Virus record (IMG/VR): IMGVR_UViG_2703718815_000011 | Span: 1 to 11,313 of that record | Length of the DNA stretch: 11,313 bases | From: a virus | Taxonomy: Duplodnaviria > Heunggongvirae > Uroviricota > Caudoviricetes | Direction: 5' to 3' (one strand) | Shown: piece after piece, positions 1-11,313 of the stretch | How positions within the stretch are numbered: position 1 is the first letter of the stretch | Layout of the letters: every line of letters begins with the position of its first letter | The notes under the pieces: generated by a model | What the model saw: the letters and a program-made list of their open reading frames with translations, nothing else | What the model was told of the DNA's origin: nothing | Databases searched by the model: none | Made by a program: the position numbers and the translations under genes

Positions 1-645
1 CGCCCGACGCAGTTCGCGGTTTGCCATATGCAGTGATGGTAAAACCAGGTCATCCGCTCGCGTTTCAGTAAACGATGGCAGCGACTGCACAATGTCCGCC
101 ACAGTTTCTGTTTTAATATCTTCCTGTGTTGCAGCCTCCTGTACTGGTAACGCAACACCTGCGGGCTGAGGAAAGGCCTTACCAGCAGTTTCCGCTACCG
201 ATGCTGCTTTCAGCTCTGCTGGTAAATTATCGCCCGGTATGCAGTAACGAAATTTACCGCTCTGATTTACGCGAAGCAGACGACCTTTGCTGATTGCCAT
301 TGCCAGCGTTGAAGCCACTTTGCGTGATGTGGTACCAAACAATGTAGCCAGCTCATCCGCCGTTTGTGGTCCACGTTGTTCAATCGTCGCAGTTAAATCG
401 CTCTCTGAAATTTTCGCGACTGTTGCCGTGGTAGTTTCTTCCGGCAGTTCTGCCGGCGCTGGCTGTTCCTGCTGAACGTTGTTATCAGCCACACGCCAGG
501 TGTACGCGCTTTTATCAACGAAACCAGCCTTTTTCAGTTCCCATAGTTCGTTCAGCACTTCTTCACGACTGATATCAAGTCGCGCAGCAAGTTCTATGGA
601 TGTGGCTTTTCCCATTGCTTTCAGTGCATCAAAAACGGTTTCCAT
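1..645 (-). CDS. Tandem winged-helix (DUF1627-like) prophage protein, partial: C-terminus lies beyond the window start (at least 215 codons in window)
   Basis: Hand translation of the minus strand in the frame of the ATG at 643-645 finds no stop down to position 1 ([56 protein letters not shown]...[50 protein letters not shown]...). GGGAGG Shine-Dalgarno 8 nt upstream of the ATG. Two repeated wHTH-like segments. Absent from the ORF track because its stop is outside the window. The plus-strand ORFs 287-475 and 479-664 are its antisense shadows. Confidence 0.75.
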
Positions 646-679
646 TAAAATTTCCTCCCGGTAAAAATTACTTCTCAAC

Positions 680-1345
680 TCAAACAAAACCAGCCGCTTT
701 CCGGCGTTCATACTCCTGTTTCAGCAACTCAATTGGCGTTGGTCCCGACGGGCGTTTTGGTGCTGCCAGTTGTCGCCGGACTGGCGGAACGCTCAGGCCG
801 TTACTAACATGCTTTGCCCATTTCGTCAGCTGCCGTTCTGCAAGCCGTTTTAATTCCCCTTCGGTCATCTGGCGCTCAATCCCCTTTGAACGCATCTCGA
901 GGCAAATGTGATACAGCACAGGTTGAGTCCACGGGTATTTATCGCTTCCGTCGTATCGCCAGGACTCATTGCGCCAGCGTCGGTACTCCTCCATCACGGC
1001 ATCCACCGTCAGACCGAATGGATTTGCCCCACTCTCCGAAATCAGCGCCACAAACTCAGCCAGGTCCGGAGGCCATGTTTCACCTGCCCTGCAACGGTCC
1101 ATGCACTGGCGGCAGACCTGCCGGATTTGCTGCTCAGTCATCGCGCCAATCTGTGCAATCCATAGCTTCGAAGGTGCGGCCCCGTTCTTCTGGGTCCAGC
1201 GGTTCGAATAAACCTCCCCCATGAGTTCCCACAGCTTCCAGGCCGTTTCCGTCGCTGATAAATCCGTTTTCACGTTCCCACTGCTCACGTGCTGCCCGAA
1301 TTTCCTGAACTGCCCGTGATGCGGTGCCACCTGGCTTTGCTGCAT
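680..1345 (-). CDS. Lambda P-like replication protein (DnaB helicase loader family), 221 aa
   Basis: C-terminal two thirds align by eye with lambda P (e.g. [12 protein letters not shown]... / [19 protein letters not shown]... versus lambda FLPSPGQFVAWC... / YPWKSNAHYWLVTNLYQNMRA...). ATG at 1343-1345 is preceded on the minus strand by AGGGGGTG 4 nt upstream. Sits immediately downstream of the initiator-like gene, as O-P does in lambda. Confidence 0.8.
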
Positions 1346-2153
1346 GGTTCACCCCCTTGCTGACTGGTTTAACCTGCGCCCTGACGTGATTTACGTGACG
1401 GGCGAATTTCTGTTCCCACTGAACCTGCGTGAAAACTTTCCCCTCCGCTGCCCAGTAGTCCCGGAAGGCGGCAAGTTCAGCAGGTGTAAATTCCGGCTCT
1501 GGCGGAGCCGCTCCCCACAGTGCAGCCCGTCGTCGGAAATCCGGCGACGGATTCCAGCCGTCGGTCATCGGAAATTTTCCGATAGGTTCGCTCAGGCCTT
1601 CTAGGTAATCAGGTTCCGCTGCCTGCAACGGCAAACCATTCGACTCACTGGTCGGAGCACTCTCGCGCACGCGCGCGCTATGTGTGGGGTTTAATTCTTT
1701 TAGATCTGTATCTGTATCTTTATTAGTTGCTTTTGTGTTTGCGTCATGTTCAAACACCACACCAACATTTGTTTGAACACCTGTTAAATCTCTCTCTTGT
1801 TTTTTTTGAATATCTGCTTCCTTTCTGCTTCTTCTGGCTTGAACAGATGCTTTTCCGGCGGCTGATTTTTTGGTTAATTTTTCCCTGACTGATGCCAGAT
1901 CTTCCTCAATCCGAAGATGCACCCATTCATCGCCGTTATCGCAAAAAAACTCCCGCAAGGATGGTTCCACATCAGCCCATCGCTCGTTAGTCAGACGGGA
2001 AATTTTTGCCAGCCTGTTTTTGGGTATTGGCTTTCCTGTTTGCCAGTAATTGAACATCAGCAACAAATACGCACCGTGCTCCTCTGCTGACAAATGCATG
2101 GTGTCAGCCAGGTAATCAGCTATGTACAGTTGCATGTATGGTAATGCGGCCAT
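1134..2153 (-). CDS. YdaU-like replication initiation protein: N-terminal DUF1376 domain, K/E-rich linker, C-terminal DnaT/O-like region (339 aa from ATG at 2153; an upstream in-frame ATG at 2204 would give 356 aa)
   Basis: Long minus-strand ORF. DUF1376-like signature MAALPYMQLYIADYLADTMHLSAEEHGAYLLLMFNYW starts exactly at the ATG at 2151-2153, which has a weak GGGG SD; the ATG at 2202-2204 has no SD. C-terminal segment FTPAELAAFRDYWAAEGKVFTQVQWEQKFARHV resembles primosomal/O-like C-terminal domains. Start choice is uncertain. Confidence 0.7.
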   Translation of the reverse strand: MAALPYMQLYIADYLADTMHLSAEEHGAYLLLMFNYWQTGKPIPKNRLAKISRLTNERWADVEPSLREFFCDNGDEWVHLRIEEDLASVREKLTKKSAAGKASVQARRSRKEADIQKKQERDLTGVQTNVGVVFEHDANTKATNKDTDTDLKELNPTHSARVRESAPTSESNGLPLQAAEPDYLEGLSEPIGKFPMTDGWNPSPDFRRRAALWGAAPPEPEFTPAELAAFRDYWAAEGKVFTQVQWEQKFARHVNHVRAQVKPVSKGVNHAAKPGGTASRAVQEIRAAREQWERENGFISDGNGLEAVGTHGGGLFEPLDPEERGRTFEAMDCTDWRDD

Positions 2154-2216
2154 AATTGCCCCGTATGATGCTGCCCGGTGGCTTACAATAAGCACAAACA
2201 GCATGGAAACTTTTGC

Positions 2217-2639
2217 TTAATGAACAATGAAAGAATCGTCGGAAGACCCGCCGCCGCTGAAATGCGCTTTACGGTAAACGGCCTGGACTGCGTCATCATG
2301 CGCATCAATTGCCGTACTCAACGCTTCCTGCGCCGCCAGTAATGCACGGCGTTCCAGGGTATCGAAGATGCAGAGTCGGTGACGCAGCTCGCGCGGAAGG
2401 ATTGCCAGAATTGCAGGGATCAGTTTCTGAATTTTTACCCTTTGCGCCTCCGTTTCACCTTTTAACCAACGGTGATAGATGTTCTGCTGATTATTCCAGT
2501 CCTTGCCTGGTACCAAGGGCAATTCGCCGCCCCCCTGGCGCAGATATTCTTCAGTAATTGCGTTAGCGACCCACGCCTGCCCTTTTTCAGCGGCTAGGGC
2601 TAACAACACTGATTCGATGTGCTCATGCCTGATTTTCAT
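2217..2639 (-). CDS. ydaT: YdaT-like protein (reported CII-like regulator / former putative toxin), 140 aa
   Basis: 140-aa ORF, the length I recall for K-12 Rac YdaT. AGGAG SD 7 nt upstream of the ATG at 2637-2639. Lies 10 nt downstream of the Cro-like gene on the same strand. Confidence 0.8.
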   Translation of the reverse strand: MKIRHEHIESVLLALAAEKGQAWVANAITEEYLRQGGGELPLVPGKDWNNQQNIYHRWLKGETEAQRVKIQKLIPAILAILPRELRHRLCIFDTLERRALLAAQEALSTAIDAHDDAVQAVYRKAHFSGGGSSDDSFIVH

Positions 2640-2649
2640 GAATCAACTC

Positions 2650-2898
2650 CTATGCATTTTGTGTGTTAGCCTTACATCCAACAGGTAAACCATCGGTCGG
2701 ATTCGGGTAGATATCAGGCCGGAGTTCATGAGGTGTAACCTCGAAATTCGTTACTTCAGCAACACGTAATGCTTTTTCAGGGCTGAATCTTTCATAGCCC
2801 CCCAGCACTCGACTTACATGCACCTGAGATAAACCCGTTAGCTTCCCAAACTGTAGCTGGGTGATATTTTTCTCTTTTAAATAGTCTCTTAAGTTCAT
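2650..2898 (-). CDS. ydaS: Cro-like HTH (XRE family) regulator, YdaS-like, 82 aa
   Basis: HTH motif NITQLQFGKLTGLSQVHVSRVLGG. First real ATG is at 2896-2898 (the track's M at 2902-2904 is TTG). AGAAGG SD upstream on the minus strand. Divergent from the CI-like repressor gene. I recall K-12 YdaS as slightly longer, so the allele or start may differ. Confidence 0.7.
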   Translation of the reverse strand: MNLRDYLKEKNITQLQFGKLTGLSQVHVSRVLGGYERFSPEKALRVAEVTNFEVTPHELRPDIYPNPTDGLPVGCKANTQNA

Positions 2899-2927
2899 AG
2901 CCAACCTTCTACGTTATGCCTCGAGAA

Positions 2928-3000
2928 AATATTAGCCCCACTAATTTTAAAGATCAATAGTCAGACTATCTTTGATAATATTGGTAAAACAAATAAACTC
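2928..3000. promoter_or_regulatory. Divergent immunity promoters and operator: PR-like (minus strand, -10 TAATAT = plus 2928-2933, -35 TTGATC = plus 2952-2957, 18-nt spacer); PRM-like (plus strand, -35 TTGATA 2972-2977, -10 TAAACT 2994-2999); 13-bp palindrome ATAGTC-A-GACTAT at 2957-2969 between the two -35 elements
   Basis: Hexamers and palindrome read directly from sequence. Architecture matches a lambdoid OR region between CI-like and Cro-like genes. No promoter-scoring software was run. Confidence 0.45.
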
Positions 3001-3005
3001 TATGT

Positions 3006-3467
3006 ATGAAAAAAACACGCGAAGTGATTGCAACTCCAGAAGCGAGCAAGAATTTAAAAGCCGCATGGAATGCAAGAAAAAAAGAGCTGAAGCTGACTCA
3101 AGAGCTGGCGGCTGAGTTGTTGGGATTCGAATCTCAAGGCACCGTTAGCCAGTATCTGAACGGCAAGATACCGATAAATACCGACGCTGCGCTAAAATTT
3201 GCGGCTCTGTTAAAGGTAAAACCAGAGGACATTCGAGAAGACCTTAAAGACTTAATGAATTATGTAAGATCATCAGATACTTATGATGATAGCTTTTCAG
3301 GCAAAGGATGGAGGCTGGTCAATGAAGAACAGGCAGAGTTACTTAACCTCTTCGAGATTCTACCTGCGTCAGAAAAAGCCAAACTCCTTAACCAGCTACG
3401 TGGACTAAACAAGCTCTACGAGGAAGCCTTCGAGAACATGCTGGCACTAAAGAAACGCAACCAGTAG
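3006..3467 (+). CDS. racR: CI-type prophage repressor, HTH_XRE N-terminal domain, no recognisable S24 (LexA-like) autopeptidase domain; RacR-like, 153 aa
   Basis: HTH LTQELAAELLGFESQGTVSQYLNGKIPINTDAALKFAALLKVKPEDI. No SD upstream of the ATG at 3006 and a -10-like element ends ~6 nt upstream, suggesting a leaderless mRNA as for lambda cI from PRM. Followed by a strong terminator. Confidence 0.75.
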   Translation: MKKTREVIATPEASKNLKAAWNARKKELKLTQELAAELLGFESQGTVSQYLNGKIPINTDAALKFAALLKVKPEDIREDLKDLMNYVRSSDTYDDSFSGKGWRLVNEEQAELLNLFEILPASEKAKLLNQLRGLNKLYEEAFENMLALKKRNQ

Positions 3468-3493
3468 CCACCGCTCACTACCCCATCCACAAC

Positions 3494-3524
3494 AAAAAAA
3501 ACCGACGTCTTAGTCGGTTTTTTT
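3494..3524. terminator. Bidirectional intrinsic terminator (A-tract, CCGAC-GTCTTA-GTCGG stem-loop, T7 tract)
   Basis: AAAAAAAACCGACGTCTTAGTCGGTTTTTTT read directly from sequence, 27 nt after the repressor stop. The A-tract/T-tract symmetry means it can terminate transcripts from either strand. Confidence 0.7.
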
Positions 3525-3621
3525 GTGCCATAACTTCTGCAAATCAGCTGTATAACTAATATTTTTCCCTTGAAAAAACATTTACTTAGTTACCAAATCA
3601 AAAACATCATACGTCACACTG

Positions 3622-3650
3622 TTGACTTGAAATATCCGTATTACTAATAT
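3622..3650 (+). promoter_or_regulatory. pL-like sigma70 promoter: TTGACT (3622-3627), 17-nt spacer, TAATAT (3645-3650)
   Basis: Near-consensus hexamers with optimal spacing, 68 nt upstream of the first gene of the + strand early operon (3718). The -10 lies inside a 15-bp motif that is repeated 88 bp upstream. Confidence 0.55.
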
Positions 3651-3717
3651 TTCTATCAAGAACAGCACGGCGCTGTAGGTTTTAGTTCCGCCACCCGGCG
3701 TTAAGGGGAGAGATAAG

Positions 3718-4023
3718 ATGACATTTACTCAGAGTATTGACCCGCCAGAAACGAATAATGCTGTATTTTGCCTGGCGTATGAATTGTCTGTACAAGCATC
3801 AACAATGGCAAAGGAGAGAGAGCTAACTCCAAGGCAGGCACGTCTCGCACTGGAACTCGCCAGCCGGGTATCAGTAGCAAAAAAAATCGCACCAGCCGTA
3901 ATGGCACGAAACCTGGCTAATGCAATTACAGATGTCAGGTCACTACAACCATACAATTATCATGTCGAAGAGGCATTAGAAAAATTAATCGCTGCTGCGG
4001 ACGCCATCATTGATGAACTGTAA
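3718..4023 (+). CDS. Hypothetical small Ala-rich helical protein, 101 aa; first gene of the early-left operon (the position N occupies in lambda, but no arginine-rich motif)
   Basis: Strong SD AAGGGGAGAG 6-8 nt upstream of the ATG; protein-like composition. Function unknown. Confidence 0.7.
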   Translation: MTFTQSIDPPETNNAVFCLAYELSVQASTMAKERELTPRQARLALELASRVSVAKKIAPAVMARNLANAITDVRSLQPYNYHVEEALEKLIAAADAIIDEL

Positions 4024-4218
4024 TAATTGATATGCGGGAGAATTTCTATTCCTGAGAGACGCATTTTTCACGCCCGGACAACGCCCGGCAATTGCCAGAT
4101 TCAGTTTTTCACGCTGCTCTGGCGTAAGAAGTTTAACAAGTTCTTCAAGAACAAGCGTGGTAGCCTCTAATCTGGCGGAAAGATAATCAATATTTTTGTG
4201 TTGAGATTGAATAGGCAT
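3985..4218 (-). CDS. Hypothetical 77-aa protein on the opposite strand in the sieB-equivalent position; convergent with, and overlapping by 39 nt, the 3718-4023 gene
   Basis: ATG at plus 4216-4218 with TAAGGA SD 7 nt upstream on the minus strand. Candidate extended -10 promoter upstream. Product MPIQSQHKNIDYLSARLEATTLVLEELVKLLTPEQREKLNLAIAG... is soluble and helical; it is not SieB-like (SieB is a membrane protein). Confidence 0.5.
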   Translation of the reverse strand: MPIQSQHKNIDYLSARLEATTLVLEELVKLLTPEQREKLNLAIAGRCPGVKNASLRNRNSPAYQLLQFINDGVRSSD

Positions 4219-4250
4219 AAGCAATTCCTTACTGGTTGTGTGAGAACTCC

Positions 4251-4279
4251 AGTATACCACCGAGCCTGAAGTGGTAAAA
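4251..4279 (-). promoter_or_regulatory. Candidate extended -10 promoter for the 3985-4218 gene (minus-strand TGgTATACT; weak -35 TTTTAC)
   Basis: Minus-strand sequence ...TTTTAC-N17-TATACT with TG at -15/-14, read from the reverse complement of 4251-4279. Weak -35, so low confidence. Confidence 0.3.
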
Positions 4280-4448
4280 AGACAGGCATACAACACGAAG
4301 GCGCATTTCCGGTATCCATAAAGAGTCGGTCTTGTCTGTGAAATTTAAATGGTGGGAGTGCGCCTCCGGTTGTGAATAACAACACTGCTGTGTGTAGTCT
4401 TGGCGGCATCAGTTTTTTCTTGAAGTACGACTGATGTCTGCCCTTTTT

Positions 4449-4594
4449 AAAGTGAATTTTGTGATGCGGTGAATGCGGCTAAGCGCACGCGGCACAGTTA
4501 AAAGCATCAGTGTTATGGGTGGATTATCCGGCGTTAATTGTTAACTGGTTAACGTCACCTGGAGGCACCAGGCACCGCATCACAAAATTCACTT
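4449..4594. repeat. Perfect 22-bp inverted repeat AAGTGAATTTTGTGATGCGGTG (4449-4470) / CACCGCATCACAAAATTCACTT (4573-4594) flanking a 102-bp segment
   Basis: Exact reverse-complement match verified base by base. The right arm ends 22 nt before the ATG of the 4616 gene. The enclosed segment contains GTTAACTGGTTAAC (two palindromic GTTAAC hexamers). Confidence 0.9.
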
Positions 4595-4615
4595 AGTAAC
4601 CAAGAAGGGAATTAT

Positions 4616-4888
4616 ATGCAAGAGATAAGTTTTGAAGTAACAGCAAAAGATGTACAGGTTAAGCCCGATTACAATCAAAAATTATGTATTGAAGTCAATG
4701 GCGTGAAGTTATCAGACCTGATTGATTCAGTTGAAGATAACGACGCTATTATTGAAATGGTTGGAGCCGAAGAAATAGCAGAATACTTTTCAACAGAGGG
4801 GCGTCTTCATGAGCTTCTGGAAAAATTTTCATATCAGGATATCGCTACATTTCTGGAAATTAATGGTTATAAAGTTACCGAGGAATAA
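4616..4888 (+). CDS. Hypothetical highly acidic small protein, 90 aa (about 21 D/E versus 7 K/R)
   Basis: AAGAAGGGA SD 6 nt upstream of the ATG. Charge counted directly from the translation. No family recognised. Confidence 0.7.
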   Translation: MQEISFEVTAKDVQVKPDYNQKLCIEVNGVKLSDLIDSVEDNDAIIEMVGAEEIAEYFSTEGRLHELLEKFSYQDIATFLEINGYKVTEE

Positions 4889-4906
4889 AGTAGCTCAGGT
4901 GGCGTT

Positions 4907-5116
4907 ATGGAACGTAATCATCTAACAGCTATCAGTGCCGCACAGAGTAAATTCGCCATCGCTGTATTTTTACAGGATGAAGAAATGTTTGAGCAGGCCA
5001 TTATTCAGTTTGCAATTGCGACCGGGAGTAAAATAAATGAACACTTTGTTCGCTCTTGTCATGACCGTTTTTCTGACATCAGGCGAAACTCAGGATGTTG
5101 TTACCGGAATTTATAA
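4907..5116 (+). CDS. Hypothetical 69-aa ORF; its 3' third overlaps the next gene out of frame
   Basis: AGGTGG SD 4 nt upstream. N-terminal 43 aa look protein-like, but the C-terminal part falls in the overlap with the 5037 gene and looks poor. It could be real, shorter, or spurious. Confidence 0.3.
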   Translation: MERNHLTAISAAQSKFAIAVFLQDEEMFEQAIIQFAIATGSKINEHFVRSCHDRFSDIRRNSGCCYRNL

Positions 5117-5273
5117 CTCCGAATCTGAATGCAAGGCCGCAGCTATTGAGCAAAAAGTAGCTGGTGAATGTTTCCCTGTTGAGAAATTTATCCGGCCTGT
5201 AGATGAAGAAATTCCCGCAGGCCTCACAGGAGAAAATCATGAAAATAAAATGTGGTTACCACCTTTGCAATAA
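5037..5273 (+). CDS. Hypothetical 78-aa protein with N-terminal hydrophobic segment and two Cys; occupies the position of kil/kilR upstream of ydaE
   Basis: GGGAG SD 8 nt upstream of the ATG. N-terminus MNTLFALVMTVFLTSG is hydrophobic without a basic n-region (membrane anchor rather than a classical signal peptide). Assignment as a KilR homologue is positional only; I cannot recall the KilR sequence. Confidence 0.55.
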   Translation: MNTLFALVMTVFLTSGETQDVVTGIYNSESECKAAAIEQKVAGECFPVEKFIRPVDEEIPAGLTGENHENKMWLPPLQ

Positions 5274-5403
5274 AGACGTTGAAGAAAGCAAAACTATTAC
5301 AAGACCACTTCATTTCATGCGTGGAGTTATCCCAACGACGGAAATGAAAAAATATTGTAGTGAAAATTGTGCCGAAAAAGACCAGATGGCACACGAACTT
5401 TAA
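5239..5403 (+). CDS. ydaE: YdaE-like small Cys4 (zinc-binding) protein, 54 aa
   Basis: MKIKCGYHLCNKDVEESKTITRPLHFMRGVIPTTEMKKYCSENCAEKDQMAHEL, with Cys pairs C5/C10 and C40/C44. GGAG SD 6 nt upstream of the ATG at 5239; the track's upstream ATG at 5203 has no SD. Lies between the kil-position gene and racC, as in Rac. Confidence 0.65.
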   Translation: MKIKCGYHLCNKDVEESKTITRPLHFMRGVIPTTEMKKYCSENCAEKDQMAHEL

Positions 5404-5477
5404 TTAACTGACTATTCGAAACTGAATTTATGCCAGCAATGGCAGGGATTCGCTCAACCTTAATTAAGGAGAAAAAC

Positions 5478-5753
5478 ATGATTACCAATTATGAAGCCAC
5501 TGTTGTAACTACCGATGACATTGTTCACGAGGTTAATCTGGAAGGAAAGCGTATTGGCTACGTGATTAAAACAGAAAATAAAGAAACCCCATTCACTGTG
5601 GTTGATATCGACGGTCCATCAGGCAACGTAAAAACACTTGATGAAGGTGTCACAAAAATGTGCCTGGTTCACATCGGAAAGAATCTGCCCGCAGAAAAAA
5701 AAGCCGGATTTCTGGCAACTCTGATTGCAATGAAATTAAACGGTGAAATCTGA
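5478..5753 (+). CDS. racC: RacC-like protein, 91 aa, function unknown
   Basis: AAGGAG SD 8 nt upstream of the ATG at 5478. Sequence MITNYEATVVTTDDIVHEVNLEGKRIGYVIK... matches my recollection of Rac RacC. Immediately upstream of recE. Confidence 0.8.
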   Translation: MITNYEATVVTTDDIVHEVNLEGKRIGYVIKTENKETPFTVVDIDGPSGNVKTLDEGVTKMCLVHIGKNLPAEKKAGFLATLIAMKLNGEI

Positions 5754-5758
5754 AAGAA

Positions 5759-5783
5759 ATAGCCTGCGTATGGCGCAGGCTAT
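5759..5783 (+). other. GC-rich hairpin (10-bp stem ATAGCCTGCG / CGCAGGCTAT, 5-nt loop) in the racC-recE intergenic space, with no following U-tract
   Basis: Inverted repeat read directly from sequence. The lack of a T-run argues against an intrinsic terminator and for an RNA stability or processing element. Confidence 0.45.
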
Positions 5784-5854
5784 GAACAGTGTGTATCCGG
5801 CAAGATCATTCACTGAACAAAACGAATTTTAATCTGAGTTGAGGTTAAAAAACA

Positions 5855-8527
5855 ATGAGCACAAAACCACTCTTCCTGTTACGGAAAGCGAAAAAATCAT
5901 CCGGTGAACCTGACGTCGTCCTGTGGGCAAGCGACGATTTTGAATCGACCTGTGCCACTCTGGACTACCTGCTCGTTAAGTCAGGTAAAAAACTGAGCAG
6001 CTATTTTAAACCTGTTGCCACGAATTTTCCTGTCGTTAATGACCTTCCCCCTGAAGGTGAGATCGATTTTACCTGGAGTGAACGCTATCAACTCAGCAAA
6101 GACTCCATGACCTGGGAACTAAAACCGGGAGCAGCGCCAGACGACGTTCACCATCAGGAGAATGCACCGGAAACCGAAGAACCGGCGGGAGGCCAGGAAG
6201 AAAACACACGGGCAGACGCTCACGGGGATTGCCAGGATTGCGAAGTATCTGTATCTACTTTGCGGTTCACACAGCGTCTTCTGCACATTTTTACCTATGC
6301 GGCCGGGGATCGGAAATACCTGCATCATGCCACCCGAGAACAACGCGAACACATTACTGCTCTTGAGATGGATCAGGAAAACAGCTATGTCCAGAATCTG
6401 CTGTTGGCCATACGCGGCATGGCAGAACCGACAACTCTGGATAATGCCGCCCTGCTCCGCCTGACTGATGCAATTAAGGCAGTTTTCTCTATCACGAAAA
6501 AACATCAGCCCTATGAATTTAAGAATTTCATTTCAGCCTGGCTGGATACCGAACACATTGATCGCGGTCTTCTGACAAAAGAATGGCGAAGTGGGAATCG
6601 TGTTTCACGCATCACTCGCACGGCTTCCGGTGCTAATGCTGGCGGCGGGAACCTCACCGATCGCGGCGAAGGTTTCGTCCACGATCTGACGTCACTGGCG
6701 CGCGATGTAGCCACTGGCGTACTGGCCCGTTCAATGGACGTGGACATCTATAACCTTCATCCGGCACACGCTAAACGCATTGAGGAAATTATCGCTGAAA
6801 ATAAACCGCCCTTTTCTGTTTTCCGCGACAAATTCATCACCATGCCTGGCGGGCTGGATTATTCACGCGCCATCGTGGTTGCGTCCGTGAAAGAAGCACC
6901 AATTGGGATCGAGGTCATCCCCGCGCACGTCACTGAATATCTGAACAAAGTACTGACTGAAACCGATCATGCCAACCCTGATCCGGAAATCGTGGATATT
7001 GCCTGCGGTCGCTCCTCTGCCCCGATGCCGCAGCGTGTAACAGAAGAAGGAAAACAGGATGATGAAGAAAAACCGCAACCATCTGAAACAACGGCAGATG
7101 AACAGGGAGAGGCTGAAACAATGGAACCGGACGCAACTGAACATCATCAGGACACGCAGCCGCTGGATGCTCAGTCACAGGTAAATTCTGTTGATGCGAA
7201 ATATCAGGAACTGCGGGCAGAACTCCATGAAGCCCGGAAAAACATTCCATCAAAAAATCCTGTCGATGCCGATAAATTACTTGCTGCATCACGTGGTGAA
7301 TTTGTTGACGGAATTAGCGACCCGAACGATCCGAAATGGGTTAAGGGGATCCAGACTCGCGATTCTGTGTACCAGAACCAGCCAGAAACGGAACAAAACA
7401 CGCCAGAAACGGAAAAAACCAGCCCGGATGTGAAACAACCTGAGCCAGTAGTGCAACAGGAACCGGAAATAGTCTGCAATGCCTGCGGTCAGACTGGCGG
7501 GGATAACTGCCCTGACTGTGGTGCGGTGATGGGCGACGCAACATACCAGGAAACATTCGGTGAAGAGAATCAGGTTGAAGCTAAGGAAAATGATCCGGAG
7601 GAAATGGAAGGCGCTGAACATCCGCACAATGAGAATGCTGGCAGCGATCCGCATCGCGATTGCAGTGATGAAACTGGCGAAGTCGCAGATCCCGTAATCG
7701 TAGAAGACATAGAGCCAGGTATTTATTACGGAATTTCGAATGAGAATTACCACGCGGGTCCCGGTGTCAGTAAGTCTCAGCTCGACGACATTGCTGATAC
7801 TCCGGCACTGTATTTGTGGCGTAAAAATGCCCCCGTGGACACCACAAAGACAAAAACGCTCGATTTAGGAACCGCTTTCCACTGCCGGGTACTTGAACCG
7901 GAAGAATTCAGTAACCGCTTTATCGTAGCACCTGAATTTAACCGCCGTACAAACGCCGGAAAAGAAGAAGAGAAAGCGTTTCTGATGGAATGCGCAAGCA
8001 CAGGAAAAACGGTTATCACTGCGGAAGAAGGCCGGAAAATTGAACTCATGTATCAAAGCGTTATGGCTTTGCCGCTGGGGCAATGGCTTGTTGAAAGCGC
8101 CGGACACGCTGAATCATCAATTTACTGGGAAGATCCTGAAACAGGAATTTTGTGTCGGTGCCGTCCGGACAAAATTATCCCTGAATTTCACTGGATCATG
8201 GACGTGAAAACTACGGCAGATATTCAACGATTCAAAACCGCTTATTACGACTACCGCTATCACGTTCAGGATGCATTCTACAGTGACGGTTATGAAGCAC
8301 AGTTTGGAGTGCAGCCAACTTTCGTTTTTCTGGTTGCCAGCACAACTATTGAATGCGGACGTTATCCGGTTGAAATTTTCATGATGGGCGAAGAAGCAAA
8401 ACTGGCAGGTCAGCTGGAATATCACCGCAATCTGCGAACCCTGGCTGACTGCCTCAATACCGATGAATGGCCAGCTATTAAGACGTTATCACTGCCCCGC
8501 TGGGCTAAGGAATATGCAAATGACTAA
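5855..8527 (+). CDS. recE: Exodeoxyribonuclease VIII (RecE), 890 aa, with C-terminal PD-(D/E)xK exonuclease domain
   Basis: N-terminus [26 protein letters not shown]... and the C-terminal ~300 aa (...[24 protein letters not shown]...[36 protein letters not shown]...) match RecE as I recall it. Its stop overlaps the recT start, as in Rac. Confidence 0.95.
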
Positions 8528-9329
8528 GCAACCACCAATCGCAAAAGCCGATCTGCAAAAAACTCAGGGAAACCGTGCACCAGCAGCAATTAAAAATAAC
8601 GACGTGATTAGTTTTATTAACCAGCCATCAATGAAAGAGCAACTGGCAGCAGCTCTTCCACGCCATATGACGGCTGAACGTATGATCCGTATCGCCACCA
8701 CAGAAATTCGTAAAGTTCCGGCGTTAGGAAACTGTGACACTATGAGTTTTGTCAGTGCAATCGTACAGTGTTCACAGCTCGGACTTGAGCCAGGTAGCGC
8801 CCTCGGTCATGCATATTTACTGCCTTTTGGTAATAAAAACGAAAAGAGCGGTAAAAAAAACGTTCAGCTAATCATTGGCTATCGCGGCATGATTGATCTG
8901 GCTCGCCGTTCAGGTCAAATCGCCAGCCTGTCAGCCCGTGTTGTCCGTGAAGGTGACGAGTTTAATTTCGAATTTGGCCTTGATGAAAAGTTAATACACC
9001 GCCCAGGAGAAAACGAAGATGCCCCGGTTACCCACGTCTATGCTGTCGCAAGACTGAAAGACGGAGGTACTCAGTTTGAAGTTATGACGCGCAAACAGAT
9101 TGAGCTGGTGCGCAGCCAGAGTAAAGCTGGTAATAACGGACCGTGGGTAACTCACTGGGAAGAAATGGCAAAGAAAACGGCTATTCGTCGCCTGTTCAAA
9201 TACCTGCCCGTATCAATTGAGATCCAGCGTGCAGTATCAATGGATGAAAAGGAACCACTGACAATCGATCCTGCAGATTCCTCTGTATTAACCGGGGAAT
9301 ACAGTGTAATCGATAATTCAGAGGAATAA
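8520..9329 (+). CDS. recT: Recombinase RecT (single-strand annealing protein), 269 aa
   Basis: [23 protein letters not shown]...; the ATG at 8520 overlaps the recE stop (ATGACTAA). AAGGA SD upstream. The track's longer 288-aa ORF starts at an upstream in-frame ATG inside recE. Confidence 0.95.
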
Positions 9330-9385
9330 TTCAGCCTGGCGGTGTAATGCACCGCCAACTTGAAATATTTTTTATGAGAAAAATT

Positions 9386-9580
9386 ATGAGATATGACAAT
9401 GTTAAACCATGTCCATTTTGTGGTTGTCCATCTGTTACGGTGAAAGCAATTTCAGGATATTACCGGGCAAAATGCAACGGATGCGAATCCCGAACCGGCT
9501 ATGGTGGAAGTGAAAAAGAAGCACTCGAACGATGGAATAAACGAACCACTGGAAATAATAATGGAGGTGTTCATGTATAA
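9386..9580 (+). CDS. ralR: RalR (restriction alleviation protein; reported DNase toxin of a type I toxin-antitoxin pair with the sRNA RalA), 64 aa
   Basis: MRYDNVKPCPFCGCPSVTVKAISGYYRAKCNGCESRTGYGGSEKEALERWNKRTTGNNNGGVHV, with Cys4 motif. Start chosen at 9386 to give the 64-aa product; in-frame ATGs also at 9374 and 9347. Confidence 0.85.
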   Translation: MRYDNVKPCPFCGCPSVTVKAISGYYRAKCNGCESRTGYGGSEKEALERWNKRTTGNNNGGVHV

Positions 9581-9761
9581 AATTACCGCCACTATTGAAA
9601 AGGAAGGTGGCACTCCTACTAACTGGACAAGGTACTCAAAAACAAAATTAACCAAATCAGAATGCGAAAAAATGCTCTCAGGTAAAAAAGAAGCTGGCGT
9701 TTCCAGAGAGCAGAAAGTAAAACTGATAAATTTTAATTGCGAGAAACTTCAGTCGTCGTGA
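9573..9761 (+). CDS. ydaC: YdaC-like small protein, 62 aa, function unknown
   Basis: MYKITATIEKEGGTPTNWTRYSKTKL... GGAGG SD 5 nt upstream of the ATG at 9573. Overlaps the ralR stop by 8 nt. Confidence 0.8.
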   Translation: MYKITATIEKEGGTPTNWTRYSKTKLTKSECEKMLSGKKEAGVSREQKVKLINFNCEKLQSS

Positions 9762-9793
9762 ATTGCATTGTATTCAAATTAAAACTTCATAGC

Positions 9794-9809
9794 TGATTAT
9801 TAATAATCA
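9794..9809. promoter_or_regulatory. Perfect 16-bp palindrome TGATTATTAATAATCA, 51 nt upstream of xis
   Basis: Self-complementarity verified by hand. It lies in the only intergenic gap between the recombination genes and xis-int, so it is a candidate regulator-binding site. No function demonstrated. Confidence 0.3.
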
Positions 9810-9860
9810 ACATCGGGCGTCAATTTCAGTCTAACATTGGCGCCTGCCAGAGGTGATGCG

Positions 9861-10076
9861 ATGGCACAAGTAATCTTTAATGAAGAGTGGATGGTTGAAT
9901 ACGGCCTGATGCTTCGCACTGGTCTGGGGGCCAGACAAATTGAAGCATACCGCCAGAACTGTTGGGTGGAAGGCTTCCACTTCAAACGAGTATCTCCTTT
10001 AGGGAAGCCAGACAGTAAGCGAGGGATTATCTGGTACAACTATCCAAAGATAAATCAGTTTATCAAAGACTCATGA
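9861..10076 (+). CDS. xisR: Excisionase (Xis family), 71 aa
   Basis: [80 protein letters not shown] upstream of the ATG at 9861. Stop is 1 nt before the int start. Confidence 0.85.
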
Positions 10077-10077
10077 T

Positions 10078-11313
10078 ATGTCTAAATTACCAACAGGTGT
10101 CGAGATTCGAGGTAAATACATTCGCATCTGGTTCATGTTTCGAGGAAAACGATGTCGGGAAACATTGAAAGGCTGGGAGGTTACTAACAGTAACATTAAA
10201 AAGGCCGGAAATTTAAGAGCGTTGATAGTTCATGAAATCAACTCCGGTGAATTTGAGTATTTAAGACGTTTTCCCCAGTCCAGTACTGGGGCAAAAATGG
10301 TGACAACGAGGGTCATAAAAACGTTCGGCGAGCTTTGTGATATCTGGACAAAAATTAAAGAAACAGAGTTAACAACAAACACAATGAAGAAAACGAAATC
10401 ACAATTAAAAACACTCAGGATAATAATTTGTGAGAGTACCCCGATATCACATATTCGTTATAGCGATATCTTAAACTACCGGAATGAACTGCTGCATGGA
10501 GAAACGCTTTACCTGGATAATCCAAGATCCAACAAAAAAGGAAGAACCGTGCGCACAGTTGATAACTATATTGCCCTGCTCTGTTCGTTGTTACGTTTTG
10601 CGTATCAGTCGGGATTTATATCAACCAAACCATTTGAAGGAGTAAAAAAATTACAGCGAAACAGAATAAAGCCTGACCCGTTATCTAAAACAGAATTCAA
10701 TGCATTAATGGAAAGTGAAAAAGGACAGAGCCAGAACTTGTGGAAATTTGCCGTTTACTCCGGGCTTCGTCACGGGGAACTGGCTGCTCTGGCGTGGGAG
10801 GATGTGGATTTCGAGAAGGGAATTGTGAATGTCAGAAGAAACCTGACGATACTTGATATGTTCGGTCCCCCAAAAACAAATGCGGGGATCCGGACGGTAA
10901 CACTACTACAGCCTGCTCTTGAAGCACTGAAGGAGCAATACAAACTGACCGGGCATCATCGCAAAAGCGAAATCACCTTTTATCATCGGGAGTACGGCAG
11001 AACCGAAAAGCAAAAACTGCATTTTGTTTTCATGCCCAGAGTGTGTAACGGAAAACAGAAACCTTATTACTCGGTAAGCAGTTTGGGTGCGAGATGGAAT
11101 GCAGCTGTAAAACGTGCTGGTATTCGCCGCCGTAATCCGTACCATACGCGACATACTTTTGCCTGCTGGCTGTTGACGGCAGGAGCGAACCCGGCATTTA
11201 TAGCCAGCCAGATGGGGCATGAAACTGCGCAGATGGTGTATGAAATTTACGGTATGTGGATTGATGACATGAACGACGAACAGGTAGCCATGTTGAATGC
11301 GCGGTTATCGTAG
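10078..11313 (+). CDS. intR: Tyrosine site-specific integrase (lambda Int family), 411 aa, Rac IntR-like
   Basis: N-terminus MSKLPTGVEIRGKYIRIWFMFRGKRCRETLKGW. Catalytic-domain motifs (...YSGLRHGELAALAWEDVDF..., ...HTRHTFACWLL..., ...MGHETAQMVYEIYGMW). Stop codon TAG is the last 3 bases of the window. Confidence 0.95.
   Translation: MSKLPTGVEIRGKYIRIWFMFRGKRCRETLKGWEVTNSNIKKAGNLRALIVHEINSGEFEYLRRFPQSSTGAKMVTTRVIKTFGELCDIWTKIKETELTTNTMKKTKSQLKTLRIIICESTPISHIRYSDILNYRNELLHGETLYLDNPRSNKKGRTVRTVDNYIALLCSLLRFAYQSGFISTKPFEGVKKLQRNRIKPDPLSKTEFNALMESEKGQSQNLWKFAVYSGLRHGELAALAWEDVDFEKGIVNVRRNLTILDMFGPPKTNAGIRTVTLLQPALEALKEQYKLTGHHRKSEITFYHREYGRTEKQKLHFVFMPRVCNGKQKPYYSVSSLGARWNAAVKRAGIRRRNPYHTRHTFACWLLTAGANPAFIASQMGHETAQMVYEIYGMWIDDMNDEQVAMLNARLS

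What the first reader, a model, noticed from the sequence alone, without database searches (positions are those of the whole stretch)
1134..1345. 212-nt out-of-frame overlap between the replication initiator-like and P-like genes
The P-like ORF has a strong SD (AGGGGGTG) at its first ATG (1343-1345), and its N-terminal ~70 residues align plausibly with the lambda P N-terminus. The initiator-like ORF on the same strand does not stop until 1134, so about 70 codons are read in two frames. An overlap this long is unusual for an O-P pair. It could be genuine overprinting (the acidic initiator C-tail ...[24 protein letters not shown]), a frameshift sequencing error or mutation extending the initiator, or a programmed frameshift.
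Basis: seen in the sequence. Interest (0 to 1): 0.45.

Follow-up and report, generated by a model that had tools for sequence, protein, structure and literature searches.

The report
Conserved initiator–helicase-loader gene overlap
In this Rac-type prophage, the last 70 codons of the replication initiator gene and the first 70 codons of the lambda-P-like helicase-loader gene are the same DNA read in two frames; the arrangement is real and conserved from E. coli prophages to Vibrio phages, and public annotation usually hides it by calling the loader too short.

Summary
On the minus strand the initiator ORF (2204..1134; DUF1376 + DnaT-like domain) and the lambda-P-like ORF (1345..680) share 212 nt, with P in the +1 frame. 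It is not an error. The same junction is found in 1253 of 5426 complete E. coli genomes. It recurs, at 212-224 nt, in at least eight other enterobacterial genera, and at 110-212 nt in Vibrio phages only ~30% identical.

The P start (ATG 1345) and a GGAGG-type ribosome site are conserved. Codons upstream of the two internal Mets that annotators use (M42, M69) are under purifying selection in the P frame (pN/pS 0.23). Both Mets lie inside the predicted folded N-terminal domain.

Constraint is partitioned. The first half encodes a conserved initiator helix over a disordered, variable P leader. The second half encodes the first helices of P domain II over a disordered initiator tail. That tail is still kept open and acidic through P's synonymous sites.

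Proposed function (inferred, not shown): the initiator's loader-docking end and the loader's initiator-facing end travel as one recombination-proof cassette.

It is a new variant of known kinds. Translation of both products is untested.

The parts
1134..2204 (-). Replication initiator ('replisome organizer') gene, 356 aa: DUF1376 N-domain, low-complexity linker, DnaT-like domain, short linker, C-terminal helix, acidic tail
   Evidence: ORF; Pfam DUF1376 + DnaT; PGAP annotates the same 1071-nt CDS in an identical E. coli locus
1893..2141 (-). DUF1376 domain (initiator res 22-104). It is swappable: relatives carry HTH_36, Lin1244_N, DUF6291 or nothing recognisable here
1374..1574 (-). DnaT-like ssDNA-binding domain (initiator res 211-277); confidently folded in the model (pLDDT about 90)
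1351..1358 (-). Shine-Dalgarno site for the P-like gene (AAGGGGGT), inside the initiator's disordered linker. It is GGAGG/GGGGG-type, 6-8 nt from the ATG, in nearly all enteric homologues (weakest in L096, GAGAGG)
680..1345 (-). Lambda-P/VdhL-type helicase-loader gene, full length 221 aa from ATG 1345-1343
   Evidence: ORF; Pfam PF06992; AF2 model and Foldseek best hits = lambda P chains of 9oa1 over 198-220 columns; profile hit to lambda P 8v9t
1134..1345 (-). The 212-nt dual-coding region (initiator res 287-356 plus stop; P res 1-71)
1251..1345 (-). Overlap half A. The initiator frame dominates: conserved helix [16 protein letters not shown], res 297-312 = 1269-1316, I-frame pN/pS 0.58. The P frame encodes a variable, disordered leader (res 1-32; pN/pS 0.88; pLDDT <50 for res 1-27)
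1137..1250 (-). Overlap half B. The P frame dominates: res 33-70, first three helices of the N-terminal domain, pN/pS 0.18. The initiator frame encodes a disordered acidic tail (res 319-356, net charge -7). Its sequence rides on P (pN/pS 1.94), but its openness and acidity are selected
1220..1222 (-). Internal Met M42 of P. PGAP uses it as the start in Citrobacter, Klebsiella and other genera (180-181 aa). It sits in the middle of predicted helix 25-46, has no conserved SD, and is absent in Vibrio phages D62, Baybae and VBM1
1139..1141 (-). Internal Met M69 of P (ATGACTGA overlapping the initiator stop). It is the annotated start in E. coli RefSeq and GenBank (153 aa). It lies between helices 60-67 and 71-86 of the N-domain and is Leu in many family members
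1134..1136 (-). Initiator stop TGA, made from the third base of P codon 70 (ACT) plus GA of codon 71. The T at that synonymous P position is invariant in the enteric homologues shown and in Vibrio phage D62

Best explanation
This is a genuine, selectively maintained same-strand +1 overlap. It joins the 3' end of a phage replication-initiator gene to the 5' end of its cognate lambda-P/VdhL-type DnaB helicase-loader gene.

Shown or strongly supported:
- Ribosomes would start the loader independently at ATG 1345, using an SD embedded in the initiator's disordered linker, 70 codons before the initiator stops.
- The two products share the DNA by alternating which frame carries the constraint. The initiator's C-terminal amphipathic helix is written over the loader's disordered N-terminal leader, the counterpart of lambda P domain I (the 'lasso').
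- The first helices of the loader's domain II are written over the initiator's disordered tail.
- That tail is nevertheless kept open and acidic by selection acting on the loader's synonymous sites.

Inferred mechanism:
- By analogy with lambda, the C-terminus of O binds P and the N-terminal part of P faces O. On that analogy the shared DNA encodes both sides of the initiator-loader contact.
- Recombination in mosaic phages can then swap origin-binding N-domains freely but cannot separate a loader from the initiator end that recruits it.
- The arrangement may also couple the expression of the two proteins.
For: Conservation of the architecture:
- The junction is found in 1253/5426 complete E. 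coli genomes, and 77/78 IMG/VR E. coli-type loci are intact.
- The overlap is 212/215 nt in Escherichia albertii, Salmonella, Citrobacter, Klebsiella, Enterobacter, Phytobacter, Pluralibacter and Kluyvera at 64-98% P identity, and 224 nt in another Salmonella prophage.
- It is 191-212 nt in three Vibrio-phage clades at about 30% identity.
- It is 110-137 nt in VBM1, Baybae, a Symbiopectobacterium prophage and one metagenomic virus.

P start:
- The ATG is conserved and is the first in frame, 0-16 codons after an in-frame stop in the enteric loci. A GGAGG-type SD is conserved.
- P res 33-41, upstream of M42, have pN/pS 0.23.
- The AF2 model puts M42 and M69 inside the folded N-domain.
- Vibrio phages D62, Baybae and VBM1 lack both Mets.
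- phiV10 and lambda P encode the equivalent N-terminal region with only 4-19 nt of overlap.

Both frames are constrained:
- pN/pS values show a partitioned pattern in enterics, repeated in two Vibrio clades.
- T at P third positions that would create initiator-frame stops: 0/134 in the overlap against 91/336 elsewhere in the same genes.
- G at P third positions before A-initial codons, which makes Asp/Glu in the initiator frame: 70% against 34%.
- The tail's net charge is -3 to -8. Expectation from synonymous resampling is about -1 in enterics and +3 to +5 in Vibrio phages. All 15 sequences shift the same way.

Cassette behaviour:
- The terminal helix plus P is joined to at least six different initiator architectures.
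- Nucleotide homology to PPompW and pPE4 phages starts in the initiator linker (about res 168-173), upstream of the DnaT domain.
- The same DUF1376 initiator paired with a DnaC-like loader is 285 aa with no helix, no tail and no overlap.

Lambda domain logic comes from PMC12661323 and PMC6022878.
Against: - There is no direct evidence of translation for either the long P form or the initiator tail: no proteomics, ribosome profiling or N-terminal sequencing was available.
- In half B the initiator frame has pN/pS 1.94, and P's synonymous diversity there is not significantly reduced (0.457 vs 0.517, p = 0.15). Residue-level constraint on the tail is therefore weak. Some lineages lack the tail entirely (110-137 nt class), so it is dispensable at least there.
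- The P leader evolves almost neutrally in its own frame (0.88), so its function is unproven here.
- The statistics treat related sequences as partly independent.
- The 'interface lock' and docking roles rest on analogy with lambda O/P and on module co-occurrence, not on any interaction test. No initiator-loader complex model could be built with these tools.
- PGAP and GenBank annotators prefer the shorter starts.
Confidence: 0.82

Rival explanations
1. Only a short overlap is real. The loader starts at M69 (8-nt ATGACTGA overlap, translational coupling) or at M42 (89-nt overlap), as in RefSeq and GenBank. The upstream P-frame ORF is an untranslated accident.
For: PGAP and GenBank-aa (E. coli) or 180-181-aa (other enterics) products. 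ATGACTGA is a classic termination-reinitiation geometry and is conserved in the E. coli/Klebsiella/Enterobacter group. M42 is nearly invariant in enterics. A minor short isoform cannot be excluded.
Against: P-frame codons 33-41 and 42-68 are under purifying selection (pN/pS 0.23, then 0.08-0.22). Both Mets lie inside the predicted helical N-domain. The equivalent region is part of phiV10 and lambda P. M69 is Leu in many members and in Vibrio phages. M42 is absent in D62, Baybae and VBM1. There is no conserved SD before M42, whereas the upstream ATG and SD are conserved.
Confidence: 0.07
2. The overlap is real at the DNA level, but the initiator's last ~38 residues are a functionless run-on. 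The initiator's working C-terminus is the helix, and the frame simply fails to hit a stop until 1134.
For: Initiator-frame pN/pS is 1.94 in that half, and the residues are largely dictated by P codons; for example W/R at res 353 follows ATT vs ATC of P Ile66. The tail is predicted disordered. Lineages exist whose initiator stops right after the helix (VBM1, Baybae, L112, L115).
Against: Chance of staying open given P's protein is 12-30% (enterics) and 1-4% (Vibrio) per lineage, yet the frame is open in all long-class lineages, with the stop within a few codons of the same place. Stop-creating T is avoided 0/37 in this half against 27% elsewhere. Excess G3 makes Asp/Glu. Net charge is far more negative than synonymous resampling predicts in 15/15 sequences, strongly so in AT-rich Vibrio phages.
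Confidence: 0.15
3. Programmed ribosomal frameshift: the P frame is entered from the initiator frame to make an initiator-loader fusion.
For: The same-strand, long out-of-frame overlap is the usual geometry for frameshifting. A G-rich SD-like element sits at the start of the overlap. Rare database proteins join the two genes.
Against: P is +1 (not -1) relative to the initiator, and a -1 shift lands in the third frame, which closes within 27 codons. There is no X XXY YYZ site in the window and none conserved among homologues. There is no in-frame stop or hungry-codon context for +1 shifting. P's own ATG is conserved in all lineages, which a shift-only mechanism would not require. No conserved RNA structure was found. 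Of the joined database proteins, P0082 is an in-frame deletion and P0107 looks like a decayed copy.
Confidence: 0.03
4. Sequencing or assembly error, or a recent frameshift mutation, artificially extends the initiator.
For: Long overlaps in prokaryotic annotation are often artefacts (general knowledge).
Against: The junction recurs without indels in related phages, is found in 1253 complete E. coli genomes and 77/78 viral contigs, and the same architecture occurs in other genera and in Vibrio phages. True decay looks different: the Leclercia locus L101 has a deletion that fuses the frames.
Confidence: 0.01

Closest known systems
Bacteriophage lambda O-P replication module (initiator followed by DnaB helicase loader)
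   Same: Same gene order and logic. The loader is a PF06992 member whose model matches full-length lambda P. It has the same four-part layout seen in lambda P: disordered N-terminal 'lasso', domain II, domain III, C-terminal element (PMC12661323). In lambda the O C-terminus binds P and the P N-terminal part faces O (PMC6022878).
   Different: Lambda O and P overlap by 4 nt; here the overlap is 212 nt. The initiator is unrelated to O (DUF1376 + DnaT-like domain). No iteron-type repeats were found inside the initiator gene. The loader is only about 17-18% identical to lambda P in the structural alignment.
phiV10/epsilon15-type DnaT-like initiator + P pair
   Same: HTH_36 + DnaT-domain initiator followed by a P-family loader that aligns with residues 18-221 of this P.
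   Different: The overlap is only 4-19 nt. That initiator ends shortly after the DnaT domain (…EAWEDFL), without the conserved helix or long acidic tail.
VdhL1/VdhL2, virus-derived helicase loaders of Vibrionaceae (PMC11087808)
   Same: The Vibrio-phage relatives of this P found here are linked to that family. Baybae's P-like protein is 42% identical to a protein of phage VBM1, the phage named in the paper as carrying a VdhL1 homologue. [quoted passage not shown]
   Different: The paper's main text contains no occurrence of 'overlap'. VBM1 and Baybae have the short (110-113 nt) overlap class. Whether chromosomal vdhL1 overlaps its conserved upstream gene OG4911 was not testable here.
Long same-strand out-of-frame overlapping gene pairs in phages and viruses (e.g. 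phiX174 A/B/K, lambda Rz/Rz1; from general knowledge)
   Same: Two proteins come from one DNA stretch in different frames. Structured segments of one product lie over disordered segments of the other, and synonymous sites of one frame are constrained by the other.
   Different: Here it is a terminal overlap between two adjacent, presumably interacting replication proteins rather than a gene nested within another. Constraint switches frame half-way through.
E. coli K-12 Rac YdaU-YdaV type module (DUF1376 initiator + DnaC-like loader)
   Same: Near-identical DUF1376 N-terminal half and the same prophage neighbourhood: repressor, YdaS, YdaT, initiator, loader, DUF1627.
   Different: That initiator (285 aa in phage vB_EcoS-683R6) has a different C-terminal half, no terminal helix or tail, and does not overlap its DnaC-like loader.

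Membership tests
Lambda P helicase-loader family (PF06992) | Sequence match to the family profile above the curated threshold | tested here: met
   60.8 bits vs cut-off 26, residues 56-188 = profile 28-161; a profile of 33 homologues hits lambda P chains 8v9t/8v9s, E 4e-6
Lambda P helicase-loader family (PF06992) | Fold and domain layout of lambda P (disordered N-lasso, domains II and III, C-terminal element) | tested here: met
   AF2 model: residues 1-27 disordered, then helical domains. Foldseek top hits are lambda P chains of 9oa1 over 198-220 columns, probability 1.00, TM 0.42-0.50. Layout as described in PMC12661323
Lambda P helicase-loader family (PF06992) | Binds and loads host DnaB; recruited by its cognate initiator | not testable with these tools
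   No biochemical data. Only the position directly downstream of an initiator gene is seen
DnaT-like / 'replisome organizer' phage initiators | DnaT DNA-binding domain (PF17948) in the C-terminal half | tested here: met
   65.6 bits vs 25, residues 211-277; confident fold; NCBI names for homologues
Lambda-O-type initiators | Origin iterons inside the initiator gene | tested here: not met
   No direct or inverted repeats of 12 nt or more in 1100-2700. Diverged or shorter iterons could be missed
Genuine dual-coding (overlapping) gene pair | Both frames stay open across diverged homologues, more than the other frame's protein allows by chance | tested here: met
Genuine dual-coding (overlapping) gene pair | Independent, conserved translation start signals for the downstream gene inside the upstream gene | tested here: met
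   ATG conserved in every intact homologue examined; GGAGG-type SD conserved in nearly all enteric homologues and weak or absent in some Vibrio phages
Genuine dual-coding (overlapping) gene pair | Selection on the protein products of both frames within the overlap | tested here: met
   Partitioned: initiator helix (pN/pS 0.58) over the P leader (0.88); P domain (0.18) over the initiator tail (1.94). The tail shows selected openness and acidity rather than residue conservation
Genuine dual-coding (overlapping) gene pair | Both products actually translated | not testable with these tools
   No proteomic or ribosome-profiling data accessible
Programmed ribosomal frameshift site | Conserved slippery sequence, with stimulator, leading into the second frame | tested here: not met
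   No X XXY YYZ in the window and none conserved; P is +1, not -1; no conserved RNA structure

The most novel reading that the evidence does not exclude
The overlap is an 'interface lock'. The initiator's loader-docking peptide (terminal helix plus acidic tail) and the loader's initiator-facing N-terminus (lasso plus first helices of domain II) are deliberately encoded by the same nucleotides. Recombination can then shuffle origin-recognition domains, but a loader is never separated from the initiator end that recruits it. On this reading the principle holds across the whole P/VdhL1 family, possibly including the domesticated, essential vdhL1 loaders of Vibrionaceae and their conserved upstream gene. 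The acidic tail would act as a regulated hand-off or DNA-mimic element during DnaB loading.
Probability: 0.3. Interest if true: 0.7.

Novelty: new variant of a known kind. Interest (0 to 1): 0.55.

Why it matters
First, it corrects annotation. In more than a thousand complete E. coli genomes, and in many other enterobacteria, the 'replication protein P' CDS is called 41 or 68 residues too short. That removes the leader and up to half of the N-terminal domain, the part thought to talk to the initiator.

Second, it gives a clean, deeply conserved example of a long terminal overlap between two presumably interacting proteins. Constraint switches frame half-way, and the 'passenger' frame is still shaped in openness and charge through the other gene's synonymous sites. 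That makes it useful for testing ideas on how overlaps evolve and why they persist.

Third, it points to a small, portable initiator element (helix plus or minus acidic tail) that always accompanies this loader family, whatever the origin-binding domain. This is a concrete, testable candidate for the loader-recruitment motif in a family that includes the Vibrio VdhL loaders.

It does not reveal a new kind of machinery.

Tried and rejected
- RNA-level explanations. RNAalifold on 12 homologues around the P start gave no consensus pairs. The single-sequence fold was not better than shuffles (z -0.75). Rfam found nothing in the region; its only hit in the window is RalA at 9579-9757.
- Frameshift site scan: nothing conserved.
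- Iterons in the initiator gene: none found.
- Residue-level constraint on the initiator tail, tested as reduced synonymous diversity of P in half B: only a non-significant reduction. The composition tests were informative instead.
- Wider sampling:
  - The first viral-contig scan returned only near-identical E. coli loci.
  - An alignment spanning all clades was too diverse to search with.
  - The Vibrio-clade scan gave one new locus.
  - The protein search with the initiator C-terminus returned mostly partial E. coli entries.
  - The search with Baybae P gave three close hits, so chromosomal vdhL1 loci could not be reached.
- P0116 turned out to be an orphan remnant with no initiator.
- Apparent initiator-loader fusions in the database are not natural fusions: P0082 is an in-frame deletion and P0107 looks like a decayed copy.
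- Literature searches found no description of this overlap. The library covers only open-access papers and bioRxiv preprints.
Full report
**1. What is in the sequence**

The window is the early-left arm of a Rac-type prophage. It carries:
- an integrase at 10078-11313 (+);
- Lar/RalR with the RalA sRNA, then RecT and RecE/ExoVIII;
- a repressor at 3006-3467 (+);
- on the minus strand, YdaS-like (2904-2650), YdaT-like (2639-2217), the initiator (2204-1134), the P-like gene (1345-680) and a DUF1627 gene (645-1).

The initiator ORF is 356 aa, with DUF1376 at residues 22-104 and a DnaT DNA-binding domain at 211-277. The second ORF is 221 aa and matches Phage_lambda_P. The two share 1134-1345, which is 212 nt. 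P is read one base downstream of the initiator frame, so P codon position 3 is initiator position 1. AAGGGGGT (1358-1351) precedes ATG 1345 by six bases.

**2. Not an error, and not private to this genome**

- Three related phages (Rac-SA53, PPompW-type Stx phage companions, pPE4) align without indels through the overlap.
- The junction occurs in 1253 of 5426 complete E. coli genomes, with up to six copies per genome.
- 77 of 78 IMG/VR E. coli-type loci have the ATG, both open frames and the stop in the same place.
- One genome per species gave 14 loci: Escherichia albertii, Salmonella, Citrobacter, Klebsiella, Enterobacter, Phytobacter, Pluralibacter, Kluyvera and Leclercia. Thirteen have overlaps of 212 or 215 nt at 64-98% P identity. 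The Leclercia copy is visibly decayed by a deletion.
- A second Salmonella lineage has 224 nt.
- Vibrio phages about 30% identical keep the architecture: D62 212 nt, 1.214.O 191, D59 200, 1.211.A and 1.184.A 212, 1.183.O 197.
- A short class also exists, in which the initiator stops right after its terminal helix: VBM1 110 nt, Baybae 113 nt, a Symbiopectobacterium prophage 113 nt and one metagenomic virus 137 nt.
- By contrast, lambda O/P overlap by 4 nt and phiV10's DnaT-type initiator/P pair by 4-19 nt.

**3. Where the loader starts**

Public annotation is inconsistent. PGAP and GenBank aa from M69 in E. coli and 180-181 aa from M42 in other enterics. Forms of 221-223 aa also exist in nr. 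The evidence favours ATG 1345:
- It is the first in-frame ATG, 0-16 codons after a stop in the enteric loci, and it is conserved in every intact homologue examined.
- It is preceded by GGAGG/GGGGG at 6-8 nt in nearly all enteric homologues, although the surrounding initiator-frame residues vary.
- P-frame codons upstream of the internal Mets are under purifying selection. Residues 33-41 have pN/pS 0.23 at pS 0.67. Residues 42-55 have 0.08, and 56-68 have 0.22.
- The AlphaFold model built on 33 homologues has residues 1-27 disordered, then helices 25-46, 48-54, 60-67, 71-86 and 95-105. M42 is therefore mid-helix and M69 mid-domain.
- Vibrio phages D62, Baybae and VBM1 have no Met at either position, and many enterobacterial members have Leu at the M69 position.
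- No conserved SD precedes M42.
- The model's best PDB matches are the lambda P chains of the DnaB-lambda P complex 9oa1, aligned over essentially the full length. Lambda P itself has a disordered domain I (1-29) followed by domain II (30-119) (PMC12661323).

A minor short isoform made by reinitiation at ATGACTGA cannot be excluded in the E. coli group, but it is not a family-wide feature.

**4. How two proteins share the DNA**

Twelve non-redundant enteric loci were aligned by codon in each frame.

| Segment | Frame | pN/pS | Note |
|---|---|---|---|
| P 1-32 | P | 0.88 | most variable base is P position 2 = initiator position 3 |
| P 33-70 | P | 0.18 | |
| P 71-221 (non-overlapping) | P | 0.19 | |
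| Initiator DnaT region | initiator | 0.38 | |
| Initiator 287-318 | initiator | 0.58 | core TASRAVQ(E/Q)I has 0.79 amino-acid identity at normal synonymous diversity |
| Initiator 319-356 | initiator | 1.94 | |

So half A (1251-1345) is governed by the initiator and half B (1137-1250) by the loader. The same switch is seen in two Vibrio-phage clades.

The initiator model agrees:
- a confident DnaT-like domain;
- a disordered linker, where the SD and ATG sit;
- a helix at residues 297-312;
- a disordered tail.

Each product's structured piece thus lies over the other's disordered piece.

**5. The 'passenger' tail is still selected**

- *Openness.* Stops in the initiator frame arise when a P codon ends in T before AA/AG/GA. 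Such T's are 0/134 in the overlap (0/37 in half B) against 91/336 in the rest of the same genes. Resampling P's synonymous codons keeps the initiator frame open through half B in only 12-30% of trials for enterics and 1-4% for Vibrio phages. Across the whole overlap the figure is 0.5-12%.
- *Stop position.* The base that creates the stop, the third position of P codon 70, is T in the enteric homologues shown and in Vibrio phage D62.
- *Acidity.* P codons that precede A-initial codons end in G 70% of the time in half B against 34% elsewhere. This holds in all 19 sequences. That choice writes Asp/Glu in the initiator frame.
- *Net charge.* Observed tail net charge is -3 to -8. Resampling conditional on an open frame predicts about -1 in enterics and +3 to +5 in AT-rich Vibrio phages. 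All 15 tested sequences deviate in the acidic direction, and all five Vibrio sequences have p < 0.01.
- *Limits.* Residue-level constraint is weak. P's synonymous diversity in half B is 0.457 against 0.517 elsewhere, p = 0.15. These tests do not fully correct for shared ancestry, but the effect recurs in clades saturated at synonymous sites.

**6. Cassette behaviour**

The terminal helix and the overlapping loader are attached to at least six different initiator architectures:
- DUF1376 + DnaT (this window);
- HTH_36 + DnaT (PPompW);
- an unassigned N-domain + DnaT (Chris1);
- HTH_36/DnaD_N without a DnaT domain (D62, Baybae);
- DUF6291 (1.214.O);
- Lin1244_N (VBM1);
- DUF1376 with a YdaU-type C-domain (Symbiopectobacterium).

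Among E. coli phages, nucleotide homology to this window begins in the initiator linker (about residue 168-173), upstream of the DnaT-domain segment, and runs through P. The near-identical DUF1376 N-half paired with a DnaC-like loader belongs to a 285-aa initiator with no helix, no tail and no overlap. Conversely, phi80/HK639-type loaders share only residues 93-221 with this P. The helix therefore travels with the loader's N-terminal part.

**7. Mechanism**

*Shown or strongly supported:*
- a real, conserved +1 overlap;
- independent initiation signals for the loader inside the initiator gene;
- partitioned constraint;
- selection for an open, acidic initiator tail.

*Inferred:* in lambda, the O C-terminal region binds P and the P N-terminal part faces O (PMC6022878). 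The disordered domain I copies of lambda P are proposed to contact O-ori (PMC12661323). In VdhL1, deleting the variable N-terminal region abolishes loading (PMC11087808). By analogy, the shared DNA encodes both sides of the initiator-loader contact, which would make the pair inseparable by recombination.

Expression coupling is possible, because ribosomes translating the initiator traverse the loader's SD and ATG. No conserved RNA structure supports a gated mechanism.

**8. Link to VdhL**

Baybae's P-like protein is 42% identical (E 1e-36) to a protein of Vibrio phage VBM1. PMC11087808 names VBM1 as carrying a VdhL1 homologue. GenBank annotates that VBM1 gene as overlapping its upstream gene by 110 nt. 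The paper's main text contains no occurrence of 'overlap'.

**9. Novelty and verdict**

Searches of the open-access library found no description of this overlap. Some database entries implicitly contain it: the 221-aa nr proteins and the VBM1, Baybae and D59 annotations. Long out-of-frame overlaps in phages, and O-P-type replication modules, are both known kinds. This is a new, deeply conserved variant that joins them, and it implies a widespread start-codon mis-annotation.

- Confidence that the overlap is genuine with the loader starting at 1345: about 0.8.
- Confidence in the 'interface lock' function: about 0.3.
- Interest: 0.55.

Noticed in passing
window 9579-9757 (-) and 9347-9580 (+): Rfam RalA sRNA (210 bits, gathering score 170), the antitoxin of the RalR type I toxin-antitoxin pair, lies next to a Lar restriction-alleviation ORF. 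This confirms the Rac-type identity of the prophage.
   Followed up: partly
window 680-1345 (-) and homologous RefSeq/GenBank loci (L001, L003, L004): Start-codon calls for 'replication protein P' are inconsistent across databases: 153 aa in E. coli, 180-181 aa in Citrobacter, Klebsiella, Kluyvera and others, 140 aa in PPompW phages, and 221-223 aa in some nr entries. The short forms cut the predicted N-terminal domain.
   Followed up: yes
window 8463-8527 (+): The RecT ORF measured from its first ATG (8463) overlaps the end of the RecE/ExoVIII ORF (stop at 8527) by 65 nt in another frame. RecT's true start may be further downstream; this was not examined.
   Followed up: no
window 2151-2204 (-): The initiator ORF begins at ATG 2204 (as PGAP calls it), but a second ATG at 2153 (MAALPYMQLY…) lies just before the DUF1376 domain. 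At least one database protein (P0082) starts there, and the Symbiopectobacterium homologue starts at the equivalent Met. The first 17 residues may not be translated.
   Followed up: no
L003 (PP818812.1, 'Actinobacillus phage vB_Apl-pPE4'): A phage recorded as infecting Actinobacillus pleuropneumoniae is 94% identical at nucleotide level to this E. coli prophage replication region. This is unexpected for that host and may reflect an E. coli-derived phage or a host mislabel.
   Followed up: no
L101 (Leclercia adecarboxylata LR590464.1) 2438-2689: A decayed copy: a deletion inside the overlap fuses the P frame into the initiator tail frame (…WQVMGGNILEPVDAEEWGRTFGALDSPDRFDD). It shows what real frameshift damage looks like at this junction.
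   Followed up: partly
L005 (Citrobacter phage Chris1) 2790-4660: An arsenic-resistance cluster (arsR, arsD, arsA) sits directly downstream of the loader gene in a temperate phage genome.
   Followed up: no
L006 and related Vibrio phage records (e.g. MG592575.1, OZ195768.1): In several Vibrio phage records the P/VdhL-like gene is annotated only as a truncated 108-aa fragment, or not at all, apparently because gene callers avoid the long overlap.
   Followed up: partly
window 1134-2204 (-): No iteron-like direct or inverted repeats of 12 nt or more were found in or around the initiator gene, unlike lambda O, so the origin of this module remains unlocated.
   Followed up: partly

Follow-up and report, generated by a model that had tools for sequence, protein, structure and literature searches.

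Two apparently exchangeable gene cassettes in the early-left accessory region of a Rac-family prophage

Layout of the early-left segment

The five small open reading frames (ORFs) considered here (101, 77, 90, 69, and 78 aa) lie at positions 3718 to 5273 of a window of 11,313 nucleotides, which is the whole stretch of viral DNA that was analyzed (IMG/VR record IMGVR_UViG_2703718815_000011). The segment is flanked on the left by the repressor gene (3006-3467) and on the right by ydaE/racC/recE (5239 onward). The source genome is Escherichia coli STEC005 (NZ_CP041437.1), where PGAP annotates four of the five ORFs and omits the 69-aa ORF; all five, as listed in the initial annotation, are confirmed in the window. 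A consensus scan detects a candidate sigma-70 promoter on the plus strand (3622..3650, TTGACT-17-TAATAT), downstream of both the repressor gene and the terminator of that gene (about 3496-3524), which, by analogy to the lambdoid pL promoter, we infer to be pL-like.

The alignment to the K-12 Rac prophage is restricted to 3682-3720, 4256-4615, and 5241 onward. The first of these stretches, a linker of 39 bp on the plus strand (3682..3720) with the ribosome binding site and leader of the first early-left gene, is 100% identical to the K-12 region directly 5' of ydaG and forms the left boundary of cassette 1 (3721-4255), which holds ORF1 (101 aa) and ORF2 (77 aa). The second (4256-4615) carries a KilS sRNA homolog and a structured leader, and is followed by cassette 2 (4616-5240) with ORF3 (90 aa), Kil (69 aa), and a YdfD-like protein (78 aa). 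From 5241 onward, the alignment resumes at 94% identity, and the ydaE gene (5239..5403, plus strand; NCBIfam YdaE, 88.5 bits) opens the third linker and bounds cassette 2 on the right. K-12 Rac fills the first gap with ydaG-ydaF-sieB and the second with kilR.

The backbone and gene order of K-12 Rac (racR-ydaG-ydaF-sieB-kilS-kilR-ydaE-racC-recET) are the same as here, with linkers that are 84 to 100% identical, and in both prophages an opposite-strand gene separates the first pL-side genes from kilS and a division inhibitor follows the leader. They differ in that the unrelated ORF1 and ORF2 take the place of ydaG-ydaF-sieB, ORF3-kil-ydfD-like takes the place of kilR, and the repressor here is not RacR-like. 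Searching the window by tblastn with K-12 SieB, a second SieB, KilR, YdaF, YdaG, and DicB yields no match (best E value of 0.049, elsewhere in the window), and SieB is therefore absent, as the initial annotation had stated. None of the ORFs matches a PADLOC defense model.

Among 5,426 complete E. coli genomes, 18 carry cassette 1 and 17 carry cassette 2 (each about 0.3%), while a single genome combines the two. These counts contradict the possibility that most Rac prophages share the gene set, and K-12 differs as well. Judged from these comparisons, the segment represents the accessory portion nearest to the promoter within the early-left operon of a Rac-family prophage, probably made of two independently exchangeable cassettes with conserved linkers between them, and the region overall is ordinary lambdoid mosaicism plus one uncharacterized gene pair. 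The initial annotation had described a swapped-in module. Its variability between conserved Rac genes is borne out by the K-12 alignment and the genome counts, but the module divides into two independent cassettes joined by a conserved KilS/leader linker, with ORF2 as a separate opposite-strand unit.

Three features of the layout were passed over in that description, namely, the convergence of ORF1 and ORF2 with their overlapping ends, the overlap between the 69- and 78-aa ORFs, and the gap of about 400 bp at 4219-4615, which is a conserved regulatory region and not cargo.

The KilS homolog, its leader, and the division-inhibitor cassette

The KilS homolog (4352..4448, plus strand) is syntenic with K-12 kilS (b4833) and 91.8% identical to it over 97 nt. 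K-12 KilS has been verified by northern blotting and is described as a discrete Hfq-associated RNA by northern blotting and RIL-seq, which can have its own promoter (PMC8175672). The homolog is predicted to fold at -33.2 kcal/mol (z score of -2.8) with a 3' hairpin and UUUUU, its 3' half resembling the DicF terminator hairpin followed by a U-run (4389-4443, plus strand). The Rfam DicF model (RF00039) scores 37.2 bits (E value of 5.6e-6), which is under the gathering score of 48 and indicates a probable relation to DicF. We do not file the RNA as DicF, because the terminator hairpin alone aligns and the 5' half shares about 37% identity with that of Qin DicF; with this KilS-type sRNA body, the seed-dependent targets of DicF are not to be assumed.

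The division-inhibitor cassette is preceded by its structured 5' leader (4449..4597, plus strand), which is closed by a 22-bp stem pairing 4450-4471 with 4574-4595. The leader shares 88% identity with that of Qin dicF-dicB and 79% with that of K-12 Rac kilR. The predicted fold has an energy of -66.7 kcal/mol (z score of -6.6), and none of 200 shuffled sequences is equally stable. The Rfam STnc100 model (RF02076) matches over its full length with 41.4 bits (E value of 4.6e-7), under the gathering score of 47; because the fold is so strong, this suggests that the leader is a divergent STnc100 relative. PGAP calls a DicB pseudogene at 4510-4590, within the leader. We regard this call as an artefact, since the stretch has no similarity to K-12 DicB and belongs to a conserved, structured non-coding leader.

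ORF3 (90 aa; 4616..4888, plus strand) is the first gene 3' of the leader. The protein is strongly acidic, with a pI of 4.2 and a net charge of -14, and belongs to phrog_7311 (E value of 8.7e-18), a family to which no function is assigned. A match to DUF5983_N is weak and below threshold, and the search against the PDB gives no relative. In E. coli and Salmonella, 461 contigs encode the identical protein, which is named "hypothetical" throughout. Neither ORF3 nor Kil has a tblastn match among 50,697 phage records.

The 69-aa ORF (4907..5116, plus strand) lies between the leader and ydaE/racC/recET. It matches the Kil family (Pfam ID PF06301) with 32.1 bits (cut-off of 27.6) at residues 10 to 32, so that only the N-terminal third agrees with the profile, and it also matches three PHROG families named Kil. 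Lambda Kil has a length of 47 aa. The identical protein carries the NCBI name Kil on 620 contigs and is annotated as kil in strain W13-16. These matches identify the 69-aa ORF as a lambda-type Kil (the family of host cell-division inhibitory peptides), and its early-left position upstream of the recombination genes fits this assignment.

The 78-aa ORF (5037..5273, plus strand) overlaps kil by 80 bp and matches DUF1482 (Pfam ID PF07358) with 73.6 bits (cut-off of 25). The protein is 51% identical to YdfD of the K-12 Qin prophage across all 63 residues (E value of 2e-23), with both cysteines conserved and 15 extra residues at the C-terminus. Its N-terminus is hydrophobic, with a maximum 19-residue hydropathy of 1.25 at residue 4. 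Phage homologs are annotated as YdfD and adjoin DicB. The profile and alignment scores identify the ORF as a member of the DUF1482/YdfD family. K-12 YdfD is an IspG inhibitor, being described to cause division-dependent lysis by binding IspG (PMC8835842).

Cassette 2 replaces kilR and is located behind the same KilS/DicF-like sRNA and long leader as K-12 kilR and Qin dicB-ydfD. The Qin dicBF operon (dicA-ydfABC-dicF-dicB-ydfD) shares with it the leader that separates the sRNA from the first toxic gene, the DicF-like terminator hairpin, and the order of a division inhibitor followed by an overlapping ydfD-family gene. In Qin, the inhibitor is DicB, whereas a lambda-type Kil is found here and DicB has no match; furthermore, the acidic ORF3 is an extra gene before kil, the sRNA body is of the KilS type, and the 80-bp overlap of kil and the ydfD-like gene compares with 4 bp for dicB and ydfD. 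The Qin operon is described to be under the control of a CI-like repressor, with processing by RNase III and RNase E releasing DicF (PMC10448788). Three unrelated division inhibitors (KilR, DicB, and lambda Kil) are exchanged behind one conserved sRNA and leader, and the YdfD-type lysis protein is associated with more than one of these inhibitors.

The initial annotation recognized no family for any of the five ORFs. This holds for ORF1 and ORF2, and ORF3 falls into a family lacking a functional description, but Kil and the YdfD-like protein belong to known families. The presence of such well-characterized families partly speaks against the initial reading, but the two are host-takeover and not housekeeping genes, so the idea survives in its general form, and the presence of the two genes agrees with the proposal that the slot holds host-takeover functions. 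For annotation, names can be given to three elements (Kil, KilS, and the YdfD-like lysis protein), the reference annotation lacks kil, and the DicB pseudogene call sits in a structured non-coding leader.

A convergent gene pair in an opposite-strand slot

ORF1 (101 aa; 3718..4023, plus strand) is the first gene 3' of the pL-like promoter. The protein is acidic (pI of 5.1) and modular, with the motif ITPKDARLALELASRVS in its N-module and about 42 aa in its C-module; the same C-module type is found fused to three unrelated N-modules in ORF1-type proteins. The structure is predicted to be all-helical, and the AF2 model based on the family alignment shows four helices (pLDDT of 63.5). Homologs form 15 clusters among 5.8 billion proteins, all from Enterobacterales, and the dN/dS ratio is 0.2 to 0.4. 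The Pfam, PHROG, NCBIfam, and PADLOC searches give no match for ORF1, and the scan of species genomes with the ORF1 profile gives no confirmed locus. An N-type antiterminator as in lambda was considered and rejected, since the protein has no arginine-rich N-terminus, is acidic, and lacks a Pfam match, leaving the position as the sole common feature.

ORF2 (77 aa; 3985..4218, minus strand) has the slot and orientation of sieB in K-12 Rac. The mechanical ORF extends to a GTG at 4296, and the ATG form has 77 aa. The predicted protein is soluble and basic (pI of 9.0) with three helices (AF2 with family alignment, pLDDT of 69.4), and no 19-residue hydrophobic stretch is found by hydropathy. The family is small, with only 6 clusters plus 5 further representatives among 1.84 billion proteins, and includes a Pantoea homolog with 54% local identity (49% aligned) and an unchanged gene arrangement. 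The dN/dS ratio of 0.19 to 0.29 across genera shows clear purifying selection on the ORF2 protein. Searches of the PDB, Pfam, and PADLOC give no match for ORF2; hits to LTXXQ and the IraP anti-adaptor in Pfam (E values of 0.04 to 0.09) are far under the cut-offs and were discarded. For both proteins, the profile matches to PDB sequences are designed helical proteins and a histone only, which we attribute to composition and discarded as well, and the Foldseek search of the PDB with the low-confidence AF2 models yields nothing below an E value of 1, so that we take the models to be uninformative.

The two genes are convergent and their 3' ends overlap by 39 bp. This arrangement, with an overlap of 36 to 39 bp, is kept in at least 10 divergent loci from five genera, Pantoea, Salmonella, and Lelliottia among them, and every ORF2 homolog examined overlaps the C-terminus of an ORF1-type protein. 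The identity of ORF2 tracks that of the ORF1 C-module (rho of 0.68) more than that of the N-module (rho of 0.42). This conservation argues that ORF1 and ORF2 are real genes, maintained as a convergent pair. In the tblastn search of the 50,697 phage records, the sole match to the pair is phage Rac-SA53, with the hypothetical genes rac11 (ORF1) and rac10 (ORF2). ORF1-type genes are also found without ORF2, paired instead with SieB or with a gene for a 92-aa protein.

Upstream of ORF2, the consensus scan indicates a promoter and 5' untranslated region (UTR) cassette on the minus strand (4219..4290), composed of a -35 element TTTACC, a spacer of 16 nt, the extended -10 element TGG-TATACT, and a UTR of about 30 nt with the Shine-Dalgarno sequence TAAGGA at its end. 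A weak terminator-like hairpin with a T-run (3887..3909, minus strand) lies 76 to 98 nt 3' of the ORF2 stop, antisense within ORF1; no clear one is seen in two other loci (Pantoea L007 and L006), and Lelliottia L013 has a comparable one. Both the promoter and the terminator of ORF2 are consensus matches only. The alignment of 11 upstream regions shows them to be near-identical, although the genes downstream (ORF2 homologs and the 92-aa gene) are 35 to 50% identical or unrelated. The promoter cassette also precedes ymfI of the e14 prophage and a gene for a 64-aa protein (PEC178), and it is matched in 1,754 of the 5,426 E. coli genomes, in 416 of them with at least 80% cover.

The opposite-strand slot contains SieB in K-12 and in locus L015, a cysteine-rich 92-aa protein in loci L008 to L010, YmfI in e14, and the 64-aa protein in PEC178. 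All slot genes except SieB are preceded by the shared cassette; K-12 sieB has a partial match and the SieB gene of L015 none. The cassette provides a sequence handle for candidate lysogen-expressed exclusion or defense genes, for which the overlapping ORF1/ORF2 pair is the best-conserved example.

The sieB gene of lambda and P22 (with esc) is a lysogen-expressed superinfection-exclusion gene of the pL region. ORF2 resembles it in the slot and relative orientation that SieB has in K-12 Rac and L015, and in that it seems to be transcribed as a unit of its own within the early-left operon. SieB proteins have 160 to 210 aa and membrane segments, whereas ORF2 is short and soluble. We reject ORF2 as a SieB protein (Pfam ID PF14163), since it has no Pfam match, tblastn with the two SieB proteins finds nothing, and a hydrophobic stretch is missing; the genomic slot is the sole feature in common.

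In e14 of K-12, the first gene after the repressor, ymfJ, is likewise convergent with an opposite-strand gene, ymfI, with a 3' overlap of 63 bp, and the promoter cassette of ymfI is 92% identical to that of ORF2. Locus L043 encodes a YmfJ-type N-module fused to an ORF1-type C-module adjoining an ORF2 homolog. Homology of YmfJ to ORF1 and of YmfI to ORF2 is rejected by hhalign (probability below 1%). The ymfJ and ymfI genes are themselves also uncharacterized, and literature searches on KilS with Rac, Rac-SA53, and ymfI/ymfJ turned up no functional data other than those of the paper that described KilS.

Proposed regulation and alternative explanations

The overall explanation that we consider likely is a two-cassette Rac early-left accessory region with the following regulation and a role of ORF2 in the lysogen. 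Loss of the repressor would, as characterized homologs suggest, allow transcription from the pL-like promoter through the linker, and the leader would undergo processing like that of Qin, in which DicF is released by RNase III and RNase E. Kil would block FtsZ-ring assembly like its homologs, and the YdfD-like protein would attack envelope synthesis in the manner of the IspG inhibitor YdfD, the lysis activity of which is restrained in Qin by a co-expressed division inhibitor. The prophages bearing the promoter cassette have differing repressors (DicA-like, LexA-family CohE, and other HTH proteins). With the same promoter found next to different repressors, the ORF2 promoter would be outside immunity control and ORF2 would be made in the lysogen, as sieB is. 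On induction, head-on transcription from pL and antisense RNA would turn ORF2 down.

By its position in the slot, the most likely role of ORF2 would be a lysogen-expressed accessory function typical of this slot, i.e., superinfection exclusion or host protection. Since neither ORF1 nor ORF2 matches an exclusion, defense, or toxin-antitoxin family and their low-confidence models have no structural neighbor, the argument for exclusion is one of position alone. ORF1 may be the induction-time partner or antagonist of ORF2, because its C-module always accompanies ORF2; the occurrence of ORF1-type proteins without ORF2 weakens the model of a dedicated partner. A bolder version, which we hold to be rather unlikely, is that ORF2 and the C-module of ORF1 constitute a new two-part system with a logic analogous to SieB/Esc. 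Here, constitutive ORF2 would exclude or abort superinfection, ORF1, made first from pL on induction, and the antisense overlap would switch ORF2 off to permit growth of the resident phage, and the promoter cassette, matched in about one-third of E. coli genomes, would mark a general slot for lysogen-expressed cargo, holding several uncharacterized exclusion or defense genes (ORF2, the cysteine-rich 92-aa protein, YmfI, and the 64-aa protein) besides SieB.

It is unlikely that ORF1 and ORF2 are a toxin-antitoxin-like or guard pair, in which neutralization by protein or by antisense transcript would serve prophage stabilization or abortive infection. The genes are small, adjacent, and strictly co-inherited, their 3' overlap is a built-in antisense pairing, and the prophage already has a type I pair, RalR/RalA. 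The constant overlap of ORF2 homologs with an ORF1-type C-terminus and the closer tracking of the C-module would fit as well, but the physical overlap alone can account for the co-variation, and ORF1-type genes also occur with SieB or the 92-aa gene in place of ORF2. Neither protein has the character of the small hydrophobic toxins of type I systems, and PADLOC, Pfam, and NCBIfam give no toxin or antitoxin match. A type II module is rejected in particular, as the genes are convergent, whereas type II systems are co-directional, and no toxin-antitoxin domain is matched. Being under the repressed pL-like promoter, ORF1 cannot be a constitutive antitoxin.

Quite unlikely, in our view, is that the opposite-strand unit acts chiefly by being transcribed, as a head-on insulator against leaky pL-like read-through into kil and ydfD in lysogens, with the cargo ORF being secondary. 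The promoter/UTR cassette is far more conserved than any cargo, is common to unrelated genes, and always lies after the first pL-side gene and before the KilS/kil region, and the downstream genes are lethal on expression (PMC8835842, PMC10448788). However, the purifying selection on ORF2 across genera acts on the protein, a protein function is known for SieB, which shares the slot, and the cassette is also found in prophages without a downstream kil-type gene. KilS can, moreover, have its own promoter (PMC8175672), so that control on the toxin side does not depend on pL alone.

That the ORFs are early anti-restriction or anti-defense genes, along the lines of the initial annotation, with ORF3 as a DNA mimic analogous to Gam, Ocr, or Ral for a RecET phage without Gam, is very unlikely: the strong acidity of the 90-aa protein, its early position adjoining kil and upstream of recET, and the lack of a Gam homolog among the window ORFs would agree with it, but acidity alone is weak evidence, and phrog_7311 and the sub-threshold DUF5983_N hit bring neither sequence nor family support, nor does the PDB search. 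On the lambda map, the region corresponding to the position of ORF3 holds ral, cIII, kil, and gam.

The cassette 1 pair is rare and uncharacterized, sits where sieB is normally found, and is of modest interest.

Mosaic structure of the early-left region

The window is 100% identical to the genome of E. coli STEC005, from a goat (NZ_CP041437.1), where the site lies inside a Rac-like prophage. Read along the plus strand, the order is an HTH repressor (3006-3467), a hairpin terminator (near 3496-3524), a pL-like promoter candidate (3622-3650, plus strand), five ORFs, ydaE (5239-5403, plus strand), racC (5478-5753, plus strand), recE, recT, ralR/RalA, xis, and int. All five ORFs listed in the initial annotation are present at the claimed sizes and coordinates. 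ORF1 (101 aa, 3718-4023, plus strand) and ORF2 (77 aa, 3985-4218, minus strand) converge and overlap by 39 bp at their 3' ends, and an 80-bp overlap joins the 69-aa ORF (4907-5116) to the 78-aa ORF (5037-5273). The reported absence of SieB was confirmed by tblastn of the window with K-12 SieB and a second SieB, and the same searches found no KilR, YdaF, YdaG, DicB, or RacR.

In blastn, the K-12 Rac prophage aligns to the window in three stretches only, 3682-3720 (100%, directly upstream of ydaG), 4256-4615 (84%), and 5241-5900 (94%), with ydaG-ydaF-sieB filling the first gap and kilR the second in K-12. STEC383 shares 2900-4615 with the window at 98% and then continues with kilR; cq9 and W13-16 share 4291-5900 at 97% and carry ydaF-type genes upstream. 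Of 5,426 complete E. coli genomes, 18 have cassette 1 (3721-4255, comprising ORF1 and ORF2; searched as 3700-4260) and 17 have cassette 2 (4616-5240, comprising ORF3, kil, and the ydfD-like gene; searched as 4612-5238); STEC005 alone has the whole arrangement. In draft assemblies the cassettes are not as rare: the exact proteins were counted on 16 to 858 contigs. The region is a classic lambdoid mosaic, its segments exchanged at the boundaries of genes. It had been described as a swapped-in island; it is indeed variable, K-12 aligning outside the gaps only, but it is not one module: a conserved linker separates two cassettes. For the most part, it brings known elements together in a new combination.

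Kil, a YdfD-like protein, and the KilS linker

The earlier view that none of the ORFs has a known family does not hold for two of them, whereas the expectation of host-takeover genes at this position is borne out by the same two proteins. Judged by sequence, the 69-aa ORF (plus strand) is a lambda-type Kil, matching PF06301 at 32.1 bits (curated cut-off, 27.6) and three PHROG Kil families. NCBI gives the name Kil to the identical protein on 620 contigs, and the ORF is annotated as kil in W13-16 and left without annotation in the STEC005 record. The 78-aa ORF is classed as YdfD-like from its match to DUF1482 (73.6 bits) and its 51% identity to K-12 YdfD across the full YdfD length; it retains the two cysteines and the hydrophobic N-terminus, and its phage homologs are annotated as YdfD and adjoin DicB. 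Through its binding to IspG, YdfD causes lysis of dividing cells, which is blocked by co-expressed division inhibitors (PMC8835842). The dicB-ydfD arrangement of Qin, a division inhibitor gene with an overlapping ydfD gene, recurs in the window with Kil replacing DicB. ORF3 (90 aa, 4616-4888, plus strand) belongs to PHROG 7311, a family of unknown function, and has a pI of 4.2 and a net charge of -14 over its 90 residues. This acidity could be compatible with a DNA-mimic or other inhibitor protein, although no homolog pointing that way was found.

The linker (4219-4615) is regulatory and not cargo. The annotated K-12 sRNA gene kilS (b4833) aligns to 4352-4448 at 91.8% identity; KilS was predicted by RIL-seq, confirmed by northern blot, and can be transcribed from a promoter of its own (PMC8175672). 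The 3' half of the KilS homolog, predicted to form a terminator hairpin with a U-run after it, is related to DicF but is not a member, because its 37.2 bits against Rfam DicF fall below the gathering score of 48. The leader that follows (4449-4597, about 150 nt) has a very stable fold with a 22-bp closing stem (-66.7 kcal/mol, z -6.6) and scores 41.4 bits against Rfam STnc100 (gathering score, 47). It shares 88% identity with the Qin leader that separates dicF from dicB and 79% with the kilR leader of K-12 Rac. In Qin, RNase III and RNase E cleave DicF out of the operon mRNA (PMC10448788), and by analogy we infer a similar release in the window. The "DicB pseudogene" ("DicB, incomplete") placed by PGAP at 4510-4590 (plus strand) has no similarity to K-12 DicB and falls within this leader, a conserved non-coding stretch with strong structure; the call is probably an artefact of annotation.

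The ORF1/ORF2 pair and its promoter cassette

ORF1 and ORF2 have no family match in Pfam, PHROGs, NCBIfam, or PADLOC. Among 5.8 billion proteins, the ORF1 family forms 15 clusters, in Enterobacterales only, and the ORF2 family 6 clusters, with 5 more representatives among 1.84 billion; the sole match in phage records is to Rac-SA53, where ORF1 and ORF2 correspond to the hypothetical genes rac11 and rac10. Their predicted structures are low-confidence helical bundles, for which structural neighbours were not found. The pair is conserved under purifying selection, with pairwise dN/dS values of 0.19-0.42 across E. coli, Salmonella, Pantoea, and Lelliottia loci, and convergence with a 36-39-bp overlap is kept at all ORF2-bearing loci examined. 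On the basis of the low dN/dS and the retained overlap, we regard both as real genes. That the opposite-strand unit is a transcription-only insulator is possible at low probability.

ORF1 is modular, three unrelated N-modules (the ITPKDARLALELASRVS type, the e14 YmfJ type, and the LPxEV..IAAK type) being joined to one type of C-module (about 42 aa) adjoining ORF2 homologs. At four comparison loci, the first early-left gene encodes a chimera, with a YmfJ-like or third-type N-module ahead of an ORF1-type C-module, and always adjoins an ORF2 homolog (L043 2657-2935, L017 4202-4627, L018 931-1251, and L044 2651-2968, all minus strand). ORF2 identity correlates with that of the C-module at a Spearman coefficient of 0.68 and with that of the N-module at 0.42, values that are descriptive only, the pairs not being independent. 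Judged by position, the C-module may be a partner of ORF2. A toxin-antitoxin-like pair is conceivable, if improbable; ORF1-type proteins also exist without ORF2, and the slot then has SieB (locus L015) or a 92-aa Cys-rich protein (loci L008-L010). The latter (4332-4610 of those loci, minus strand), found in some Rac-like prophages, carries a CxxC ... CPNHG pattern and has a faint zinc-ribbon match.

The opposite-strand slot, the minus-strand gene position that holds sieB in K-12 Rac, is marked by a common promoter cassette (4290 down to 4219, minus strand, in the window) with a -35 TTTACC, a 16-nt spacer, an extended -10 TGG-TATACT, and an approximately 30-nt UTR ending in the SD TAAGGA. It is near-identical upstream of ORF2 homologs sharing just 35-50% protein identity and also precedes the 92-aa gene, which is unrelated to ORF2; K-12 sieB shares it in part only. 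Matches occur in 1,754 of the 5,426 genomes (416 with at least 80% cover). In K-12 e14, ymfI lies directly downstream of the cassette (92% identity) and converges on ymfJ with a 63-bp 3' overlap, just past the repressor gene cohE (L021 1904-2564). No homology links YmfJ/YmfI to ORF1/ORF2, and the resemblance is architectural. In PEC178, the cassette precedes a 64-aa gene, and this gene and the first gene, of 72 aa, overlap. The repressors differ among cassette-bearing prophages (DicA-like in the window, LexA-family CohE in e14, and other HTH proteins elsewhere), and we therefore infer that the cassette is free of immunity control and its cargo expressible in the lysogen, as sieB is. The pair and its promoter-marked slot represent a modest, testable lead. 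At two further loci (L046 1501-1564 and L047 1501-1554), in prophages where yfdP/yfdQ or rdgC follow downstream, the cassette has no annotated opposite-strand gene adjoining; remnants or small ORFs missed by annotation may lie beside it.

Possible expression and neighbouring modules

Upon derepression, the pL-like promoter would transcribe ORF1, KilS with the leader, and ORF3-kil-ydfD in turn. By analogy with known homologs, Kil would arrest division and the YdfD-like protein would act on envelope precursor synthesis. Judged by position, ORF2 may be an accessory gene that is expressed in the lysogen and acts in exclusion or host protection, and head-on transcription would lower its expression upon induction. 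Anti-restriction roles are possible, with a low probability.

The immunity region (2217-3467) is not of the K-12 Rac type. Its repressor has no RacR similarity and only a weak DicA-family match, and the genes divergent from it are YdaS/YdaT-like, indicating that the immunity module was exchanged too. The bidirectional terminator after the repressor gene (3491-3564, minus strand) gives weak, sub-threshold Rfam matches (STnc370 at 31 bits, E 0.087, and others), which probably reflect terminator shape only. The RalA sRNA antitoxin (Rfam, 9579-9757, minus strand) is complete, at 210 bits against a gathering score of 170, and antisense to the ralR toxin gene region (9386-9580, plus strand); this prophage therefore keeps an intact Rac type I toxin-antitoxin pair.

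Follow-up and report, generated by a model that had tools for sequence, protein, structure and literature searches.

The convergent gene pair ORF101/ORF77 is new cargo in a known lambdoid design and not a new kind of switch. Our preferred reading, to which we assign a probability of roughly 0.6, is that ORF77 is a prophage-expressed accessory ('moron') gene in the slot that holds sieB in related phages, and that on induction it would be silenced by read-through from pL together with an antisense RNA resembling the sas RNA of phage P22.

The window, by which we mean the whole stretch of 11,313 nt that was analysed, is a Rac/Qin-like lambdoid prophage. A 100%-identical copy lies in the chromosome of E. 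coli STEC005, where PGAP calls both ORF101 and ORF77 as hypothetical proteins. The features needed below are the following, in window positions.

3006-3467: HTH repressor gene
3495-3524: bidirectional intrinsic terminator after the repressor gene, AAAAAAACCGAC-6 nt-GTCGGTTTTTTT, a perfect 12-nt inverted repeat (I5)
3552-3564, plus strand: distal OL-like operator-like repeat ATAACTAATATTT (repeat family D1)
3622-3650, plus strand: pL-like sigma-70 promoter TTGACT-17-TAATAT (promoter scan, 9/12 matches)
3640-3652: second operator-like repeat, overlapping the pL-like promoter
3686-3704, plus strand: pL-leader motif TTCCGCCACCCGGCGTTAA, whose CGCC/GGCG stem closes a variable tetraloop; immediately 5' of the ORF101 ribosome-binding site
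3718-4023, plus strand: ORF101, 101 aa, the first gene after pL
3925-3887 and 3886-3879, minus strand: intrinsic-terminator-like hairpin and U8 tract, inside ORF101 codons ~54-69 (terminator scan)
3985-4218, minus strand: ORF77, 77 aa, the cargo gene of the sieB slot
3985-4023: convergent 3' overlap of ORF101 and ORF77, 39 nt
4216-4288, plus strand (pL direction): sas-like conserved element, ~70 nt directly upstream of ORF77
4216-4218 and 4225-4230: start of the element, complementary to the ORF77 start codon and, as TTCCTT, to its ribosome-binding site
4230-4254: hairpin 1 of the element, TACTGG/CCAGTA
4255-4276: hairpin 2 of the element, TACCAC/GTGGTA, with invariant loop GCCTGA
4283-4288: CAGGCA, preceded by an A-rich tract, at the 3' end of the element
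4278 to 4251, minus strand: predicted ORF77 promoter TTTACC-16-TGgTATACT, extended -10 (promoter scan)
4389-4443, plus strand: DicF-like sRNA, downstream in the pL operon (Rfam, 37.2 bits; gathering score 48)
4445-4619: STnc100-like structure after the DicF-like sRNA (Rfam, 41.4 bits; gathering score 47)

The DicF and STnc100 matches were taken at an E-value threshold and score under the Rfam gathering scores. A perfect 22-nt inverted repeat (I1) lies at the DicF-like sRNA.

Both genes are real and conserved. An earlier note on this DNA had described two independently promoted, convergent genes at 3718-4023 and 3985-4218 with a 39-nt 3' overlap. These coordinates were confirmed, and the two genes are borne out by purifying selection, by their recurrence and by the promoter scan, which recovered both the near-consensus pL-like promoter before ORF101 and the extended -10 promoter proposed for ORF77. 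The ribosome-binding site of ORF77, AAGGA (the complement of 4226-4230), lies 7 nt 5' of its ATG, and the bidirectional terminator placed at 3494-3524 was found as a perfect palindrome at 3495-3524. The note had also suggested a Ka/Ks comparison across homologous prophages. In this comparison both frames are conserved, with pN well below pS and dN/dS of about 0.15-0.4 (0.15-0.4 for ORF101 and ~0.2-0.3 for ORF77).

Pairs of the ORF101/ORF77 type with an overlap of 36-39 nt were found in eight prophage lineages, drawn from E. coli, Salmonella, Pantoea, Lelliottia and metagenomic contigs, at 33-79% amino-acid identity. The overlap is again 39 nt in lineages L002, L003, L021, L027 and L158, and 36 nt in L156 and L157. 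By its dN/dS and its recurrence in divergent relatives, the pair far exceeds chance. Within the overlap the constraint is on the ORF101 frame, where pN is low and pS high; in the tail of ORF77, the passenger, pN is high and pS low. The 39-nt overlap is most simply read as compact packing, in which the tail of ORF77 rides on the conserved ORF101 C-terminus.

The data show that the slot of ORF77 is equivalent to the sieB slot of lambda, P22 and Rac. Lying in the early-left operon and, like sieB, read in the opposite direction to pL, ORF77 runs towards the first pL gene and is upstream of kil and the recombination genes. The same convergent layout is seen for N and sieB in lambda, gene 24 and sieB in P22, ydaF and sieB in Rac, and ymfJ and ymfI in e14, and it is common to several other phages. 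In the loci that we fetched, the plus-strand pL-leader motif stands before many pL operons whose first genes are unrelated to one another, including YdaG-like, DUF1391/YdaF-like and YmfJ-like genes. On the minus strand, at least 25 unrelated small-ORF families adjoin the sas-like element in other phages.

ORF77 also appears to be its own transcription unit. The minus-strand hairpin and U8 tract lie 60-106 nt beyond the ORF77 stop codon and have a fold of -16.6 kcal/mol (z = -2.25). Of five other lineages tested, three (L002, L021 and L027) have a hairpin with a U-rich tract in the corresponding position, and two (L003 and L158) do not. The ORF77 transcript probably ends at 3925-3879 and would reach no more than ~145 nt into the 3' end of ORF101. 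Overlap between the two transcripts is accordingly predicted to be 145 nt or more (3879-4023) and, with read-through from pL, takes in all of ORF77. Judged by matches to consensus, ORF77 would thus have its own promoter and terminator in an orientation independent of the operon, as is characteristic of morons.

The most conserved part of the locus is the sas-like element, which is far better conserved than the genes. It is near-identical in phages of Pantoea, Salmonella, Klebsiella, Cronobacter and Shigella and in e14, while the flanking proteins are just ~50% identical across genera. In lambda and P22, its distal half has a match upstream of sieB; positions 4256-4291 of the window agree with lambda-type phages at 94% identity over 36 nt. 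For P22, a 127-nt P22A-sas sequence has been given from small-RNA sequencing reads (PMC13397905, Table 2), and the distal half of the element falls within it. The element is thus homologous to the 3' half of sas, which is the only part common to both. In P22, sas switches off translation of SieB (reviewed in PMC12197685 and PMC7067206), and the sas-like element is complementary to the translation start of its neighbour, ORF77. An Rfam search of 4216-4288 matched no model.

Hairpin 1 covaries. Among 69 sequences, 54 have a stem of at least 6 bp, compared with 20% of shuffles, and 24 distinct stems occur. These were counted as anchored stems against shuffles, replacing RNAalifold on a MAFFT alignment, which recovered hairpin 2 only because the stems of hairpin 1 sit at varying offsets. 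Hairpin 2 is almost invariant, and more than 60 variants show next to no change in its GCCTGA loop or in the CAGGCA tail. Evidence for a proposed pseudoknot, in which GCCUG of the loop would pair with CAGGC of the tail, is weak: one compensatory change (L025), four wobble-compatible and 2-4 disruptive changes. LexA control of ORF77 was considered at this site and dropped, since TACTGG-N13-CCAGTA has the wrong spacing relative to CTG-N10-CAG and covaries like an RNA stem.

From these observations we infer that such RNAs exist in this prophage and that ORF77 is silenced by antisense, in the following way. In the lysogen, the repressor would hold pL off, and ORF77 would be transcribed from its own extended -10 promoter at 4278 to 4251 as far as the hairpin and U8 tract within ORF101 (3925-3879). 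On induction or infection pL would fire, with ORF101 as the first early product. The pL transcript would run antisense across the entire ORF77 gene and its translation start and then through the two-hairpin element at 4216-4288. By homology with P22 sas, the segment 4216-4288 would persist as a stable antisense RNA, block translation of ORF77 and expose the duplex to RNase III. In addition, the head-on passage of polymerase from pL would disturb the ORF77 promoter. Overall, ORF77 would be active solely while the prophage is quiescent.

The element could instead serve the minus-strand cargo simply as promoter and 5' leader, with no dedicated antisense RNA and with pL coupling by transcriptional collision (an excludon). 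We regard this as possible, though at clearly less than even odds. Read on the minus strand, the DNA of the element looks like an extended -10 promoter that has been conserved: the sigma-70 pattern TTnACC-16-TGgTAnnnT is kept across the element variants, with A2 and T6 of the -10 retained. Both strands of the element fold equally well, as judged by G-U counts and minimum free energies; the G-U pairs carry no strand signal, so the hairpins may be those of the ORF77 mRNA or of the DNA. We found no plus-strand promoter that would convincingly drive a sas-like RNA of its own, and such an RNA would need to be processed from pL transcripts. The analogous K-12 pairs ymfI-ymfJ and sieB-ydaF were scored as convergent excludons, that is overlapping transcripts, on RNA-seq coverage alone (PMC12288877). 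However, a transcript starting about 7 nt past the -10 would leave one arm of hairpin 1 outside the mRNA, yet the 24 stems covary. Furthermore, the near-invariant GCCTGA and CAGGCA are more than a promoter spacer needs, and the homologous P22 segment is present in RNA of pL orientation.

The two proteins do not resemble known families. Neither had a significant match in Pfam, PHROG, NCBIfam or PADLOC. Matches to LTXXQ and IraP (E 0.01-0.09) were under the curated cut-offs and were treated as helical-composition noise. Profile searches of the PDB with both proteins matched designed helical proteins only, Foldseek gave no match at E < 0.7 for either protein in the PDB or in BFVD (predicted viral protein structures), and no DNA-binding or toxin fold was detected in these family and structure searches. 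ORF77 is basic (pI 8.98, GRAVY -0.40) and predicted to be a soluble protein of 3-4 helices, with a confident helical AlphaFold2 model (pLDDT 75) and a conserved core RLEA..LVLEEL.KLLSPEQR.KL...I...P.VKNAS....YQL. ORF101 is acidic (pI 5.07) and a predicted four-helix protein (AlphaFold2 model helical, pLDDT 63). Its N-terminal part bears the motif ITPKDARLALELASR, and its C-terminal ~40 aa form a module, ADAIxxIxxLQ..NP..E..L.KLI.AAD.LL, which travels with ORF77. An N-type antiterminator was ruled out for ORF101 by its pI and by an N-terminus (MTFTQSIDPPETNN) without an arginine-rich motif.

Tentatively, ORF77 may act in superinfection exclusion, abortive infection or another host-modifying function. 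This guess, including that of exclusion, comes from the location of the gene, the slot being hypervariable and SieB among its occupants. In ORF77 itself we found no membrane or hydrophobic segment, no similarity to SieB and no match to a PADLOC defence model, and a conserved internal Met of the kind that starts Esc was not seen in the ORF77 alignments.

Should ORF77, made by the prophage, be toxic or act in exclusion, the C-terminal module of the early protein ORF101 might be its antidote, as Esc is to SieB in P22, and the overlap would keep both inseparable. We consider such antagonism at the protein level rather unlikely. It is consistent with the fact that genes of the ORF77 family are always accompanied by the same C-terminal ~40-aa module on the plus strand, that purifying selection acts on this module when read in the ORF101 frame, and that it persists where the N-terminal part is swapped, for a YmfJ-like one in L158 and for another type in L156 and L157. 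The charges of the two proteins are complementary as well. However, physical overlap and the embedded terminator already explain the co-inheritance, neither protein is similar to known toxin or antitoxin families, and the same module occurs without ORF77. In L025 the relative of ORF101 faces SieB (Pfam: PF14163), with the pL leader and the DicF flank as in the window, and in L023 it faces an unrelated 92-aa ORF.

The earlier note had gone further and proposed obligatory mutual antisense between the two genes, an arrangement that it linked to regulatory switches, toxin-antitoxin-like pairs or exclusion modules. Read as a switch or toxin-antitoxin-like pair, full-length mutual silencing would set a bistable state. 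Two convergent promoters and a real 3' overlap are indeed present, and antisense coupling stands as the likely logic. Its mutuality is unlikely: the minus transcript was said to meet no terminator before 3494-3524, but the terminator-like hairpin and U8 tract lie within ORF101, and the coupling is probably asymmetric, acting against ORF77 when pL is on. With operator-like repeats at pL (for ATWAYTAATATTT, seven matches against 1.17 expected), pL would be repressed in the lysogen, so that the two units would rarely be on together. A switch or toxin-antitoxin pair is also made improbable by the absence of family matches and of a DNA-binding or toxin fold, by the many cargo families in the slot, unlike a core switch, and by ORF101 relatives that face other ORFs. 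What had looked like a special switch is the arrangement already known from lambda, P22, Rac and e14.

That ORF77 is a chance antisense frame of the pL-operon spacer, over-called by gene finders, would fit its lack of domain matches and its very small family (7 matches among 1.84 billion representative proteins in a profile search, ~80-aa orphans only; a scan of genome contigs with the ORF77 alignment found no relative), but is effectively refuted by pN of 0.12-0.39 against pS of 0.42-0.96 outside the overlap. The confident helical model also speaks against it, as does conservation between E. coli, Pantoea and Lelliottia: at 40-79% identity, ORF77 retains its reading frame and length together with its start codon and ribosome-binding site.

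A wider proposal can be made, more speculatively. The TACCACC-type element may mark a general hotspot of hypervariable cargo in the early-left operon of lambdoid prophages, acting as a promoter on one strand and on the other as a universal structured antisense off switch, which the pL transcript of the phage itself would supply on induction; ORF77 may then be a new single-gene exclusion or defence factor, with the C-terminal module of ORF101 as a possible Esc-like layer of self-immunity. If the model is right, one short element would explain many prophage accessory genes that are on in the lysogen and off at lytic entry, and the sas/sieB mechanism of P22 would extend to a family of cassettes in phages of Escherichia, Salmonella, Shigella, Klebsiella, Cronobacter and Pantoea. 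The element would also serve as a sequence handle for candidate exclusion or defence genes of 55-160 aa that are missed by domain-based tools, with ORF77 and the K-12 e14 gene ymfI as directly testable examples. Should the model be wrong, the pair is still real and conserved, an ordinary moron-type insertion and not a lysis-lysogeny switch.

The sas/sieB mechanism was reportedly described once, in P22, by Ranade and Poteete in 1993. The sieB-esc gene of P22 and lambda, with sas, is the closest comparison: like ORF77 it has its own promoter, lies opposite pL and converges on the first pL gene. Just past its 5' end lies a hairpin of 33-36 nt, ACCACCGAGCCTGAnGTGGTnAAAAGACAGGCA, as at ORF77, which in P22 belongs to the sas RNA. 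Nearer the promoter, the other half of the element differs, consisting of CTGTAGGGGT repeats in P22 and lambda and of the TACTGG/CCAGTA hairpin at ORF77, a different subtype. Moreover, the shared hairpin lies upstream of the mapped sieB promoter in P22 but overlaps the predicted promoter of ORF77, which means that strict equivalence does not hold between the two types of element. The proteins are unrelated. SieB has about 190 aa and the PF14163 domain, and its family was taken to comprise hydrophobic or membrane-associated proteins of about 160-200 aa with an in-frame internal start for Esc, whereas ORF77 is a soluble protein of 77 aa with no such start evident. On the other strand, ORF101 and lambda N have their position in common and nothing else, and the N and sieB genes abut whereas ORF101 and ORF77 overlap by 39 nt.

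The pairs ymfJ/ymfI of e14 and ydaF/sieB of Rac have the same order of repressor, first pL gene and convergent overlapping minus-strand gene. In e14 the overlap is 63 nt, and a TACCACC-type element, about 90% identical, lies directly upstream of ymfI. Homology of YmfI and YmfJ to ORF77 and ORF101 was rejected (hhalign probability below 1%).

Type II toxin-antitoxin systems were ruled out as a comparison, the genes being convergent rather than co-directional and having no family or structural matches. RalR/RalA of Rac, a type I toxin-antitoxin pair, is itself present in the window at 9579-9757. There a cis-encoded antisense RNA lies over a small prophage gene, as we propose for ORF77. In contrast to RalR/RalA, ORF77 has no toxin-family similarity or hydrophobic segment, and its antisense would come from a lytic promoter rather than a constitutive one.

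Finally, ORF77 resembles the prophage morons, such as rexAB, bor and lom of lambda and bstA of BTP1 (PMC7067206), in being a small gene that stands against the lytic operon in a variable slot, with its own predicted promoter and terminator. What sets it apart from these and from defence hotspots is that its slot carries a conserved structured element, which is at the same time antisense to the site where translation of the cargo begins.

The 11.3 kb window is a Rac/Qin-like lambdoid prophage. Its segment 3480-4620, which we used as a query, is 100% identical to a prophage in the chromosome of E. coli STEC005 and 98-99% identical to sequences in a few other Shiga-toxin-producing E. coli strains, and among 5,426 complete E. 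coli genomes it is present over at least 80% of its length in only 18.

Gene order in the window
First in the layout, minus strand: replication genes and a ydaT-like gene
2650-2904, minus strand: Cro/YdaS-like gene
3006-3467, plus strand: HTH_3 repressor without a peptidase domain
3495-3524: perfect bidirectional terminator palindrome
3622-3650: pL-like promoter TTGACT-17-TAATAT (consensus level) with operator-like repeats around it
3718-4023, plus strand: ORF101 (101 aa)
3985-4218, minus strand: ORF77 (77 aa)
4389-4443, plus strand: DicF-like sRNA (37.2 bits, just under the Rfam gathering score of 48)
4445-4619, plus strand: STnc100-like structure (41.4 bits, just under the Rfam gathering score of 47)
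Thereafter: kil, DUF1482, ydaE, recE, recT
End of the layout: RalA antitoxin sRNA, then xis and int

From this layout, the early-left (pL) operon begins with ORF101, and ORF77 lies within the operon on the opposite strand. Directly 3' of the DicF-like sRNA, the STnc100-like structure is closed by a perfect 22-nt inverted repeat (4450-4471 / 4573-4594); the 'partial DicB' pseudogene annotated inside it by PGAP (window ~4510-4590) may be a mis-call. A 69-aa ORF (4907-5116, plus strand) matches Lambda_Kil of Pfam above the gathering score (E 8e-8) and is probably an unannotated kil gene, since PGAP lists no such gene for the identical STEC005 region. The full-length RalA sRNA (210 bits, 9579-9757, minus strand) is antisense to an ORF (9501-9761, plus strand) containing the RalR-like sequence MYKITATIEKEGG; the two form a type I toxin-antitoxin pair of the kind usual in Rac.

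The operator-like repeat ATWAYTAATATTT flanks the pL-like promoter at 3552-3564 and 3640-3652. A third copy with one mismatch (4183-4195, plus strand) falls within ORF77 codons ~8-12, where it could be a repressor roadblock or chance, and TAATATT cores are also found between the cro-like and repressor genes (about 2927-2936 and 2974-2983). The pL leader has a small hairpin, ACAGC-ACGGC-GCTGT followed by AGGTTTTAGT (3662-3676, plus strand), some 10 nt downstream of the predicted start of transcription; flagged as terminator-like, it may act as a boxB-like hairpin or an attenuator. Two related loci, L002 and L003, do not conserve its sequence. The leader motif TTCCGCCACCCGGCGTTAA (3686-3704, plus strand), a CGCC/GGCG stem with a variable tetraloop (ACCC/GCCG/AGCC/GGCC), recurs in many of the loci retrieved, where it immediately precedes the ribosome-binding site of whichever gene comes first after pL, be it ORF101, YdaG-like, DUF1391/YdaF-like, YmfJ-like or another. 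It is a candidate nut-like or processing element.

The ORF101 and ORF77 proteins of E. coli and Pantoea are only about 50% identical, and the ~70 nt from the ORF77 start to 4288 are almost identical between them. Near-identical copies of this element (4216-4288) occur in L002, in Klebsiella, Cronobacter and Shigella phages, and directly upstream of ymfI in the e14 prophage of K-12.

Parts of the element, in the pL direction
Part 1: complement of the ORF77 start codon
Part 2: complement of the ribosome-binding site, TTCCTT
Part 3: hairpin 1
Part 4: hairpin 2, ACCAC-loop-GTGGT, with the invariant loop GCCTGA
Part 5: A-rich tract and CAGGCA

Its distal half is also found 50-80 nt upstream of sieB in lambda and P22, in P22 just upstream of the annotated sieB promoter. 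The antisense RNA sas shuts off SieB translation during P22 growth (reviewed in PMC12197685, PMC7067206). By small-RNA sequencing, P22 sas is a 127-nt RNA that begins opposite the sieB start codon and includes GAACCACCGAGCCUGACGUGGUUAAAAGACAGGCACAAUC (2026; PMC13397905), which makes the shared hairpin the 3' portion of sas. Homology and complementarity, both judged from the sequence, mark the element as a putative sas-type RNA. We did not find a description of its wider conservation in the literature searched.

Scanning viral contigs with the pattern TACCACC-N9-GTGG-NN-AAAAG gave more than 120 loci with 83 distinct variants. As cargo we took the ORF starting at the CAT adjacent to each element (L036-L150, viral contigs), which yielded 75 distinct proteins of 55-163 aa from at least 25 unrelated families, among them the ORF77 family, YmfI, a predicted membrane protein (106 aa) and CxxC zinc-ribbon proteins (76 and 67 aa). 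The slot is hypervariable, and SieB and HkaP are found at the same position beside the lambda/P22 subtype of the element. None of the at least 25 cargo families has a known function. Convergent 3' overlap with the facing gene is common (63 nt in e14, 30 nt in pAEv1818, 32 nt in mEp460), and the K-12 pairs ymfI-ymfJ and sieB-ydaF are ExcludonFinder convergent pairs with overlapping transcripts in RNA-seq (PMC12288877).

ORF101 homologues also occur without ORF77, facing an unrelated 92-aa ORF across a 31-nt gap in locus L023 and a SieB gene (Pfam: PF14163) across a 92-nt gap in locus L025. Because L025 has the pL leader and DicF flank in common with the window, ORF77 occupies the slot of sieB. 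ORF77 came out negative in every sequence-based test for SieB membership, and position alone agrees; an exclusion or defence role, guessed from that position, is conceivable but less likely than not.

We propose, with a probability of roughly 0.6, that ORF77 is an autonomous accessory unit silenced by antisense transcription from pL. In this model ORF77 carries a predicted promoter (4278->4251), a ribosome-binding site and a predicted terminator (3925-3879) for itself, and would be expressed while the repressor keeps pL off. Once pL fires, ORF101 would be translated first, and the transcript would continue antisense over ORF77, cross its translation start and reach the two-hairpin element. The homology with sas suggests that the element part would remain as a stable antisense RNA, blocking translation of ORF77 and attracting RNase III. 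Head-on pL transcription would add interference at the ORF77 promoter.

In place of the antisense step, the element might be a promoter only, with simple transcriptional collision. Its minus strand keeps TTnACC-16-TGgTAnnnT, including both critical positions (A2 and T6) of the -10 hexamer. Hairpin 1 always ends beside TACCACC and varies in its stem, with 24 distinct versions (ACTGG/CCAGT, GCTGG/CCAGC, CTTGG/CCAAG, CCTTTTA/TAAAAGG, CCTTAAAA/TTTTAAGG and others); the stem reaches at least 6 bp in 54 of 69 distinct sequences versus 20% of shuffled controls, and at the level of sequence comparison the covariation is genuine. G-U pairs carry no information on the folding strand, since both strands score the same. 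An ORF77 mRNA starting about 7 nt past the -10 would lack one arm of hairpin 1, which would favour the plus-strand RNA as the folded species. We consider collision alone a conceivable, less favoured account. The hairpin 2 loop GCCUG and the tail CAGGC, both invariant and complementary, possibly form an H-type pseudoknot across the A-rich linker (4261-4287, plus strand); their pairing has one compensatory case (L025, GCCCGG/CCGGGC), four wobble-compatible changes and two to four disruptive ones.

Another explanation is that ORF77 and the C-terminal module of ORF101 form a protein-level antidote pair. The two are very small orphan families: a search of 1.84 billion representative proteins gave 7 matches to ORF77, all of 78-90 aa, and a profile search gave 15 to ORF101. 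ORF77-family genes were found in eight lineages.

Lineages with ORF77-family genes
The E. coli group of the window
L002: second enterobacterial contig
L003: Pantoea sp. JZ2
L021: Salmonella Hull
L027: Lelliottia
L156: metagenomic contig, chimeric facing protein at 931-1251
L157: metagenomic contig, chimeric facing protein at 3202-3627
L158: metagenomic contig, chimeric facing protein at 3205-3483

In all eight, the gene is convergent with a plus-strand gene, overlaps it by 39 nt or 36 nt, and the pair lies just 3' of an HTH repressor and 5' of kil and the recombination genes. The partners in the three metagenomic contigs differ in their N-terminal part (YmfJ-like in L158) and retain the C-terminal ~40 residues of ORF101. 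From these chimeras, the inherited unit is ORF77 together with the C-terminal module of its facing gene. The edge of this module coincides with the minus-strand terminator embedded there; the 5' arm of that terminator lies antisense to the 'LADA' codons. The recombination joint of the chimeras is near this terminator. ORF77 is a basic protein (pI 8.98), predicted to be soluble and to form three to four helices (pLDDT 75), and ORF101 is acidic (pI 5.07), with four predicted helices (pLDDT 63). Neither matched a family or structure in Pfam, PHROG, NCBIfam, PADLOC or PDB. An antidote pair seems improbable to us. YmfJ and YmfI were rejected as homologues, and ORF101, despite its position, is not an N-type antiterminator because it is acidic and has no arginine-rich motif.

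The earlier note had proposed a symmetric switch or toxin-antitoxin-like pair. It placed both genes exactly, with a 3' overlap of 39 nt (3985-4023), and the promoters it named for them hold at consensus level. Its statement that the minus strand has no terminator before 3494-3524 is contradicted by a stem at 3925-3887 (-16.6 kcal/mol, z = -2.25) followed by U8 (3886-3879), 60-106 nt past the ORF77 stop and inside ORF101; the predicted minus-strand transcript would thus end within ORF101 and not at 3524. A comparable hairpin and U-rich tract were found at the homologous place in L002, L021 and L027, and none in L003 or L158. The 12 overlapping codons are constrained in the ORF101 frame, the ORF77 tail being a passenger with high pN and low pS. 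The overlap looks like compact packing in which the ORF77 tail reads into the conserved ORF101 C-terminus, and we regard a symmetric switch or toxin-antitoxin pair as very unlikely.

That ORF77 is a chance ORF is effectively refuted: in a comparison of five lineages outside the overlap, the proportion of differing sites is much lower for non-synonymous (pN) than for synonymous positions (pS), with 0.19-0.43 versus 0.43-0.75 for ORF101, 0.13-0.39 versus 0.42-0.96 for ORF77 and dN/dS of about 0.15-0.4 for both, so by their substitution patterns both genes are real. NCBI PGAP annotates both as hypothetical proteins, and they are listed as rac11 and rac10 in phage Rac-SA53.

New here are the ORF77 cargo and the C-terminal module that faces it, a second sas-like element subtype that has a covarying hairpin and itself doubles as the predicted cargo promoter, and the presence of this element beside at least 25 different cargo families. 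The design itself is already known: in P22, lambda, Rac and e14, the first pL gene is convergent with an opposite-strand, prophage-expressed gene that is guarded by an antisense RNA.

What the first reader, a model, noticed from the sequence alone, without database searches (positions are those of the whole stretch)
4449..4594. Perfect 22-bp inverted repeat bracketing a 102-bp segment just upstream of the acidic-protein gene
AAGTGAATTTTGTGATGCGGTG and its exact reverse complement lie 102 bp apart in a ~400-bp divergent intergenic region. In the pL-like transcript this would form a 22-bp perfect duplex ending 22 nt before the start codon at 4616. That is long enough to be an RNase III substrate (as at the lambda N leader and sib sites) or a translational/stability control element. 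Alternatives are paired binding sites for a DNA-looping regulator, a small invertible promoter cassette, or a MITE-like insertion. The enclosed DNA contains GTTAACTGGTTAAC, two self-palindromic hexamers.
Basis: seen in the sequence. Interest (0 to 1): 0.6.

Follow-up and report, generated by a model that had tools for sequence, protein, structure and literature searches.

The report
Prophage RNase III stem before kil-type genes
The perfect 22-bp inverted repeat is the closing helix of a conserved, folded RNA leader lying between a small regulatory RNA (KilS/DicF-type) and the next gene of a Rac/Qin-like prophage, and the matching helix in E. coli K-12 is a long-known RNase III cutting site, so this is a real but essentially ordinary member of a known kind.

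Summary
The repeat is real: arms 4450-4471 and 4573-4594, 22/22 complementary, 101 nt apart, about 2e-7 expected by chance. The window is the early-left operon of a Rac/Qin-like prophage. The repeat lies on the sense strand, directly after a KilS/DicF-type sRNA terminator and 21 nt before the ORF at 4616.

The same element occurs in about 85% of complete E. coli genomes, upstream of kilR, dicB and other small genes. In other genera the arms differ in sequence but the helix stays 20-23 bp. Twelve of 21 pairs show compensatory changes, with many G·U and almost no A·C pairs, so selection acts on + strand RNA.

The helix encloses a multi-hairpin domain related to the prophage sRNA family STnc100/PasD. 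It scores 41 bits, below Rfam's cutoff of 47.

In K-12 Qin, RNase III reportedly makes a 72-nt DicF. That 3' end maps to nucleotide 13 of the equivalent left arm.

No genome carries the interior inverted. There are no target-site duplications and no dispersed copies. The RNase III reading is therefore supported, and the DNA-level alternatives are rejected. Cleavage at this locus and its effect on the downstream gene remain untested.

The parts
4352..4448 (+). KilS-like sRNA gene (at the DicF position), with a terminator hairpin at 4402-4443 and a U-tract at 4444-4448
   Evidence: 90/98 identical to K-12 KilS (b4833). Rfam DicF hit at 4389-4443, 37.2 bits, below the gathering score of 48. The hairpin is seen in the fold.
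4450..4471 (+). Left (5') arm of the 22-bp closing helix. The predicted RNase III cut is after about nt 13, i.e. 4462|4463.
   Evidence: The cut position is inferred from the 72-nt DicF of K-12 Qin mapped.
4472..4572 (+). Enclosed 101-nt multi-hairpin domain related to STnc100/PasD. It has a conserved 5' GAAUGCGGCUAAGCGCACGCGG hairpin (4475-4490), a variable middle hairpin, hairpin H4 (4530-4556, loop UUGUUAACUGG) and hairpin H5 (4558-4572, CCUGG-AGGCA-CCAGG).
   Evidence: Rfam STnc100 41.4 bits, E 2.5e-6. Folds. Covariation in H4 and H5.
4573..4594 (+). Right (3') arm of the closing helix. The predicted partner cut is at 4583|4584, leaving a 2-nt 3' overhang.
4595..4615 (+). Short unstructured leader with the Shine-Dalgarno sequence GAAGGG (4604-4609)
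   Evidence: Read from the sequence. 37 of 40 long-helix copies have an ORF start within 40 nt of the helix.
4616..4888 (+). Downstream 90-aa acidic protein gene of unknown function (phrog_7311)

Best explanation
The inverted repeat is transcribed as part of the sense (+ strand) early-left transcript of a Rac/Qin-like prophage. That covers read-through from the KilS-like sRNA terminator and from the pL-like promoter near 3622-3650. In the RNA the two arms form a 22-bp helix that closes a conserved, roughly 100-nt multi-hairpin domain related to the STnc100/PasD prophage sRNAs. The helix is a double-strand cleavage site for host RNase III. By homology with K-12 Qin the cuts fall near 4462|4463 and 4583|4584. 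Cleavage would do three things. It gives the upstream sRNA an alternative, 19-nt-extended 3' end. It excises the roughly 121-nt domain with a 9-bp residual helix. And it leaves the downstream mRNA with a 5'-monophosphate and a 32-nt unstructured leader carrying the ribosome-binding site. This uncouples the fate of the sRNA from that of the downstream (usually kil-type) mRNA and sets how much of that mRNA is translated or degraded. Shown here: the RNA helix, its strand, its conservation and its context. Taken from the literature on the orthologue: RNase III cleavage. Inferred: the cut positions in this copy and the regulatory outcome. I lean towards dampening of read-through expression.
For: The helix and fold are clear: 22/22 bp, and z = -6.9 for 4445-4600. 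Covariation is strong. In 23 long-helix sequences from Escherichia, Citrobacter, Lelliottia, Scandinavium, Buttiauxella and viral contigs, 12 of 21 helix pairs have changes on both sides. 98.8% of cells are paired, against 33-43% for slid controls, and 0 of 500 shuffles reach the observed values. The strand is the + strand. Across 202 copies, positions 4-6 of the helix hold 53 G·U pairs and 0 A·C pairs, and model R1 scores the window at 169 bits on + versus 43 on -. The context is consistent. 33 of 40 long-helix copies follow a DicF/KilS-type terminator, 37 of 40 are followed within 40 nt by an ORF start, and 0 of 40 are followed by a terminator. Helix length is held at 20-23 bp with at least four unrelated arm sequences, matching the roughly 22-bp RNase III footprint (PMC6212723). 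[quoted passage not shown] That end maps to nt 13 of the 22-nt left arm in K-12 Qin, and any product of 60-81 nt would end within the arm. The dicF-dicB intergenic region is listed as an RNase III substrate (PMC2777011). Coverage at K-12 position 1649470, inside the element, is 26 reads in the rnc deletion mutant versus 0 and 0 in wild type (PMC5371410 Table S1). The two pairs between the predicted cuts are G-C and U-A, which fits the in-vivo rule of at least one G-C. The invariant helix pairs cluster at arm positions 10-12, next to the cuts.
Against: There are no transcript or cleavage data for this locus or strain. I could not read the primary source (Faubladier 1990). The 72-nt figure comes from two secondary sources and is a gel size, good to a few nt. 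The 2023 dicBF study stresses a different RNase III site upstream of DicF and did not detect transcripts extending into dicB. The Gordon 2017 signal rests on 26 reads and was merged within 400 bp. The nucleotide-resolution RNase III map (Altuvia 2018) has no supplement held. Seven long-helix copies lack an upstream sRNA terminator, so forming an sRNA 3' end cannot be the universal role. The direction of the effect on the downstream gene is unknown.
Confidence: 0.7

Rival explanations
1. The helix and enclosed domain act in cis without cleavage. Possible roles are a leader structure that insulates or occludes the ribosome-binding site 10 nt downstream, a binding platform for a protein such as Hfq or ProQ, or a ligand- or condition-sensing fold that tunes translation or stability of the downstream small gene.
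For: The helix base lies 9-10 nt from the Shine-Dalgarno sequence and 21 nt from the AUG. Long-helix copies are almost always directly upstream of an ORF. The enclosed domain is conserved across Enterobacterales, with invariant loops AGGCA and UUGUUAACUGG. In Qin-type copies the helix can extend weakly so that the terminator U-tract pairs with the dicB GAGGA.
Against: A perfect helix held at about 22 bp is more than occlusion needs and is exactly RNase III-sized. The orthologue is reported to be cleaved. In the window the Shine-Dalgarno sequence itself is not paired. No ligand or protein partner is known.
Confidence: 0.13
2. The main purpose of the helix is biogenesis of a trans-acting RNA. 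RNase III excises the enclosed STnc100/PasD-like domain (about 121 nt, with a 9-bp closing helix), which then acts like its terminator-bearing relatives as an Hfq-associated sRNA.
For: Short-helix relatives that carry a terminator pass Rfam's STnc100 threshold at 51-82 bits. PasD is a validated Hfq-dependent sRNA (PMC8550237; bioRxiv 10.64898/2026.05.13.724894). The predicted cut would leave a 9-bp helix, and 9 bp is the modal length of the helix in the short class.
Against: In K-12, coverage inside the domain is 0 reads in wild type versus 26 in the rnc mutant, which suggests the excised piece is unstable. The excised RNA would lack a terminator and U-tail, the usual Hfq handle. No RNA of this size from the dicF-dicB or kilS-kilR spacers turned up in the papers searched.
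Confidence: 0.12
3. The feature works at the DNA level, as a MITE-like insertion, an invertible promoter cassette, or paired operator sites for a looping regulator. Alternatively it is an RNA element of the minus-strand (sieB-like) transcript.
For: A perfect inverted repeat is strand-symmetric. A weak promoter-like match lies on the minus strand inside the element (4552-4523, 9/12). The element is multi-copy in genomes, with a median of 2 and up to 9 per E. coli genome.
Against: With the interior flipped, 0 of 4,746 matching records cover 80% or more of the query, and the best cover 65% in two pieces, which are the flanks. There are no target-site duplications, and the flanks are always a terminator or upstream motif on one side and a ribosome-binding site on the other. 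All copies listed lie in the same prophage operon context. The arms covary with G·U and not A·C, which is incompatible with protein-recognised DNA sites and with a minus-strand RNA. No invertase or transposase gene is adjacent.
Confidence: 0.03

Closest known systems
RNase III site 3' of DicF in the dicF-dicB spacer of the E. coli K-12 Qin prophage (Faubladier et al. 1990, as summarised in PMC5069750, PMC9438474 and PMC2777011)
   Same: It is the orthologous sequence, with about 90% identity over the element. It sits in the same position, between an sRNA terminator and the next ORF, and forms the same 21-22-bp helix around the same domain. The reported 72-nt DicF 3' end falls at nt 13 of the left arm.
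   Different: The window copy follows a KilS-type rather than a DicF-type sRNA. It precedes a 90-aa acidic protein gene rather than dicB. Its helix is fully Watson-Crick, whereas Qin has three G·U pairs and Rac has a bulged A plus G·U pairs. Its interior is 101 nt rather than 110 nt.
STnc100 (Rfam RF02076) and PasD prophage sRNAs
   Same: They share the core fold and motifs: a GGUGAAU...CACC closing helix, an H4 hairpin, and a CCNGG-AGGCA-CCNGG hairpin. A model built from the long-helix class finds the STnc100-type copies at 40-80 bits.
   Different: STnc100/PasD have a 6-9-bp closing helix and their own terminator, and lie mostly in late regions, for example downstream of stx2 or near Q. The window element has a 22-bp helix, no terminator and an ORF 21 nt downstream, and it scores below Rfam's gathering threshold.
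RNase III processing sites in phage early transcripts (lambda N leader and sib; T7 R0.3-R1.3)
   Same: All are host RNase III sites in a phage polycistronic early transcript, placed between functional units and close to a ribosome-binding site.
   Different: There is no sequence or structural homology. The T7 sites are hairpins with internal loops that give single cuts. Here a perfect helix closes a large multi-hairpin domain, so a double cut would excise that domain.
KilS sRNA of the Rac prophage (Bar et al. 2021, PMC8175672)
   Same: It is the immediate upstream neighbour. The K-12 KilS 3' end (1418405) lies 2 nt from the start of the Rac copy's left arm (1418403).
   Different: KilS is the sRNA and the element is the spacer after it. 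The KilS paper does not describe the downstream helix.

Membership tests
E. coli RNase III double-cleavage stem substrate | Intramolecular dsRNA of about two helical turns (about 20-22 bp) | tested here: met
   22 contiguous Watson-Crick pairs. Helix length is 20-23 bp in all lineages.
E. coli RNase III double-cleavage stem substrate | The helix forms in a transcribed RNA | tested here: met
   This is indirect evidence. Compensatory changes with G·U but not A·C pairs fix the + strand. The model scores 169 bits on + versus 43 on -. The element lies in the sense orientation of the operon. No RNA data exist for this strain.
E. coli RNase III double-cleavage stem substrate | rnc-dependent cleavage with 2-nt 3' overhangs at this site | not testable with these tools
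   Only orthologue data are available: the 72-nt DicF, 26 versus 0 reads in the rnc mutant versus wild type, and a listing as a substrate.
E. coli RNase III double-cleavage stem substrate | The two base pairs between the cuts are paired and include a G-C or C-G (Altuvia 2018) | tested here: inconclusive
   If the cuts are as in the orthologue, those pairs are G12-C and U13-A. G-C is present at that position in 21 of 23 sequences. The cut position is inferred to within about 2 nt.
Rfam STnc100 (RF02076) | Score at or above the gathering threshold of 47 bits | tested here: not met
   41.4 bits, E 2.5e-6. Other long-helix copies score 31.9-39.3 bits, while short-helix copies score 51-82 bits.
Rfam STnc100 (RF02076) | Stand-alone sRNA ending in its own intrinsic terminator | tested here: not met
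   No terminator follows the helix, and an ORF starts 21 nt downstream.
Rfam STnc100 (RF02076) | Shared core fold (closing helix, H4 hairpin, CCNGG-AGGCA-CCNGG hairpin) | tested here: met
   The cmscan alignment spans the whole model. Model R1 links the two classes. There is covariation in the closing helix, H4 and H5.
MITE / dispersed repeat | Terminal inverted repeats of conserved sequence, target-site duplications, and dispersed insertion sites with empty sites | tested here: not met
   The arms covary instead of being conserved. There are no duplications. The copies listed by the searches lie in the same prophage operon context.
Invertible DNA switch | Both orientations found in populations or genomes, with a nearby recombinase | tested here: not met
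   0 of 4,746 records carry the flipped interior colinearly. No invertase gene is adjacent.

The most novel reading that the evidence does not exclude
The 22-bp helix is an excision signal. RNase III would cut one early-left transcript into three regulators: a 3'-extended KilS/DicF sRNA, a free STnc100/PasD-like structured RNA of about 120 nt with its own function (trans-acting regulator or protein sponge), and a 5'-monophosphate kil-type mRNA. The long-helix and terminator-bearing forms would then be two alternative ways of making the same widespread prophage RNA. That RNA also occurs in tandem arrays of 3-5 copies in several genera.
Probability: 0.18. Interest if true: 0.6.

Novelty: new member of a known kind. 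Interest (0 to 1): 0.35.

Why it matters
About 85% of complete E. coli genomes carry this leader in front of prophage cell-division inhibitors and other small early genes (kilR, dicB, kil). Recognising it as an RNase III-sized, strongly covarying RNA helix around an STnc100-like domain gives a concrete handle on how read-through from the DicF/KilS terminators into toxic genes is controlled. It also links two literatures that have stayed separate: DicF/KilS processing and the STnc100/PasD prophage sRNAs. It identifies a branch of that RNA family that Rfam's threshold misses. And it explains a recurrent annotation artefact, the 'DicB, incomplete' pseudogenes called inside the RNA element. The mechanism itself, host RNase III processing of a phage early transcript, is classical.

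Tried and rejected
Several literature routes led nowhere.
- The Altuvia 2018 nucleotide-resolution RNase III map has no supplement held.
- Faubladier 1990 is not held.
- Searches for RNase III plus kilR and for 'dicF-dicB' found no direct description of this helix.

Some analyses failed or stayed inconclusive.
- My first upstream-terminator detector (short loops only) returned 0 hits for all classes. I replaced it with a fold-based test.
- MFE folding of long flanks gave spurious outer pairs, so I did not use it.
- A candidate tertiary pairing, CAGUUAA (4495-4501) with the H4 loop UUAACUG (4541-4547), gave a median best match of 7 versus 6.3 in shuffles. It was 69% paired versus 25-46% in slid controls. 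This is inconclusive and I do not claim it.

Four readings were rejected.
- Coding. The interior length varies between copies (101, 110, 111, 115-124 nt). The PGAP 'DicB' fragment at 4510-4590 matches only an open upstream extension of the dicB frame.
- Inversion.
- MITE or operator sites.
- A minus-strand RNA.

One observation proved irrelevant. The Gordon 2017 'kilR-sieB' site at 1418510 lies upstream of KilS, not in the element.

Full report
OBSERVATION. The inverted repeat exists as described, with small coordinate corrections. The arms are 4450-4471 (AAGTGAATTTTGTGATGCGGTG) and 4573-4594, 22 nt each and 100% complementary. They are 101 nt apart, and the helix ends 21 nt before the ATG at 4616. 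The 22-mer occurs only at these two places in the window even with 3 mismatches allowed, against 0.00 expected from shuffles. A perfect 22-nt inverted repeat with a short spacer is expected about 2e-7 times in 11.3 kb.

CONTEXT. The window is 100% identical to E. coli STEC005, and it is the immunity and early-left region of a Rac/Qin-like lambdoid prophage. On the + strand the order is:
- a repressor gene at 3006-3467;
- a sigma-70-like promoter at 3622-3650;
- a small ORF at 3718-4023;
- a KilS-like sRNA gene at 4352-4448, 90/98 identical to K-12 KilS, with a DicF-like terminator hairpin;
- the inverted-repeat element;
- a 90-aa acidic protein gene at 4616-4888 (phrog_7311, unknown function);
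- an unannotated lambda-Kil-like ORF, then DUF1482, ydaE, racC, recE, recT and ralR, with RalA antisense.

So the repeat lies in the sense transcript, in the spacer between an sRNA terminator and the next ORF. The same spacer sits between dicF and dicB in K-12 Qin, and between kilS and kilR in K-12 Rac.

DISTRIBUTION. A 171-nt query covering the element matches 4,642 of 5,426 complete E. coli genomes, with a median of 2 places per genome and a maximum of 9. In the records listed the features under the match are kilR, dicB, kil or nothing. I scanned public collections with a core motif, CACCNGGAGGCACCNGGCAC. It found the fold in prophage-type regions of many Enterobacterales genera, including Citrobacter, Enterobacter, Kosakonia, Pantoea, Rahnella, Buttiauxella and Salmonella.

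IT IS AN RNA HELIX ON THE + STRAND. In K-12 Qin the helix carries three substitutions, and all of them give G·U pairs on the + strand. The Rac copy has a bulged A plus further G·U pairs. Across 202 non-redundant copies, helix positions 4-6 show full compensatory switches: GC/AT/TA, TA/CG and GC/AT. Those positions hold 53 G·U pairs and no A·C pairs.

In 23 long-helix sequences the outer arms are unrelated in sequence. Examples are AAGTGAATTTTGTG..., CAACAGACCTTGCAATG..., AAGCAGGTTTTAAGG... and GAACTGACTTTGCAG.... Yet RNAalifold recovers 21 consecutive pairs. Twelve of those 21 pairs have changes on both sides. Overall 98.8% of cells are paired, against 33-43% when the partner columns are slid, and no shuffle out of 500 reaches the observed values. 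A covariance model built from this class scores the window at 169 bits on the + strand and 43 on the - strand. This excludes a DNA-recognition role for the arms, and it excludes a minus-strand RNA.

TWO CLASSES OF ONE FAMILY. The helix encloses a multi-hairpin domain, and that domain gives the window's only relevant Rfam hit: STnc100 (RF02076) at 41.4 bits, E 2.5e-6, below the gathering score of 47. Copies with a short closing helix score 51-82 bits and so pass the threshold. All long-helix copies I scored fall below it, at 31.9-41.4 bits.

Among 193 non-redundant copies the split is sharp.
- Of 137 short-helix copies (fewer than 12 pairs), 60 have an intrinsic terminator within 60 nt downstream and only 9 have an ORF start within 40 nt.
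- Of 40 long-helix copies (17 pairs or more), none has a terminator and 37 have an ORF start within 40 nt.

In addition, 33 of the 40 long-helix copies directly follow a DicF/KilS-type terminator. The short class corresponds to the described prophage sRNAs STnc100 and PasD, which are late-region, Hfq-associated RNAs. The window element therefore belongs to an uncatalogued leader or intercistronic branch of that family. Its downstream genes are diverse: DicB, KilR, a Rha/Ash regulator, tiny hydrophobic peptides and unknowns.

RNASE III. The helix is held at 20-23 bp in independent lineages. That is the length the RNase III dimer accommodates, about 22 bp (PMC6212723). For the K-12 Qin orthologue, two sources citing Faubladier et al. 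1990 agree. [quoted passage not shown] A third source lists the dicF-dicB intergenic region among RNase III substrates (PMC2777011).

I mapped this end onto the sequence. DicF is annotated at 1649382-1649434. A 72-nt RNA with the same 5' end stops at 1649453. That is nucleotide 13 of the 22-nt left arm (1649441-1649462). Any product of 60-81 nt would end inside the arm.

An independent but weak hint comes from Gordon et al. 2017 Table S1. Position 1649470, inside the element, has 26 reads in the rnc mutant and 0 and 0 in two wild-type replicates.

Transferred to the window, the cuts would be near 4462|4463 and 4583|4584. The two pairs between them, G-C and U-A, fit the in-vivo rule. The invariant helix pairs (arm positions 10-12) lie next to the cuts. 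The products would be a 3'-extended KilS, a 121-nt domain with a 9-bp residual helix, and an mRNA with a 32-nt unstructured leader. Nine base pairs is also the modal closing-helix length of the short class.

The RNase III site stressed in the 2023 dicBF study is a different one. It lies 137 nt upstream of DicF and gives the 5' end of a 190-nt species.

ALTERNATIVES.
- Inversion. A query with the interior flipped finds no colinear match in 4,746 records. The best matches cover only the flanks: 65% of the query in two pieces.
- MITE. There are no target-site duplications. The flanks are always functional neighbours, and the arms covary.
- Coding. The interior length varies between copies. The PGAP 'DicB, incomplete' call at 4510-4590 is explained by an open 45-codon upstream extension of the dicB frame running through the RNA element in Qin.
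- Cis-acting structure without cleavage, and excision of a functional RNA. Both remain possible additions or alternatives. The zero wild-type coverage inside the K-12 domain argues mildly against a stable excised RNA.

VERDICT. The element is an orthologue of a known RNase III-processed spacer, here in a perfect Watson-Crick version. It follows KilS rather than DicF and precedes an acidic-protein gene rather than dicB. The modestly new points are the family-level picture, the strong covariation, and the link to STnc100/PasD. Cleavage at this locus and its regulatory sign remain to be shown.

Noticed in passing
window 4907-5116 (+): A 69-aa ORF carries a lambda Kil domain (PF06301, 32.1 bits, above the gathering score of 27.6; phrog_3924). 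It is not annotated in the RefSeq record of the source genome, where it falls in a gap between two annotated CDS.
   Followed up: partly
window 4510-4590 (+): RefSeq/PGAP annotates a 'cell division inhibition protein DicB, incomplete' pseudogene inside the RNA element. Its translation (VLWVDYPALIVNWLTSPGGTRHRITKF) matches only the open upstream extension of the dicB reading frame in K-12 Qin, so it is probably an annotation artefact.
   Followed up: yes
window 4352-4448 (+): This is an orthologue of the K-12 Rac sRNA KilS (90/98 identical), with a DicF-like terminator hairpin. Rfam scores it as DicF at only 37 bits, below the threshold of 48.
   Followed up: partly
window ~4258-4290; also L139, L097, L005: The conserved motif ACCACCGAGCCTGAAGTGGTAAAAAGACAGGC, which contains a small hairpin, directly precedes the STnc100-like element in other phages that have no KilS/DicF module in between. 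In L005 the order is reversed: the element comes first, followed by a DicF/KilS-like seed and terminator. The modules look shuffled.
   Followed up: no
L202, L221, L173, L198, L220, L206, L158, L174: These loci carry tandem arrays of 3-5 short-helix STnc100-like copies, spaced about 250-570 nt apart. They come from Pantoea, Superficieibacter, Citrobacter braakii and Enterobacter hormaechei, and from a Pantoea plasmid.
   Followed up: no
window 4495-4501 and 4541-4547: The conserved CAGUUAA is complementary to UUAACUG in the 11-nt loop of hairpin H4, so a pseudoknot or an alternative fold is possible. Family-wide, 69% of cells are paired versus 25-46% for slid controls, and some partner switches are seen (CCAGTC/GACTGG, ATCAGCG/TGCTGGT). 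The result is inconclusive.
   Followed up: partly
window 9579-9757 (-): This is a full-length RalA antitoxin sRNA (Rfam 210 bits) antisense to ralR, confirming the Rac-type backbone.
   Followed up: no
K-12 coordinate 1418510 (L245 ~1510, - strand): Gordon 2017 lists an rnc-dependent coverage difference (41 reads versus 0 and 0) 8 nt upstream of the KilS 5' end. It hints at a second RNase III-sensitive structure upstream of KilS, analogous to the site upstream of DicF.
   Followed up: no
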